DNA from: Candidatus Bilamarchaeaceae archaeon
Lineage (GTDB): Archaea > Micrarchaeota > Micrarchaeia > Anstonellales > Bilamarchaeaceae
Length of the DNA stretch: 64,000 nt
Assembly (NCBI GenBank): GCA_038870635.1
Contig: JAVZJR010000001.1
Location: 10,698 to 74,697 of the forward strand
Direction: 5' to 3'
The notes beneath the pieces were generated by a model, which had not been told where the DNA came from, ran no database searches, and saw only the letters and a program-made list of their open reading frames with translations. Positions 1 through 64,000 of the stretch are shown one piece after another. A program made the position numbers and the translations under genes. Position 1 is the stretch's first letter; every line of letters starts with the position of its first letter.

Positions 1-878
1 ACTTTTGAATTAGGATCGCAGTTAAGCATTGCTTTTCCAATCTCGCTGTTTAAATCTCCTTCTTTCCAAAGAATAGGTATACGATATGTTTGAGCAACTT
101 TGGGTGAAGGAAGATGTGTTATTATCATCTCTAAAAGAACTTCATCTAAAGGACTTCGTTCAACAAGATATTTATGATCACCTTCAATACATTTTTGATA
201 CATCTCTTTAAATGTTATATTAAACTTTTTCATGGAGTTAACAGATAAAGCCCACTTGTTGAATGCTGTTCCAAATGCAACATTTCCTTTATTCACATCT
301 ATTAGCCATTCTTCTTTTTTGTCAGGGGGCGCATTGGCAGCTATTATCTTATTTACTTGCATTATTATCTTCAAAAATCTTTCTTGCATCTGTTTTGAAT
401 CAAGTTTAAGTTCATTTATGAGACGATCTATCTTATTTATAAAAAGGACTGGCTTTGCTCTTTCCTTAAGAGCCTGACGAAGGTTTGTTTCTGTTTGTGG
501 CATAACACCTTCTACTGCATCAACAACAAGACAAATACCATCAACTGCTCTCATAGCCCTTACCACGTGAAAACCAAAATCAACGTGGCCGGGTGTATCA
601 ATTAAATTAATAAGATAATTTTTGCCCTCAAATGTAAAACCCAATGATACATTAGCAGATTTTATTGTGATCCCTCTTGCTTGTTCCTGTTCATCAAAAT
701 CTGTCCATCTTTGCTCACCCGCAAGTTCCTTATTTATTAAGCCTGCGCGCGCGATTAAGCTATCGGTTAGTGTTGATTTTCCATGATCAACATGTGCTAC
801 TATTGCAACATTTCTAACATTATCTATATTGTCCATCATCTTTTGTACTTCTTCAACTACAACTTCTTTTCTCGCCAT
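1..878 (-). CDS. fusA: Translation elongation factor 2 (aEF-2), N-terminal part; runs off the window start
   Basis: Not in ORF track. Manual translation from ATG at 878: MARKEVVVEEVQKMMDNIDNVRNVAIVAHVDHGKSTL...RGITIKSAN...DTPGHVDF...INKIDR (G1-G4 motifs); follows uS12-uS7. Confidence 0.97.
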   Translation of the reverse strand, partial: MARKEVVVEEVQKMMDNIDNVRNVAIVAHVDHGKSTLTDSLIARAGLINKELAGEQRWTDFDEQEQARGITIKSANVSLGFTFEGKNYLINLIDTPGHVDFGFHVVRAMRAVDGICLVVDAVEGVMPQTETNLRQALKERAKPVLFINKIDRLINELKLDSKQMQERFLKIIMQVNKIIAANAPPDKKEEWLIDVNKGNVAFGTAFNKWALSVNSMKKFNITFKEMYQKCIEGDHKYLVERSPLDEVLLEMIITHLPSPKVAQTYRIPILWKEGDLNSEIGKAMLNCDPNSK

Positions 879-903
879 ATTTCATCCCACCAAAAATAAA
901 AAG

Positions 904-1518
904 CTATCTGGCGCTTCTTGCGATGCGCTCAATCTCGTCTTTTTTCTTTATAGCATAACTATTCTGTAAATCACCTTTAGCGGTGTAAATAATTTCATCT
1001 GCTAAAGAGTTTTGAAGTTTTTTCTTTTTACCAAAAGAACCCATCAACGCAGCTAAGGTAATATTTCTTAAAGCCAAATCCAATCTTCTTGTCGCAGAAA
1101 CATCTACTGCAACCTGATAAGTGACCCCACCATAAGAAACACGAGTAACATCTTCGTTAGGTGCGGCGTTTTCTAAAGCACGGATTAGAACTTGTAATGG
1201 GTTTTCTTTTGTTTTTTCTTCTACAATAGCAAAAGCCTCTTCAACAATTCGCATCATTCTTAGTTTTTTTCCTTGTAGTCTACCGTGTGTTCTTATTACC
1301 TTTCCAGAAGTTTTTTCCCCTGTACCTCCTCTTAAAAGTTTATTTATAAGGCGTTCAACAACATTTACACCAATCTTTCCAAAATGCTTCTTTTTATGAC
1401 GGGCAGAAGTATGTGGAACGCTGATCGGATTAAGAGAAATCACTTGTGCCAAACTTTTGTCATTTATTACAAGATTATCAAAAGGATATTTACCGAAAAG
1501 TTTATCCATAAACATCAC
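904..1518 (-). CDS. rps7: 30S ribosomal protein uS7 (true start may be 1515 or 1509)
   Basis: [37 protein letters not shown]; str-operon position. Confidence 0.97.
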
Positions 1519-1955
1519 CTCTTAGGCTTCTCCTTCTTACCCTTTCTAAGCATTTGAAGATCAGCATTGTTAACAGCCACTACTTTATACCTCACACCAG
1601 GAATAGAACCCATCTGCCCTCTTTGAGAACCACCAAGACCTGCTATTATCACTTCATCATGCTCATCTATAAAAGAAATACTCTTATCTCTAACTGCGTG
1701 GGCGCTTACTATCTTCCCATTTTTCACCAATTGCACTTTTACACATTTGACTAACCCTGAGTGCGGCTGCTTTTGTTCAAGCACGATCTTTTCTAAAACG
1801 ATTCCCCGTGCTTGCGGTGCACCTTCGAGTGGGTCAAACTTTTCCTTTAAGCGAAGTGTTTTTCTTTTAAAGCGCTTTGACAACCACCTTCTCTTTTTTC
1901 TATTTCGCAATAGGTTAGTGCCTGCAAATTCCCCATTTTTACCTTTCTTACTCAT
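1515..1955 (-). CDS. rps12: 30S ribosomal protein uS12 (archaeal S12/S23 type)
   Basis: [41 protein letters not shown]. Confidence 0.96.
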
Positions 1956-2073
1956 GAATCCACCTTAAGTAAACCAACTTATATGTAAAAGTCGTAGTTT
2001 TATTTTGTTGCTGGCGAGGATTTATAAATATTGCTTTTTTGATTTAAGCATTATAAAAGTAGATGGTGAAAAA

Positions 2074-2700
2074 ATGGTGAAAAAATTGTTTTTTGTGATA
2101 GCAGTTTTGTTTATGTTATTTTTAACTGGATGTATTCAAATACCTCAACAAAACTCAACAAATTGGAATAACACGGCCTTACAAATGGAAAATTGCAGAC
2201 TTGTAGAGCAAGAAATACCTTACACTGAACTTGTTTGCGAAAACCAAACAGAAACACAACAGGAATGCACCATGAGGGAGTTAAGTTACAAAACCGGCAG
2301 CATACAAGAATATGACATATGCATGACAGGTAATGGTTGTAGTGGAAAAAACCTAAGCCTATGCCAAAATGTTTGCACACAAGCAAATAAAAGATGTGTA
2401 ATTGAAATAACAAATACTGATAAAGTAAATGGAAGATGGACGGTTGGCGCAACTTTTGTACAAGGAAGCGCGGTCTTTGTTAAAAATCCGCAAACGCAAG
2501 AGATAAAACCTGGAGAAACAAAAAAATTTGATTTTATTCACATCTATAATATAGAAAAGGGAAGATTAACTACTACTACGTGTACCCTGCAAGTTATCTA
2601 TCCTGCAACAACAGAAGAATGCAAATCCATAAGCAAACAAGTCGAAGTGTGTAAGGAAGTTAAAAAAACTAAAATAGAAGAAAAAGAAATCTGCGATTAG
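2074..2700 (+). CDS. Cys-rich predicted lipoprotein, unknown function
   Basis: MVKK + hydrophobic stretch + FLTGC lipobox; GGTGA SD-like sequence before ATG 2074; many Cys/Thr. Confidence 0.7.
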   Translation: MVKKLFFVIAVLFMLFLTGCIQIPQQNSTNWNNTALQMENCRLVEQEIPYTELVCENQTETQQECTMRELSYKTGSIQEYDICMTGNGCSGKNLSLCQNVCTQANKRCVIEITNTDKVNGRWTVGATFVQGSAVFVKNPQTQEIKPGETKKFDFIHIYNIEKGRLTTTTCTLQVIYPATTEECKSISKQVEVCKEVKKTKIEEKEICD

Positions 2701-2709
2701 GGTTAAAGA

Positions 2710-3861
2710 ATGGAAGATAAACACCTCGTAGTTGTCCATTACTCTGAAATCGCTCTAAAAGGGCAAAACAGGGTTATTTTTGAGAAGGCACTACTAAACA
2801 ACATATTAAAAAAAATTAATGGCATACCTTACGAAAAAATAGAAAAAAAAGCGACCAGATTTTTCATAAGATTAAAAGAAAAAGATGATGCGGATTTAGT
2901 ATGCGAAAAGTTAAGAAAAGTATTTGGAGTTAAGTGGTTCTCACCCGCGATTTCTGTAGAAAAAGAAATCAATAAAATAGAAAACGAAGTCAAAAAGATA
3001 GCAGAGCAATACAAAAACAAAAAAATCAAAATAGAAACTAAAAGAGTAGATAAAAAATTCCCCCTCACTTCTTTAGAGATAAGTAAAAGAGTAGCTAAAA
3101 CACTCGAAAAGAATGGTTTTTACACCGAGCTAAAAAATCCAGATGTAAAAATAATAATAGAAATACTAGAAAATGAAGCCATAATAGCATACAAAAAAAT
3201 AGAAGGAGAAGGCGGGCTTCCAGTCGGAACTACCGGCAAAGTGCTCTGTCTTTTTTCAGGAGGCATAGATTCACCAGTAGCAGCCTGGCTTATGATGAGG
3301 AGAGGTTGCCATGTTGATCTTTTACATATTCATACTATGCCAAATGATGAGAAGATAAAAGATAGCAAAATAAACAAAATAAGAAATGTATTAGAAGAAT
3401 ATTCAAATGAGAAGATTTTACTATATCTTGCACCTTATGATGAATTTTACGCTACTTCATCTGTTTTTCCTCAAAAAGAAGAAGCAGTTATGTTTAGGAG
3501 ATTTATAGTTATGCTTGCTAACAAAATAGCAGATAGAGATGGATATCTTGGCCTAGTGATGGGAGATAATTTAGCACAAGTAGCATCACAGACCTTGAAT
3601 AATATTGCTGTGGTAGATGAGGTTTCAAAAATTCCAATTTACCGCCCTCTCCTCACCATGAGCAAAGAAGAAATAATAAAATTAGCACAAAAAATAGGAA
3701 CTTATGAACTATCAATCGAGAAATATAAAGATTGCTGCTCTCTCGTTGCACATAAACATCCGGCAACACGAGCAAATAAAAAAATAATAGAAGAAGCAGA
3801 AAAAAAAGCTAGGATGGAAGTAATAGTAGAAAAAACATTAGAAAAATTATCTAAGATTTAA
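2710..3861 (+). CDS. thiI: tRNA 4-thiouridine synthase (THUMP + PP-loop, no rhodanese domain)
   Basis: YSEIALKGQNR, GGLPVGT, SGGIDS, QVASQTL, IYRPL, DCC. Confidence 0.93.
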   Translation: MEDKHLVVVHYSEIALKGQNRVIFEKALLNNILKKINGIPYEKIEKKATRFFIRLKEKDDADLVCEKLRKVFGVKWFSPAISVEKEINKIENEVKKIAEQYKNKKIKIETKRVDKKFPLTSLEISKRVAKTLEKNGFYTELKNPDVKIIIEILENEAIIAYKKIEGEGGLPVGTTGKVLCLFSGGIDSPVAAWLMMRRGCHVDLLHIHTMPNDEKIKDSKINKIRNVLEEYSNEKILLYLAPYDEFYATSSVFPQKEEAVMFRRFIVMLANKIADRDGYLGLVMGDNLAQVASQTLNNIAVVDEVSKIPIYRPLLTMSKEEIIKLAQKIGTYELSIEKYKDCCSLVAHKHPATRANKKIIEEAEKKARMEVIVEKTLEKLSKI

Positions 3862-4842
3862 TTATCTCTCTAATACCCAAGAACATTGATCATAACTTTG
3901 CCAAAAACCAGAGAGAAAAAGCTTCAGATAACCAAGATAAGGAATACGAGCGATTACTTTTCCTTTTACATCATTTGAGGACGGAGGGCGATTTCCGATC
4001 CCTGTTGTCTTATCATATATTTGACTGTCTAAAACAGGATTATTATCCCCTGCAGTGAGGTAATAAACTTCATCATCAACAATTATCTTTGCAACACTTC
4101 TATGAACGATATCTCCCACCGCCCCGTAAAAATCAGTTCTGCGGGGGGTGTAAACAATTATATCATTTTTCTTGTTTGGCACTTTTAGGCGCTTACCCTT
4201 TATATCGATGTAGTCGATGCATCGCATAGACGCTTTTATGTGAGAACCGATATAATTGACATTACATAACTTATAATGATATGTAGCAGGCCCTGCAACC
4301 TCTATAAATTCATCATTCGTCATAAAATAAAGATTACAAATTTTCTCATTTGGGTTGTAATAACAATAATTGTTGAATGGTTTGCTAAAAGTATAGTTTT
4401 GTCCCTTGTATGAAACAATAAAAGGACCATTTACTAATTGCTCAAACTCATTCTTTGTCAAGTGCACTTCTGGTGCGTTGATATCCGCCCCTTGAACTAT
4501 AACAAAATCTCCACGTTGTAAATCATTAAGCATACTACATGAAACAACTGCTGAGATAGGGGAATGTGTATTTAAGATCCATTGGGCACCAAACCACAGC
4601 AATAAGGCGAGTATTATACCTATTACTGTATCAAGAATCTCCTTTTTCCAACCGTGCTTTTTTGCTCCCTCACTAACCTCAAGACCAACAAAAAAAATCA
4701 TTTCTAAAAATATAACCAAACCAGCGACAACGTCAAGCCATGCAGCAGTTGGTAAAAAAAATTTTAACACTACATATGTAAAAAGAGAAAGAAGTATAAT
4801 AATTAAACCAATATTTTTTTTTACTTCCTCTTCGATTTTCAT
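3862..4842 (-). CDS. Signal peptidase I (Sec11/S26B type) with extra TM segments and a large extracellular insertion
   Basis: VVSCSM..LQRGD (Ser), IVHR (His), AGDNN, GKVIARIPYLG. Confidence 0.85.
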   Translation of the reverse strand: MKIEEEVKKNIGLIIILLSLFTYVVLKFFLPTAAWLDVVAGLVIFLEMIFFVGLEVSEGAKKHGWKKEILDTVIGIILALLLWFGAQWILNTHSPISAVVSCSMLNDLQRGDFVIVQGADINAPEVHLTKNEFEQLVNGPFIVSYKGQNYTFSKPFNNYCYYNPNEKICNLYFMTNDEFIEVAGPATYHYKLCNVNYIGSHIKASMRCIDYIDIKGKRLKVPNKKNDIIVYTPRRTDFYGAVGDIVHRSVAKIIVDDEVYYLTAGDNNPVLDSQIYDKTTGIGNRPPSSNDVKGKVIARIPYLGYLKLFLSGFWQSYDQCSWVLER

Positions 4843-4861
4843 TTTAATCAGATTTTAAAAA

Positions 4862-5137
4862 TTATTTAATAAGTTGTTGAAATTTTTTCTTAAATTCATC
4901 AGTTTCTTCTTCTATTTCTTCAAGAGCCTTAATAGTAACATCTGCAGCGGAAACCCCTTTTGTTTTTACTATTATTTTTTGACCTCCTATTAAAGGATGC
5001 TCTCTTTTGGTAGCGGCAAATTCAACACCGTTCTTTGAATTAAGCTTTTCAACTAGATAGTAAATCAAAGAAGCGTCAATATCTGTAATTTCCATTTCTA
5101 TGTGATTTTTTTCTTTAACCAAAAACTTAACTGCCAT
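4862..5137 (-). CDS. rpoL: RNA polymerase subunit Rpo11 (L)
   Basis: 91 aa; VEFAATKREHPL motif. Confidence 0.85.
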   Translation of the reverse strand: MAVKFLVKEKNHIEMEITDIDASLIYYLVEKLNSKNGVEFAATKREHPLIGGQKIIVKTKGVSAADVTIKALEEIEEETDEFKKKFQQLIK

Positions 5138-5191
5138 TATAAATCACCTTGCGAGTACTTTTTCTTAATAACATAATTATTAAAAATACCT

Positions 5192-5221
5192 TGCTTACGT
5201 TCAGGGTGCTTACGTTCAGGG
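5192..5221. repeat. Perfect 15-bp tandem duplication (TGCTTACGTTCAGGG x2)
   Basis: Copies at 5192-5206 and 5207-5221; the second contains the XPF stop codon. Confidence 0.9.
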
Positions 5222-5884
5222 ATCGTCTTTTGGGTTGTATTCGTAATCAATTAAAGAACGAATAATTTTTGCTCTTTTTTCACCTAATTTTTCAACTTTT
5301 TTTAGCTCTTCTTCACTAGCATTTATAACAGCGCGAACAGAACCAAAATGAGACAAAAGAGTGCGTGCGAGTTTTGGCCCAACCATCGGTAAAGATTCTA
5401 TAACTGCTCTTTGATTTTGTGAGGGAGTGAGGCTTTTTCTTTTGGCAAAAATACGAAGGGACAAAGGCTTTGCCAATTGAGCGTGCTTTGCAAGATGAAA
5501 AATTATATTTGCGCTTTCATTCAAATCTTTTGAAAAAAACAATGGAACACCGAAATCAGAAAGCACTGCCGCATACGCACCCATTACTGCTTCTTTTCTG
5601 ATTATACCAGCATCGCTTTCTCCTTCAATTAAAAGAACAGGATGGGAAAAATTTTCAACTAAATTTTTTAATTGTGTGAAGAGCCTGCCATCGATTATAG
5701 AAACTTCAAAGTCTTCTCTAGTTTTTCTCTCTATTGCAATGTTTTCAGAACACAAAAAATCGCCAACTTCAAGTTGTTTTATCTCTACCTCGGCCCCAAA
5801 CATATTTAAGATATTAACAAAATCTGGAGGCTCTCTTCTGTCAATTACTATTTTAGGTTTCTTTATCTCACTCAACTTACCCAC
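5216..5884 (-). CDS. xpf: XPF/ERCC4 structure-specific nuclease, short form (nuclease + HhH2, no helicase)
   Basis: IDRRE, VGDF...IERKT..DF, LPMVGPKLA..LL.HFGS, EKLGEKRA. Confidence 0.92.
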   Translation of the reverse strand: MGKLSEIKKPKIVIDRREPPDFVNILNMFGAEVEIKQLEVGDFLCSENIAIERKTREDFEVSIIDGRLFTQLKNLVENFSHPVLLIEGESDAGIIRKEAVMGAYAAVLSDFGVPLFFSKDLNESANIIFHLAKHAQLAKPLSLRIFAKRKSLTPSQNQRAVIESLPMVGPKLARTLLSHFGSVRAVINASEEELKKVEKLGEKRAKIIRSLIDYEYNPKDDP

Positions 5885-6558
5885 CGAACATAAGAGAGAA
5901 TTTCATCAAAGCTAATACTGCAACCATTAAATCTAAATGAGTATAAAGTTGCTTCGAGCATTTCCTTTTCAAGGTCACCATACTTGCTAAAAAATCCATT
6001 TTCATAACCAAGAATAAGCAATTCACTACTACGAAAAGCATTAAGACCGCGAGTATATTTAGAAAAATCCTCCATGTTAGTCTTATTAACCATTATATTG
6101 ACTTTTAGTTCATCTTCCATGTGCTCCTTTAGTCTAAATGGTGCTTCTATAAGCATTCTAGTGGTTCGCTCGTCAAGAACTATGCTTTCTGCACCTATTT
6201 CTTTAGCAAGAGCTATCATTTCTGTTTCACCCACGTCAACTAAATGAAGTGGTTTCCCTCTCGCATAAAAAAGATTATTGCCAACATTTAAGAGGTGGTC
6301 TCGAACATGAGTTAACTCATCAACGCGCATAATAACGATAACTTTATCTTCAATAGCTTTTTTTATCTTGAGAGCAGATTGCATATATTTTTTTATTCCC
6401 TTTCTCAACGGATACAAGACAACTTCTTCCTCTACGCTCGGTGGAATAACAAAGGTGATATTAAATTTATTTTTATAAAAATAAAGCAAATCAGAAGCAC
6501 AGGATGCGGTAAGAGTTATCAAAGACCCAGAATCACAAACCACATATCTTTCTTTCAT
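5872..6558 (-). CDS. PIN-like domain protein (DUF3368-like)
   Basis: VVCDSGSLI, IPPSVEEE, DVGETEMIALA, VLDERTTR match the PIN acidic tetrad layout. Confidence 0.7.
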   Translation of the reverse strand: MKERYVVCDSGSLITLTASCASDLLYFYKNKFNITFVIPPSVEEEVVLYPLRKGIKKYMQSALKIKKAIEDKVIVIMRVDELTHVRDHLLNVGNNLFYARGKPLHLVDVGETEMIALAKEIGAESIVLDERTTRMLIEAPFRLKEHMEDELKVNIMVNKTNMEDFSKYTRGLNAFRSSELLILGYENGFFSKYGDLEKEMLEATLYSFRFNGCSISFDEILSYVRWVS

Positions 6559-6568
6559 AATATCGCTC

Positions 6569-7114
6569 CTACTCTAAAAGTTTTCTAACTTTCTTTACTC
6601 TTTCACGAATGTCGACCTCTTCTTTTAATCTATCGAACATCATGCTGTCGCCCGCATACTTTTGGATTTCTTGTTGACCAACTCCACTAATTTCAGCAGC
6701 CAAACCAAGCGACACACCTTTAGCATAAAGTGTGGCCGCACACTTAACTCTTCCTTTGGTTAAAAGTCCTAAAAAGAAACGTTTGTCTTGTGCTTCCATA
6801 CTATTTACTATGACCTCAATTTTACGAAGCAACTCCAAAAATTCCTCATCTGTTTTTTTGCCGACACCACTTTCTATTTGTTTTAGGATGCCTTCTATCT
6901 TAACTAATTCTTTTTCATATTTATCTGTTAAAAAACGCGGCTTAGAGATTATTTTCGAGAGAACATAAGTAATAACGCTAAACTCAAAAAAAAGTTTGCT
7001 ACTTCGCATGATGCTTTCTGATAAAAAATCATCCTGTATTTTTCTTAATTTTTTCTCATTTCTTTTCTTGAAATTATTATAAAGTCCGGCTACAAGCTCG
7101 TGAAAAACCACCAA
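6569..7114 (-). CDS. Helical protein with C-terminal UPF0175-like HTH
   Basis: LYAKGVSLGLAAEISGV resembles the UPF0175 HTH; 10 bp upstream of the PIN gene. Confidence 0.55.
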   Translation of the reverse strand: MVVFHELVAGLYNNFKKRNEKKLRKIQDDFLSESIMRSSKLFFEFSVITYVLSKIISKPRFLTDKYEKELVKIEGILKQIESGVGKKTDEEFLELLRKIEVIVNSMEAQDKRFFLGLLTKGRVKCAATLYAKGVSLGLAAEISGVGQQEIQKYAGDSMMFDRLKEEVDIRERVKKVRKLLE

Positions 7115-7156
7115 ACCACAACCGATTAAACGTCGATAAAAATAATGATAAACGAT

Positions 7157-7250
7157 ATATTTATAAATATTATCATGATATTATCATGACAGTTGCGTGA
7201 TCTTAGCGCAACGTTGTCATTGCAGTGGAGCGAAATCCCATGTAGAGGTG
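7157..7250 (+). promoter_or_regulatory. Divergent promoter with palindromic TATA, palindromic operator-like repeats and structured leader
   Basis: ATATTTATAAATAT palindrome (7157-7170); TATCATGATA palindrome (7171-7180) then TATCATGAC; hairpins 7186-7220 and 7221-7244; GAGGTGA SD before ATG 7258. Confidence 0.6.
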
Positions 7251-7257
7251 ATCATTT

Positions 7258-7701
7258 ATGGATGATAATAACAAAGATAAAATATATAAATCTAACGCAC
7301 ACGCAAGCAACAACAGTGGCATAAACTACGAAATAGAACGAGATATACAAGCAAACCTTGACAAGTTTCGAGACCCTATAATTTTAGGAGAACTTGTTTA
7401 CAAGCTCCTAGAGGAACGAGAAAACACAAACAGAATATTAAAAAACTTACTTGCAAAAATTGAAGCCCTAGAACAAAAATTAGAAAGCAAAGAGATAAAC
7501 GAAGAGGAACTACTTGTGCCAGAGATAGATGAAAAAATAATAGAATTCGTAAAGCAAAGGCAAAGAGTAACGGCCGAGGATGTTAGAGTACAATTTGGCT
7601 ATAAAGGTAAAAACGCTGCATCATCGAGGCTTAATCGATTGTGCGATATGGGTATATTAAAAAAGAAACAAGTCGGGAAGAAAGTTTTTTTCTTCCTTTG
7701 A
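7258..7701 (+). CDS. Coiled-coil + winged-HTH DNA-binding protein
   Basis: Central heptad repeat; C-terminal DEKIIEFVK...VTAEDV...AASSRLNRLCDMGILKKKQVGKKVFF. Confidence 0.75.
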   Translation: MDDNNKDKIYKSNAHASNNSGINYEIERDIQANLDKFRDPIILGELVYKLLEERENTNRILKNLLAKIEALEQKLESKEINEEELLVPEIDEKIIEFVKQRQRVTAEDVRVQFGYKGKNAASSRLNRLCDMGILKKKQVGKKVFFFL

Positions 7702-7716
7702 ATTTTTTGCTTATTA

Positions 7717-7899
7717 AGGCAAGGCAGAGGACGGCAAGCCAAAAACTCCCGCCTCTCAACCCCCCTATTTTTATTATTTGGCTGCCGGCCTCTCCACTAT
7801 CCTCCCACCAGAAACCCCTCTGGGGTTTCTAATATTAATTTAGGCAAGGCGATAAGAGTCGCGCGTCCTCCCATAAACCCAAACGCGACTCTTTCTATC
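7717..7899 (-). ncRNA. Candidate structured RNA (three hairpins, GGGAG motifs) downstream of EF-1A
   Basis: Inverted repeats 7726-7743/7777-7793, 7810-7818/7822-7830, 7855-7863/7884-7892; AGGCAAGGC direct repeat at 7717 and 7842; motif shared with 10321-10368. Confidence 0.55.
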
Positions 7900-7976
7900 T
7901 TTTTTAGTTTTTTATTCCAAAGAAAGTAAAGAAATTAAGATAAAGAAAGAAATAGATAAAATTAAAAAATAAAAAA

Positions 7977-9248
7977 TTATTGAGTCTTTGGGGTAACGTT
8001 AAGAACTATACCAGCTGCCACTGTTTGACCCATATCTCTTATGGCAAATCTTCCAAGTGGTGGAAAGTCTTGGAACTTTTCAATAACTACTGGTTTAAGC
8101 GGTTGTACTTTTACAACTGCAACATCACCAGTCTTAATAAAATCTGGTTTTACTTGTGCGGTCTGACCTGTTTTTGGGTCTTTCTTTTCTAGTATTTCAA
8201 TAATCTTACCAGCAAATTGGGCGGTATGAACATGGAAAACAGGTGTATAACCAACTGCTATTGCGGTTGGATGATTAAGAACGACGATTTGTGCAGTAAA
8301 ATCTGCTGCAACTGTTGGGGGATTGTTCGTTGGGCCTATAACATCTCCACGCTTTATATCTTTCTTATCGACATTTTTAAGATTAAAACCAATATTGTCA
8401 CCAGGTACTGCTTGTGGAAGCTCTTTGTGATGCATTTCAATTTTCTTAACTTCACCCTTTACACCAGAAGGCATAACAATAACAGTGTCATTTGGCTTGA
8501 GGACACCTGTTTCTACTCTTCCTACTGGTACAGTACCATGACCAGTAATAGTATAAACATCTTGGATTGGTAATCTCAACGGCTTATCAATTGGTTTTGG
8601 AGGAACCACAAATGTATCTATAACTTCCACTAAAGTAGGTCCATTATACCAAGGCATGTTGGATGATTTTTTAGTTATATTATCACCCATGTAAGCTGAT
8701 GTTGGGACGAACTTGACTTTACTCACATCGTAACCAATACCTTTCAACAACTTTTCAGCCTCTGCTTTTACTTTATCGTACTCTGCTTGGCTATAATTAA
8801 CAGCATCCATCTTATTCAAACTAACTGCGATTTGTGGAACACCAAGAACCTTAGCTAAGAAGGCGTGTTCTTTTGTTTGTGGCTGAATACCATCTTTAAC
8901 AGATACGATAAGAATTGCTGCATCTGCTTGACTTGTACCAGTAATCATGTTCTTAACAAAGTCCCTGTGGCCAGGTGCGTCTATAATAGTGCAATAGTAT
9001 TTTGGTGTTTCGAACTCTCTGTGGGCTACATCAATAGTAACACCACGTTCACGCTCTTCTTTTAAATCGTCCATAACATACGCAAATTCGAAAGTCGCCT
9101 TACCGAGCTTTGCTGCTTCTTCTTTTAGCCTCGCAAGTACTTGCTCGGATATCGCGCCAGTCTCATACAAAATCCTACCAACACTTGTTGACTTACCAGA
9201 GTCAACATGGCCGATAAAGACCAAATTCAAATGCTCTTTCTGTGCCAT
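7977..9248 (-). CDS. tuf: Translation elongation factor 1A (aEF-1alpha)
   Basis: [54 protein letters not shown] upstream of ATG 9248. Confidence 0.98.
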
Positions 9249-9574
9249 ATACAATACCTCCTCTCGAATATTTTTTACCTTACCAGAATAAGGCTTAAAA
9301 TGAGTTTAAAAAAAAACTTTTATAAAGCTTTCCCTAAATAATTTATATAAGTGGTAAAAAATATATAAAAATGCAATTGAAATGAGAAAAAAGAGGTACG
9401 AATTTTTTGATTTCTTCCATTCTTTCTTTTCTAATCTTTTTATATAAAGGTATATAAGGCCCTTAAAAATAATATATTAAAACTCTGTTAAGTCCTAGAA
9501 ACACTTAGTTGCCGCCAACACTATTCATCATAAACATTAATAAATACTTTTATACACATTATTTCTGTGATTTT

Positions 9575-10285
9575 ATGGAGATGAAAACAAAAAAAATGGA
9601 AGGTAAAAAAGCAAAAGTTGAGAAAGATAATCAAAAGCCAAAAAACCTTGCCTTCGATACTTTGCTTGAAGAGGCCAGAAGAAACGAAATAAAAGCAAAA
9701 ATGCAAAAGAATATTGAATTAATCGAAGCGGTTAAAAAACGTGATAAAAAAAAGATAAGCGAACTTATTATGGCAGGAGCTGATCCTACAAAAAGAGACA
9801 TACTAGGCGGCTATCCTGACGAAGCCATAATAATAGCAAAAAAGACTCAAGATTATGAAATGCTTACACTCATAACTAACAAGATTATTGAATATTTTGA
9901 AACAAAAGGAAATGTGGAAAAAAAAGAAGAAAAAGATAAACTCAATAAAGTACTCATTATCGCAAGCGATATGTTTTTACCGCTTGAGAAGATCAAAAGA
10001 TTGGTAGAACTCGGCGCAAAACCAGATTCACAATATAAAGACTTTGAAAATGGACAGAGCGCATTCATAAAATGTGCAATAAAAGGAAATATAGTTGCTG
10101 CAAATTATTTTAAGGATTATATAAAAAATATATCGCATGAGGATGGAGATGGAAAAACTGCGATGATGCATGCGATGGCGCACAGACATGATGATATTAG
10201 ATGGCTAATTTTTGAAGAAATGGAAAAACGCAGAAAATCACCTCCAAGAGAAATAGAAGAAGAATTAATAATTCCAGATGATTAA
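9575..10285 (+). CDS. Ankyrin-repeat protein
   Basis: LIEAVKK.D...ELIMAGADP, LVELGAKPD, GQSAFIKCA..GN, DGDGKTAMMHA. Confidence 0.75.
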   Translation: MEMKTKKMEGKKAKVEKDNQKPKNLAFDTLLEEARRNEIKAKMQKNIELIEAVKKRDKKKISELIMAGADPTKRDILGGYPDEAIIIAKKTQDYEMLTLITNKIIEYFETKGNVEKKEEKDKLNKVLIIASDMFLPLEKIKRLVELGAKPDSQYKDFENGQSAFIKCAIKGNIVAANYFKDYIKNISHEDGDGKTAMMHAMAHRHDDIRWLIFEEMEKRRKSPPREIEEELIIPDD

Positions 10286-10313
10286 GTTTTTTTTAATACT
10301 TTACACAAAACAT

Positions 10314-10385
10314 AAAAACCCAAGGAGAGGATGGTACACCCGAAGGCTCCATCCACTCCTCCCACCAGCCTAAAAAGGCATCTGA
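10314..10385 (-). ncRNA. Candidate ~70-nt small RNA
   Basis: Minus strand: TTTAAA box (10403-10408), GCCT-TTTT-AGGC hairpin, GGUGGGAGG, 11/12-bp stem (10323-10334/10349-10360) capped by CC-UUCG-GG, then UUUUU. Confidence 0.6.
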
Positions 10386-10511
10386 TAGTTATGTTAAAAA
10401 GATTTAAATTACTTGATTTTTTTCTCGTGATAAAAAATACGCAAAAATTTATTTTAAAACACTAAAAAAATCTTACGAAAGAATTTTAAAACAAAAACGA
10501 TAAACAAATTT

Positions 10512-11714
10512 ATGGACGACCAGAAAATTGAGAAAATAATAAAATATGGAACAATAGTCGCTGTTTTGGGTCTGGCCACAATAGTAGTAGTTTTATTTTT
10601 ACAAGTAAAACTTCCAGTAATTGGCAAACCGAGTAATTGGCTCGTGAGCGGAGGGCTAACACTTACAGAAATAGAAGAAACAGAAGAGGAAAATATTTGC
10701 GATGATATGTGTTATTACAAAAAAGCTCTTCAAAACGCAACTTATTGTGATTACATAAAAAACGAAAGCGTAAAAGAGGATTGTTATGAGAAATGGGTAG
10801 ATGAAAGCTTAGATTATTGTCTTAAGGTAAAGGGAAACATTAGGGAAGAATGCATATACTACCACGCGAAAAAAAACGACAACATAGATATATGTAGAAA
10901 TGCAATAAATAGAAGCGCTTGCATGCTGTATGTTGATGATTGCTATAGCTACGAGGATAACACAGAAAAAGGCAGATGTTTCGCTTTTAAAAGAAAAAAT
11001 TACACTTATTGTTTAGATGACTTATGTTATTTTGATTTCGCTCTTTCAATAAATGAAAAAGAAATATGTAATATGATAAGTTCGCCTGCAAGAAAAACAG
11101 CATGCGTGTCGATAATAGAAAAGAATGATAGATGTACCGAATTAAATGTTCCTGCAGAAAAAGACTTGTGCTGGCAACTATATGCTATTGAATCGAAAGA
11201 TAGTGCAGTGTGCTTCAGAATAAGCAAAGTGAGTAGGTATGCTCTTAATTGCTTTGCATATTATGCGGCTAAAATGAAAGATTTAAGCTTTTGCGATGCA
11301 GGCGGATTTGTTTTAGATGATTTATGGAAATGCTATCGCATATACTCCCTTGAGAGTGGGGATCTCACTGGCTGTGATTTGATATACAATAAATCATTAG
11401 GGTACGCAACGACGAATATATATGCGTGTTATGCAGAGTATGCAAAAAAATATGGAAACCCTGCAGCATGTAATGGAATTCGTGACCTCTCTCAAATGAG
11501 AACTTGTTATGAAGGGTCGATATTAGGAAAAACAAACATAGATTATACAAAGTGCGCAGATATCCAGCTATCTATATGGAAAAACAAATGTTATACAGAG
11601 TATGCAAAATACAACAATGACCCCACTAAATGCGATTACATAACAACAAATAAAGAAGAAAGAGAAGCTTGTTATATCGCTTGGCGTGTTTATAATAATG
11701 TAACGTCAAGTTAG
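10512..11714 (+). CDS. Membrane-anchored Cys-rich repeat surface protein
   Basis: N-terminal TM helix then repeated ~25-aa C..I......CY...A units. Confidence 0.75.
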   Translation: MDDQKIEKIIKYGTIVAVLGLATIVVVLFLQVKLPVIGKPSNWLVSGGLTLTEIEETEEENICDDMCYYKKALQNATYCDYIKNESVKEDCYEKWVDESLDYCLKVKGNIREECIYYHAKKNDNIDICRNAINRSACMLYVDDCYSYEDNTEKGRCFAFKRKNYTYCLDDLCYFDFALSINEKEICNMISSPARKTACVSIIEKNDRCTELNVPAEKDLCWQLYAIESKDSAVCFRISKVSRYALNCFAYYAAKMKDLSFCDAGGFVLDDLWKCYRIYSLESGDLTGCDLIYNKSLGYATTNIYACYAEYAKKYGNPAACNGIRDLSQMRTCYEGSILGKTNIDYTKCADIQLSIWKNKCYTEYAKYNNDPTKCDYITTNKEEREACYIAWRVYNNVTSS

Positions 11715-12173
11715 TTTTATCTCTTTGTCAGCTAACAAATGAGAAAGAAAACCAGCAGTGCCAAAAACTGCAAAGTAAAAATTAAAAAAAACCAAAAGGA
11801 TAAAAGCGTAAATGATGCTGAAGACAATCGAGTGAACAAAGCCGCGATGGCGAGGAATTAAAAATAACATAACTATGGAGTAAGCCCCAAACATAGCAAG
11901 TGCTTGGAAAAGAATTTTTTGAAGAACCACAATAATAAAAACGTCATCTATTTCATGAATATTTATAATCAACGGAAGTAAAAAAGAGAGCAAGAGAGCA
12001 GTGAAATTGCTCAATTGCCTTATCTTACTATCTTTGTGATCTATATCAGGCACTAAAGCAGATAAAGCGCAAACAACAACGAGAAGAGCAGAATAAAAAA
12101 AATCAAAAGTGAAAAATAATGATAAAATAACGCCAGTGAGGAAGCCGATTAGCAAGTGTTGAGGCCAATTCAT
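11706..12173 (-). CDS. Membrane-bound metal-dependent hydrolase (YdjM/DUF457-like)
   Basis: N-terminal H, PDIDH, HRGFVHS, SHLLAD. Confidence 0.85.
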   Translation of the reverse strand: MNWPQHLLIGFLTGVILSLFFTFDFFYSALLVVVCALSALVPDIDHKDSKIRQLSNFTALLLSFLLPLIINIHEIDDVFIIVVLQKILFQALAMFGAYSIVMLFLIPRHRGFVHSIVFSIIYAFILLVFFNFYFAVFGTAGFLSHLLADKEIKLT

Positions 12174-12195
12174 AAAAAATTATTGAAAAAAATAA

Positions 12196-13086
12196 TTATA
12201 ATGATTTCACAAAGCCTAAGAGGTCTTCAACAGATTTTGCCTGAGAGATTTTAAAACGAATAGAAGAACAATTGTCGCAACCCCTAAAAATAAATAAGGC
12301 TTTTTGGCGTAAATCAGTAATATTGATATAACCTACTTTTTCACAAAATGAGAAATACTCAAGAAAAATTCTTTTTTGCCCTTTTATACCATTGGGTTTT
12401 TTGTTTTTAAAACAAAGGGGATTTTTCATTGCAGCGCGGCCTATCATAAAAGAAGCGCAAAAACCATCGCGTACCCTTCCTAAACCATCGGCTACATTTG
12501 CAATATCGCCATTTCCCACAACTGGTACGTTTATTTCATTAGATATTTTTTTTATTATGTCCCAATTAGCTTTTCCAGAGTAAAGTTGAGTTGGAGTTCT
12601 GCCATGTACTACTAAAAAATCTGCGCCGCCCTGTTCTATTTTTTTGCAAAAACATATTGTTTTTTTCTCATTTTCTAAAATACGCATTTTAACAGATATA
12701 GGTAAATCAGTATGATATAATGATGAAATTATTTCTACTATTTTTTTTGGCTTTTTGAGAAGTGCAGCTCCAGCTCCTACGCGTATTATATTATCCATAG
12801 GGCAACCACAATTAATATCAAACCATTTAATAAAAGGAAATGAGGCCAAAAGAACATGGGAAGCAATTTTAAACTCTGTTGGATTCGACCCAAAAAGCTG
12901 AACGCCGACAAACTTTTCTTTATCGCTAATCTGGATTTTATCAATCCCTTCTTTTCTTTTAGCGATTGCAGTAACATTAACTAAAGGCACAACTGTAGCG
13001 CTAGCGCCGTATTTTTGACACAGAAGTCTAAAAGGTAGGTTGGTATACTCAGAAATAGGCGCGAGAAAGTTTTTTGGTAAGCGCAT
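12196..13086 (-). CDS. dus: tRNA-dihydrouridine synthase
   Basis: LAP, VQLFG, DINCGCP, GAGAALL, SVKMR, VHGRT, GNGDI, MIGRAA. Confidence 0.93.
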   Translation of the reverse strand: MRLPKNFLAPISEYTNLPFRLLCQKYGASATVVPLVNVTAIAKRKEGIDKIQISDKEKFVGVQLFGSNPTEFKIASHVLLASFPFIKWFDINCGCPMDNIIRVGAGAALLKKPKKIVEIISSLYHTDLPISVKMRILENEKKTICFCKKIEQGGADFLVVHGRTPTQLYSGKANWDIIKKISNEINVPVVGNGDIANVADGLGRVRDGFCASFMIGRAAMKNPLCFKNKKPNGIKGQKRIFLEYFSFCEKVGYINITDLRQKALFIFRGCDNCSSIRFKISQAKSVEDLLGFVKSL

Positions 13087-13104
13087 GTTATAATAAATAA
13101 GTAG

Positions 13105-14013
13105 TTAATCAAATAAAGCTGCCTCTAAAACGAAGGCATAACAACTGACTACATAACTACATATACGATCAATTATCTTTTGAGGCATTCTTCTTCTTTT
13201 TCCTTTACAAAGATAGACAGTACCTCCATGATGTAATCCAAGAGAATATGAAATTCCAAAACCAGGTGATGTAAAATTATCTATCTTTTCATAGTTAAAA
13301 AGAGGTAATCTTTCCATACAGCCGCCTAAATCAACACGTACAAGATTTCCAGTTTCCTTAGCCAAAAGAACTGCTTTTTTTATATCATTGATAGAAAAAC
13401 CTTCAGCACAAATCCACTGACTTAATTGCGAAGGGAAAAAAGGAACACTGTCAAAATCTATTGAGAGATGTATATTATAATTTTTTGGGAAAGGATGGAG
13501 TAAATCAACGATACTGCGCAAAAAATAACGTTGAAAGTATTCCAGCTGTTCATCTTTTATCCATCCTTTAGATACACCTTTACAAAGATGCTCATAAACT
13601 TCGTCATTAGCACACCATTTATTTGATTCTGGTATTGCAAATTGCGGAATAAATTTATGCCGGTATTCTGACTGAGACATATGATTAGCAAAATTAATTC
13701 TACTTTTTTTATACTTCTTGAAAGGATCAACTTGCACCGGAATCCAATCAGAATGAGCATCAATGTTTCTCTTTATTGTTCTTCTTCTGCTGTCCTTATA
13801 ATCAAAGTAATAGGAGAGATGATGATAATAACCGGAAGACCAAATGAGTATGGCTGGCTGATTTCGTGGCTGTTCTATTTTTGTTATCATACTAATTGCT
13901 TTTTTTGGCGAGAGTGGAAGGAACGATACTTGCGAAAAATGTTCAAACTCTTTTATCTTCTCAACAATTCTTTTGTTTGATTTGTTGTCCACGAAGTAAA
14001 CAGTTTTTTGCAT
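13105..14013 (-). CDS. Divergent arginase/ureohydrolase-fold protein
   Basis: SGYYHHLSY, NIDAHSD, HLSIDFD, VDLGG. Confidence 0.6.
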   Translation of the reverse strand: MQKTVYFVDNKSNKRIVEKIKEFEHFSQVSFLPLSPKKAISMITKIEQPRNQPAILIWSSGYYHHLSYYFDYKDSRRRTIKRNIDAHSDWIPVQVDPFKKYKKSRINFANHMSQSEYRHKFIPQFAIPESNKWCANDEVYEHLCKGVSKGWIKDEQLEYFQRYFLRSIVDLLHPFPKNYNIHLSIDFDSVPFFPSQLSQWICAEGFSINDIKKAVLLAKETGNLVRVDLGGCMERLPLFNYEKIDNFTSPGFGISYSLGLHHGGTVYLCKGKRRRMPQKIIDRICSYVVSCYAFVLEAALFD

Positions 14014-14059
14014 ACTATTATTCTAAATAAAAGTGTTAAAAAATGTATTTGCTTGGCTA

Positions 14060-15220
14060 TTATAGACCTGCTTCTTCCCTCAACAACTTTGCCATATCAG
14101 TTTTTTCCCAACTAAATTCCGGTTCTTCCCTTCCAAAATGACCATAGGCCGCAGTTTTTCTGTATATTGGTCTTAATAAATTAAGTTTCTCTATCATGTC
14201 TTTTGGTTTAAACGAGAAGTTCTCCATGACAAGCTTTTCTATTTTTTCAACTGGAATCTTTGCTGTCCCTCTTGTATCTATGAATACTGAAAGAGGCTTT
14301 GCAACACCTATAACATAAGAAATCTGCACTTCGCATTGGTCTGCAAGACCTGCTGCAACTATATTTTTTGCCACATATCTTGCCATATACGCGCCAGAGC
14401 GATCGACTTTGGATGGATCTTTACCTGAGAAGCAACCGCCACCGTGATGACCTCTACCACCGTAAGTATCAACTATTATCTTTCTACCAGTTACACCACT
14501 ATCCGCAGCAGGTCCACCAAGCACAAATTTTCCTGTGCCATTTATATGCACTATTGTTTTTGAGTCAAAAAGATCACCGCAAACTGGCTTTATTACTGTT
14601 TCCAATATATCTTTTCTTATTTTATCTAATGAAACGTTCTCGTCATGTTGCGCAGCTATAACCACAGTATGCACTCGTGCAGGAACATGATCGCGGTATT
14701 CTAAAGTAACTTGAGTTTTTCCATCTGGCCGAAGATAAGGTAAAGTGCCGTCTTTTCTAACTTCTGCAAGTTTTTTTGCCATCTTGTGTGCCAACATAAT
14801 GGGCATAGGCATAAGCTCTTTTGTCTCTTTGTTTGCATAACCAAACATAATTCCTTGATCGCCCGCACCTTGCTCATGGCCTGCGGACTCATTTACACCT
14901 TGTGCTATATCTGGCGATTGCTCGTGTATAGAAGAAAGAACGCCACAAGTCCTGTAATCAAAAAGATATTCTGGTTTTGTATACCCAATATCTCTTATAA
15001 CATCTCGCACAACTTCTTGAAACTCAACATAACCAGTAGTAGTTATTTCTCCCATAACAACAACAAGACCAGAAGTAGTCGCAGTCTCAACAGCAACGCG
15101 CGCTTTTGGATCCTGTTTTAACAACTCGTCCAAAATGGCGTCTGAGATTTGATCGCACATCTTATCTGGATGTCCTTCAGTTACAGATTCTGATGTAAAC
15201 AAATAATTTTTAGATGACAT
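14060..15220 (-). CDS. metK: S-adenosylmethionine synthetase, bacterial/eukaryal type
   Basis: [48 protein letters not shown]. Confidence 0.97.
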
Positions 15221-15287
15221 GCTTTTTTTTCTACACTATCATTTAAAAACATTTAATAAAAAAGTAGTACACAAAAGGTGACCATAA

Positions 15288-16892
15288 ATGGCTGAGTTGT
15301 TCAAGGATTTCAAGGAGCACTCAGTAGCGGAATTCTTCAAGAAAAACAGACAGATGTTAGGTTTCAGTGGACCTACCCGCTCCTTTACTATAATAGTACA
15401 TGAGTTAGTGACAAATAGCCTTGACGCGTGTGAAGAAGCAGGAATACTGCCAGAAATAGAAGTAGAAATAAACCAACTTGAGGAGGATCATTTTCTAATA
15501 AAAACAAAGGATAATGGACCCGGCATCCCTGAAAAATATATAGGAAAAGCACTTGGAAAAATGCTTGCAGGCACAAAATTCCACAGATATATCCAACAAA
15601 GAGGGCAACAGGGAATAGGAGCAAGCGGCTGTGTTATGTTTTCCTACTTAACAACTGGAAAACCTATCAAAGCGATATCCTGTTTTGATAAAGTTAAAAA
15701 AGAATACGAAATTAGTATTGATTTGAAAAGAAATGAGCCGATAGTGAAAAAACTAAATGAAGAACCGACAGAAGAGCAAGGTCTAACATTTATAGCGGAA
15801 TATAAAGAATTGAAATATGAGAAAAGCAACAAGGGACCGTTTGAGTATTTAAGGAGAACGGCACTTGCGAATCCACATGCAACAATAAAAATAAAAGAAC
15901 CTGACGGAACATTGTCAGTCTTTCCGCGTTCAGTAACAACAAATCCGCCTCGTCCTTTTGAGATAAAACCGCACCCTCTTGGCATAGGAACACACGATCT
16001 TCTTGAATTTTGCCAAAGATATGCGAAGGATTACAGAAAATTTTCATCAATGTTACAAGAAGTTTTTGCAAGAGTGAGCGCTAACAAAGTCGCTGAATTG
16101 CGCGCACTTCTCCCCGATGTTGATTTAGATAAAAACCCAGCACTTATAAACTGGGAAGAGGCTGAGAAAATAGTAAATGCCTTTAAAAAAGTAAAATGGA
16201 TAGCACCCTCGATGGACGCATTAGTACCTATAGGAAAAACGCAAATAGAAACTTCTTTCAAAAATATTTTTAGCCCAGAATACCTTGTAGTAACAGAAAG
16301 AAGCCCAAAAGTTTATCGCGGAGGCATTCCTTTTATGGTTGAGGCGGCTATCGCTTATGGCGGCGGCATCACAGCAGCAGATAAAAAAGGAGAAATAATG
16401 AGATTTGCAAATCGTGTGCCTCTGCTTTTTGACGCTTCCAGTTGTGCGATAACAGAAACGGTAAAGAGTATTGATTGGTCAAGGTACAACTTAAAGAACT
16501 TCGAAGAAGAGCCAATAGTCGTATTAGTAAATTTTGTGAGTGTGTACGTGCCATACTCCAGTACCGGCAAACTTGCGATAAGTGGCGAAGACGACATAAA
16601 CGACGAGATAAAATTTGCGGTTATGGAAGCTGCGAGAGGGATGCAGAGATATATATCTGGTAAAAGAAAGACTATGGAGTTAGCAAACAAAAAGAGATTA
16701 GTTTTGAGGTATGTGCCGCAATTATCATCAGACCTTGCTTTTTTAACTGGTGAAAAAAAAGAAGATATAGAAAAGAAATTAATTGAGATAATAGAAAACA
16801 AATATTCAAGAGAAGAAACCGAAGCGGAGGAAGAAAAAACTGAAAAAAAACCGCAGCCAAGTTTGGAAGAAGAGGTAGATGTTAATGAATAA
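15288..16892 (+). CDS. top6B: DNA topoisomerase VI subunit B
   Basis: SVAEFF.KN.QMLGF, ELVTNSLDA, DNGPGI, RGQQGIG, RFANRVPLL. Confidence 0.96.
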   Translation: MAELFKDFKEHSVAEFFKKNRQMLGFSGPTRSFTIIVHELVTNSLDACEEAGILPEIEVEINQLEEDHFLIKTKDNGPGIPEKYIGKALGKMLAGTKFHRYIQQRGQQGIGASGCVMFSYLTTGKPIKAISCFDKVKKEYEISIDLKRNEPIVKKLNEEPTEEQGLTFIAEYKELKYEKSNKGPFEYLRRTALANPHATIKIKEPDGTLSVFPRSVTTNPPRPFEIKPHPLGIGTHDLLEFCQRYAKDYRKFSSMLQEVFARVSANKVAELRALLPDVDLDKNPALINWEEAEKIVNAFKKVKWIAPSMDALVPIGKTQIETSFKNIFSPEYLVVTERSPKVYRGGIPFMVEAAIAYGGGITAADKKGEIMRFANRVPLLFDASSCAITETVKSIDWSRYNLKNFEEEPIVVLVNFVSVYVPYSSTGKLAISGEDDINDEIKFAVMEAARGMQRYISGKRKTMELANKKRLVLRYVPQLSSDLAFLTGEKKEDIEKKLIEIIENKYSREETEAEEEKTEKKPQPSLEEEVDVNE

Positions 16893-17979
16893 AACAACAT
16901 TGGAAAAACTCGAAGAGTTGGGGAAAAAAATAACTGCAGAGATAGAAAGAAATGAAAGCCCAACTTTTGAAACTCCTTTGCGCACTAAGGCAAATACAAT
17001 ATACGACGAAGGATTAGGGTGCCTAAGGATAGGAGATAAAAAAGAAACACGAAAGTTTCTCAGCATGTCTCAAGCAAAAACTTTTATGCAAACAATAGCA
17101 ATAGCAGCGAAAACAAAGAAGTTTATAAAAGAAGGATTACACACATCCATTCGTGGTCTATTTTACCAACTTAAATTTACATTAGGAGAGGATATAGAAG
17201 AAGATTTATTTTCTGAGCAAAGCGAATCTAATGCACTCATAGAGGACTTAGAAGTTGCACTGGGTGTAAAAAGGGAAGACCTTAACCTTACAACCGACAG
17301 AAAAGGTTTTGTTGCAGGAGAAATGATAATAAAAGATAAGTTTGGGGGGGAAGAAACAATAATAGATTGCTCAAAACAAGGAAGAAGCGGTTGGAGCATC
17401 CCAAGTGATGTAGACAATGATATGGAGATAAAAAAAATAGATGCTAATTATGTGCTAGTTGTTGAGAAAGATGCGCTCTGGCAAAGGCTAAACGAAGATA
17501 AGTTTTGGAAAAAAGAAAACTGCATCCTTATAACACCAAAAGGACAATCGACGAGAGGAACACGAAGATTATTAAGAAAGTTGGCAGACATGAAGCTGCC
17601 GATATACGCCCTAATGGACTGCGATGCATGGGGATGGTATATTTATTGGACTATAAAGACTGGAAGTATGAACCTTGCCTATCTTGGAAGAAATTTTGCA
17701 GTTCCTGAAGCAAAGTTTTTGGGAGTAACGATGAGCGACATAGAAGAATTCCCATTCCTCAAAAAACTGACAATAAAGGCAAAAGAAGTAGACATAAAAA
17801 GAGCGGAAGAGATGCTTGAGTATCCTTGGATAAACAAGCACAAAGAATGGGTAAAAGAACTTAAACTAGTTTTGAAAACAAAACAAAAAATAGAGCAAGA
17901 CGCTTTACAAGGCGAAAGATTAACTTTTGTCGGGGAGTATATAAAAAATAAAATAGAAAAGAAGAAGTGGTTGCCTTGA
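16879..17979 (+). CDS. top6A: DNA topoisomerase VI subunit A (start may be 16885)
   Basis: IRGLFYQ (catalytic Tyr), Q.ES..IEDLE, VVEKDA, MDCDAWG TOPRIM motif. Confidence 0.95.
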   Translation: MLMNKTTLEKLEELGKKITAEIERNESPTFETPLRTKANTIYDEGLGCLRIGDKKETRKFLSMSQAKTFMQTIAIAAKTKKFIKEGLHTSIRGLFYQLKFTLGEDIEEDLFSEQSESNALIEDLEVALGVKREDLNLTTDRKGFVAGEMIIKDKFGGEETIIDCSKQGRSGWSIPSDVDNDMEIKKIDANYVLVVEKDALWQRLNEDKFWKKENCILITPKGQSTRGTRRLLRKLADMKLPIYALMDCDAWGWYIYWTIKTGSMNLAYLGRNFAVPEAKFLGVTMSDIEEFPFLKKLTIKAKEVDIKRAEEMLEYPWINKHKEWVKELKLVLKTKQKIEQDALQGERLTFVGEYIKNKIEKKKWLP

Positions 17980-17980
17980 T

Positions 17981-18463
17981 TTACTTGTTTTCTCCTTTAT
18001 ACCTGCCATTGTAAAGTTCCTTTGTTTCTTCTAAAAGTTTTATAAAAACAATTTGACCTAATTTGGCATTTTTCTTTAAGATTATCCCATTTTCGTTATG
18101 GACTACCAAAAGAGATTCACTTCTGCCTTCATAACCAGGATCCCAAACTGCGCATTCTAAAGTTGCACCGCATCGTAATAAAGAAGAGCGCGGGAAACAA
18201 AAAGCAGCTACGTCGGATGGAATCCTAACGTACTCATTATATAAAACCTTGTATGCCCCTTTCGGAAGAAAAACCTCATCCCTAACAAAATCTATTCTTT
18301 CCGCTGTGCTTAGCATTCTTTCTTTATTGTCAAAATCAATTTTACCTGGTGAAGAAAACCTATAAACTTCTTTCATAGTCATATCAAAACCTGCTGGCTG
18401 AAACTGACTTTCACTTAAAAAATTTGAAAAAAAAGATTGCATTCTATGTTTTGGGATTATCAT
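17981..18463 (-). CDS. dut: Trimeric dUTPase (archaeal dCTP-deaminase-like family)
   Basis: QPAGFD, PRSSLLR.G, WDPGYEG, YNGRY. Confidence 0.85.
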   Translation of the reverse strand: MIIPKHRMQSFFSNFLSESQFQPAGFDMTMKEVYRFSSPGKIDFDNKERMLSTAERIDFVRDEVFLPKGAYKVLYNEYVRIPSDVAAFCFPRSSLLRCGATLECAVWDPGYEGRSESLLVVHNENGIILKKNAKLGQIVFIKLLEETKELYNGRYKGENK

Positions 18464-18513
18464 GATTTGTTTTTTCTAGCAATGTTTTTTAAGGTGTGGT
18501 GCGTTAAACGTTC

Positions 18514-18906
18514 ATGAGAAAAAAGAAAGTTGTACTAACCGGTGGCGTTTTTGATGTTTTGCATGCGGGCCATATTTATACACTTGCGCAAGCAAAAAAA
18601 TATGGGGACAAACTCGTCGTGGTGGTAGCAAACGATGATTATATAAGAAAGAAAGGAAGAGAACCAATACACACACAGGAATATCGCGCCTTTATGGTAA
18701 AAGCAATACGCTACGTTGACGAAGTTATCCTAGGAGGAAAAAATCCAGAGGACATTATAAAAAAAGTAAAACCAGATGTCATAGTCTATGGATACGATCA
18801 AAAACCATTTATTAATCCAAAAGGTGTGAAAATAGTAAAACTCAAAAAGCATATAGAAAAAAACAATCTTAAAACAAGCAACATACTAAAAAAATTGGGT
18901 TTATGA
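18514..18906 (+). CDS. ribL: Cytidylyltransferase-family nucleotidyltransferase, probable FAD synthase
   Basis: [28 protein letters not shown]. Confidence 0.7.
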
Positions 18907-18916
18907 AGGTGATGGA

Positions 18917-19402
18917 ATGCAAATAAAATCAATAAGTATAGATTTGCCAAAAGATTGTAATGTAATAATCGGGCATGCACATTTCATAAAGACAGTAGAG
19001 GACTTATACGAAACTCTTGCGGAGAGTGGGACAGCGCTAAAATTTGGAATTGCATTTTGTGAGGCGTCAGGAAAATGTCTTGTGAGAAGTGATGGGAATG
19101 ATGAAGAGCTAATAAAAGCAGCAGAAAAAGAGGCATTAAAGATAGGCGCAGGGCACACGTTTATAATTTTTTTAAAAAATGGTTATCCTATAAATGTCTT
19201 AAATAGAATAAAAAATGTAAGTGAAGTATGCACAATCTTCGCAGCTACTGCTAATCCGCTCGAATTAATAGTAGCAGAAAACGACAAAGGAGCTCGGGGC
19301 ATTTTGGGGGTTATTGATGGTGAAAAGCCACAAGGAATAGAAAGCGAAGAAGATAAGCAATGGAGAAAAGATTTTTTGAGAAAAATTGGCTATAAAAGAT
19401 AA
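18917..19402 (+). CDS. DUF355 family (putative adenosine-specific kinase)
   Basis: [45 protein letters not shown]. Confidence 0.9.
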
Positions 19403-19406
19403 GGGA

Positions 19407-19997
19407 TTATTTTTTAGCAAAGACAAGGTAAGCAGAGTGCATAAGACCAAAGTGTTTTGGGCGGACACCAAAATCCCGTACTTCGTAATCCCGAGTTATG
19501 CATTCAGTCATAAAAACTTCATCACAATGTTTTTGGCATTCAAGTGCAAAAGCCTTGGCCTGTTCTATGTGAAGGCAATGTGCTACAGCAAAGCAACCTT
19601 TCTTTAAAACTTTTAGAACAATCGGGACAACTTTTTCTGCATCCGGTATATCACAAACTACTAAATCAAAAATTTCATCGTTTTCATCAATACCATCTTT
19701 TACTACATCACGCAGTTTAAAAGATACGTTATCAAAACCTAATCGTTTAGCATTTTCCTCAGCGATTTTAAGAAATTCTGCCCTTTTTTCATAGGATATA
19801 ACTTTTTTAGCAATGTTTGCCATTTGCAAAGACAAAAAACCAGAACCACTACCTATTTCAAGAACAGTACTATCTTTTCCTACACTAGTATAAGCGATTA
19901 TCAATCCTGCATCTTTTGGAAGTGTGACCGCGGGCCCTCTTTTTAGTTTTTTCAACAAAGGGGATAGATATGGTTTTGGAGCTGTAGATTTTTTCAA
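19407..19997 (-). CDS. trmI: tRNA (adenine-N1) methyltransferase TrmI-like, lacking the N-terminal beta domain
   Basis: KRGPAVTLPKD, LEIGSGSG, YEKR, DIPD, RP...MHSAYL. Confidence 0.85.
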   Translation of the reverse strand: MKKSTAPKPYLSPLLKKLKRGPAVTLPKDAGLIIAYTSVGKDSTVLEIGSGSGFLSLQMANIAKKVISYEKRAEFLKIAEENAKRLGFDNVSFKLRDVVKDGIDENDEIFDLVVCDIPDAEKVVPIVLKVLKKGCFAVAHCLHIEQAKAFALECQKHCDEVFMTECITRDYEVRDFGVRPKHFGLMHSAYLVFAKK

Positions 19998-20087
19998 AAA
20001 ACCACCAGAGAAATTTTAAAAGACAGATTTTATAATCCATCGCAAAACGCAAAAGAATAAAAGGAAAAGCGTGCATATTTAATAGAC

Positions 20088-20855
20088 ATGAAAAAAATTG
20101 TTTACTACTCGCCAACCTTATCTAATGAGCAGATTATAGAAAAAATGAAAAAAGTATTACCTTTTAGATTTAAACCGCTTAGCACTGAAATAATAAAAAG
20201 AACAAGAGAACTGGAAAACATAGATGGAAGAGTAGCTTATATTTGGGGCGATGGAAGATACCATCATGAGTCTTACTTCTTTACAAAAAACAAAGTAAAA
20301 ATAAAAATAAATTACGATTACCATTGCGATTTTGACGGTAGCGCCACCTATGTGGATTACTTTAACCACATGTATTACACTCAAAAAGACTCTACAAAGA
20401 TAATACTACCACGCGGAATAGAATTATTAAAAGACAAAAACGAAATAAGCAAAAAATTTGAGGAATACATAAATGAAATAAAAATAGAGACAAAACAATT
20501 TGGCAAAAATTCTATTGCTTTAACTATTGACTGTGATGCTTTTAGAAACTTTCCGGCAGTACCTTATTGGGTGCACGAAAACGCTTCAGAACCAGCACTC
20601 TTAATAAATTTGATAAAAACTATACGTGAAAAAATAGCACTTCTGGATATTGGTGGCCTTGCTCCCAAAATAAAAGATTTTAAATTTATGAAAGATTTTT
20701 CACTAGATGAGATACCACAAAAAAATGACACAAAAATATTTTTAGGAGAATACGATTATCTAAATAAAAAATTTGATAAAAAAATAATAAACAGAGTCGG
20801 CAATTATGCGATTAAGATATACATTGAAGTATTGTCAGCCTTCTTTTTTGATTAA
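20088..20855 (+). CDS. Divergent arginase/ureohydrolase-fold protein (paralogue of 13105-14013)
   Basis: [29 protein letters not shown]. Confidence 0.6.
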
Positions 20856-21286
20856 GCATTTTTTAAGCGATAATCCCTTAGTTTTTTAGAAAGATTTTCG
20901 TCTTTCAATGCAAGAATTTCAACTGCAAGCAGAGCAGCATTTTTACCATTGTCTATCCCGACCGTAGCAACAGGCACACCGGGGGGCAATTGAGCAATGC
21001 TTAAAAGCGCGTCAAGACCGCCAAGCTTTGCTGATACTGGCACACCTATCACTGGTTTTGTAGTTTTGCTTGCACAAAAGCCCGGCAAAGCCGCACTTAG
21101 GCCAGCGATTGCAATTATCACTTCCGCTTTTGTTTTACTTACCAACTCCTCAACTCTATCAGGATTTCTATGAGCAGAAGCAACTTCATATTTATAAGGG
21201 ATGCCAAATTCCTGAAGGGTATCCAATGCCTTTTTCGCGATTTCATCATCGCTTTTGCTCCCACAGATAACTAAAACTTTTTCCAT
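20852..21286 (-). CDS. purE: AIR carboxylase / N5-CAIR mutase
   Basis: [40 protein letters not shown]. Confidence 0.95.
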
Positions 21287-21348
21287 ATTGCGATTATCCA
21301 AGGGATTATTTAAAAATATACTCATAACAAAATAATGATGGTGGATTT

Positions 21349-21657
21349 GTGACCAAAGCAAAAGCGCCAAAAAGGAGACATATCATGATAGAAGTAAAAG
21401 AAAAAATCACAGAAGAAGACCTAAAAGCTCTACTCTATAGAGAGGCTCTTCGTTTTTTTGGAGAATATGGCTGCTCATTTTTACAGCTTAAAATAACCAA
21501 ACATGAACCTGAAAAAAACTTATGGATTATAACCTGTGCTCGTGATTATGCAGATAAAGTAAGGGGATTTTTAACATTAATAGAGAAACCAAGAATAATA
21601 GCGAAAAAGACAAGCGGAACTATGAAAAAACTTAAAGAAAAAATTATCTGCTCATAA
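21349..21657 (+). CDS. rnp2: RNase P protein Pop5/Rpp14
   Basis: [24 protein letters not shown]. Confidence 0.8.
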
Positions 21658-22825
21658 TCTCTATAATATCACGGTGTTTTAGGACATATTCTGCTCCGAG
21701 GGCTTTTTTTGTGCGTACATCTATAGCCTTCACAAAACCTTTTGCTAAGTCAGTATGTATAGTAGCTGCAAAATCCAAGGCAGTGCTACCTGGTTTCATT
21801 AGAAAACAATCTGGCAGGATATTTCCTTTGCTATCGGCCAACTTATTAACACCACCCGGAAAAACTGCTATATAGTGAAGAAAATCAAAAACTGCTGCGT
21901 TAAGAGCTTTCTGGACTCCTGTTCCGCCAGCCATCTTGATGTAATTTTTCAAAAATTCCATTGCTTTTTTTTGTTGCTCATCTAACTGTGCGATAATCTC
22001 AAAATCACTATCGCCAGGAATGTATTTTATAAAACCATTCTTTGCTGCACTTTTAAGAGCAATCTCTGCTTCAGCAGAACAAGGAATTATAACATAGTTG
22101 GGAAACTCTTTCACAAGCCTTTGATAGTTTTGATAAGCGCCAGGAAGGTCGCACTTATTTGCTGCTATTAGAATTGGTTTTCCTATTTCTCGCATTTTTT
22201 TTGCAAATGCTAATTTTTCCTCTTCGCTCCACTGCTCTAATAATTTATCTTTTAAACGAAGCTCGACCAATGTTTTCACAATTGCGTTTTTACTTATCCC
22301 CAAACCAGTGAATTGGTCAAACAAAACCTTTTCGTTTCCATCCTTCTTACTATCTTTTACTAACCTTATCCAATTGTTATCAAGAATTCCTTTTATCCAA
22401 TAGTTAAGCTCGTTTTCAAGGAATATTATATCTTTTGCTGGGTCATAGCTACCAACAGGAACTTTCTCACCGTTCTCATTAGTTGAACCACTAGCATCAA
22501 CTATATGAATAAGCACATCTGCCTGCCGTAAATCATCTAAAAATTTATTGCCTAAACCTTTTCCTTCATGCGCCCCTGGCACTAAACCAGCAACATCGAG
22601 TAGTTCGACAGGAACAAAACGTCTGCTGTTTATGCAATAGCCGGCCCTCGGATTGCATTTAACCCCAAACTCCTTATCAACACATTCCACTTCAACATAA
22701 CCTATCGCATGATTTGGTTTAATAGTTGTGAAAGGTCTGGGAGAACGCTCTACGGCCACACTGGTGGCTGCCATAAAAAAGCTACTCTTTCCAGTTGATG
22801 GTTTTCCAACTATACCAATAAGCAT
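21644..22825 (-). CDS. ychF: OBG-family YchF/Ygr210-like NTPase with TGS domain
   Basis: [42 protein letters not shown]. Confidence 0.92.
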
Positions 22826-22851
22826 TTTTTCATCACGCTCAAATTTTTATT

Positions 22852-23316
22852 CTATTTTTTATTAGCAGAATAAAAGCCAACAAGTCCAAGAACAAGAAGA
22901 ATCAAACCTGATGAACCAGGGCATTGTTTTTCTACTTCGCCGCACTTAATGGCAGCATCCGCAATACAACGATCGGCAGCGCTATAACAAGTAGTCATAG
23001 AACCTTCTTGGCAATCATATTTGTCGTTTCCAGTAGAAACATCTGCAATGCAACTTGATAACTGGGATGCACACTCATCAACTTGCGGGCATTGTCCTGC
23101 ATGGTATTTCCCACTCATAATAGGATAACTCTTACTTATACATGTCAAAGCACTCGCTTTATAGGCATCTGAACAAGAACGGTCAATTTTTCCATTTTGG
23201 TCAAATCTGCAATTTGCGCATGCTTGTTTGTATGCTTCAAGTGAGCAATCTGCAAAAATTGTGCCAGACAACAGAACTAAACCTAAAAGAACAGCTAAGT
23301 AAATAATAAATTTCAT
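22852..23316 (-). CDS. Secreted Cys-rich protein with C-terminal Cys-TM-basic tail
   Basis: Signal peptide; many Cys; ends CPGSSGLILLVLGLVGFYSANKK. Confidence 0.7.
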   Translation of the reverse strand: MKFIIYLAVLLGLVLLSGTIFADCSLEAYKQACANCRFDQNGKIDRSCSDAYKASALTCISKSYPIMSGKYHAGQCPQVDECASQLSSCIADVSTGNDKYDCQEGSMTTCYSAADRCIADAAIKCGEVEKQCPGSSGLILLVLGLVGFYSANKK

Positions 23317-23366
23317 ACTACAATTGAAAAAGAAAGGATTAATAAAGATAAACTTTGGGCTCTTGG

Positions 23367-24521
23367 TTATTTTCTTAAAATAACTACGCTCTCTCTTGTT
23401 TGCACTCGTTGAGGTTTGACATCAGCAAAACGGTAGGCACCAATTATTATTTCTGCTTCCATACCTAAACGATTACCAATTTCTGCCAGTATTTTATCCA
23501 CAAGTATGTGCTCATTAAATATCACTGCATTAGATACTACAAAATAAGCAGCGCGCCCTTCTCCTAATACCCTTTGTAATTCTTTTATGACTAGCTCCAT
23601 ATCCGCAAAATAACTTCCAACTATCGGTATTTTTTGTCCAACGTCTCCGCATTCTGGTGGAGAGTTAAGAGTAAAATGATCGCCTTTTATAAAAGAGTGC
23701 AAGAGCCTCCCTCTTGTCTTTTTTGTACTTTGTTGATCCAAGGCAAGAAGACTAAGTTCAAGACCATATATTTTAGAATAATCTACATTGTTTAGGTAAG
23801 GCGGCGAAGTTATAGCTACATCAAAATATTCATCTTTAAAATTCAAGTGACGAGCATCACCCAAAAAAACTGCTGGCTCTGGGCCATCTATTTTATTTTC
23901 CTCGATATCTTTTAGCATAAGTTTTAACTTTCTAAAAAAGGCCTCTTTTGCTGGCATTGCTCTTTTTCTTTTATCAATTTTAAGAACGCCGCCATCCTTT
24001 ATTACTATACTTGCCTGAGGAAGAATTGACAACAAAGCAAGGAGAAGAAAATCCTTTGCTTTTTGACCGCATTCGTATTCATATATCGCTTCACGGATAG
24101 ATAATATTTCTATAAGGTTTCTTTTTGGAAAAGCTGCCCTTGGACTAAAAAGCTCAAAATCCCATTTAATAGACGCCTCTCTCTTTAATTTTTTAGAAAG
24201 AAAAAAAATAATCTCTGAAATATCTTCTTTTGTGTAATTCGTACATTTAACTTTTGAAACAAGAACAGCCAGTTCAGAAGCATCTATTCCGCACGATTTT
24301 AAACCGCTTTTTTTAGCCGCTAATAATGATGTGCCGACACCACAAAAAGGATCTATTAAAGATTTTATCTCTCGACTGTGGGACTGTTCTTTTTTTAGAC
24401 AATATTCTACTATTTCAGGAGAATAGCCCTCTTTATAATAAAACCATCGATGAATAGGTTTTTCTTTGTTTGGCTGAAAAGTCATGTAGGGCGCAAGCCA
24501 AAGTTCTTCGTGTATTTTCAT
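23367..24521 (-). CDS. DNA amino-methyltransferase (N4-C type), no adjacent restriction enzyme
   Basis: HRWF.YKEGYS, DPFCGVGT (motif I), TSPPY (motif IV). Confidence 0.85.
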   Translation of the reverse strand: MKIHEELWLAPYMTFQPNKEKPIHRWFYYKEGYSPEIVEYCLKKEQSHSREIKSLIDPFCGVGTSLLAAKKSGLKSCGIDASELAVLVSKVKCTNYTKEDISEIIFFLSKKLKREASIKWDFELFSPRAAFPKRNLIEILSIREAIYEYECGQKAKDFLLLALLSILPQASIVIKDGGVLKIDKRKRAMPAKEAFFRKLKLMLKDIEENKIDGPEPAVFLGDARHLNFKDEYFDVAITSPPYLNNVDYSKIYGLELSLLALDQQSTKKTRGRLLHSFIKGDHFTLNSPPECGDVGQKIPIVGSYFADMELVIKELQRVLGEGRAAYFVVSNAVIFNEHILVDKILAEIGNRLGMEAEIIIGAYRFADVKPQRVQTRESVVILRK

Positions 24522-24525
24522 AAAA

Positions 24526-24921
24526 TCAACTTTTCTCTTTCGCTATTGCTTTTTTTGAAAGGTTATCTGCGATGGTATTATGTTCACGCGGTATATGCTC
24601 TATCTCCACATCCATACCCCGGAGCAACTCATCTGCTTTTGATTTTAATATTTTAAGATTATGGTCCTTTACTTTGTATAGGCCGTTCATCTGATTCGCA
24701 AGCAGTTGGCTATCTGTCCGAATAAGAGCTTTTGACTCCCCGAATTTTTTTATTTCCTCTAAAGCACGAATTAATGCACTATATTCTGCAATGTTATTGG
24801 TGCCTTCACCTAAATATTCACTTATCTCTTTTATCTTATGTTTATTTTTATATATTACAACCCCTATGCCCATAGGGCCAGGATTACCAAAGCAAGCACC
24901 ATCAATGTAAACATAAAGCAT
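24526..24921 (-). CDS. rnhA: Ribonuclease HI
   Basis: DGACFGNPG, TNNIAEY.AL, TDSQL, HIPRE.N..AD. Confidence 0.93.
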   Translation of the reverse strand: MLYVYIDGACFGNPGPMGIGVVIYKNKHKIKEISEYLGEGTNNIAEYSALIRALEEIKKFGESKALIRTDSQLLANQMNGLYKVKDHNLKILKSKADELLRGMDVEIEHIPREHNTIADNLSKKAIAKEKS

Positions 24922-24941
24922 AAAATCATTTTAGGCTGGAA

Positions 24942-25568
24942 CTATTTAAATTGTTCTTTCCCCCACCGCACTATCAGGGCGTGATATTCATTAAACAAAC
25001 GATAGTTTTTTGGGAGGTTTTTTTCAAAAAATAGTTGACAATCGTTATAACTTTTAAAATTACCAAGACCATAGTAAATGCAAAACCTAAGTGTGTATGC
25101 ATCCACAACGAAAATAGGTTTCTTAAAAGCATAAAGAAGAATGGAATCCGCAGTTTCAGGTCCGATTCCTTTTACACTCAGAAGAGCTTCGCGCGATTCT
25201 CTTAAACTGCTGCATTTCCTTATTTTTTTATAGATAGGCAAAAGCCGTTTTATTCTTTCTGCTTTTTGATTGTAATAACCCGAGGAACGTATAAGCAAAG
25301 CCAATTTTTTTATAGGCATACCTAACAGAGATGAATAGTCTAAGACATTATTTTCATAAAGTGAAAGAAGAGCTTTTTCAGCATTTTTCCAATTTGTCCC
25401 TTGAGCAAGAATGGCACCAATGGTAATCTGAAATCTATCTCTTTCATTTTTTGGAGTGTTGTAATCATTAGGGTGGTAATGGATTTTACCCCTTTTTATT
25501 GTTGGCCACCACCCCTGTGGACCGTATATACCAAGCAATCTTTTGTACATCGCTAAAAGAGATACCAT
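24942..25568 (-). CDS. HhH-GPD endonuclease III-like glycosylase without Fe-S motif
   Basis: GPQGWWP, GAILAQ.T.W, LLSVKGIGPETADSILLYA, VVDAYT, EYHALIV. Confidence 0.88.
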   Translation of the reverse strand: MVSLLAMYKRLLGIYGPQGWWPTIKRGKIHYHPNDYNTPKNERDRFQITIGAILAQGTNWKNAEKALLSLYENNVLDYSSLLGMPIKKLALLIRSSGYYNQKAERIKRLLPIYKKIRKCSSLRESREALLSVKGIGPETADSILLYAFKKPIFVVDAYTLRFCIYYGLGNFKSYNDCQLFFEKNLPKNYRLFNEYHALIVRWGKEQFK

Positions 25569-25626
25569 AAATCGATAACACGGCGCAGATTTTTAAGCAC
25601 TTACCAATAATCATTTGTCGATTGTT

Positions 25627-28002
25627 ATGCTTGAAAAAAATTACAGCAGAGAGATTGAAAAGAAGTGGCAGGAAAGATGGAAGGAAGAAGGAACTTATAA
25701 ATTTGATGAAAACGACAGTGTCAAACCTATTTATAGCATAGACACGCCCCCTCCTTTTACTAGTGGGGAGCTTCATATGGGACATGTGCTTTCCTACAGT
25801 TACTTTGATTTCGCAGCAAGATATAAACGAATGCGTGGTTTTAATGTATACTACCCTCAAGGATGGGATACACAAGGTTTTCCAACTGAAGTAAAAGTAG
25901 AAAAAAAATATGGAAAGTTGCCGCCTGTTGAATTTAGGCAAAAATGTGTGGAATGGACAAAGGAGTTTATAGCAAGAATGAAACAACAGATGAACGAGCT
26001 TGGCTTTAGCGCAGACTGGAGATATGAATATAGAACAATGGACCCGGCATATCACAAAAAAGTACAACTCTCCTTAATACAAATGTACAATGACAAGTTA
26101 ATATATCGATCAAAATATCCTGTATTTTGGTGCACCAAATGTGTATCAGCAATAGCCAAGGCAGAATTAGACGATTTTGAAAAGGAAGGCGTTCTAAATT
26201 ACATAAAGTTTAAAGGACCAGAAAATGAAGACCTCATAATAGCAACAACAAGACCAGAACTTCTTCACGCGTGTGTTGCGGTTATGTTCAACCCAAACGA
26301 TAAAAGGTATTTACATCTTGATGGTAAAAAGATAACTACCCCTCTTGGAAAAGAAGTTATCGCGATACCAGATAAGGAAGTTGACATGGAATTTGGCACT
26401 GGGCTCGTCATGCTGTGTACTTTTGGGGATAAGATGGATGTAGTATGGATGCATCGCTATAAGCTTCCACTAATAGAAGCACTTGATCAACACGGCAGAT
26501 TGATAAATGCAGGTGAATTTAATGGCTTAAAGGTAGAGGAAGCAAAAAAGAAAATAATAGAAAAACTTGAAAGAGATGGTAAAGTAGTAAAAAAGGAAAA
26601 AATAAAACAAGTTATTAAAGTACATGACCGGTGTAGCACACCGATAGAACTTTTAACGTCGTATCAATGGTTCGCGGACATAAAGACAACTGCAAAAAGA
26701 ATAAAAGATATGGCATATAAGATAAGATGGATTCCATCTTTTGGTATTACTTATCTAATAGACTGGGTGGAAGGTGCGGAATGGGATTGGGTGATTAGCA
26801 GACAGAGAATTTTTGGCACCCCCTTACCTTTTTACTATTGTGAAAAATGCGGTGAAACCGCTCCTGCTGATATAAAAGATTTGCCTTTTTACGCAGAAAC
26901 CGCTCCAATCAAAAAATGTAAATGTGGCGAACAGATGAAACCAGAAACAAGTACCTGTGATTGTTGGGTGGATTCAAGCATAACTCCATTAATAATAAGT
27001 GGTTGGCCAGATGATGAAAAAAAATTCAAACGGTTCTACCCAATAACTTTGCGCCCTCAGGGAGTAGAAATAGTAAGAACTTGGGCTTTTTATACACTCT
27101 ATAGAAGTGGAGTAGCACTAACTGGTATCCCGCCATGGAAAGAAATACTGCTGAATGGAAATGTATTGGCTCCTGATGGAAAAAAGATGAGTAAGAGCTT
27201 AGGGAATGTAATATCTCCGGCAGAATTGCTAAACGATTATCCAGCAGATGCAATAAGACAATGGGCAGCTATGAGTGGGGCGATGGCAAAAGATCGACCT
27301 TTTAGTTATGAAGACTTACGTTTTGCAAAATCTTTTCTCAATAAACTTTGGAATGCTGCAAGATTCATAGAACTTAACTTAAAAGATTATAAAAAATTAG
27401 AGAGACATTCGCATCAATTGACACTTATAGATAAATGGATATTGCAAGAACTAAACAAGCTCATCCAAGATTACACAACAGCATTTGAAAATTATGATTA
27501 TCAAAAAGCGATATACCGTCTACATTCATTTTTTTGGCAAGAATTTTGTGATGATTATCTCGAATATGTAAAACATAGAATATATGGACCAGATAGCGAA
27601 GAGAAAAACGCGGCCTTTTATACATTACACACTGTTTTGGAAACTGTAGTTAAGCTACTCGCACCAATTGCCCCGCATATAAGTGAAGAGATATATAGAG
27701 AAGTACTAAAAAATAACGAAAGTATCCACCTATCTTCTTGGCCTAAGAAAATCGAAAATATAGAAGGAGAAACGACCCCAGTGGAAATAATGAGAAAAAT
27801 AATAAGCCAAGTACGACAACAGAAAGCTTCCGCGAGATTGCCACAAAATGCTGAAATAGAAAAAGGAATAATAAGTGGCAAAAATGAAGACACAGATACA
27901 CTCATAAAAGCAGGGCTTATCGAAGAAATAAAGAAAATAACAAAAATAAAAGAATTAGAGATAAAAAAAGGCGAAGAGATTAAGATATCAATAGTGAACT
28001 AA
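25627..28002 (+). CDS. valS: Valyl-tRNA synthetase (archaeal type)
   Basis: IDTPPPFTSGELHMGH, DWVISRQR, KMSKSLGN, CDDYLE. Confidence 0.97.
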   Translation: MLEKNYSREIEKKWQERWKEEGTYKFDENDSVKPIYSIDTPPPFTSGELHMGHVLSYSYFDFAARYKRMRGFNVYYPQGWDTQGFPTEVKVEKKYGKLPPVEFRQKCVEWTKEFIARMKQQMNELGFSADWRYEYRTMDPAYHKKVQLSLIQMYNDKLIYRSKYPVFWCTKCVSAIAKAELDDFEKEGVLNYIKFKGPENEDLIIATTRPELLHACVAVMFNPNDKRYLHLDGKKITTPLGKEVIAIPDKEVDMEFGTGLVMLCTFGDKMDVVWMHRYKLPLIEALDQHGRLINAGEFNGLKVEEAKKKIIEKLERDGKVVKKEKIKQVIKVHDRCSTPIELLTSYQWFADIKTTAKRIKDMAYKIRWIPSFGITYLIDWVEGAEWDWVISRQRIFGTPLPFYYCEKCGETAPADIKDLPFYAETAPIKKCKCGEQMKPETSTCDCWVDSSITPLIISGWPDDEKKFKRFYPITLRPQGVEIVRTWAFYTLYRSGVALTGIPPWKEILLNGNVLAPDGKKMSKSLGNVISPAELLNDYPADAIRQWAAMSGAMAKDRPFSYEDLRFAKSFLNKLWNAARFIELNLKDYKKLERHSHQLTLIDKWILQELNKLIQDYTTAFENYDYQKAIYRLHSFFWQEFCDDYLEYVKHRIYGPDSEEKNAAFYTLHTVLETVVKLLAPIAPHISEEIYREVLKNNESIHLSSWPKKIENIEGETTPVEIMRKIISQVRQQKASARLPQNAEIEKGIISGKNEDTDTLIKAGLIEEIKKITKIKELEIKKGEEIKISIVN

Positions 28003-28524
28003 TCAATCTGGCGCAACTACTTTTGCGACTAAACGACCGCTTATAGTATGCTCATCACCACTACACGCAGCACTCTGCGGATCATCCCGCAATTCAGGCG
28101 CACAGGAACGGTATTGTAAATAGAGAGAAAATTGTTTCAAGGCATTCTCTTCTAATTTTTTCTCTTGTGGAAAAGCACCATTGAAAACCAATTTGCTTCC
28201 ACTCTCTACACTTTTTTGTTGAGAAGATAAAGCAACTTTGCTTCCATCAGAAAGAATTAAAGAAAAATCCGATATCTCTATAGGGTAAGAGAATGCATTA
28301 AGCACCTCAATAGAAACCTTAGTAATACCCGCTCGGTCGTTATAAACAACTGCTTTACAAGGAATGTTGGAACCAAGTTCGCATTTTTCGCTTATAAAAA
28401 AGTCAGAGCGAAAAAAACCGCCAAAAAGTAATATACCAATCACAACCGCCAAAATAAATATCGCCCAACCATAAGTAGTGAGATATTCTATCATTGCCTG
28501 TCCTTTGAAATTTTTAAAGTTCAT
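28003..28524 (-). CDS. Class III signal-peptide (pilin-like) protein
   Basis: KG/QAMIEYLTTYGWAIFILAVVIGIL. Confidence 0.85.
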   Translation of the reverse strand: MNFKNFKGQAMIEYLTTYGWAIFILAVVIGILLFGGFFRSDFFISEKCELGSNIPCKAVVYNDRAGITKVSIEVLNAFSYPIEISDFSLILSDGSKVALSSQQKSVESGSKLVFNGAFPQEKKLEENALKQFSLYLQYRSCAPELRDDPQSAACSGDEHTISGRLVAKVVAPD

Positions 28525-28587
28525 ATTCTTGATTAAAACATATATAATTAAATTAATTACGGAAGAAATCCAAGTGAGAGTGATAGT

Positions 28588-29274
28588 ATGGATAGAGTTA
28601 AGACGGGTATAAGTGGATTAGACGAAATGCTTAACGGAGGAATACCAAAAAACAGACATGTTGCGCTCTATGGTGGTCCTGGTTGCGGAAAAACTTCTTT
28701 CTGCTTTGAATACTTATACCGTGGCGCAGAAGAGGGAGAGAATGGTGTTTACATAACATTAGAAGAAACACCAGAAGACATCATTACAAACATGAGGAAT
28801 ACTTTTCCTCTTTTAAAAAATACTGAAAAACTAATAGAAGAGAAAAAACTAGAAATAGTAAAACCAGAGAAATTTGTAATGGAAGAAATAGCTAATATAA
28901 TAGAGGAAAGAATAACAGAAAATGATGTAAAAAGGGCAGTCATAGATTCAGCAACAATGATAAGAATGTCTTTTGGTACTGAAATAGAGTATAGGCAAAC
29001 GCTTTTTGAGTTCCTCTCTCTTTTAAGAAATCTTGACTGCACAACAATAACAACTGTTGAAGCAAATTCTGCTATGAAAACAGAAATGCGCTTTGATATA
29101 GAACACTTTGTTATGGATGGTATAATAAATCTGTACAATCTTGATAGAGAAGACAGAAGAATAAGAGCGCTTGAAATATTCAAAATGAGAGGAACAGATC
29201 ACTCGCGTGAACTCGTGCCCTTTAAGGTGACGCCTTCAGGCATAAAGGTTTATGTTGGCGAGAAAGTTTTCTAG
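28588..29274 (+). CDS. KaiC-like RecA-superfamily ATPase (single domain)
   Basis: RVKTGISGLDEML.GG, GGPGCGKT, YITLEE, VIDS, KMRGT.H. Confidence 0.92.
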   Translation: MDRVKTGISGLDEMLNGGIPKNRHVALYGGPGCGKTSFCFEYLYRGAEEGENGVYITLEETPEDIITNMRNTFPLLKNTEKLIEEKKLEIVKPEKFVMEEIANIIEERITENDVKRAVIDSATMIRMSFGTEIEYRQTLFEFLSLLRNLDCTTITTVEANSAMKTEMRFDIEHFVMDGIINLYNLDREDRRIRALEIFKMRGTDHSRELVPFKVTPSGIKVYVGEKVF

Positions 29275-29848
29275 AACTGGATAAGGGCAACCAGATACAA
29301 CCATCTTTACCTTTTAACGCGAGTGCTTTTTGTTTGTTAATAAAAAGTCCAGTTATGGCACAACACATAGCATCTATTTCATCTTGCGTGTAGTTTCTTT
29401 TCTTAAATTTAAAACCGCTTTTTCTAAACATTTCTAAAATTTCTCTTTTGTCTTTTCTATTCACTTTCCAAATATCATAGCTAGCGCCAGGAAAGACTTC
29501 AACAACGCGAATCTTTTGTTTTTTCATTTTATTTCTCAATTTTATTCCTCTTTTTGTCAGCATTCTCATAGGACCAAGCGTTATAGGAAAAAACCGTATG
29601 CCAAGTTTTCTTAACTTTAAATCGCACTCACGAAAATGAGCTTTATTTTTTTGATTAATATTTTTCCTTCCTTTAGGTAATGTGAGAGGTGCATCAATAG
29701 CAACAATTTCGAGTTTTGTTTTTTTTATAATTGTAAGCAATTCATTATCACTATGCACTATTCCTATGTCTAAAAAATTTTTTCCATCTAAAAGCGCTAT
29801 TCCAGTGTTTCTTTTCTCACTCCCTGCAAGATCTACCCCTAAAATCAT
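29222..29848 (-). CDS. DUF429 family predicted RNase H-fold nuclease
   Basis: MILGVDLAG, IDAPL, RECD, VEVFPG, DEIDA; ORF-track N-terminus overlaps the tRNA so start set at 29848. Confidence 0.8.
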   Translation of the reverse strand: MILGVDLAGSEKRNTGIALLDGKNFLDIGIVHSDNELLTIIKKTKLEIVAIDAPLTLPKGRKNINQKNKAHFRECDLKLRKLGIRFFPITLGPMRMLTKRGIKLRNKMKKQKIRVVEVFPGASYDIWKVNRKDKREILEMFRKSGFKFKKRNYTQDEIDAMCCAITGLFINKQKALALKGKDGCIWLPLSSSRKLSRQHKPLCLKASP

Positions 29849-29869
29849 AAAAACACTTATTAAAGCTAG

Positions 29870-29944
29870 TAGCGGGGGTTGGATTTGAACCAACGAGCTC
29901 CGGGTTATGAGCCCGGCGGGCACTCCAGGCTACCCCACCCCGCT
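29870..29944 (-). tRNA. Initiator tRNA-Met (CAT), intronless, CCA not encoded
   Basis: AGCGGGG acceptor stem with A1-U72; CCGGG-CTCATAA-CCCGG anticodon arm with three consecutive G-C pairs; GTTCAAATC T loop. Confidence 0.96.
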
Positions 29945-29964
29945 GAGAATAAGATTATATATAA

Positions 29965-30042
29965 TTATTCGAGCGTGCCCCGCCCTACAATTACTGCTTC
30001 TATTTCTGGCACATCATCAACATATTCGGGTGCTTTTTCCAT
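29965..30042 (-). CDS. Putative 25-aa microprotein MEKAPEYVDDVPEIEAVIVGRGTLE
   Basis: Fills the gap upstream of the tRNA; TTTAAA box about 25 nt upstream; below the ORF-track cutoff. Confidence 0.45.
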   Translation of the reverse strand: MEKAPEYVDDVPEIEAVIVGRGTLE

Positions 30043-30093
30043 GCATACGATTTAGCACTATCATTTTTTAAAGCTACCGACAGATTTTTTGTT

Positions 30094-30561
30094 ATGGAAA
30101 AAATATACCGTCTTCTATACCCTATGAGAGTGGCTCTAATAACAACATCGCACGGCAAAAAAGAAAATGTAATGTCTGCCGCGTGGTGTTATCCGCTATC
30201 TGCAGACCCCCCTCTGTTTGGTGTTGCAATATCAAAAAAAAGGTATACTTACGAATTAATAAACGCCTCAAAGAAATATGCTATAAATTTAGCAACGCCC
30301 CAAATGAAAGAAGCTGTAATGATATGCGGCTCGATTAGTGGAAGAGATAAAGATAAGTTTGCGCTTGCAAAATTAAAAAAAGAGAAGGGAAAGATAACCA
30401 CCGTACTTTCACAATCATCTGCCTCAATAGAATGCGAAGTAATTGATGAATACGAAGCAGGCGACCATATAATTTTCGTTGGTAAAGCGATTAATGTGAT
30501 AAAAAGAAAAGAAGAAAAAGGTCTTTATCATCGTGGCGGTGAGGAATTTGAAGCTATCTGA
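30094..30561 (+). CDS. Flavin reductase-like FMN-binding protein
   Basis: NVM.AAW..PLS.DPP, CGSISGR..DKF, GDH..FVG. Confidence 0.88.
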   Translation: MEKIYRLLYPMRVALITTSHGKKENVMSAAWCYPLSADPPLFGVAISKKRYTYELINASKKYAINLATPQMKEAVMICGSISGRDKDKFALAKLKKEKGKITTVLSQSSASIECEVIDEYEAGDHIIFVGKAINVIKRKEEKGLYHRGGEEFEAI

Positions 30562-31072
30562 CAACGTAAAAAAAGGAATAACGCAAATTTTAATAGGTTT
30601 AATAATCGCCATAGTTGCTTTTTATTCAATAAATAACATCTCAGAATTTAAAGAATATGGCTATGTTGGAGTTTTTATAATATCCTTTTTAAGTGCAGCC
30701 ACCATATTCATACCGGCACCTGGTTGGGCAGCAGTCATTGCAACAAGTGGTGTTCTTAATCCATACCTTATTGGAATAGTTGCTGGCTTAGGGAGCGGTA
30801 TAGGTGAAATAGTTGGTTATAATATAGGAAGCGGTACTGCTGAAATATTGAAAAAAGAAAAAAATGGCAATTTCCAAATTGTAAAAAAATATGGCGTTTA
30901 TGGTGTTTTTATCTTAGCGTTCATACCGAATCCTTTTTTTGATATCGCAGGTATAGCCGCAGGCGCTTTAAAAATAAATCAGATTAAATTTTTAATAGCA
31001 GTAATAATCGGCCGAACTCTTCGCTTTATTTTACTTGCCCATCTTGGGGCGCAAATGCTTAGTCTTATATAA
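30533..31072 (+). CDS. DedA/VTT (SNARE-associated) membrane protein
   Basis: ATIFIPAP, GSGIGE.VGY.IG, IPNPFFDIAG. Confidence 0.8.
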   Translation: MAVRNLKLSDNVKKGITQILIGLIIAIVAFYSINNISEFKEYGYVGVFIISFLSAATIFIPAPGWAAVIATSGVLNPYLIGIVAGLGSGIGEIVGYNIGSGTAEILKKEKNGNFQIVKKYGVYGVFILAFIPNPFFDIAGIAAGALKINQIKFLIAVIIGRTLRFILLAHLGAQMLSLI

Positions 31073-31074
31073 AA

Positions 31075-32085
31075 TTAATCAACTTTGAATTGTCTAACTT
31101 TGATACCTGCTTCTTTAAGCAATTTCATAGCGCTTTCTGAAATAGGATATCTCTCATTGTAAACTACTTCCACTATGCCGGCGTTTATTATCATCTTAGT
31201 ACATAACAAACAAGGTGAAAAAGTTGTATAAATAGTGCAGCCCTTTGTACTAACACCGTTATACGCAGCCTGTACTATCGCATTCTCCTCTCCGTGAGAA
31301 CAAAAACATTCATCAAGATTTTTGCCACTTTCAGTAAAATTGTTACAACGCGGGCAGCCACCCTCATTGCAATTTCGTGTTCCACGAGGAGTACCATTAT
31401 AGCCAGTGGATATTATCTGCTTGTCGCGAACAATAACTGCTGCAACTTTTCTTTTGATACAATTACTTCTTGTTGCAACTTGTTTTGCGATGCTCATAAA
31501 ATACTCATCCCAACTTGGCCTATCTATTTTAAACTCAGTCGATATGTCAGCTAATGCACGATCTATTTGTTCATAAAAAGAAGAAAGTTGGCCGTTATTC
31601 TCTATTTTTTTATCTGCCATTGCAAAAGTCTGCTTAAGATTTTGCTTTGTTCTTTCTGCATTTTCCATTTCAAGTTTTTCTATCTCTAAAAATGCTTCTA
31701 GAGTTTTTGGATCTTCCTCTCTTCCTCTTTTTTTCAATCTCTCAAAACGAACTTCTGGCGAAGCTGTGATGTAGATCAAATAAAAATTTTTTAGACGCCG
31801 TAATTCTTCAACTTCCGCGGGATTTCTTATTGAATCTATCACGTAATTTTTATCCTTTGTTATTTTTTCTTTTGCACGTACTGCAAGCACAGAAGGACCA
31901 AATTTTTCCCTTAATTCATTTCCCTTTTTTATCAATGCTTCTCTTGTCAAGGCCTTTCCTTCTGCTTGCAACTCCTCTCTTATTATATCAGAGAGAGATA
32001 TAGGATAAAATCCTTTTTTTGAAAGATAATAGACAGCAGTAGTCTTACCAGCACAATTTTCACCAGTTAACCCTATGTAAAGCAT
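31075..32085 (-). CDS. P-loop nucleotide-kinase / dCMP deaminase fusion
   Basis: N-terminal GLTGENCAGKT...IDSIRN; C-terminal RPSWDEYFM, TGYNGTP, HGEENA, PCLLC. Confidence 0.9.
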   Translation of the reverse strand: MLYIGLTGENCAGKTTAVYYLSKKGFYPISLSDIIREELQAEGKALTREALIKKGNELREKFGPSVLAVRAKEKITKDKNYVIDSIRNPAEVEELRRLKNFYLIYITASPEVRFERLKKRGREEDPKTLEAFLEIEKLEMENAERTKQNLKQTFAMADKKIENNGQLSSFYEQIDRALADISTEFKIDRPSWDEYFMSIAKQVATRSNCIKRKVAAVIVRDKQIISTGYNGTPRGTRNCNEGGCPRCNNFTESGKNLDECFCSHGEENAIVQAAYNGVSTKGCTIYTTFSPCLLCTKMIINAGIVEVVYNERYPISESAMKLLKEAGIKVRQFKVD

Positions 32086-32127
32086 GGAGTAAGATTAGTT
32101 AAACTATGTTTAAATTGTTTTTGTTTT

Positions 32128-33756
32128 TTACGGGAAGTTTATACGCGGAATTATGCATGCTCCATCTTCACAACCTACATCGCAAATTATGGTAACAGGC
32201 GCGATATAGTTAGCACTACAAGTATATTCTACTAATTTGTTGTTATCTATACATTTATCTTCTGCATAAAGATTTTTTCCTCTACGCACGGTTGTTTTAA
32301 TAAAGTAGGCATTGTCTCCTTCACTTTCATCTGGGTCATAGCATTGAGCTGGTATTAATTCACCATTATAGCACTCTTGCATGGAACCAGCGGTGTACGT
32401 AATATTTACCAAATTATTATCAACACAAGCATACTCAATGAGATGAAAGTAGTCGATGCAGTAATCAGTGTAAGATTTAGAGTCAAAAATGACTGTTCCT
32501 TTTATACCAAGTTCGTCTCCACCATCACTATCAGTACATGAATGCGGAGGCTGTTTCTTAATACATCTGCCTCCCAAACATTCGTAATTAGTCGGGCAAA
32601 CAATTGTTTCGGAAAGCACTCGATTATTAGAAGAACAATAATATTCTTTTACTGATTTAGAATCTACGCAATAATCAGAATAAGAAACAGAAGCGTTCTC
32701 TGTTTGTCCTTTTACGTAGATTTCCATACCATTGTCGCTATCCATACAGTAATCAGCTAACTTTACACATCTACCGCCACTACAACTATAACCACTTGGA
32801 CAGTCCTTTTCTACAGAAATAACATTGTCACCACTGCAATAGTACTCTATTATAGTTTTGGGATCAACACAATAATCTTTATATTCAAAATTATTTTTTA
32901 TAACTGAACCAAAAGAGTAAATATCTATACCACCGTCGCTATCAACACAGGAAAGGAGAAGAGAACACGCTCCATCTACACATCTGTAACCACTAGGACA
33001 TTTTACCACCTGAGTTTTCACATTATTATTCTCACAATAGTACTCCACGCTATGGGTTGCGTTTGCGCAATAATCACTAAAAGTTTCATTTCCTTTTGTA
33101 ACGTTATCCTTCACATAAAAATCAAAAAACTTAGAAGAAGAAACAGTACTTATACACACAGGAATGCATGCTCCATCAGAACAACCGTACCCTTTTGGGC
33201 AAGGAAATTTTTGGCTTTTAAGAAAGACGTCGTCACAAAAGTATTCAACTACTTCACTCATGTTAACGCAATAATCAGTTTTACTTTCACCATCCAAAAA
33301 ACTTGCTGTTTTTTTGTAGATATCTTTTCCATCATCATCTTTGCATACAATTGAAACACACTTTCCATCTTTGCATGCATTGGCCCCTGCCACTGAAGAG
33401 CAATCAATTGTTTCTTTATATGCTTCTTTACTAGTGTTAGACGAACAGTAATATTCTACTAAATTCTTATTGTCTGCGCAATAATCATCAAATCTTTTAT
33501 TATTCACAATAACATAACTAGATTCACTCGCTATCTTACCATCGTCATAATCCTTACACTTTATACAATTTCCTTTATACGCAACCCCTACCCCTGCATC
33601 TTTGGCAGCACATTCACTTGAGTATTCTTTATTATCTATACCACAAACAACTCCTTGATCAGAACACGTAGAAGATTTCATTTGAAGCTGATCAACACAA
33701 CCTGCAACTAAAAACACAAACACAAAACATAAAACAATAAAAGAACCTGCTTTCAT
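32128..33756 (-). CDS. Cys-rich repeat lipoprotein (Kazal-like domain + 7 repeats)
   Basis: LVAGC lipobox; VCGID.K.Y...C Kazal pattern; seven ~65-aa C.DSDGG...D.C...EY.C...CP.GY.C..G.C units. Confidence 0.8.
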   Translation of the reverse strand: MKAGSFIVLCFVFVFLVAGCVDQLQMKSSTCSDQGVVCGIDNKEYSSECAAKDAGVGVAYKGNCIKCKDYDDGKIASESSYVIVNNKRFDDYCADNKNLVEYYCSSNTSKEAYKETIDCSSVAGANACKDGKCVSIVCKDDDGKDIYKKTASFLDGESKTDYCVNMSEVVEYFCDDVFLKSQKFPCPKGYGCSDGACIPVCISTVSSSKFFDFYVKDNVTKGNETFSDYCANATHSVEYYCENNNVKTQVVKCPSGYRCVDGACSLLLSCVDSDGGIDIYSFGSVIKNNFEYKDYCVDPKTIIEYYCSGDNVISVEKDCPSGYSCSGGRCVKLADYCMDSDNGMEIYVKGQTENASVSYSDYCVDSKSVKEYYCSSNNRVLSETIVCPTNYECLGGRCIKKQPPHSCTDSDGGDELGIKGTVIFDSKSYTDYCIDYFHLIEYACVDNNLVNITYTAGSMQECYNGELIPAQCYDPDESEGDNAYFIKTTVRRGKNLYAEDKCIDNNKLVEYTCSANYIAPVTIICDVGCEDGACIIPRINFP

Positions 33757-33801
33757 AAAAAAAATTATTAAAAGATGTTTTTAAAAACTATTTTGATTGT
33801 A

Positions 33802-34620
33802 CTATGGGTATTTTTTCATTGATTCCTTTAACTCTTCGATCATTTTATTAATTTGCTCCTTAAATTCTTCTTCTACTATTTTATCCACCCTCTCTCGCCC
33901 CATAACAAATTGATATGTGTCTGCTAAACTCCGCCACACCATACTCTTCAAATCCTCAAACATTTTATTTAGTTTTGAATATATCGAATTTATATTATTC
34001 AATTCTTCAAATGTTAGCATAATCTTCTTGTCGCCGTATTGTAAAAAAATTGTGTTAGGTTGATTGGTTTGAACACATTGCTCAATACTACATTCAACTA
34101 AACGCACTGTGCTTTTTAATTTTTGAATATTTTCGGTAACAATCTCATTAGTTTTTTGCTTGGTCAATTTTTGAGCATCTTCTAAAGATGGTATATAATA
34201 AATACCATATTTAGCATTTACAATATTTTGGTAGAACGCCAAACAAGCTTTAATTCTTTCTTCTAGCAATTTAATTTTTTGAGGATTAGCATCATCTCTC
34301 TTATCTTTTTCTTTTTTTAATTCTTCTTGGGCAAGGTCACACTGTTCGTCAATGTTTTTTATTATTTGATACACTCTTCTATTACTCTCTAAAACCATAT
34401 TTTGTAGAGTTTCAACTTTTTTTTCTAGTTGTTGTATATTGCTCTCTAGTGTACTTTTTGGTGCAAAAAGAGCACAGTTAGACAAAGTAAGCATCGCAGC
34501 GGCGCAAATCGGCAAAAGCGAAGAAAAAGGTTTTCTTCTCTTTTTAGTATTAACTTTTTCTTTATTTTCCTTATTAGATTGATTAATTAATTCTTTAACG
34601 CCACATTTCATTAAAAACAC
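33802..34620 (-). CDS. Hypothetical coiled-coil protein, possible lipoprotein
   Basis: Basic stretch + hydrophobic segment ending LSNC, then heptad-rich region. Confidence 0.6.
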   Translation of the reverse strand: MFLMKCGVKELINQSNKENKEKVNTKKRRKPFSSLLPICAAAMLTLSNCALFAPKSTLESNIQQLEKKVETLQNMVLESNRRVYQIIKNIDEQCDLAQEELKKEKDKRDDANPQKIKLLEERIKACLAFYQNIVNAKYGIYYIPSLEDAQKLTKQKTNEIVTENIQKLKSTVRLVECSIEQCVQTNQPNTIFLQYGDKKIMLTFEELNNINSIYSKLNKMFEDLKSMVWRSLADTYQFVMGRERVDKIVEEEFKEQINKMIEELKESMKKYP

Positions 34621-34725
34621 CTATCCACCTACTTCAACTTATATAAATATGTGTAAAAATATTTAAAAATATGTAATATTAGAGATAAAATTAGGGAGAA
34701 TGAGTAAAAAAAATAAAAAAGAAAA

Positions 34726-35178
34726 CTAAACTTTTTCTATCTTTACTACGGCTGTATTTGTCTGAGAATCATATATGTTGGATATTTTCAATCTCGTCCA
34801 ACCATAGCTCGGTTCTTTTACTAAAGTGCCATCACCTGTTGATATAACGTGGTATTTTACTACTTCAGCAAAATCTTTTTCTCCACTAGGAGTGACTGCT
34901 TTTAATTGAACTTCAGCAGCGCCGCCAACATTTTTTACTCTAAAATATTTCGTGCCTCCTGGGATATAAACGTCGCTATAAACAATAGTGTTTGCGCCTA
35001 AGCTTCCCACTGAATTTATTAGATAAGCTGTCCTGAAAGTTGCTATTTGAGCCTGGTAGGCCGCCATTTCTCTCTGAGCTTCATCAGCCTTGGTATAAAC
35101 AAAAACAAGCAAAGGAATAAAAATAACGAAAATAACTGCTATGATAACCATTAACTCGGTACTTACCTGTCCTTTCAC
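34726..35178 (-). CDS. Class III signal-peptide (pilin-like) protein
   Basis: MKG/QVSTELMVIIAVIF. Confidence 0.85.
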   Translation of the reverse strand: MKGQVSTELMVIIAVIFVIFIPLLVFVYTKADEAQREMAAYQAQIATFRTAYLINSVGSLGANTIVYSDVYIPGGTKYFRVKNVGGAAEVQLKAVTPSGEKDFAEVVKYHVISTGDGTLVKEPSYGWTRLKISNIYDSQTNTAVVKIEKV

Positions 35179-36278
35179 TCCATCACCTTTGAACGAGTTC
35201 TCACTTTTCGACTTTTCTCTATTGTTTTCTTTCTACCAAGTACTTTTTTAAGTTCAGAAGCTGCGATATTAATAGCGTCTTCTAGCGATGGTCCTTCAGC
35301 CGAAACTACAAATTTCTCCTTGCCCTCTACGTGCAGTTTAACAGAATAGAAAGATTTGGTACTTTTGACGTGTACTTTCACTCTCTCTATACCATAACTT
35401 TCCCTAAATTTTTCTGCGATTTTTTCTATTGTACCTTTTATTTCGTCATGCAACATTTTTGTTTCAGCGTCAAGACCACTGACAGTAACCTCTACCTTTT
35501 CTTCTAACTTTTGCTTAACCCATTTAAATATGTCCAATGCAGAAAGAACGCCGATGGGTTTCGCATCCTTATCAGAGATTATGATTATATGTGATATTTC
35601 TTTTTGTATCATTAATCGTGCGGCTTCTTTTACAGTGCTCCTTTCGCTCATTGTTATTGTTGTTGGCCGATAGAAAAACGCAAGAGGTTGATCGTCTATG
35701 GATTTTTTGGCAACAACACCGCGCATCATATGTGTAGTTTCTTTTGGTTTAATCGCAAGACCTGCCAAGTCAAGACTGGAGAATACGCCTACAGGTTTGC
35801 CTTTTTTTGTCACAACAAGTTTTTTTGCATCATACTCTTTCATCTTACGTTTTGCTTCACCTATGGTACTGTTCTCATCTATTGTATAAACAGGACTGCT
35901 CATAAGGTTTTTTACATTTATATCTGGGACTATATCTAAAGCCAACAATTCCTTGAGAACTTCAACACGGGTGATTATACCTAATGGCTTTTGATTTTTG
36001 TCGATAACAGGAAGTGCTTTAAAACGGCCAAGCAAAAAAGCCTCTGTCCTTTCAAAAATATTAGAATCTTCAGATATCACAGGTGGTTTCACTACGACAG
36101 TTTCACACTTAACTTTAGCAGGGTCTGCTCCTGCGACTCGCAAATTCCTGTCATCAATCAAACCATAATACTTCCCATTTTTTGATATTATAACCGCAGT
36201 GTTACTATCCAAAATACTTCCAAGGGCTTTAGAAAGTGGCTCACTTCCATCTAAAACAACGGCTTGTTTTATTTCCAT
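35175..36278 (-). CDS. Four-CBS-domain protein with C-terminal HPF/RaiA-like domain (candidate ribosome hibernation factor)
   Basis: CBS motifs (LPVID..KPLGIIT, LMSSPV.TI, PIGVLSALDI); C-terminal ~100 aa with HPF-like pattern V.V.GLD...VKVHVK...YSVKLHV...VSAEG.SLEDAIN.A..ELKK. Confidence 0.7.
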   Translation of the reverse strand: MEIKQAVVLDGSEPLSKALGSILDSNTAVIISKNGKYYGLIDDRNLRVAGADPAKVKCETVVVKPPVISEDSNIFERTEAFLLGRFKALPVIDKNQKPLGIITRVEVLKELLALDIVPDINVKNLMSSPVYTIDENSTIGEAKRKMKEYDAKKLVVTKKGKPVGVFSSLDLAGLAIKPKETTHMMRGVVAKKSIDDQPLAFFYRPTTITMSERSTVKEAARLMIQKEISHIIIISDKDAKPIGVLSALDIFKWVKQKLEEKVEVTVSGLDAETKMLHDEIKGTIEKIAEKFRESYGIERVKVHVKSTKSFYSVKLHVEGKEKFVVSAEGPSLEDAINIAASELKKVLGRKKTIEKSRKVRTRSKVME

Positions 36279-36341
36279 CCCATCTACCTCCTTCTTAAAT
36301 AGAACACAAAATATATAAACAAGTTAGATTATTAAATAAAT

Positions 36342-37037
36342 ATGGCGCACCCTTTGGCAAACATCTCTTACTTTGAGCGAATAGTAGTAAAACCAACATG
36401 GAAAGAGATATTACTAGATTTAATAGCGCAAAATAAGATAGACCCCTGGAACGTCGATATAGTAAAACTAGCAGATGAATTTTTAAATAGAGTAAAGGAA
36501 TTGAAAACGCTTGATTTAGGATTGCATGCAAATGTTATTCTGGCAGCGGCGATACTTTTGAAATACAAAAGCGATTATCTAAAATATTTCTCAGCCCCCC
36601 CTGTTATTGCTGAAGTACAAGAAGTACAAGAAATAATAGATACATCGTTAATTGAAACACAACTTTCTTTAGTTGGAAGACTCCCACCCAAAAGACAAAT
36701 AACAATGGACGAGTTAATTGCTGAAATGGAAAAAGTAATAAAATATGAAACAAATGAGATTAAAAGAATGCCAAAAGGTGCGATAACAAAAACAATAGAT
36801 CTTGTATTAGATTTAGAAGATATAGAAAAATTAAAAGAAGAAATGTTAAGTAGAGTAAAAAATAACATAGATGAAAGTGGATTTGCAACTTTTTCTTCCA
36901 TCTTAAGAGAAAAAACAAGAATGGAAATAATACAAGTACTAATATCTCTTCTACATTTAGCACAAGAAAAAAGAGTATCTATTTACCAAGAGAAACTTTT
37001 TGGCGAAATATTAATAGCGATAATAGAAGAAAAATAA
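36342..37037 (+). CDS. scpA: Segregation and condensation protein A (kleisin)
   Basis: IDPWNVDIVKLADEFL, AAILLKYKS, SLLHLA...YQEKLFGEI. Confidence 0.9.
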   Translation: MAHPLANISYFERIVVKPTWKEILLDLIAQNKIDPWNVDIVKLADEFLNRVKELKTLDLGLHANVILAAAILLKYKSDYLKYFSAPPVIAEVQEVQEIIDTSLIETQLSLVGRLPPKRQITMDELIAEMEKVIKYETNEIKRMPKGAITKTIDLVLDLEDIEKLKEEMLSRVKNNIDESGFATFSSILREKTRMEIIQVLISLLHLAQEKRVSIYQEKLFGEILIAIIEEK

Positions 37038-37053
37038 GAAAAAGTAAAAAGAA

Positions 37054-37437
37054 CTAACTTATTAAAGTTGCTCCACTGCTTGGCTTCTTTTTTGACTTTA
37101 CAATTTTTACATTAGTAGGAGTTAAAATTAAAAGGCCACTCTCTTTAGATATTAAGGAAATATCGCCGTTTATTTTTGTCGCATTGTTCTTTAATTTTGC
37201 GATTATTCCCTTAAGTCTATTTGGCTGCTTAGAGATTGGCATAACATTAAGAATAATGATATTCTTTTCGCTCAACTCCTTTATAACTAAATCTGCATCT
37301 CCTTCATTTCTAAGATCAATCCTCTTAATATAAAAGTCAGCTGGCGGATTAACCACATCTCCTTCTTCATTCATCAATTCCTCTAAATTTGGTGTCTCAC
37401 TCTTCTCTTTCCCAAAAATTTTATCGAATAGACCCAT
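37054..37437 (-). CDS. sepF: Cell division protein SepF (archaeal type)
   Basis: Amphipathic MGLFDKIFG start; NIIILNV, INGDI, LILTP.NVKI. Confidence 0.85.
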   Translation of the reverse strand: MGLFDKIFGKEKSETPNLEELMNEEGDVVNPPADFYIKRIDLRNEGDADLVIKELSEKNIIILNVMPISKQPNRLKGIIAKLKNNATKINGDISLISKESGLLILTPTNVKIVKSKKKPSSGATLIS

Positions 37438-37525
37438 ATGGTCACCTTCTTTGTGCATGTTTTTTGTTCATTATTTAACATAATATATTTTAAACCATTT
37501 GCTTTTTGCAAAATTTAAAAAAAAA

Positions 37526-37993
37526 CTAACGATAAAGGTAAATATCAAAAGTTGCGATAGTGGTTTTTCCGTTGCTATCAACAATCGAACCGATCCTTCG
37601 TATTTTTACAACTTCTGTATTTTGAGGAGGATTATCGCCGAATTTTTTAAGTGTTGACCCGCCTACCACTTCAGTGACCACTAGCTGCATGTTATACGGA
37701 GTCGCAAATTTTGATTTTAAATTTTCAGTGTTTGTTGGCAAAGCGTTCATAAATGAAGCGTTAACTCTTCTATCGCTTGATGATATTATAATACCAGAAG
37801 GATAAGGAGAAAAAAGGGTGGCGGATATTCTCATCGCTTCTTTAGTCATATCGCCACCTTGAAATTCTAAAAAAGTTCGAACAGAGTGCCAATAGCTTAG
37901 CAGCATCACAACTGCCATCATAAAAATTACTGAAGCAATAATTGCATCAAAACTAAAATATTGACCTTTCCTAAACATATTCATCCTCCTCAT
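37526..37993 (-). CDS. Class III signal-peptide (pilin-like) protein
   Basis: RKG/QYFSFDAIIASVIF. Confidence 0.8.
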   Translation of the reverse strand: MRRMNMFRKGQYFSFDAIIASVIFMMAVVMLLSYWHSVRTFLEFQGGDMTKEAMRISATLFSPYPSGIIISSSDRRVNASFMNALPTNTENLKSKFATPYNMQLVVTEVVGGSTLKKFGDNPPQNTEVVKIRRIGSIVDSNGKTTIATFDIYLYR

Positions 37994-38424
37994 CTATTAC
38001 TGATAACTAAACCATTTTCAGTATTGTTTAATATAAGCAAGTTTGAGCATTTATCGCTCGAAAGTACTCCATTCTTTATACAACCATCATAAGAATAGCT
38101 ATAAGTTGGCAAAGAGTAATAGTAATTAAAACTTCCATACTCATTTGTCCACTCCATCACCATTGCGTTAGTTTTAAAAGTTATGTTGTACGGATAACCA
38201 TAAATTGTTTTTGGGAAATAATAATAATAAGTAAAGCCAGGGCCGGCCCGCACTGCAAGAGAAATAGCATCAGCAATGTTGTAACCAACGCCAACTGCAA
38301 CTTTATTTTTTTGTGAAGGTAACTCACTTCTTTGTGTATAATCAACCATTACAAAAGCAACGATGGCGATAAACATAAAGAGAGTGATGTAAAGAAAAAA
38401 CTCAGTAGCAGATTGGCCTTTCAT
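37990..38424 (-). CDS. Class III signal-peptide (pilin-like) protein
   Basis: MKG/QSATEFFLYITLF. Confidence 0.85.
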   Translation of the reverse strand: MKGQSATEFFLYITLFMFIAIVAFVMVDYTQRSELPSQKNKVAVGVGYNIADAISLAVRAGPGFTYYYYFPKTIYGYPYNITFKTNAMVMEWTNEYGSFNYYYSLPTYSYSYDGCIKNGVLSSDKCSNLLILNNTENGLVISNR

Positions 38425-38835
38425 CTAAGAAACCTCCGTGACAGAAACTTTTCCATCTTTGTTGTAGACAAGCAACTGGAAGAGACCGCTTCTTTTTATA
38501 ACCTTCTGCTGATCAATAGATGCGAAAATAGGAGCACTAGCAGTGTAAAACCCTTTGCTAGTCTTTATAGAAATAGTAACCTCTTTGTTTCCTATGTTGA
38601 TGCTCTCAGTGTTAGGGGGAGTGCTTAAAAGCATTATACGACTTGCTCCGCTACCTTGCGCATAAACAAGATTTAGGGTTTCTGCAAGTGAGCGAGCGGC
38701 TGCATCTGCTTGCGCAAGAGTACTGTCCTCGTATCCTAACTGACTTATAGAGAAAAGTAAAAGTACAACTGGAATAGTAAATAAGAGCACAACGCCCAAA
38801 GTCACAAAAAACTCAGCTGCAATCTGTCCTTTCAT
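38425..38835 (-). CDS. Class III signal-peptide (pilin-like) protein
   Basis: MKG/QIAAEFFVTLGVVLL. Confidence 0.85.
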   Translation of the reverse strand: MKGQIAAEFFVTLGVVLLFTIPVVLLLFSISQLGYEDSTLAQADAAARSLAETLNLVYAQGSGASRIMLLSTPPNTESINIGNKEVTISIKTSKGFYTASAPIFASIDQQKVIKRSGLFQLLVYNKDGKVSVTEVS

Positions 38836-40373
38836 TATTCACACCTCGCTCCACCATTATTGCAACTTACTGTATCAGCTCCATACTCCTTTACAGAATC
38901 TTCACTTAAACCAAATTTTCCTGTTGAAGGATCACTACTGCATATTCCTTCACTCTTACAACCTGTTTCGCCTCGAACAAGCACTGTGGTATCGCTTTTT
39001 CCAAACATCTCGCGATCAAGCGCGCTTCCTTTTGTAAAATCAAATGTATTCTCTCCGCTTGCGTACTCACCTATAATAAATGTTTCAATACCATAAGTGC
39101 TGTTAAGCGAATAAGCATCTCTAAAAAATCTTTGTAAATAGGATGGTGCTTTGTCGCTTAAAACATAATAACCACACATCGTAAAGTCTCGCAATTTCTC
39201 TATGTCAAAAACACCAGCGCCATCTTTTTTATATTTTAATTCAGGATTATTAGAAACTTCAAATGGAGAAGCACCTCCAATAATTAAAGCGCATAGTGAT
39301 TCTTTTTTCTCAACTAAATTATAGCAAGTCGGTAAAGAAATAGAAGAAGAAACAATAACAAATGGTTTCGAAGTTCGGGTGGCGTCATCTATAGAAGGTT
39401 CGCACTTAGCGCCTTCGTATTTTATTGCGTTGAAAGTATCTTTTTCACTTGTTTTAGTAGTGCCAGCAACAGTACACGTTCCCGCAGACGAAGGAGTATT
39501 TGTTACCATATAAGCACTGAAATTCTCGTATCCCTCAAAATTTACTATTTCATTATAACTTCCCTTCAAAATATATAGATGTCTGTATTGAGAGGGTATT
39601 AAAGATGCATCATTAACATTAACAACATATCCATAAAACCAACCTTGGCCCCCTCTAACATCAGCAATTTTACTTGCGCTCATATCGCTTGGGCTTGAAT
39701 AAGGACCAAAAAAGAACCTCCTGTAAATCTTTGTTCCTTTCTTTCCGCTTTCTCTTGCTATTGCCGGATCAATATAGCCAGTGATGTTAACAAAACCTTT
39801 CACATCATAATCGCGAGTTAGCGTTGTAGTACCTGTTTTATCACGCATACTCAAAGACATTTTTATTGAGTAGTTTAAACCATCAAATCTTTCTTGCCAA
39901 ACCTTAAAATCAGAAACAACAAAATTATCAATAAAAACGCCGGTGCCTTCAAGCGAGCGATTGAGTGCCATTACCCAACCACCAAAAGATGATTGTGGTT
40001 TTGAAAATGAGATGGCACCATCGAAATTGGTTTCAGATGGAGTCCCATTTACAAAGTATTCATTAATCGCTTTTTTAACATATTTCTCCCTATCCCCCTC
40101 TGGACCCTTTTTTAAAGGAGTATCAATGGATACTATACTGAGATCGTATACTGCTCTTTGCATTACCATATCTGCAACCTTACCTACTTTTTCAGGTGAG
40201 AGTTCAGTAACTGCAAGTTCCACATTTGACTCCTTGTATATTTCTGCGTATGCTTTTTCAGATGTTTCTAATCCCTTCACCCAAACACTCAAAGACATAA
40301 TTATGTATGAAAGAATAAGAAAAACTGAAAGAACGAAAAAAAATCCTTTTCTGTCTTTTGTCATCATAATCAC
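38835..40373 (-). CDS. Large class III signal-peptide protein (possible tip adhesin/minor pilin)
   Basis: RKG/FFFVLSVFLIL then ~480-aa Ser/Gly/Tyr-rich extracellular region with C-terminal cysteines. Confidence 0.7.
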   Translation of the reverse strand: MIMMTKDRKGFFFVLSVFLILSYIIMSLSVWVKGLETSEKAYAEIYKESNVELAVTELSPEKVGKVADMVMQRAVYDLSIVSIDTPLKKGPEGDREKYVKKAINEYFVNGTPSETNFDGAISFSKPQSSFGGWVMALNRSLEGTGVFIDNFVVSDFKVWQERFDGLNYSIKMSLSMRDKTGTTTLTRDYDVKGFVNITGYIDPAIARESGKKGTKIYRRFFFGPYSSPSDMSASKIADVRGGQGWFYGYVVNVNDASLIPSQYRHLYILKGSYNEIVNFEGYENFSAYMVTNTPSSAGTCTVAGTTKTSEKDTFNAIKYEGAKCEPSIDDATRTSKPFVIVSSSISLPTCYNLVEKKESLCALIIGGASPFEVSNNPELKYKKDGAGVFDIEKLRDFTMCGYYVLSDKAPSYLQRFFRDAYSLNSTYGIETFIIGEYASGENTFDFTKGSALDREMFGKSDTTVLVRGETGCKSEGICSSDPSTGKFGLSEDSVKEYGADTVSCNNGGARCE

Positions 40374-40982
40374 CTATATAAAAACTGTAAGACGAACAAG
40401 TGTGGAATTAACCGCAGGTGCAATCTTAGAATCATCTGGAGGCAAAAGCTCGGCATTACCACAAGTGATAACTCTTTTTTCAGATGCACCAATGTCCTTG
40501 CAACTATTATATAGGTAGGGGTTACCAGTCTGGTATAAATAATCGCTTTGACTAAACAAACCTATATTTGTTATTGTAGTAGATGCTTGGAGTTTCTTCA
40601 TTGATTTTGCATGAGGATCACTTGCAACTAAAGAAGTATCATATATAACAACCCATTCATCTCCAGATTTCTTTTCTAATTTATAACCAAATTGATTAGG
40701 AATAGATTTTCCAATACTTTGCTGGACCACGCTATTAATTATCGGTGAAGAAGAATCAGCAGAAACTATCAAGTCAAGTACAGAACCACTGCAATCTTTT
40801 ATGAGCACGCTACATGGAGTTGAAGCCGACGAAATTAAAGCATCACGCGAAAGGTAGTGTGCCTGTGTAAGGACAAAGTAGTAAGCAGATGGAACACTTG
40901 AAAAGAATATCAATGTGTAGACTGCAACAAGAGCCAATATAAATGCCACAAAAGCATCTAAAGAAAAAATAAAACCTCTCAT
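40374..40982 (-). CDS. Class III signal-peptide (pilin-like) protein
   Basis: MRG/FIFSLDAFVAFILAL. Confidence 0.8.
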   Translation of the reverse strand: MRGFIFSLDAFVAFILALVAVYTLIFFSSVPSAYYFVLTQAHYLSRDALISSASTPCSVLIKDCSGSVLDLIVSADSSSPIINSVVQQSIGKSIPNQFGYKLEKKSGDEWVVIYDTSLVASDPHAKSMKKLQASTTITNIGLFSQSDYLYQTGNPYLYNSCKDIGASEKRVITCGNAELLPPDDSKIAPAVNSTLVRLTVFI

Positions 40983-41191
40983 GAAATTACTTTGTTATGC
41001 ACCTTTTAAAAATCCTGCGTATTCCTAAAAATTTTGCGATTAACTCTGAATAATATTTAATCTTAGTTTGGAAAACATACTAAAAGTACAAAAAGATATA
41101 AAAAACATATAAAAAAACACAAAATTTATATATAATAAGAGTAATATATCACTAATGCTAATAGCAGAATTAAGTATATTAGAATTAAAAA

Positions 41192-41701
41192 ATGGGGCGG
41201 GAAGATATGCCAAAGGGATATGATGATTTAGATATTGCGATAATGAGAGAGTTGCGGGATAATGCTAAAATATCATACAAGAAACTTGCAGAAAAACTAA
41301 AAACCCATCCAAACACTTTAATGCAAAGAATAAAAAAATTAGAAAAAGATGGAGTCATAAGAAAATACAGCGTAGACATAGATTATCGCAAAATCGGCCT
41401 TGGTTTAAGAGCAATTATTTTACTTAGAATAAAAGGAATAAATATAGTAAAAGCAAAAGAAGAAGGCGAAACAGATTTTAGTGCGATACTTAAAATGCCG
41501 CAAGTTGTTTCGCTATACGGAATAACCGGCCCATACGACGCAATAGTTTTGGTAGAAGTAAAAGACATAAAAGATTTAACCGAGACAATAGGAAAGATAC
41601 AAAGCACTCCTGGAGTTACAAGAACGTCAACTTTCATCATCCTAACTACATATAAACACAGTACAGATTATAATCCTTTTAAATATGAAGGAAACAGATG
41701 A
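41192..41701 (+). CDS. Lrp/AsnC transcriptional regulator
   Basis: DDLDIAIMREL..NAKISY..LAE, RIKKLEKDGVI, ITGPYD. Confidence 0.93.
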   Translation: MGREDMPKGYDDLDIAIMRELRDNAKISYKKLAEKLKTHPNTLMQRIKKLEKDGVIRKYSVDIDYRKIGLGLRAIILLRIKGINIVKAKEEGETDFSAILKMPQVVSLYGITGPYDAIVLVEVKDIKDLTETIGKIQSTPGVTRTSTFIILTTYKHSTDYNPFKYEGNR

Positions 41702-42667
41702 CTAAGTTTTAATTTCATTTTCTTTTTTCTCAGATTCTCGATAAATCTTCTCTGCAGTTCTTAGAAATACGCTATGAACATCATCAATTGGCGTTGTACC
41801 TTCGCCCACAATAACAAGACGACCGTTTCTTATCCTCTTTATTTCAGTTTCTGTTTCATTTTTACCGAAAGGATCAAACAGTGTCTTAAAAAGTAGAGCA
41901 ACCAAAGGATCGCTTTCACTTTCTAAAGTAAATCTCGATGGGTCTTCACCTATGACAATCATTCTTCCTCCTATTTTAAGATAATCGTGCAGAATTGTTA
42001 AAACTTTGTTTTTTGCCTCTATTCCACGGATAACATCCAAAACTTGAGAAACAATAGCAACATCAACAGAATTAAGTGAAAGATTTATTTGTTGGCGTTT
42101 ATTATCATCTAAAAAATCAACAGAAAAAGAAAACAAGTCAACAATAACTAGATTATCGTCCTTATGATTTAATAGTTTTAATCTTTTTTTAGCAAGTGCA
42201 ATCATATTCTCGGCGATGTCATTTATGTACAAGACAACCTCTAATTTTCTTTTTGTTTTTTCATAATAATAATTTGCCATTGTTTTGAGGAGGTTTATGG
42301 TGACATCACCGTTGCCTACAAATGGCTCAAAAACAATTAAAGGAGAATTTTTGTTGTTGAGGGCCCTCTTTTTATCTAAAAAGTAGGATGGGAAAAAAGA
42401 ATCGACCTCTTTTCCTAAAAGAATTTTTATAGCATTCGTATGTTTTTGCATCATTTTTCCATAAGCATCGTCTACCGCCCATAGATTAAAAAGTAAACGG
42501 GCGCGCTCAGAGATATCAAGTTCCTTTAGGCTCTTAGTTATTTCCTCCTCTTTTCTTTTTACTCTTTTGAAATCTTTGTGCCATTTTAGTATCTCGTCTT
42601 TTAATTTTTTGCTCCTTATATTTTTTTCTTGGTCTTGATTAAAAATCTGTGACAGAATCATAAGCAT
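41702..42667 (-). CDS. Class I SAM-dependent methyltransferase-like protein
   Basis: VFEPFVGNG, INDIAENMI.LAKKR, DVAIVSQVL, LKIGGRMIV. Confidence 0.7.
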   Translation of the reverse strand: MLMILSQIFNQDQEKNIRSKKLKDEILKWHKDFKRVKRKEEEITKSLKELDISERARLLFNLWAVDDAYGKMMQKHTNAIKILLGKEVDSFFPSYFLDKKRALNNKNSPLIVFEPFVGNGDVTINLLKTMANYYYEKTKRKLEVVLYINDIAENMIALAKKRLKLLNHKDDNLVIVDLFSFSVDFLDDNKRQQINLSLNSVDVAIVSQVLDVIRGIEAKNKVLTILHDYLKIGGRMIVIGEDPSRFTLESESDPLVALLFKTLFDPFGKNETETEIKRIRNGRLVIVGEGTTPIDDVHSVFLRTAEKIYRESEKKENEIKT

Positions 42668-42802
42668 CTAATTTATTTATTGCAAGAAGCCTTTTTAAAT
42701 CCTACCATAAGATTATACGTCTAACGACGCATAAAATATTATAACTCTCAAACTTCTAATATTATTACGACGAAAAATAAAAAAATATGCAATTGTTTTA
42801 AA

Positions 42803-44020
42803 ATGCTTGCAATAAAAAATTTTGGTATGACTTCTTTTGAAAAATTTTTAGGTTCAAGCACAATATTCCAAAACATATCTGTTCTATCCCCGCATTATAT
42901 ACCTAAGACCCTTCCCTACAGAGAGAAACTAATGGAAGAAATAATGATGCATATTGCTCCAACTCTTAAAAACCAAAGAAGTAGGAATATATTAATATAT
43001 GGAAAAACCGGAACAGGAAAGACATGCTCAATAAAAAAAATAATGGAAGAATTTGAACGAATACCAAGTAAAACAAAGATGCATTATCTTAATTGCCGGG
43101 TGTATAATTCAAAGTACAGAGTTCTCCAAAAAATTATGAAAGAATACTATCCTGAATTAGAGAAAGCAGGTTTTGGTTTACCTTTTATATATGAAAAACT
43201 AATAGAAACAATGAAACAAAATGCGTATATTATAACGGTGTTGGATGAAATTGATATGGTAAAGGACCTTGACGATTTAATATATACGCTCACACGTGCA
43301 AATGACGAAGCAGGTAATGGTGGTATAAGTATAATAGGTATATCCAACAAATTATCATTCAAAGAAAACCTTGACCCTCGTAGTAAAAGTAGTCTTAATG
43401 AGATAGAAATCGTCTTTCCTCCATATACGTCAGAACAACTTCAGAAGATATTAGAACAAAGAGTAAACGAAGGTTTTAAACCAGGTGTGGTGCAACAATC
43501 AGCAATAAATCTCGCTGCTGCCATAACCGCCCAGGAAAGTGGTGATGCAAGATACGCTCTTAAACTTTTAATGCGAGCTGGGGAGATTGCAGAAAAACAA
43601 CAAAAAACCATCGTTGACGATAGTGATGTTGAAGAAGCAAGAAAACAAGTAGAAACTGACCTAATATCAGAAGTTGTAAATACTTTACCAGAAATGCATA
43701 AGATAACGCTCTATGCGATAGCGAAACTTTCGCTTAATGGAAGTAAGTATTCAAGATTGGATGGTATAAGCGAAGGTTTTCTGATGTCAGGCGAGGTTTA
43801 TGAAGAATATGAATATTGCTGCAAAAGATTACATAAAAAACCACGAAGCCTCAGATGGTATAAAGAATACCTTAATGATTTAGAAATGCTTGGCTTAATA
43901 ATAACCACACCAAGCAGCAAAGGAATAAGAGGACAAACGACGTTGATAAAACTTGGACACCCTGCAGAAAGCGTACATAAAATAACAAAAAGCGTTTTAT
44001 TCGATGGTGAAGGTGAATGA
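42803..44020 (+). CDS. cdc6: Orc1/Cdc6 replication initiator (start may be 42827)
   Basis: YIP..LP.RE, GKTGTGKT, VLDEID, LDPR.KS, FPPY, GDAR.AL, C-terminal wHTH. Confidence 0.95.
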   Translation: MLAIKNFGMTSFEKFLGSSTIFQNISVLSPHYIPKTLPYREKLMEEIMMHIAPTLKNQRSRNILIYGKTGTGKTCSIKKIMEEFERIPSKTKMHYLNCRVYNSKYRVLQKIMKEYYPELEKAGFGLPFIYEKLIETMKQNAYIITVLDEIDMVKDLDDLIYTLTRANDEAGNGGISIIGISNKLSFKENLDPRSKSSLNEIEIVFPPYTSEQLQKILEQRVNEGFKPGVVQQSAINLAAAITAQESGDARYALKLLMRAGEIAEKQQKTIVDDSDVEEARKQVETDLISEVVNTLPEMHKITLYAIAKLSLNGSKYSRLDGISEGFLMSGEVYEEYEYCCKRLHKKPRSLRWYKEYLNDLEMLGLIITTPSSKGIRGQTTLIKLGHPAESVHKITKSVLFDGEGE

Positions 44021-44751
44021 AAATAAAACTAATAAAAAAGAGCGATAGGTATTTTATCGAGTTGCCAAAAGAATTCGGAATTTACGATGAGCTGGAACTT
44101 TTCAAACTCAAAGAAGGATTTTATCTTATGACAATACCTTTAGAGAGCCAAGTGCAAAAAGAAGAAAAGAAAAAAGAAAATGAAGAGTATAAAGTTAGTG
44201 AAGAGGAAAAAGCGCTCATACAAAAACTTCTCAAGATAAGATTCGAAGAGAGAACACCAGCGTATGTAAGCAGAATATTAAACCAAAAAGAAAAAGAAAT
44301 TTTACGTGAATTAGAAAACAAGAGATTTGTCAATGTCTATAAAGGAGAAAAATACAAACAAGGAGTATACAACATAAACGACCGCGTTTATTCTGTGATT
44401 TATACTCAACAAAATAAACCAAAAAACAAAGAAGATGATTTATTTAAAAATGGTTATTTAGTAGCAAGTGAAAAAGAAGCGCTCGCACTTCTTGAAAAAA
44501 TAAAAGAACAGATAAAAAAAGGGGAGATAAGAGGAATGAAAGGATTCGATGGAAATTATTACATAATAACCTTAAAACTTTACAATGAACTTTCAAGAAA
44601 AATCTTGAAAACACTTGATAAGGAGAAAGAAATAAGCGAAATAGCAAAAACAGTTAAGGTAGAGGAAGAAGCAGTCCGCGCAGTGCTGCACTTCTTAGCT
44701 GAGGCAGGAGAGGTAATAGAAAAAAGAAAGAATGTTTATGTTGCAGTTTAA
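44017..44751 (+). CDS. Hypothetical protein, AbrB-like N-terminus and wHTH-like C-terminus, coupled to cdc6
   Basis: ATGA overlap with cdc6 stop; YFIELPKEF; ISEIAKTV...VRAVLHFLAEAGEVIE. Confidence 0.6.
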   Translation: MKIKLIKKSDRYFIELPKEFGIYDELELFKLKEGFYLMTIPLESQVQKEEKKKENEEYKVSEEEKALIQKLLKIRFEERTPAYVSRILNQKEKEILRELENKRFVNVYKGEKYKQGVYNINDRVYSVIYTQQNKPKNKEDDLFKNGYLVASEKEALALLEKIKEQIKKGEIRGMKGFDGNYYIITLKLYNELSRKILKTLDKEKEISEIAKTVKVEEEAVRAVLHFLAEAGEVIEKRKNVYVAV

Positions 44752-44766
44752 ATAGATACTAAGCGG

Positions 44767-45696
44767 CTAAGAGGATAATAGTCTTAGCATGTTTACCCCA
44801 ACACCGCCAAAAATAAAAATAGATATATATAGAAAATAGAAAAGAACCACAACCATTATTGCTGTTAGAAATAAAATAGCTATAGAACCTACTGTAGATA
44901 TAATAGCACGATTTTGCGATAAGTTGTGGATGTGTTTTATCCCACGATATCTATAATAGAGCATAACTAAAAATATTAACAAACTAACTGCTTCGACAAG
45001 CGGCCCTAAACAATATCCGATTAAAACAGCACGAATTAAGTGGATAGGTATTAAAAAAATAAACATGCTTGCGGTAGATGATAAAAGAACAGACATGGTG
45101 TCCTTAAAACTTCCATTACCACCCAGTATTTTTGAGAATAAATAGTAAATGGTAGTTTCAAAAAGTAAACCTACAGCAGTAAGAATTAAAACCAAAAGAA
45201 TAATAGTTATAAAAATTAAAATAAATCCAACTACGCCACTTGCTAAAGTGAATACGACGCCCGTGCCCCCAATTATAGTTTTTAACAGTCCTCCAAATAA
45301 TACAGAAAAAAAAGCTGTAAGAATACCACCATAAAACACAAAAACTAATAAAAAAGGCCAGCCACCGATTAAACTAAAAATAAAAGATAAAAAGGTAAGC
45401 ATCCACATGTCAATTATATTTTTTATTATTCCCCTTCCTTTTTTAGATTCTTCGTCTAAAACTTCCTCACATTTCCCGTCTGCAAATTTAATCCAGGTCG
45501 CAACAGAAGAATATGGAATAAAATTAACTATCTTAAAGCAAAAGTTCTTATATTCTCTTACTATTTCAAATATATCAGAAAAAGAACTGTTGGAAGTTGT
45601 AACGGTAGTTGAAGATTGCTCGGGTTTTTTACTTTCTTCCTTAATTTCATTTTTAGCTGAACGGAGTACTGTCTTTTTTTGTGATTCTGTTGCCAT
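44767..45696 (-). CDS. Yip1-like multi-pass membrane protein
   Basis: SKILGGNGSFKDT, YRGIKHIHNLSQNRAI; several TM helices. Confidence 0.75.
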   Translation of the reverse strand: MATESQKKTVLRSAKNEIKEESKKPEQSSTTVTTSNSSFSDIFEIVREYKNFCFKIVNFIPYSSVATWIKFADGKCEEVLDEESKKGRGIIKNIIDMWMLTFLSFIFSLIGGWPFLLVFVFYGGILTAFFSVLFGGLLKTIIGGTGVVFTLASGVVGFILIFITIILLVLILTAVGLLFETTIYYLFSKILGGNGSFKDTMSVLLSSTASMFIFLIPIHLIRAVLIGYCLGPLVEAVSLLIFLVMLYYRYRGIKHIHNLSQNRAIISTVGSIAILFLTAIMVVVLFYFLYISIFIFGGVGVNMLRLLSS

Positions 45697-45757
45697 AAGG
45701 GAAAAATATAAAGAAGCATTTAAAAAAGTAAGTAGGGGAATAGGTAAGCGTATCATT

Positions 45758-46882
45758 ATGATAGTAAAAGACAATATCTACGGAACTATCGAATTTGACG
45801 AATTAGAAGAAAGAATAATAAACACCCCAGAATTCCAGAGATTGAGAAGAATAAAGCAAATGTCAATAACTAATCTAGTTTATCCTGGTGCAAACCACAC
45901 CCGTTTTGAACATTCTCTTGGAACGGCACACCTTGCTGAAAAAATCGCGGAGAAATTAGTGGACAACATAGAAGAACGCAAAATGATAAAACTTTATGCC
46001 CTTCTTCACGACATTGGCCATGTAGCATTTTCTCATGAAGGAGAAGACGTACTAAAGAGATACTTAGGAGACCATGAAAAAATAGCAAAAGACATTATAC
46101 TCAAGACACAAATAGCAGACATAATCAACGAAAATTTTAACGTTAAAAAAATATTAGAAATAGAAGAAAAAGGGATTGGCGCAATAGTAGATGGAGATAT
46201 AGGTGCAGATAGAATGGATTATCTTAAAAGAGATGCGTTAAACACCGGCGTTGCTTATGGTATAATAGATATAGATAGATTAGTACACACCACACGATTA
46301 GTAAAAAATGAGATGTGCATTACAGAAGGTGGCTTAGAAGCAGCAGAATGGCTTTTGGTTGCGCGATTTATGATGTTCTCTGCTGTTTATTTGCATAAAA
46401 CAGTTAGAATAGCTACAGTGATGGTTCATAAAGCAATAGAACATGCTATAAAAGATAACACGATAAAACCAGAAGAGTTTATATGGATGGGAGATGAATT
46501 TGCTCTTGCGAAAATGCGCGAATCACCAGGCGCACGCGAGTATGTTGATAGAATTATAAAGAGAAGGCTTTACAAGGAAGTAGCAGTTATTAGAGAAAAA
46601 GACATTACAAAAAAAGAAGCAGAAAAATTAGAAAATGAATTAAAAGAAAAATTTGGAATAGACATAATATTTGACTATCCAACACAATTTTTCAAACCAA
46701 TAAAACTTAAAGTCTTAAAGAAAAACAATGCACTTGTTCCAATTTCTAATCTTTCGGATTTAGTTTCATCCCTAAATGAAGCCGAAGAAAAAAGAAAAAA
46801 AATAATGATAATTACAAGTGAAGAAAACAAGAAAAAATATGGCAAAAAAATACAAAAAGAATTGGAAAATTTCTTAAGTTAA
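45758..46882 (+). CDS. HD-domain phosphohydrolase (SAMHD1/dNTPase-like)
   Basis: FQRLRRIKQ, YPGANHTRFEHSLG, LLHDIGH..FSH, DRMDYL.RD, VYLHKT. Confidence 0.92.
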   Translation: MIVKDNIYGTIEFDELEERIINTPEFQRLRRIKQMSITNLVYPGANHTRFEHSLGTAHLAEKIAEKLVDNIEERKMIKLYALLHDIGHVAFSHEGEDVLKRYLGDHEKIAKDIILKTQIADIINENFNVKKILEIEEKGIGAIVDGDIGADRMDYLKRDALNTGVAYGIIDIDRLVHTTRLVKNEMCITEGGLEAAEWLLVARFMMFSAVYLHKTVRIATVMVHKAIEHAIKDNTIKPEEFIWMGDEFALAKMRESPGAREYVDRIIKRRLYKEVAVIREKDITKKEAEKLENELKEKFGIDIIFDYPTQFFKPIKLKVLKKNNALVPISNLSDLVSSLNEAEEKRKKIMIITSEENKKKYGKKIQKELENFLS

Positions 46883-46885
46883 AAA

Positions 46886-47047
46886 TTAATGAATAAAAAA
46901 GCCGGCTATTTTTATAAAAAGAACGAATGCAAAAACTACGACAATCACTGTTTTAGGGTCTATTTCAAAGCCACTTAATTTTACATCAGGTGAAAAACCG
47001 ATTATCCCAGCTGAACCCATTGGCATTGTAACTTTTTCCTGTGCCAT
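46886..47047 (-). CDS. secG: Preprotein translocase subunit Sec61beta
   Basis: Not in ORF track; MAQEKVTMPMGSAGIIGFSPDVKLSGFEIDPKTVIVVVFAFVLFIKIAGFFIH (53 aa; SAG...IDP + TM). Confidence 0.88.
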   Translation of the reverse strand: MAQEKVTMPMGSAGIIGFSPDVKLSGFEIDPKTVIVVVFAFVLFIKIAGFFIH

Positions 47048-47089
47048 GGAAAAATTTTCACTTAGATCATTTTAAAAAGGTTTTGAAAT

Positions 47090-48211
47090 TCAGGAGACAG
47101 TAATCTTACTTTTTTTAAAGGAGAGAACAAAAGGATACAAAAGGAGAAGGAAACCAAGAAAAACAAAAGAGAAACGAACATCACCTAGAGCATAGATAGA
47201 AAGTATTACTACAGAGATTCCAAAAACTCTCCCTACATTTAGAAATATTTCTCTCCCGCTCATCAAAAGCGAAAGATCTCTTTTGTTATCTACTAAAATA
47301 GCAGTAGTAAAAGGCCAAAAAAGAGCAGAGAAAAAATTACGAATTCCACTAAAAGCCGCCCAAGTAATTACATTTGAGTAAAAGAACATCAAGATAGTCG
47401 AAAGCGAAGTCATAACACTAAAAATATTTATGTATAACTTTCTCTTTTTTGTCTTATCCGAAAGATAACTCATAAAAAAAGAAGCTAAAATAGAGAAAAT
47501 GGTTACAAAAGCAATAAAGATGCCTAGATAAAAAGGCTGATCGAGCAATGATAGAGAAACAATAGTACCGCCTGCCAAAACACCAGTTGTTGTTCCTTCT
47601 AAAAAATTCAGCGTTCTAAAACCTTTTGTCTCTTTTATACAGCTGTTTAAATTATTTTTATACTGCTCTTCTTTTAGCAAAAATATTAGAAAAACAACTG
47701 GCAAAAAAAGAAGTGCGCTTATCAGAAAGAAAGAAAAACCGCCCCATCGCTGCAATACTAACCCCCCGACCACTGTTAAAAGAATGCTAAGAAGACCGCT
47801 TACAGAAAAATAGAGCGTGCTAGAAGTAGCGGCGCTATTAACTGCTCCACGAAAGTACAAAATATTAAAAGGCACCCAAAATAAAAAAACAGAAAAACCA
47901 TAAATAAAAAAACTTAAAGCAAGGAGCGGAAATGAAGGTGGAAAAAACAAAATGATGATATAGGAAATCATTGCAGATAATGCTCCGCAACCCATCAACG
48001 CTCTCTTATCCAAAGATGGAGCGAAACTAAAAGCAAATATAGTAAAGAGGGCAGACAATGGCCACATGATATAAGCTAATGAAATATCAAGATTACTTAA
48101 CCCCGCCTCTTTAAAATAAATTAACCAAACACTGCTAAAAACGATTGGCATAAGCCAAAAAACATAAATGAGTATAAGGTTTCTTTGGTTTTGACCACGG
48201 CCTTCGTACAT
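47090..48211 (-). CDS. MFS transporter
   Basis: About 12 TM helices; YLSDKTKKRK loop motif; REIFLNVGR. Confidence 0.8.
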   Translation of the reverse strand: MYEGRGQNQRNLILIYVFWLMPIVFSSVWLIYFKEAGLSNLDISLAYIMWPLSALFTIFAFSFAPSLDKRALMGCGALSAMISYIIILFFPPSFPLLALSFFIYGFSVFLFWVPFNILYFRGAVNSAATSSTLYFSVSGLLSILLTVVGGLVLQRWGGFSFFLISALLFLPVVFLIFLLKEEQYKNNLNSCIKETKGFRTLNFLEGTTTGVLAGGTIVSLSLLDQPFYLGIFIAFVTIFSILASFFMSYLSDKTKKRKLYINIFSVMTSLSTILMFFYSNVITWAAFSGIRNFFSALFWPFTTAILVDNKRDLSLLMSGREIFLNVGRVFGISVVILSIYALGDVRFSFVFLGFLLLLYPFVLSFKKSKITVS

Positions 48212-48272
48212 TCTAATACCTTTTTAATTATTAAAATAGCAAACTTAAAATCCTTTAGGAAGAATAAAACAC

Positions 48273-49595
48273 ATGGCAAAATATTTTGGGACGAATGGTG
48301 CAAGAGGAAAAATAGATGAATTCCCTCCACACATAGCAAAAAAACTTGCATACGCAACAGGCGAATACCTTAAAAATGGAAGGATTCTACTTGCACGCGA
48401 TGGAAGAAATAGCGGCCAAATTTATTTTAATGCGATTTCAGAAGGTCTGCTTGAAGCAGGATGCACAGTAATCGATCTTGGAATGGTGACTTCTCCGACT
48501 GCAGAATTTATGATAAAAAAGCTGAATGCAGACGGGCTTGTGATAATAACCGCTTCTCACAATCCTCCAGAGTATAATGGTATGAAAGTAGTGGACGGCA
48601 ATGGCGTGGCTGTCTCCAAAGAAAGAGCAGAAGAAATAGAGATAATAGCGGAAAAACCAGCAACTAAAAAAAATGGAGTTATGAAAAAATACGAAAGGGC
48701 AACCGAAGACCACATAGAGGAGATTATAAAAAAAATCGATGTTGAAAAAATAAAAAAGATAAAACCACGCTTAGTGCTTGACTGTGGAAATGGAATGTCA
48801 TCACTCATAACACCTCAACTATTCAAAAGATTAGGATGCGAAGTAATACCTATAAACTCCCATGTTGATGGTAATTTTCCAGGCAGGCCTTCAGAACCAA
48901 CAGAGGCAAACGTAAGCGATATGTTGTCATTAGCCAAAGAGGTTGGGGCTGACGCTGGGATTGCATGGGATGGTGATGCAGATAGAGTAGCATTTGCAGA
49001 TGAAAACGGCCATTATGTAATAGGAGACAAGGTTTTTGCCCTTTCAGCTATCCTTAAGTTGAGAAAGGAGAGAGGAGATATAGTAACAACAGTAGCAACA
49101 ACAAAAGCAATGGAGGATATAGCAGAAAATTTTGGCGTTAAAGTAAGATACACTAAAATAGGTGCGCCATATCTATGCGAAGAGATGTTGAAGGGAAACG
49201 CGGCGATTGCAGGGGAAGAGGTTGGCGGAGTGATTTGGCCAGAGATATCGCTAGCAAAAGAAGGCATATATACAGCTGCGAAGATAGTAGAAGCGATATG
49301 TGAAAAAAAACTTTCAGAGTGGATTAAAGATTTGCCTCAATATGTAAACATAAAAGAAAAAATAAAGGCAGATGATAAAAAGAAAAAAGAAATAATTAGA
49401 AAAATGTTAGAATACGCAAAAACAAATAATCTCAATTACATCGACATAGATGGAGTTAGAATAAATTATGATTGTGGGTGGGTTATAGTTAGAGCATCAG
49501 GTACAGAAGATTACGTTAGAATATTCGCAGAGGCAAAGAGCACCAAAGAAGCAAAAGAATTAATAAACAAGCATAGATTAATAATCGGTGAGTAA
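48273..49595 (+). CDS. Phosphoglucosamine mutase / phosphomannomutase-phosphoglucomutase
   Basis: FGTNG.RG, TASHNPPEYNG.K, DGDADR, GEEVGG, RASGTE. Confidence 0.93.
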   Translation: MAKYFGTNGARGKIDEFPPHIAKKLAYATGEYLKNGRILLARDGRNSGQIYFNAISEGLLEAGCTVIDLGMVTSPTAEFMIKKLNADGLVIITASHNPPEYNGMKVVDGNGVAVSKERAEEIEIIAEKPATKKNGVMKKYERATEDHIEEIIKKIDVEKIKKIKPRLVLDCGNGMSSLITPQLFKRLGCEVIPINSHVDGNFPGRPSEPTEANVSDMLSLAKEVGADAGIAWDGDADRVAFADENGHYVIGDKVFALSAILKLRKERGDIVTTVATTKAMEDIAENFGVKVRYTKIGAPYLCEEMLKGNAAIAGEEVGGVIWPEISLAKEGIYTAAKIVEAICEKKLSEWIKDLPQYVNIKEKIKADDKKKKEIIRKMLEYAKTNNLNYIDIDGVRINYDCGWVIVRASGTEDYVRIFAEAKSTKEAKELINKHRLIIGE

Positions 49596-50096
49596 ATGGC
49601 GAGGATCCTCTTGGTGCTCGCTGATGGTTTTTTGAATGCAGAGTATAAAATAAAAACATTACTAGAAAGAAAGGGACACGATGTAAGAGTTGCAAGCAAA
49701 CAGAGAATTACAATAACAAGCAAAGATGGAGAAAAGATAATGCCTGACCTTGCCCTTTATGAAATAAACCCAGATTACTTTGATTTTGTTATCATAGCTG
49801 GACAAGATATGAAAAAAATTATAACACCGGAAACAATAAATGCGATAAGGAAATGCGCAGCGAAAAAAGGTGTTGCTGGAGTAAACGAGGGTGCAGTCGC
49901 GCTGGCGTTTGCAGGTATTCTTAATGGAAAGAACGCAACTGTTGCTCGAGAAGAAAAATCAATAAAATTTTTAAGAGATTCTGGCGCGAAATATAAAAAT
50001 GAAGAAATAGTACTTGATGGAAATATACTCACTGCTGCTTATCCTGAAATGGTAGAGGAGATAGCAGACAATATAGATAAGATAGTAAAAAAATAG
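49596..50096 (+). CDS. DJ-1/PfpI family protein lacking the nucleophilic Cys
   Basis: ILLVLADGF..AEY, AGILNGKNAT, VLDGNILTA; AGVNEG in place of AAICHG. Confidence 0.8.
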   Translation: MARILLVLADGFLNAEYKIKTLLERKGHDVRVASKQRITITSKDGEKIMPDLALYEINPDYFDFVIIAGQDMKKIITPETINAIRKCAAKKGVAGVNEGAVALAFAGILNGKNATVAREEKSIKFLRDSGAKYKNEEIVLDGNILTAAYPEMVEEIADNIDKIVKK

Positions 50097-50104
50097 GTGA
50101 TAAG

Positions 50105-50302
50105 TTGATAACAATAAGACATGAAGGATGTATTGTTTGCGCTGGTTGCGCAGCTGTTTGTCCAACTGGTGCGCTTGAGTTAGTAGGAAATAGGATAGAA
50201 TACTACCCTGAAAAATGCATAAAATGTGGCGCTTGCGTAAAGGTGTGCCCAGCAAGCGTTATAAAACTTGAGAGAGGTGCGAAAAATGAAAACAAATTAT
50301 GA
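50105..50302 (+). CDS. 2[4Fe-4S] ferredoxin
   Basis: Two CxxCxxCxxxCP motifs. Confidence 0.93.
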   Translation: MITIRHEGCIVCAGCAAVCPTGALELVGNRIEYYPEKCIKCGACVKVCPASVIKLERGAKNENKL

Positions 50303-51500
50303 TGCTATAGTTATTGGTGGCGGGCCAGCTGGCTCTACCTTTGCGCGATTGGTTGCAGCAGAGGGAATGGAAGTACTTGTTATAGATAAAAGAAAGGAAA
50401 TAGGTGTTCCAGTTAGATGCGGTGAAGGACTTGGAGCAAGAGAAGTAATCGCACAAGGCCTAGAATTGCCAAAAAGGTGCATTTCAACAGAAATAGTAGG
50501 CGCAAAAGTGGTTGCACCAAATGGCAAAGAAATAATCTGGAAAGACAAGACTACAACAGGTTGGGTACTCGAAAGAAAACTCTTTGACAAATGGCTGTGC
50601 GAATTAGCAATAGAAAAAGGAGCGGAAGTAAGAACTTATACGAGAGCAACAGAGCTCATAAAGAAAGATGGAAAGATAATAGGATTAAAAGTAGTGCAGT
50701 GGGGAAATAACGAACAAGAAATCTATGCACCGCTTATAGTATCAGCAGAAGGAATGGAAGCAAGAATCGCAAAACAAGCAGGATTTGATACAACGCACAG
50801 GCTATATGACGTTGACACATGCTACCAATATGAAATGAAACCATATGACCACGAAAACCTTATAGAGTTATATTTTGGAAACAAAGTTGCGCCAAGGGGT
50901 TATGTTTGGATATTCCCAAAAGCAGATAGAAGAGCAAATGTTGGTATAGGAATAGGGGGCAACCTTACTAATGGAAATAAAAACGGCATCCCTGGTGCTG
51001 ATCCTAAAATTCTTTTGGATAAATTTATAGAGAACCATCCGACACTAAAAGATGCGAGCACTCTCGTAGATTTTGGTGGTGTTATAAGTGTTGGTGCGCC
51101 ACTTAATGAATTCGTCAAAGATAATTTTATGGTCATCGGAACGGCTGCAAAACAAGTTGACCCTATCCACGGAGGAGGCATAGCGCTGGCTATGGAAACA
51201 TCCGTAATGGCGGCAGAAGTGGCTTTGAAAGCACATAAGAAAAGAGATTACAGCGCCCAAGCGCTAAAAGAATACGAAAAGAAATGGTTCCCCTCATTAG
51301 GAAAGAAGATGGAAAAAAGATTAATGCTTAGAAAAGTATTGGAAAAACTAAATGACGATGACTTAGACTATATATTCAATGCGATAACACCAACCGATCT
51401 TAATGATGTAATGGAAGGTAGATTTGCAGGTCCTGTCGCAAAAGTACTGGCGGGCAGACCGCAGTTGCTAAAAATCTTAAGCGTTCTCGTAGGAAAATAA
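50286..51500 (+). CDS. Digeranylgeranylglycerophospholipid (geranylgeranyl) reductase
   Basis: GGGPAG, PVRCGEG, APRGYVWIFPK, DPIHGGGI. Confidence 0.9.
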   Translation: MKTNYDAIVIGGGPAGSTFARLVAAEGMEVLVIDKRKEIGVPVRCGEGLGAREVIAQGLELPKRCISTEIVGAKVVAPNGKEIIWKDKTTTGWVLERKLFDKWLCELAIEKGAEVRTYTRATELIKKDGKIIGLKVVQWGNNEQEIYAPLIVSAEGMEARIAKQAGFDTTHRLYDVDTCYQYEMKPYDHENLIELYFGNKVAPRGYVWIFPKADRRANVGIGIGGNLTNGNKNGIPGADPKILLDKFIENHPTLKDASTLVDFGGVISVGAPLNEFVKDNFMVIGTAAKQVDPIHGGGIALAMETSVMAAEVALKAHKKRDYSAQALKEYEKKWFPSLGKKMEKRLMLRKVLEKLNDDDLDYIFNAITPTDLNDVMEGRFAGPVAKVLAGRPQLLKILSVLVGK

Positions 51501-51560
51501 AACAATTAAAAACCCTATGAAACAAAATTATAGTGTTAAAAAAAATATTTTGGTGATAAA

Positions 51561-51908
51561 ATGGCTGGCGGACCGGAGTTAAAGGGACATGAAGAAACAG
51601 AATTGCCTCCAAAAGAAATAATACCAAAAAAAATAACAGGTGTCCAATATAAAATTGAAGTGGGAGACAAAGTGTACATAGTGGAACTTGAAAAAGGCGA
51701 ACATTTCAAAAAAGGAAGAAAATCAGCAGATATATACGCCCAAGAACTAATGACGGCAATTTCAAAAGCAAAAAATATTTATCGTGAGGAAGGAGATAAA
51801 AAAATAGAATTGACAGAAGACGAGAAGTCTAATCTTAGGTCAACCATATTAAAACTATACAATGAAAACAAAGTTGCTGAAGTAATTGTTGAGAAAATAA
51901 AACAGTGA
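51561..51908 (+). CDS. Hypothetical protein
   Basis: 115-aa ORF with GGTGA SD; no recognisable motif. Confidence 0.6.
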   Translation: MAGGPELKGHEETELPPKEIIPKKITGVQYKIEVGDKVYIVELEKGEHFKKGRKSADIYAQELMTAISKAKNIYREEGDKKIELTEDEKSNLRSTILKLYNENKVAEVIVEKIKQ

Positions 51909-51912
51909 GCAA

Positions 51913-52389
51913 ATGGGAAGAAGAATAGCAGCAGTGATAATAGCTGCAGCTATAATACTCAATCCTCACACGCCCCCGATATTTAAAAAAGAAAGACCGC
52001 TAGTTGAGCATATAAAAAACGGTGAGAGGATAATAAAAAAAATAGATAAAAAAAACGGTGTTTATACGATAACAGACAAAGGGATTATTTTTGAGGAAAA
52101 AAATCCCAAAGTAGTGTCCGTAGAAGAAGTAGGAACAATAAATAACAATGGAAAAAGCATTAAAATAACAAAGCAGCAAATCGAAAAAGGACGGGAATTA
52201 ATATGGGAAGACAGTGGTTGCACTGATTTTATTTGTATGAAAGAAAGCGAAGATGATAGAGTACAAGTGCTATTAAAAAACAATAAAGGCGATATTTGCG
52301 TCGTTGATATAAAATTAGAAGATGATATAGACAAGGTCAGGGCGAGAGTTAGAAAAATGAAAAATAGTCAAATACCAGATTGCCGTTAA
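51913..52389 (+). CDS. Hypothetical protein with N-terminal signal/anchor
   Basis: MGRR + hydrophobic stretch. Confidence 0.6.
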   Translation: MGRRIAAVIIAAAIILNPHTPPIFKKERPLVEHIKNGERIIKKIDKKNGVYTITDKGIIFEEKNPKVVSVEEVGTINNNGKSIKITKQQIEKGRELIWEDSGCTDFICMKESEDDRVQVLLKNNKGDICVVDIKLEDDIDKVRARVRKMKNSQIPDCR

Positions 52390-53536
52390 ATAAAACAGAT
52401 TTCACTTTTCCTTTTAGTATTTGACCTTCAAAAGGCGACCATTTACATTTTGTATAGAGTTCCTCGCCTTCCACTTTCCATTCTTTTTTTAGATCAACTA
52501 TAGTTATGTCTGCCTTTGCACCTTCTCTTATCTCGCCACGATCGCTCAATCTAAAAAGTCTAGAAGGTACTGCTGACATTTTTTTAATTATTTCTTCCAA
52601 AGAGAGAATCCTTTCATGGTACAACTTTAACATAAGAGCTAATGACGTTTCTAGACCTGGAAAACCGTGCGCACCGTTCTCTTTATCTTCTAATGTATGT
52701 GGTGCATGATCAGTTGCTATACAATCAATGAGAGAAATATTTTGAAGTAATTTTTTTCGTACACTATCACTTCTTAAATTAGGGTAAACAGTTCCTTTGT
52801 TTCCAAGACGAGCTGCATCTTTTGAAGATAAAAATAAATAATGGGGTGCGGTTTCTGTTGTTATGTTAAAAAAACGAGCCTTCTCAAGTTCTTCGCTAGC
52901 CGAAACGTGCGCTATGTGGCAATTTCTTTTATATTTTTTTGCAAGAAAGCCAACTGAAGATATGTTTTCTATTGTTTTTTCTATCTGTGTTACTTCATCG
53001 CCTTCTGAAGAAGAAGCATGAAAAACAAAAACCCCATCAAATGTTTGGAAGTGTTTCTCTATTGAATCTTTTTCTTTTAGTAAAAGATCACCAGTAGTCT
53101 TACCTAAATAAAACTTCATAGATAATGCTCCTGCTTTTTTTGCTTCACCCTGGTTATTATCAGTCGCACCAAAATGGAAAAAAACATCACACAATGCTTT
53201 CTTTTTTGCAAGCTCTTTTTTTTCTTTATAGCGCGCGATAGTAATTGTAGGTAAAGGATTATTTGGCATATCAATTACTGTTGTAAATCCGCCTGCAATC
53301 GCCGCCATTGTCCCGCTTTTAAAATCTTCTTTGTACTCTGCACCAGGTTCACGAAGATGAACGTGCGGGTCAATAAGACCAGGAAAAACAATGCAGCCTT
53401 TTGCATCGTAATAAGAATCTGCTTTTAAGTTATGGCCAATCTTAACAATTCTTTCTTCATCGATTAATATCTCAAGTTCTCTAAACTCATCCCTAAAAAA
53501 AACTAAACCGTTTTTTATGCAAAGCAAACTATGCAC
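52349..53536 (-). CDS. pyrC: Dihydroorotase (amidohydrolase superfamily)
   Basis: PGLIDPHVHLREPG, GGFTT..DMPN, PHYL, ATDHAPH, GFPGLET. Confidence 0.9.
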   Translation of the reverse strand: MHSLLCIKNGLVFFRDEFRELEILIDEERIVKIGHNLKADSYYDAKGCIVFPGLIDPHVHLREPGAEYKEDFKSGTMAAIAGGFTTVIDMPNNPLPTITIARYKEKKELAKKKALCDVFFHFGATDNNQGEAKKAGALSMKFYLGKTTGDLLLKEKDSIEKHFQTFDGVFVFHASSSEGDEVTQIEKTIENISSVGFLAKKYKRNCHIAHVSASEELEKARFFNITTETAPHYLFLSSKDAARLGNKGTVYPNLRSDSVRKKLLQNISLIDCIATDHAPHTLEDKENGAHGFPGLETSLALMLKLYHERILSLEEIIKKMSAVPSRLFRLSDRGEIREGAKADITIVDLKKEWKVEGEELYTKCKWSPFEGQILKGKVKSVLFNGNLVFDYFSFF

Positions 53537-55271
53537 CTATGACAAGTTGACCTGTAAATATTAATGAGAGAATACGCAAAATTAAAAGCGAAAATTCTTT
53601 AATTATTCTAAAGGCAATTTTCATATACCATTGGTTGCGGTTATTAATCGTATCCAAAAGATCCTTAAACGCCTCTTTTTCACCAGGCCCCATCTTACTC
53701 TCAGTAACTTTTTTATGCTCCTTTCCATCAACTATAGTGATCTCTTCTTGTTTTCCTATTTGCTTTTTTGCTTGCTCATACCACGGTGGTAAAGAAGAAC
53801 GCTTTTTTATAATAGCTCTCGTAAAATCTGCGATATTCACCGGTCTTTGAACAACTTGTTTTTTAGCCAATTCTTCTGCTTTTGCTTTATCCATTCCTTT
53901 TTTAATGTACTCTTCTGTCTTTTTCTGAATCGCAAAAAATGCTTCTAACCATGGATAAGTAGACGCTTCATCCACTATTGCTTTAAGGTCAGAAGATGCA
54001 TAGCCCCATGTCGCAAGTGCAAGAAGGCGATAAGGAATAAAAAATGATAAAGGCCTTTTCTTTGCATGCATCTTTATTATTTCCGTTCTTGATTTAAAAT
54101 CAGGCTCAGGAATATATATAGTTTTACTGAAACGACCACTTCTTCTCAAAGCTGGATCAACATCCCACGGAGCGTTTGTAGCGGCTATAGTTAGGACGTT
54201 TTCATTATGTGCTTCTACACCATCCATTTCATAAAGCATTTGATTAACTGCCATTCTCATATATTGTTGACCCTCACCTTGGTCTCTTCTACCACCAATA
54301 GCATCAACTTCATCAAAAAAGAGAATACATGGTGCATTTTTTCGTGCAAGTTCAAAAACTTTATGTATATTCTTTTCGGTATTACCTACATACATATCTA
54401 ACAAGTCGCTCAATTTAGCGTTTATAAAACCTGCTTTGCACTCTCCTGCTGCTGCTTTTACGATATATGTTTTTCCGCATCCTGGCGGGCCATACATTAA
54501 AATACCGCCGCCACCCAGTTTTCCGTATTTTCTCGCCAACTCTGGATTCATCATAGGATAAACAATGGATTTTCTTATTTCTTCTTTCATTTTTTCCATA
54601 CCCGCAACATCATTAAAAGACATGTTAGGCTTTTGGAGCATCTTTATGTCTGCACCTGCTTTTCCCTCCTCACCTTTTCCTTGAGACTCCTTCTTTTCCT
54701 TAACGCTTTCAAGATGCTGTTTTGCTTCAGTGAGTTCAGGATTAAGTTTTAAAGCTTGTTCATAATCCGCAATCGCACCATCAAGGTCGCCGCCGTATTC
54801 GCGAGCTAAACCTCGAAGGTGGTAAGCTTCTGCAAAATCAGGTTTTAATTCAATAACTTTACTAAAATCCTCAACTGCTTTATCGTAATCCTCTAAAGAA
54901 GCATAAGAAAGTCCTCTATTGTAATATGCTTTAAGGTAATTGTTATTTAACTGAATAGCCTTATCATAATCTTTTATAGCGCTGTTGTAATCCTGCAATC
55001 TGTAATAAGCATCCCCTCGATTATTATAAATAAAAGGATTATGAGGGTCAAGCTCTGCTGCTTTTGTATAATCAGCTATAGATTTCTCAAAATTTTTTAA
55101 TTGATAATAACTAAGAGCACGATTAAAATAAGCTTCAGAGAACATTGGATTGAGAAGAACAGCCATATTGTAATTTTCTATAGCTTTATCATAATCGCCT
55201 TTTTCATAATAATCATTACCTAATTGATAGTAAGTTTTTGCATCTGTTGGATTCGGCTTTCGAATAACCAT
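53529..55271 (-). CDS. TPR-repeat AAA+ ATPase
   Basis: Five 34-aa TPRs; GPPGCGKT, MYVG pore loop, FFDEVD, ATNAPWDVDPALRRSGRF; hydrophobic C-tail. Confidence 0.9.
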   Translation of the reverse strand: MVIRKPNPTDAKTYYQLGNDYYEKGDYDKAIENYNMAVLLNPMFSEAYFNRALSYYQLKNFEKSIADYTKAAELDPHNPFIYNNRGDAYYRLQDYNSAIKDYDKAIQLNNNYLKAYYNRGLSYASLEDYDKAVEDFSKVIELKPDFAEAYHLRGLAREYGGDLDGAIADYEQALKLNPELTEAKQHLESVKEKKESQGKGEEGKAGADIKMLQKPNMSFNDVAGMEKMKEEIRKSIVYPMMNPELARKYGKLGGGGILMYGPPGCGKTYIVKAAAGECKAGFINAKLSDLLDMYVGNTEKNIHKVFELARKNAPCILFFDEVDAIGGRRDQGEGQQYMRMAVNQMLYEMDGVEAHNENVLTIAATNAPWDVDPALRRSGRFSKTIYIPEPDFKSRTEIIKMHAKKRPLSFFIPYRLLALATWGYASSDLKAIVDEASTYPWLEAFFAIQKKTEEYIKKGMDKAKAEELAKKQVVQRPVNIADFTRAIIKKRSSLPPWYEQAKKQIGKQEEITIVDGKEHKKVTESKMGPGEKEAFKDLLDTINNRNQWYMKIAFRIIKEFSLLILRILSLIFTGQLVIGA

Positions 55272-55360
55272 AATACCACTGCGATGTCTTAGATTTAATC
55301 TTACTAATTAATTTAAAACCTATTGTGTTTAATTTTTAAACTTTTCTTATTAAGGCAAAA

Positions 55361-56530
55361 TCAAGGCTGCGTCCATTCTATTTCATAATATTCGTAATCA
55401 CTACTGCCCAGCTCTATTTTTCTTATTATGTAATATGTAACACTACTTTCACGATCGCTTATTGCCATAAGCATCTCAAGACCATAGTGATCACACTCTG
55501 CCAATGCTTTTGCAAGTTCTTCGCCACCGATGTATTCATCTTCGCTCAAAGAGTACATGAGAAATTGGGGCGCGCCAGTTTTCGGTGTTTCTATTCCATC
55601 TTTTTTTCTTGGATAGAGTAAAAAATCCAACCGTGGTTTTTTAGGATTAACTTTTATCTCTGTTTTCTTTCCAGGGATGGCAAGTATAAAAGTTTTTTTA
55701 ACGCTGTGGGCAACACGAATTGCCCTCGCCCATTCAGAAATAAGCATTTTGTCTTTTCTTGAGAAAACATGTAAAACATGCTTGGAGTGGATCCATTCTC
55801 CAGCAGTGTTCACTGGTGAGGCGCCGGGGAAATATATACGAAAATGAGTGCCAAATTTAAAACCTGTTTTAACTATATACCCCCTATTTCTCCAATCCTC
55901 ATATACAGAATAAATGTCCTCAAAATATTTTATTCTTTTCTTGGCGATTTTTATAACACCATCCAAAGAACAGTTTTTTAACTTCAGAATTTTTTTCTTA
56001 CAGAGAAAAATAGTTTCATAAATATCAAGCTTACTTATGCGTCCCCGATGGGCTGCTTTATACGTACCGAATTGACCAAGCCAATACTTCTCGTAAAGAA
56101 TCTTTCCTTTGTTTTCGTCGTCAATCACCGTCATAAGGTCATCAATAAAAAAAACGCCCTCAACTTTTATATCGTCTATCTTTAAAACATCAATCCTATA
56201 TTTTTTTGCAATGCTTCTCCCATAAGAACCATACGCCTCGGTCGCAGGGCGGGCTATAAGGCCCTTATCGCGCCAGTCCTTGTAAGTAAGATAACGAGCA
56301 AGAAGTTTTTTATTTTTTAGATAAGCCAAAGCTAACTCACTAAAAGAGTGCTCTTTATCACTAAGGTCAAAACAACGTCCGTTTCTTATATCCATTATAT
56401 AAAGCGCTTCTTCTATAGAAAGGATTCTTTTATCAATCTCCTGATAACCATAAAAACCATTTTGAAGAGAGGTAATATCTGCAGGATCACTCGCCCATAT
56501 TTTTTTCTTATCCCAGTGCAATTTTATCAT
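55361..56530 (-). CDS. endA: tRNA splicing endonuclease, probably three-unit epsilon2 type
   Basis: LSIEEALY, Y.DWR.RG..VKTGFKFGTHFRIY, HS, RVAHSVKK, D.ESSVTYY; 389 aa. Confidence 0.9.
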   Translation of the reverse strand: MIKLHWDKKKIWASDPADITSLQNGFYGYQEIDKRILSIEEALYIMDIRNGRCFDLSDKEHSFSELALAYLKNKKLLARYLTYKDWRDKGLIARPATEAYGSYGRSIAKKYRIDVLKIDDIKVEGVFFIDDLMTVIDDENKGKILYEKYWLGQFGTYKAAHRGRISKLDIYETIFLCKKKILKLKNCSLDGVIKIAKKRIKYFEDIYSVYEDWRNRGYIVKTGFKFGTHFRIYFPGASPVNTAGEWIHSKHVLHVFSRKDKMLISEWARAIRVAHSVKKTFILAIPGKKTEIKVNPKKPRLDFLLYPRKKDGIETPKTGAPQFLMYSLSEDEYIGGEELAKALAECDHYGLEMLMAISDRESSVTYYIIRKIELGSSDYEYYEIEWTQP

Positions 56531-56564
56531 GTCCTATCGCCTCTCTCTAAAAAATAAATCACTA

Positions 56565-57212
56565 TCAAATGTCGCTATATTGCGTCAATTTTTTTTGTTT
56601 TACTGTTTCAAGTGTTTTCCATTTCTTTCTAATGAATTTATCTGCAACTTTCAAAAAAGAAGGACTTTTAAGCGACTCCCTCGTCTTCTCATCACTAGGG
56701 TAACCACTCCCAAAATCCATACCCAACTGTTCTTTTATTTTTTCTATTTTTTCGTCTCTTTTCACCTTAGCAAATATAGACGCTGCTGCAACGATAGGAA
56801 ACTTTTCATCTGCTTTGTGTTCTGCCTCAAACTTTTCGCAGTTAAACTTTTTCATCCTTGAACGAAATGTCCTTCCATACCTGTCGGGCATGTCTATGAA
56901 AACGTCTGTATTTTTTAACTGCTTTATAAGCATTGACATAAACATTGCTTCTATATCATTGAGAGAGTATTTTTTCATAAGTTTGTTAAGGTCTTCAGCG
57001 CTTACTTCGACCCACTTGAAATCACAAATGGTTTTTAGTTCTTCAAGTATTTTTTTTCTTTGTTCGGGAGTAAGTTGCTTGGAGTCTTTTTTACAAAGTT
57101 CCTTAAGTTTTTTTTCATATTTTCTATTGCACACAGCACAGCATATAACAAGAGGCCCTATAACAGGGCCACGCCCTGCCTCATCTACGCCGGCAATAAA
57201 AAGAGAAGACAT
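56565..57212 (-). CDS. rnhB: Ribonuclease HII with C-terminal PIP box
   Basis: GVDEAGRGPVIGP, DSKQL, HKAD...VAAASI.AKV.RD, GSGYPSD; QKKLTQY. Confidence 0.95.
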   Translation of the reverse strand: MSSLFIAGVDEAGRGPVIGPLVICCAVCNRKYEKKLKELCKKDSKQLTPEQRKKILEELKTICDFKWVEVSAEDLNKLMKKYSLNDIEAMFMSMLIKQLKNTDVFIDMPDRYGRTFRSRMKKFNCEKFEAEHKADEKFPIVAAASIFAKVKRDEKIEKIKEQLGMDFGSGYPSDEKTRESLKSPSFLKVADKFIRKKWKTLETVKQKKLTQYSDI

Positions 57213-57218
57213 AAAAAA

Positions 57219-57476
57219 TTAGTAATTTATGTTTCTTCTATCGATTATGATGTAGTCGCCAACCGCAGTTACGGCTTCATAAGGAACATAAACTAAACCA
57301 TCTTCTTTCTTTAATTTTACAGCCAGTTCGCATTCAGGGTTTGGTTCACTTACTAGCGACTCTATTTTACCAGTTACTTCATTTATATTAAGGTCGATTA
57401 AGCGACCAAAATCCTCACCTTCATTTGTTATAATCTTTCTTCCAGAAAGTTGTCTGGCTATCAGGTATTTCACCAT
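57219..57476 (-). CDS. PRC-barrel protein (CdpB-like)
   Basis: LSGRKII..EG..FG...D......G.I, VPYEAV.AVGDYIII. Confidence 0.85.
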   Translation of the reverse strand: MVKYLIARQLSGRKIITNEGEDFGRLIDLNINEVTGKIESLVSEPNPECELAVKLKKEDGLVYVPYEAVTAVGDYIIIDRRNINY

Positions 57477-57561
57477 ATTTGATCACCTTTGACTTACAAT
57501 GCACAGAAATGTTATTTAAACTTTATAAAGATTTGTTTTTAACATTTTGTAAAAACAAAAC

Positions 57562-57798
57562 CTATTCTTTTATTTTCAACAATGATTTTACTCTTTCTAC
57601 ATCAAAACCAACAATTATCTGACCATCTATTTCTATAACTGGAATGCTGTACTGTTTACTCTTTCTTAAAACTTCTTCTGCATTTTCTTCTATATCAACA
57701 TCTTTCCACTCAAACGGAATGTTATGATTTTCAAAGAACATCTTAGCGCGTAGGCACCATTGGCACCATGGTGCACCGTATAAAATTACTTTTGCCAT
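57562..57798 (-). CDS. Glutaredoxin/NrdH-like redoxin
   Basis: CQWC, IPVIEIDG..IVGFD. Confidence 0.9.
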   Translation of the reverse strand: MAKVILYGAPWCQWCLRAKMFFENHNIPFEWKDVDIEENAEEVLRKSKQYSIPVIEIDGQIIVGFDVERVKSLLKIKE

Positions 57799-57917
57799 AT
57801 TTGAAATTGGATATATAAGAGTTTAAAAATACAGCCTACATGTCGTAAAACATTGCGCGCAGCAATGGTTTTAAACTATTTGTTTTTAATCACTAACACA
57901 AACAGGGAGGTTTTACA

Positions 57918-58310
57918 ATGGCAATTGTAGGAGAAAGAATAAGGGAGATTAGCGGTCGAAAGCAAAAATCTGAACAGATAAAAGGATTGAACATGAGCAT
58001 AAGTATAGATGATGTAAGAGTAAACGACAAAAATATAGAGATTGATTACGCATACGCGGCAAATTATGAAGAAGGTGTTGGAAATATAACTATAAAAGGA
58101 ACAATACTTGCAGTAGAGGACAGTGTCCAAGCAAAAAAAATAAATGAAGAATGGAAGAAAAATAAAAAACTTCCAGAGGACTACACCACTACTATCTTAA
58201 GTGCGATAAACTATAGCGGAAGCGCAAATGGCACATTGATAGCGAGAGTGCTAAATCTCGCAGCTCCACTCATACCACCAAGAATCGAACTATCTAAACC
58301 ATCTAAATAA
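57918..58310 (+). CDS. Hypothetical protein (archaeal, alpha/beta)
   Basis: 130-aa ORF with GGAGG SD; ends LAAPLIPPRI. Confidence 0.65.
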   Translation: MAIVGERIREISGRKQKSEQIKGLNMSISIDDVRVNDKNIEIDYAYAANYEEGVGNITIKGTILAVEDSVQAKKINEEWKKNKKLPEDYTTTILSAINYSGSANGTLIARVLNLAAPLIPPRIELSKPSK

Positions 58311-58333
58311 TATTTTCTTTTTTTCTAATATTT

Positions 58334-58870
58334 TTACCATATTAAGCCACATTTTATATAATATACAGAATAACCCTTTTTTTGGATGACATCATAAACT
58401 TCGCAACATTCTAAATTTTTTCTTTTATTATACGAGTCATAAAAACCCATAGAAAAATTTCTTTTTTTAGAGATTAAGCCATTTGTAGAATTTTCGCCGG
58501 CCATAATGACTGCTGCGCGCACGAATGGTAATTCCTTCCCGTCCTTGCTCTCGGCAATAAAAAATGTTGCGCCTCGCGCATTGATTGGAAATTCGTTATC
58601 AATTAAAATTACGTTATCTTGCAGTGTCATATTTTTTTCAGCATGTACTGCTGTTACCTTTTCAAACTGTGAACTAGGTGCCCAATCATACCTATAAAAG
58701 TTATAATTGTTAATAAGACTTTTTCCATAAAAAGAGCTTTTTAGCTTTGCGAAAGAGTTATCTAAAACATCCTTAATAATATCGCTATGAAGTGTGTTCA
58801 AACTGGAAGCAAATAATATGCCGAAAAACAAAAGGATGATTAAAAAAACCTCGTTAATTTCAAACTTCAT
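58334..58870 (-). CDS. Hypothetical exported protein
   Basis: N-terminal hydrophobic segment; follows priS. Confidence 0.55.
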   Translation of the reverse strand: MKFEINEVFLIILLFFGILFASSLNTLHSDIIKDVLDNSFAKLKSSFYGKSLINNYNFYRYDWAPSSQFEKVTAVHAEKNMTLQDNVILIDNEFPINARGATFFIAESKDGKELPFVRAAVIMAGENSTNGLISKKRNFSMGFYDSYNKRKNLECCEVYDVIQKKGYSVYYIKCGLIW

Positions 58871-58879
58871 AAAAACACC

Positions 58880-59983
58880 TCATAATTTTTTGGCGCTGTT
58901 TTTTAATATGAAAAACAATGCTACGCCAAGTGGTAATTCAACTTTATCACCAGGAGAAAACTTTCCAAATGTCTGGTTAAGCATTTCTAATTGTGGTGTT
59001 TCCTCTAAAAACTCAACACTTACCTCTGGTCCGTTTATAACCGCATGTCGGAGTGGTTCAAAAGTATATATGTCAGCTACAATCTTTGCAACAAAACCAG
59101 TTTCACCATGAATTGAATTTGGCACGCGGATTAATTTGCTCATATCATATGTAACCGCAGGGTCAGCGTTTATTGACATAACTGCAAGCTCCTGTTTTAA
59201 ACCATCTAATCTTTTCAAAAGGTCGTCTAGTTTCAAAGATGTCCTGCTCCAATTTCCTTCAATAATTCCTGAGATAAAAAAATTTCTCTTTTCTTCATTG
59301 AGAAATATCTTTGAAATAGAAGCAGGGTTATCTTTTAATTTTTTTATTACTAACTTTGCAAGCCTGCCACGATAGCCGCCATCTGTAGGCTTAGGCCCAA
59401 GAAGTTTTTTCATTTCTTTTTTACCGCGCAACTCTTCCCAAAAAAATAAATCTCTAATTCGCAAACCTTCAGCCCTGATGTAATTTGTTATTTCTTTTCT
59501 CTCATCCCCGCCAAGGCAAAGATAATCATCACTCCTTACATGAACATGATATCCTCTATTACCGGAAAAAGCGATAAGTATTTCTTCTTTTTTTAAACCA
59601 AAATCTGCTATTAAAAAATCTTCAACCAATCGAATAACATCTTCCCGCATATCTAAAAGTTTTGGGTAAACATCGTATTTTCCATCGGCGTGCATATCAA
59701 GGTCAAATATTAAATCAGCACCTATTCTGCCTTTTTTCTCTATGGGCGTTGCTGATGGAAATTGATAATACGCAGCAGAGTGAGAAACAAAATAAGGTGG
59801 ATTGCTGATTAAAAAATTTCTAAATTGCTCAGTAGTAGAAAAAGATAGATGTCTTGTATCTATTTTTTTATAGTTTCCAATACCAAACTCTCTTTGATCG
59901 ATTCTTTTTATATCAAAATGCGCATTTTGGTAATAACGTGAAAAAACATTTCTGACAAAAACATCATTTTTATTTACTTCCAT
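58880..59983 (-). CDS. priS: DNA primase small (catalytic) subunit
   Basis: REFG, DLIFDLD, FSGNRGYHVH, D..VT.D..LIRVPNSIHG. Confidence 0.95.
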   Translation of the reverse strand: MEVNKNDVFVRNVFSRYYQNAHFDIKRIDQREFGIGNYKKIDTRHLSFSTTEQFRNFLISNPPYFVSHSAAYYQFPSATPIEKKGRIGADLIFDLDMHADGKYDVYPKLLDMREDVIRLVEDFLIADFGLKKEEILIAFSGNRGYHVHVRSDDYLCLGGDERKEITNYIRAEGLRIRDLFFWEELRGKKEMKKLLGPKPTDGGYRGRLAKLVIKKLKDNPASISKIFLNEEKRNFFISGIIEGNWSRTSLKLDDLLKRLDGLKQELAVMSINADPAVTYDMSKLIRVPNSIHGETGFVAKIVADIYTFEPLRHAVINGPEVSVEFLEETPQLEMLNQTFGKFSPGDKVELPLGVALFFILKNSAKKL

Positions 59984-60884
59984 TTTTCTTACCTCTCCAT
60001 TGTATAGGGGTGGTTATACCACATGCGGCCCTACAAAGGCCAAAGGAAGTAACAGAAGCACAATTAGGCACTTTATACCCTTTCTTTCTTGCGTGTTCCA
60101 CTTGGTATCTTGTTATTTTTTCAGAAAAATCTGGCGAATTTGAAAAAAGCGAGACGATTTCTTCATCACTGAGACCAATGTTTATTAGATAAACAGCGAG
60201 AAACCACCGTGCCTGGTGCGAGAGATTATGGTGTTTCTTTAGTTCTTCTATTAAATAGGAAATGCATGGTGGATAATCCCCTTTAACTGCAACTGGCAAC
60301 CGTTTATCTTCTTGTCTGGGCATTCTTTTTTCTATCTCCTCAACTGCCCGCGATATAAAAGGTGCGGGATTCTTAAGGAATGGTACAACTTCTAAATGCT
60401 TTCTTATCGCTTCCTCTATAATCCTTTTCTCTTCTTCAGAATTTATCACCACCCATCCGCCGTTCAATTGACGATTTACCAAGGCATAATGAGAATCGCG
60501 AGGGGTGTACTTTAAATAATCTGGAAGAAAAATTTTTCCATCTTTAACACGTATGTTAAACTCCTCTAAAAGTTTCTTTATACCTTCCCTGCTCTCATTG
60601 TTTATGTTTTTTCTGGCAAGCTTAGAGTAAGCTACTGCAAACCTACTCACAACATACCTATTCCTCATCGCGCCGAGTATCATTCTTGCAGTAGCATAAA
60701 CAACAATGCTTTCTTTTTTTTCAATATCGTCAATATATATTTTTTCTACAATTTTGCCAGAAAGCGCTGAGAGAATGAGCTCTACTGCTTTATCTACAAG
60801 TGATTCGCTAACCTCTATGTTGGAAACTATGTCTTTTGCTTCTTTTGTAAAAGGATACTTTACTATAAAATCTAAATCAACCAT
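59970..60884 (-). CDS. priL: DNA primase large subunit
   Basis: KYPF, PPCI, L.H.AR..L, PDF....T.YQVEH, Y.VPNC......LC. Confidence 0.93.
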   Translation of the reverse strand: MVDLDFIVKYPFTKEAKDIVSNIEVSESLVDKAVELILSALSGKIVEKIYIDDIEKKESIVVYATARMILGAMRNRYVVSRFAVAYSKLARKNINNESREGIKKLLEEFNIRVKDGKIFLPDYLKYTPRDSHYALVNRQLNGGWVVINSEEEKRIIEEAIRKHLEVVPFLKNPAPFISRAVEEIEKRMPRQEDKRLPVAVKGDYPPCISYLIEELKKHHNLSHQARWFLAVYLINIGLSDEEIVSLFSNSPDFSEKITRYQVEHARKKGYKVPNCASVTSFGLCRAACGITTPIQWRGKKNGSK

Positions 60885-60888
60885 GTTA

Positions 60889-62205
60889 TCATTCTTTTTT
60901 ATAATTTCTAATGAGCCAACTCAAAATAAAAGGTGTTACGAAAGTTGTTAAAAGAGCCATTGCAGATATAACAGAGTATTCTTGGATATTAAGAACTTTT
61001 TTTGTTAGACCCAGACCAGCTATAATTAGTGCCACTTCTCCACGGGGAGCCATTCCAAGACCAACTAAAAAGGATTGATAAGGATTTAGTTTTCCTGCGA
61101 GCGCTCCAACACCGCATCCAATGGTTTTGGTTAAAATCGCGATAACTGTTATAATCGCAATAGGTACAACAAAAGAAATAAGTGCATCAACATCTACGAG
61201 CATTCCCATAGTTATGAAAAAGATTGGCATAAAAAGAAGCTCTAAACTATAAGTATTATTTTCTATGTAATCGATATGCCTACTGCGATTTAAAACAACA
61301 CCAGCTAAAAATGCACCAACGATGGCTGAAAGTTTTATGAATTCTGCAACGTATGCGCACATAAGCATAAACGCAAAAACAAGAAGCAATCTTCTCGCGC
61401 TCATCTCTTTTCTGTCTAAGTATCTGACAAAATAATCACCGGCCATCACCGTACCAAAAAGAAAAACAGAAGTAGAGATTAAAGTCATAACAATTGGGAG
61501 CATTGCCTCGCTAAAAGTTGCTGCGCTACTGGCGTTTATAACGAATGAAAGCACTAAAAGACCAAGAACATCATCCAAAACAGCCGCACCTATTATCACT
61601 TGTGCGAATCTCTCTTGCATGAGATTCATTTCTTTTAGAAGAGCAACAGTAACACCGACACTTGTTGCAGTAAGAGCAGCACCTAAAAACATAGAATACG
61701 CGAAATTTCCTCCTTCATAAACGGCATATAAATAACCGCCAATAAAAGGTATAATAACTCCTGCAAGCGCAACCAAAAGATTGTCCGTTCGGAATATTCC
61801 TTCAAACTTATTGTGCAAACCAACTTTAAAAAGCAAAACAATAGCGCCCAATTGAGCAAAGGTATGCAAAACTTCTTCAGAACGAAGAAGATGGGGCGGC
61901 TCTCTCGGCAAATTAAAAGGAAGGTGTAAATCATCTAAATAATGAAAGCATATTTCTAAAAAGCTCGGACTTATTAAAACTCCCAATAACATAAGTATCA
62001 TAACTGATGGCTGTTTGAGATAGATGACTGCAAGTTCACCTATAACCGCAAGCAAAAGTAGAAAAACTATTTCAAAGTATATATGCTGCTCTAAAGGCAC
62101 GTTGCCAAAAATGCTGGGGCCGATAACTGCAATAACTAATATTATAAAAAGTAAAGGAAGCACGAGCCATTTAGATATGTCTTCGCTTATTGTTATTTTG
62201 ACCAT
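60889..62205 (-). CDS. Cation:proton antiporter (CPA2/NapA-like)
   Basis: LTATSVG, AAVLDDV, GAFLAG, PRGEVAL. Confidence 0.92.
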   Translation of the reverse strand: MVKITISEDISKWLVLPLLFIILVIAVIGPSIFGNVPLEQHIYFEIVFLLLLAVIGELAVIYLKQPSVMILMLLGVLISPSFLEICFHYLDDLHLPFNLPREPPHLLRSEEVLHTFAQLGAIVLLFKVGLHNKFEGIFRTDNLLVALAGVIIPFIGGYLYAVYEGGNFAYSMFLGAALTATSVGVTVALLKEMNLMQERFAQVIIGAAVLDDVLGLLVLSFVINASSAATFSEAMLPIVMTLISTSVFLFGTVMAGDYFVRYLDRKEMSARRLLLVFAFMLMCAYVAEFIKLSAIVGAFLAGVVLNRSRHIDYIENNTYSLELLFMPIFFITMGMLVDVDALISFVVPIAIITVIAILTKTIGCGVGALAGKLNPYQSFLVGLGMAPRGEVALIIAGLGLTKKVLNIQEYSVISAMALLTTFVTPFILSWLIRNYKKE

Positions 62206-62702
62206 ATTTCCACCATGTTCTTCTGTATTTTGGTAAATAAAATATAACCAATATCAAAAAATAATATAGCTAAGAAATATTCCCATTTTTGAAAGAGTAA
62301 AGCAGTTATAAAAGCTCCTATTGGAAGAAGCAAACGGTAGTTTTCAAAATTTCTAAAACGCCATCCTGCTGTTTGCTCATCTAAAACAGCAAGAACAAAA
62401 AAGAAAAATAAAAATGAGAGTGATTGAGGGGGAAGCCCAAAATAAAAAAGAGAGACAACCACCATGAAAAAGCCAAGCATATGAGAAAGAGTATCAACTT
62501 TTCTAGAAAAAAGCTGTGCTAAAAGAGTTCCCAAAAATAACTCGCTAAATGAGGTAAGACTCGTAAGATAACCAATCAATATACCATAAAAAATGGCTAT
62601 TAAATATTTTATTTTATCCCTCCCGCCTTTATCGTCGTCTATCCAATCAACCCACTTCACCAAAAAACCAGAAACAAAAGACAACAAATAAGCAAAAATC
62701 AT
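62193..62702 (-). CDS. Hypothetical membrane protein
   Basis: Multi-TM; K.VD..DD, KVD..SH, DE, FDIGY. Confidence 0.65.
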   Translation of the reverse strand: MIFAYLLSFVSGFLVKWVDWIDDDKGGRDKIKYLIAIFYGILIGYLTSLTSFSELFLGTLLAQLFSRKVDTLSHMLGFFMVVVSLFYFGLPPQSLSFLFFFFVLAVLDEQTAGWRFRNFENYRLLLPIGAFITALLFQKWEYFLAILFFDIGYILFTKIQKNMVEIWSK

Positions 62703-62706
62703 GATA

Positions 62707-63594
62707 TCATCTCTTTAACAGATAATATGCAAGTGGAAATGTTATTGAAACATCACCATAAACAGTGACATGGTTTGCTTTCTCTCTTATCTTTCCCCAT
62801 GAAACTGCTTCATTTGTTTGAGCACCAGAAAGCGATCCGTCCCAAGGTGTGGATGTAGTGAAATAAACAGCATAATTAAAACCGTCGCGCAATATGTTTA
62901 CACCAATGGCGTGATGCTTTGATATCCCTCCACCTAAGATTATGCCACCTGTTTTTTCTGCTTCTAGCGTAATTGAAGCGAGCTTTTGCATATCACCGGT
63001 AACATCTATTCCAAAATCCTTATGTCTCTGCTTAAAAAAATATGCCTGAAGACCTAAAGCAGAATCAGTTATGCCTGGGGAAAAAACAGGAATTTTATTT
63101 TTTGCACACCAGTACAAAAAAGAGTTTTTATCCCTTATTTTTTTGCCAGCCGCCTCGGCAATTTCAGATGGGCTCACTATTCTTTTCTTTTGGTAAAGTT
63201 CGCTAAAAAGCGCGGTGATTCTTTTTTCCAGTAATACATATCGATCGTTTGGGACAAAGATATTGCCAATCCTATTAACGCCTTTTTTATGCAACGTACT
63301 ATCATCAGCAGAGAAATCGCCAATAAGATAGGGTTTCTCTGCCCGTATTATATCATGATCGATGCTTCCACCTGTGGTTATAATTATATCAACAAATTTT
63401 CTTTTACACATATCTGCTATTATCCCACGTAAACCACTGGCAACCATATTTGCAGTAAATGTTAAGTATACTGTAACATTTTCTTCTTTCATCTTATTAA
63501 TTACATCTATTGCATAACCAAGCTCAGTAGCCTGAAAACCAATTCCTTTTAAATTAGCAAATGGTTTTGTAGGATCGATATCTATAACTTTCAT
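62707..63594 (-). CDS. dys: Deoxyhypusine synthase
   Basis: GFQA..LG, TAN..ASGLR, NRIGNI, LGGGISKH, DGSLSGA...EAVSWGK. Confidence 0.96.
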   Translation of the reverse strand: MKVIDIDPTKPFANLKGIGFQATELGYAIDVINKMKEENVTVYLTFTANMVASGLRGIIADMCKRKFVDIIITTGGSIDHDIIRAEKPYLIGDFSADDSTLHKKGVNRIGNIFVPNDRYVLLEKRITALFSELYQKKRIVSPSEIAEAAGKKIRDKNSFLYWCAKNKIPVFSPGITDSALGLQAYFFKQRHKDFGIDVTGDMQKLASITLEAEKTGGIILGGGISKHHAIGVNILRDGFNYAVYFTTSTPWDGSLSGAQTNEAVSWGKIREKANHVTVYGDVSITFPLAYYLLKR

Positions 63595-63648
63595 AAATTG
63601 ATATTGAAGTAGTTATTAAAAAAGATGATTGTTTATACAAAAACAGTG

Positions 63649-64000
63649 ATGGGTATGAAAATAATAGGTGTGTTTGGTCGTGAGATATTAGATTCGCGAG
63701 GGAACCCAACAGTAGAAGTAGATGTTATTGCACAGGGTGGAGTTGGCAGTGCAGCTGCACCAAGCGGCGCATCAACTGGAAAACACGAAGCAGTAGAGCT
63801 TCGCGATGGCGGGAAACGATACGGTGGCAAAGGTGTATTAAAAGCAGTTGAAAATGTCAATACTATAATTGGACCTGCTTTAGAAGGGATGGATGTCACA
63901 AAACAGGAAGAAATTGATCTCAAGATGAGGGAGTTGGACGGTACAAAAGATAAAAGTAGATTGGGGGCTAATGCAATAGTTGCGACTTCAATGGCTGTTT
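63649..64000 (+). CDS. eno: Enolase, N-terminal part; runs off the window end
   Basis: Manual translation: [24 protein letters not shown]...[18 protein letters not shown]...LGANAI. Confidence 0.96.

Follow-up and report, generated by a model that had tools for sequence, protein, structure and literature searches.

Analysis of a 64,000-nucleotide stretch of DNA (the window) from an archaeon of the Bilamarchaeaceae revealed a small structured element on the minus strand at 10314-10382, and comparison with other genomes established that it belongs to a real, new and order-wide RNA family with a specific, testable partner. Judging from its sequence features, the element is likely a stand-alone RNA gene of about 70 nucleotides. 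The predicted partner is the 3′ region of a gene (7258-7701, plus strand) encoding a 147-aa coiled-coil and winged-helix (wHTH) protein. We somewhat favour a trans-acting sRNA that would regulate the wHTH mRNA through its 3′ UTR; that the two RNAs pair, whether in this way or with the logic reversed as in the anti-Shine-Dalgarno (anti-SD) mimic considered below, seems quite probable.

The window's own genome is designated G000 and the other genomes compared bear further G-numbers. The candidate lies in a 226-nt gap between an ankyrin-repeat gene (9509-10285, plus strand) and a gene for a Cys-rich protein of about 400 aa (10512-11714, plus strand), 29 nt behind the ankyrin gene and on the opposite strand. 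Its elements, from 5′ to 3′, are a TATA box, the 5′ hairpin, the near-invariant GUGGGAGG, a long hairpin whose 1x3 loop is conserved, and a U-tract. The minus-strand sequence quoted in the initial annotation was exact, with TTTAAA at 10408-10403, 20 nt, GAUGCC... from 10382 and U5 at 10318-10314. An A-rich BRE-like stretch lies upstream of the TATA box (10403-10408); transcription is predicted to start at about 10382-10379, and the C-rich 5′ arm of the 5′ hairpin (P1, GCCU/AGGC, 10368-10379) starts 27-28 nt past the first base of the box. P1 is followed by the seed CUGGUGGGAGGA (10357-10368), comprising a single-stranded (G)UGG toehold and GAGG.. within the lower stem; by the core GGAUGG-A-GCC-UUCG-GGU-GUA-CCAUCC (10329-10354), conserved across homologs; by the 3′ strand of the lower stem (CUCCUU, 10322-10327), predicted to be displaced upon target binding; and by a U-rich 3′ end and likely terminator (10307-10321), all on the minus strand. 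None of the differences listed for the DNA contigs of four runs falls inside 10314-10382.

The divergently oriented Cys-rich protein is likely secreted and has no Pfam or NCBIfam match; a membrane-anchored ORF of similar size is divergent from the sRNA in several relatives. The 15 nt of the U-rich end are identical to the last 15 nt of a dispersed repeat of about 102 bp, of which G000 has 15 core copies, often two in tandem (e.g. C2:43079, C4:11149, C4:161, C1:312268 and C5:44245). Copies of this repeat are found just downstream of same-strand stable-RNA genes, namely tRNA-Thr, tRNA-Lys, the tRNA at C4:261-345, 5S and SRP RNA.

The minus strand folds into the 4-bp P1 and a long hairpin (P2) at -28.2 kcal/mol (z -2.63), and 3 of 200 shuffled sequences were as stable. 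P2 had been described as an 11/12-bp stem; it comprises 15 bp split into segments of 6, 6 and 3, interrupted by a U.U mismatch and an A/GUA internal loop. The UUCG tetraloop does not define the family; it caps 26 of 74 homologs and is common but optional. As for the motif originally quoted, (G)UGGGAGG is conserved but the preceding CUG is peculiar to the window's genome. The assignment to the minus strand held, but folding alone does not decide it, the plus strand giving a z of -4.50 against -2.63. The minus strand was chosen because of a strand-informative pair (GU in 60 and GC in 11 of 72 homologs), the position of the TATA box and the U-rich tail across homologs. The core features are two G-C pairs, a 1x3 loop A/NNA, and G.Y and C-G pairs, and the core may be a protein-binding platform. 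The lower stem shows 77.8% pairing among homologs, with mostly one-sided variation.

A DNA search of 60 relatives found 14 clear homologs. With a first model, 119 of the order's 151 genomes were positive, 115 of them with one match. A second model matched 47 of 50 genomes of the order and had four matches in 101 other genomes of the phylum, of which two were thermosome gene tails and two were weak. The candidates beyond the order in G169 and G234 were rejected as thermosome gene tails, and one in G182 as an ORF's SD. From 80 matches in 82 loci, six rows were removed (two thermosome tails, one weak row without the core, one target element and two duplicates), leaving 74 homologs. A strict pattern run over 185,579 genomes gave 59 matches, none in bacteria; 52 carried Micrarchaeota, Micrarchaeia, Bilamarchaeum or Anstonellaceae in their titles, five 'archaeon' and two 'ainarchaeum'. 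The order carrying the RNA is probably Anstonellales. A homolog search in five f15/f19/f21 genomes and a pattern search in five f19/f21/f23 genomes, with 23 loci inspected, found nothing convincing, and none of 23 pattern matches in viral contigs passed the sRNA model.

Covariation, the proposed check on the structure, was found in relatives: 10 of 14 pairs changed on both sides, a value reached by none of 500 shuffles. Of the cells, 90.8% were paired, against 85.0% when shuffled and 49-63% when slid, with 63 double changes. A TATA box and oligo-U, rightly pointed out at the outset as traits of an archaeal transcription unit, recur, the former 36-62 nt before the motif in 69/74 homologs and the latter as a U-rich tail in 62/74. 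P1 (dG <= -3) was present in 64/74, with a mean z of -2.8 against shuffles, its structure being kept and its sequence free. Conservation of sequence is confined to two parts, (G)UGGGAGG, whose first bases are largely unpaired, and the core GG-A-GC..GY-NNA-CC; within the motif, G occupies positions 2, 4 and 7 in all 74 homologs and U position 1 in 71. By a crude ORF test 69/74 homologs are intergenic; AUG occurs in 40/74 and no ORF is conserved. At the sequence level the family therefore has what a trans-acting sRNA should have: its own promoter and terminator, an intergenic place and no conserved ORF. G046 (L211 1201-1456) has two diverged tandem copies of the sRNA, and the 3′ region of its wHTH gene matches poorly.

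The description as an undescribed stand-alone structured sRNA is supported by the covariation, one copy per genome, varied gene context and presence of the known RNAs elsewhere. No Rfam family reached its gathering score with the element (best 19.6 bits versus 44), and a scan of the window with Rfam 15 gave one tRNA at gathering level and otherwise chance-level matches near the locus. As the initial annotation had it, the element is not tRNA, SRP or RNase P RNA: no family model matched, and genuine SRP and RNase P copies lie elsewhere in the genome. A 5S rRNA was likewise rejected, with no model match for the element and the true 5S elsewhere in G000. Box C/D sRNAs have boxes C and D, and H/ACA sRNAs an ACA after the stem, a K-turn or K-loop and a guide pocket. 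Among the homologs, box C with one mismatch occurred in 8/74, CUGA in 3/74, ACA in 6/74 and GA in the bulge strand in 2/74, and the folds had no pocket, in keeping with the earlier dismissal of both classes. An IS or MITE end or other repeat does not fit either, the 859-kb genome G000 containing one full copy and nearly all positive genomes a single match. Other candidates also failed: no 8-nt Watson-Crick run exists between the element and SRP or RNase P RNA of which it might be a missing piece; no TROVE gene, as for a Y RNA, was found in the 89.6% complete genome; a 10-nt complement to 16S h23 in G000 fails to co-vary in G003 or G020; and an 8-nt complement to 23S H36 was present in 2/30 genomes. 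The SRP RNA of G000 (L038 1501-1759) is without helix 6, and no SRP19 gene was found in this incomplete genome; its RNase P RNA (L039 1501-1737) is without P12.

The lead to the partner came from weak additional matches of the second model in G047, G023 and G041, all at one place, the strand opposite the 3′ end of the wHTH gene. The mRNA strand there has a GC(A/G)AGGC(GACC) motif in 53/61 and hairpin loops with (UCA)CCUCCCAC. On the plus strand of the window, hairpin 1 (7718-7799) contains the GGCAAGGC motif and a stem-loop with CUCCCGCCUCUCA (7746-7758) in its loop; it is followed by site A, UCCUCCCACCAG (7800-7811), a perfect 12-nt complement of the G000 seed, and by hairpin 2 (7843-7893), with a second GGCAAGGC, a 10-bp stem and site B, UCCUCCCAU (7866-7874), in the loop. 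Each 3′ region has 1-4 sites. Among 71 wHTH 3′ regions, a site, by a pattern set after inspection of the data, was present in 57/61 from genomes with the RNA and 0/10 from genomes without it. The ten, rechecked with the second model (best E 0.11), represent five genera of two families, and the absence of the RNA is perhaps due to one or two losses.

The sites were predominantly unpaired (median 0.97-0.99 versus 0.21 for other C-rich heptamers). The stems around them contain 25 G.U against 7 A.C, and therefore the fold is on the mRNA strand. Stem wobbles were used for this call because the whole-window strand energies, which favour the antisense strand (sense 14/57), were judged to be confounded by G-richness. 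Apart from the RNA's own antisense strand, the wHTH 3′ region is the best partner among 283 non-coding 3′ regions of G000 (-32.8 versus -26.2 for the next); two other 40-nt windows genome-wide gave slightly stronger pairing than site A. In a joint fold of the two RNAs, the lower stem alone gives way and the core is preserved. By sequence and predicted fold, the RNA thus has a conserved seed with a conserved, accessible complement in an unlinked target. A second contact, of the apical loop with GCAAGGC, was rejected (p 0.46).

The 3′ element is also clear in f15, f19, f21 and f23, where no sRNA homolog was found; it therefore exists without this partner or with a diverged one, and is older than the detected RNA. 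In these four families (L485-L502), GC(A/G)AGGCGACC and a C-rich site are located 3′ of the wHTH gene. Related C-rich motifs were seen in f16, f17, f18, f20 and f22; the single genomes examined from f13 and f14 had none. The wHTH 3′ region matched no Rfam family at gathering score, and the 3′ element counts as a separate, unlisted RNA family.

Departures of the seed from consensus are often matched in the sites of the same genome. Cognate duplexes were stronger than non-cognate ones (p 1e-4 overall, p 0.011 within families), with a perfect run of 10.3 nt versus 8.8 nt, and the cognate region ranked first in 8/61 and among the top five in 17/61. From the wHTH tree, 29 disjoint pairs, including 14 sister pairs, were chosen. 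The perfect run was for the pairing in 14 and against it in 3 (p 0.006), and the duplex energy in 15 versus 8 (p 0.105), or 5 versus 4 for the sister pairs; support from phylogenetically independent pairs is therefore moderate. Matched variants include A8:U in the window's genus and G5:C (G:C for A:U) in G044 and G065. The matches extend to 12 nt in G000 (CUGGUGGGAGGA), 19 nt in G050, 15 in G060, 14 in G047 and 14 bp in G030, and G098 has a 12-nt match with a shifted motif; pairing is poor in G008, G061, G015 and G046. Departures from Watson-Crick pairing at positions 0-11 were G.U or U.G in 49 cases versus A.C or C.A in 12, counted over kin that are not independent.

Net binding, computed with a joint fold that cannot draw loop-loop contacts, was -11.7 kcal/mol for the wHTH 3′ site and -6.3 kcal/mol for the 16S tail in G000. 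The medians over 59 genomes were -8.5 for the wHTH 3′ site, -3.4 for the 16S tail and -4.4 kcal/mol for control windows of the same 3′ regions.

The wHTH gene is present in one copy in 147/151 Micrarchaeota genomes, a tally that counts one unpublished genome, G175, which enters nothing else. In the protein model (pLDDT 80) a long helix accompanies a winged helix; a fold search with this model returned generic winged-helix matches only, none of which reached E <= 0.001. A TATA box and TCATGA repeats, the likely operator, precede the gene (7160-7200, plus strand), and at least two TCATGA-like hexamers were found in 47/64 wHTH upstream regions. Because these repeats follow the TATA box, the upstream sequence suggests that the regulator represses itself. 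The operator was also sought at the sRNA promoter, where it occurred in 2/68, and this link was discarded. Divergent from the wHTH gene is a two-gene unit (5872-7114, minus strand) of a UPF0175-like gene (6569-7114) and a DUF3368 PIN gene (5872-6558). UPF0175 was detected in 36/49 homologs (best E 1.3e-4) and PF11848 on most homologs; the pair was divergent in 46/47 loci where it was seen, 91 having been examined, many of them too short. COG2405 (DUF3368) PIN proteins with a UPF0175 partner are predicted toxin-antitoxin modules (PMC5499597). The candidate module in the window has the same two domains, but unlike those modules is tied to a near-universal regulator gene, and its UPF0175-like partner has a long N-terminal extension.

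In the reading we somewhat favour, transcription from the putative TATA box would yield an RNA of about 70 nt, whose free (G)UGG toehold would dock on the loop-exposed CCA(C) of the wHTH 3′ region. The weak lower stem would then open to form 9-14 bp or more with the C-rich site, while the upper core would stay folded as a platform for a protein partner. The stability or translation of the wHTH message may be altered, so that the level of the regulator could shift either way. Pairing of this kind in the cell would place an additional, RNA-based control on the regulator, which likely represses itself and has a promoter region in common with the UPF0175/DUF3368-PIN pair.

The foremost alternative, which we consider unlikely, keeps the pairing and reverses its logic: the wHTH 3′ region, or a fragment processed from it, would be an anti-SD mimic that covers the ribosome-binding sites of many mRNAs, and the sRNA its sponge or antidote. 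The consensus site UCACCUCC and the 16S tail GAUCACCUCC are identical; two f15 genomes have a longer form of the site, UCACCUCCAA, as in the 16S gene. Such a mimic would also suit a genome that initiates with GAGGUG-type SDs and a 3′ element that predates the detected sRNA. Some SD regions contain GUGGGAGG, e.g. that of uL1 in G233, and the best G000 leaders pair with the loops at -20 to -23 kcal/mol; however, these leader matches are without a proper control, because any SD-led gene complements an anti-SD. Moreover, CACCUC is absent from the sites of G000 itself, ordinary SDs offer no match to the invariant CCAC half of a site, and the 3′ loop does not pair with the wHTH gene's own leader (-6.7 versus -6.4 shuffled). 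A bolder form of this alternative, rather doubtful in our view, is an RNA-only throttle: the message of a universal regulator would release an anti-SD-like hairpin masking ribosome-binding sites, and the SD-like sRNA would be the order's dedicated antidote, with the protein-binding core deciding the fate of the pair.

It is quite improbable that the RNA acts through protein alone, for example as a shrunken mimic of a uL1 site, with the 3′ match due to shared ancestry or a third partner. The core is conserved at the sequence level and resembles the order's 23S L1 stalk (GUGGGAGCC / GGC / CACCAC versus AUGG-AGCC / GGU / UACCAU); like the uL1 sites of 23S rRNA and the L1/L11 leaders, it is a short stem in which G-C pairs border an asymmetric loop containing a conserved A. 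According to a secondary description, uL1-binding sites have an internal bulge with a G-A pair and then an unpaired A (PMC3616713). The 1x3 loop A/NNA of the core, between G-C and G.Y pairs, has no G for such a G-A pair, and the element does not stand in front of an r-protein gene; it was therefore not classed as a uL1-binding RNA. Protein-only action also sits poorly with seed/site differences that are mostly G.U or U.G and with target stems that fold on the complementary strand.

The initial annotation had proposed an SD-like decoy, in which GGAGGUGA would pair with the 16S anti-SD and park 30S subunits. The 16S gene of G000 ends in GAUCACCUCC, the genome uses GAGGUG-type SD sequences, and the anti-SD is intact in the order; the motif does complement this tail, with a median duplex of -11.8 kcal/mol, stronger than 99% of 587 G000 leaders, and GGAGG occurs in 64/74 and GGAGGUGA in 22/74 homologs. 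The SD likeness is real, and the proposal is half right. Against the decoy role, the invariant UGG lies outside the complement, the SD part is buried by stem pairing (P unpaired 0.02-0.27), and the median net gain is only the -3.4 kcal/mol given above. The G000 form of the motif reaches -8.1 kcal/mol, weaker than the median, and that of genus g3 (GUGAGGGY) is a poor SD. A fixed 16S tail cannot account for seed changes that track the 3′ sites, and the better, co-varying partner is behind the wHTH gene. There is no conserved start codon, the AUG of 40/74 homologs being too near the SD, and other orders share the anti-SD without having the RNA. The ribosome is probably not the main partner, and a direct decoy is highly improbable.

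Several features of the 16S genes were recorded along the way. In families f13 and f14, the usually universal 16S 3′ control word was found in 1/71 genomes, and their 16S 3′ region is therefore diverged or unassembled. An insertion, possibly an intron, interrupts 16S h45 just before the anti-SD tail in G001 (L389). The 16S rRNA of G000 (L042) has two 56-nt expansions in place of 13- and 17-nt segments of the archaeal model.

It is scarcely credible that the element belongs to a neighbouring gene, as its terminator, leader or a DNA site, and is not an RNA gene. It does lie close behind the ankyrin gene on the opposite strand, and 45/74 homologs have a same-strand gene 16-390 nt downstream; but 22 face a convergent gene and 7 none, the flanking genes differ between genomes in both identity and direction (EF-1A, proteasome beta, UvrC, convergent genes), and a TATA box of its own, G.U pairs and UUCG loops speak for an RNA gene.

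Bacterial sRNA sponges and multi-motif decoys such as CsrB and RsmZ have SD-like motifs, sites repeated in hairpin loops and a displayed GGA. The present system is similar in its SD-like motif and repeated loop sites (1-4 per 3′ region), but here the loops show the anti-SD strand and not GGA, and the proposed partner is an RNA.

sRNAs that target 3′ UTRs have precedents in archaea, such as Pyrobaculum asR3/tpi and Sulfolobus sRNA257(1)/Sso1183 (PMC4152357). There, tpi has a conserved structure near its stop codon, asR3 is termed an antisense transcript, and about 60 nt are common to the Sulfolobus pair. The present RNA is likewise short and complementary to the 3′ region of one conserved gene; unlike them, it is encoded by an unlinked gene, its seed of 9-14 nt is buried in its own stem, the target sites are displayed in loops, the conserved core is separate, and seed and site have the shape of SD and anti-SD. 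The largely open-access literature searched described no Micrarchaeota noncoding RNA or sRNA of this kind, and contained nothing on DPANN covariance models, Anstonellales, or anti-SD decoys or sponges that matches this family. The kind is therefore not new, 3′-UTR sRNAs being known, and the family, its target element, the hidden seed and the SD/anti-SD form are absent from Rfam.

It is rare in archaea for a conserved regulatory RNA to come with a named target. The analysis yields a new RNA family, a second, unlisted RNA element, and a near-universal uncharacterised regulator with a candidate operator. These reduced genomes retain this RNA much as they would a housekeeping gene, which indicates a core process; if the anti-SD reading were true, it would be an unusual way of controlling translation.
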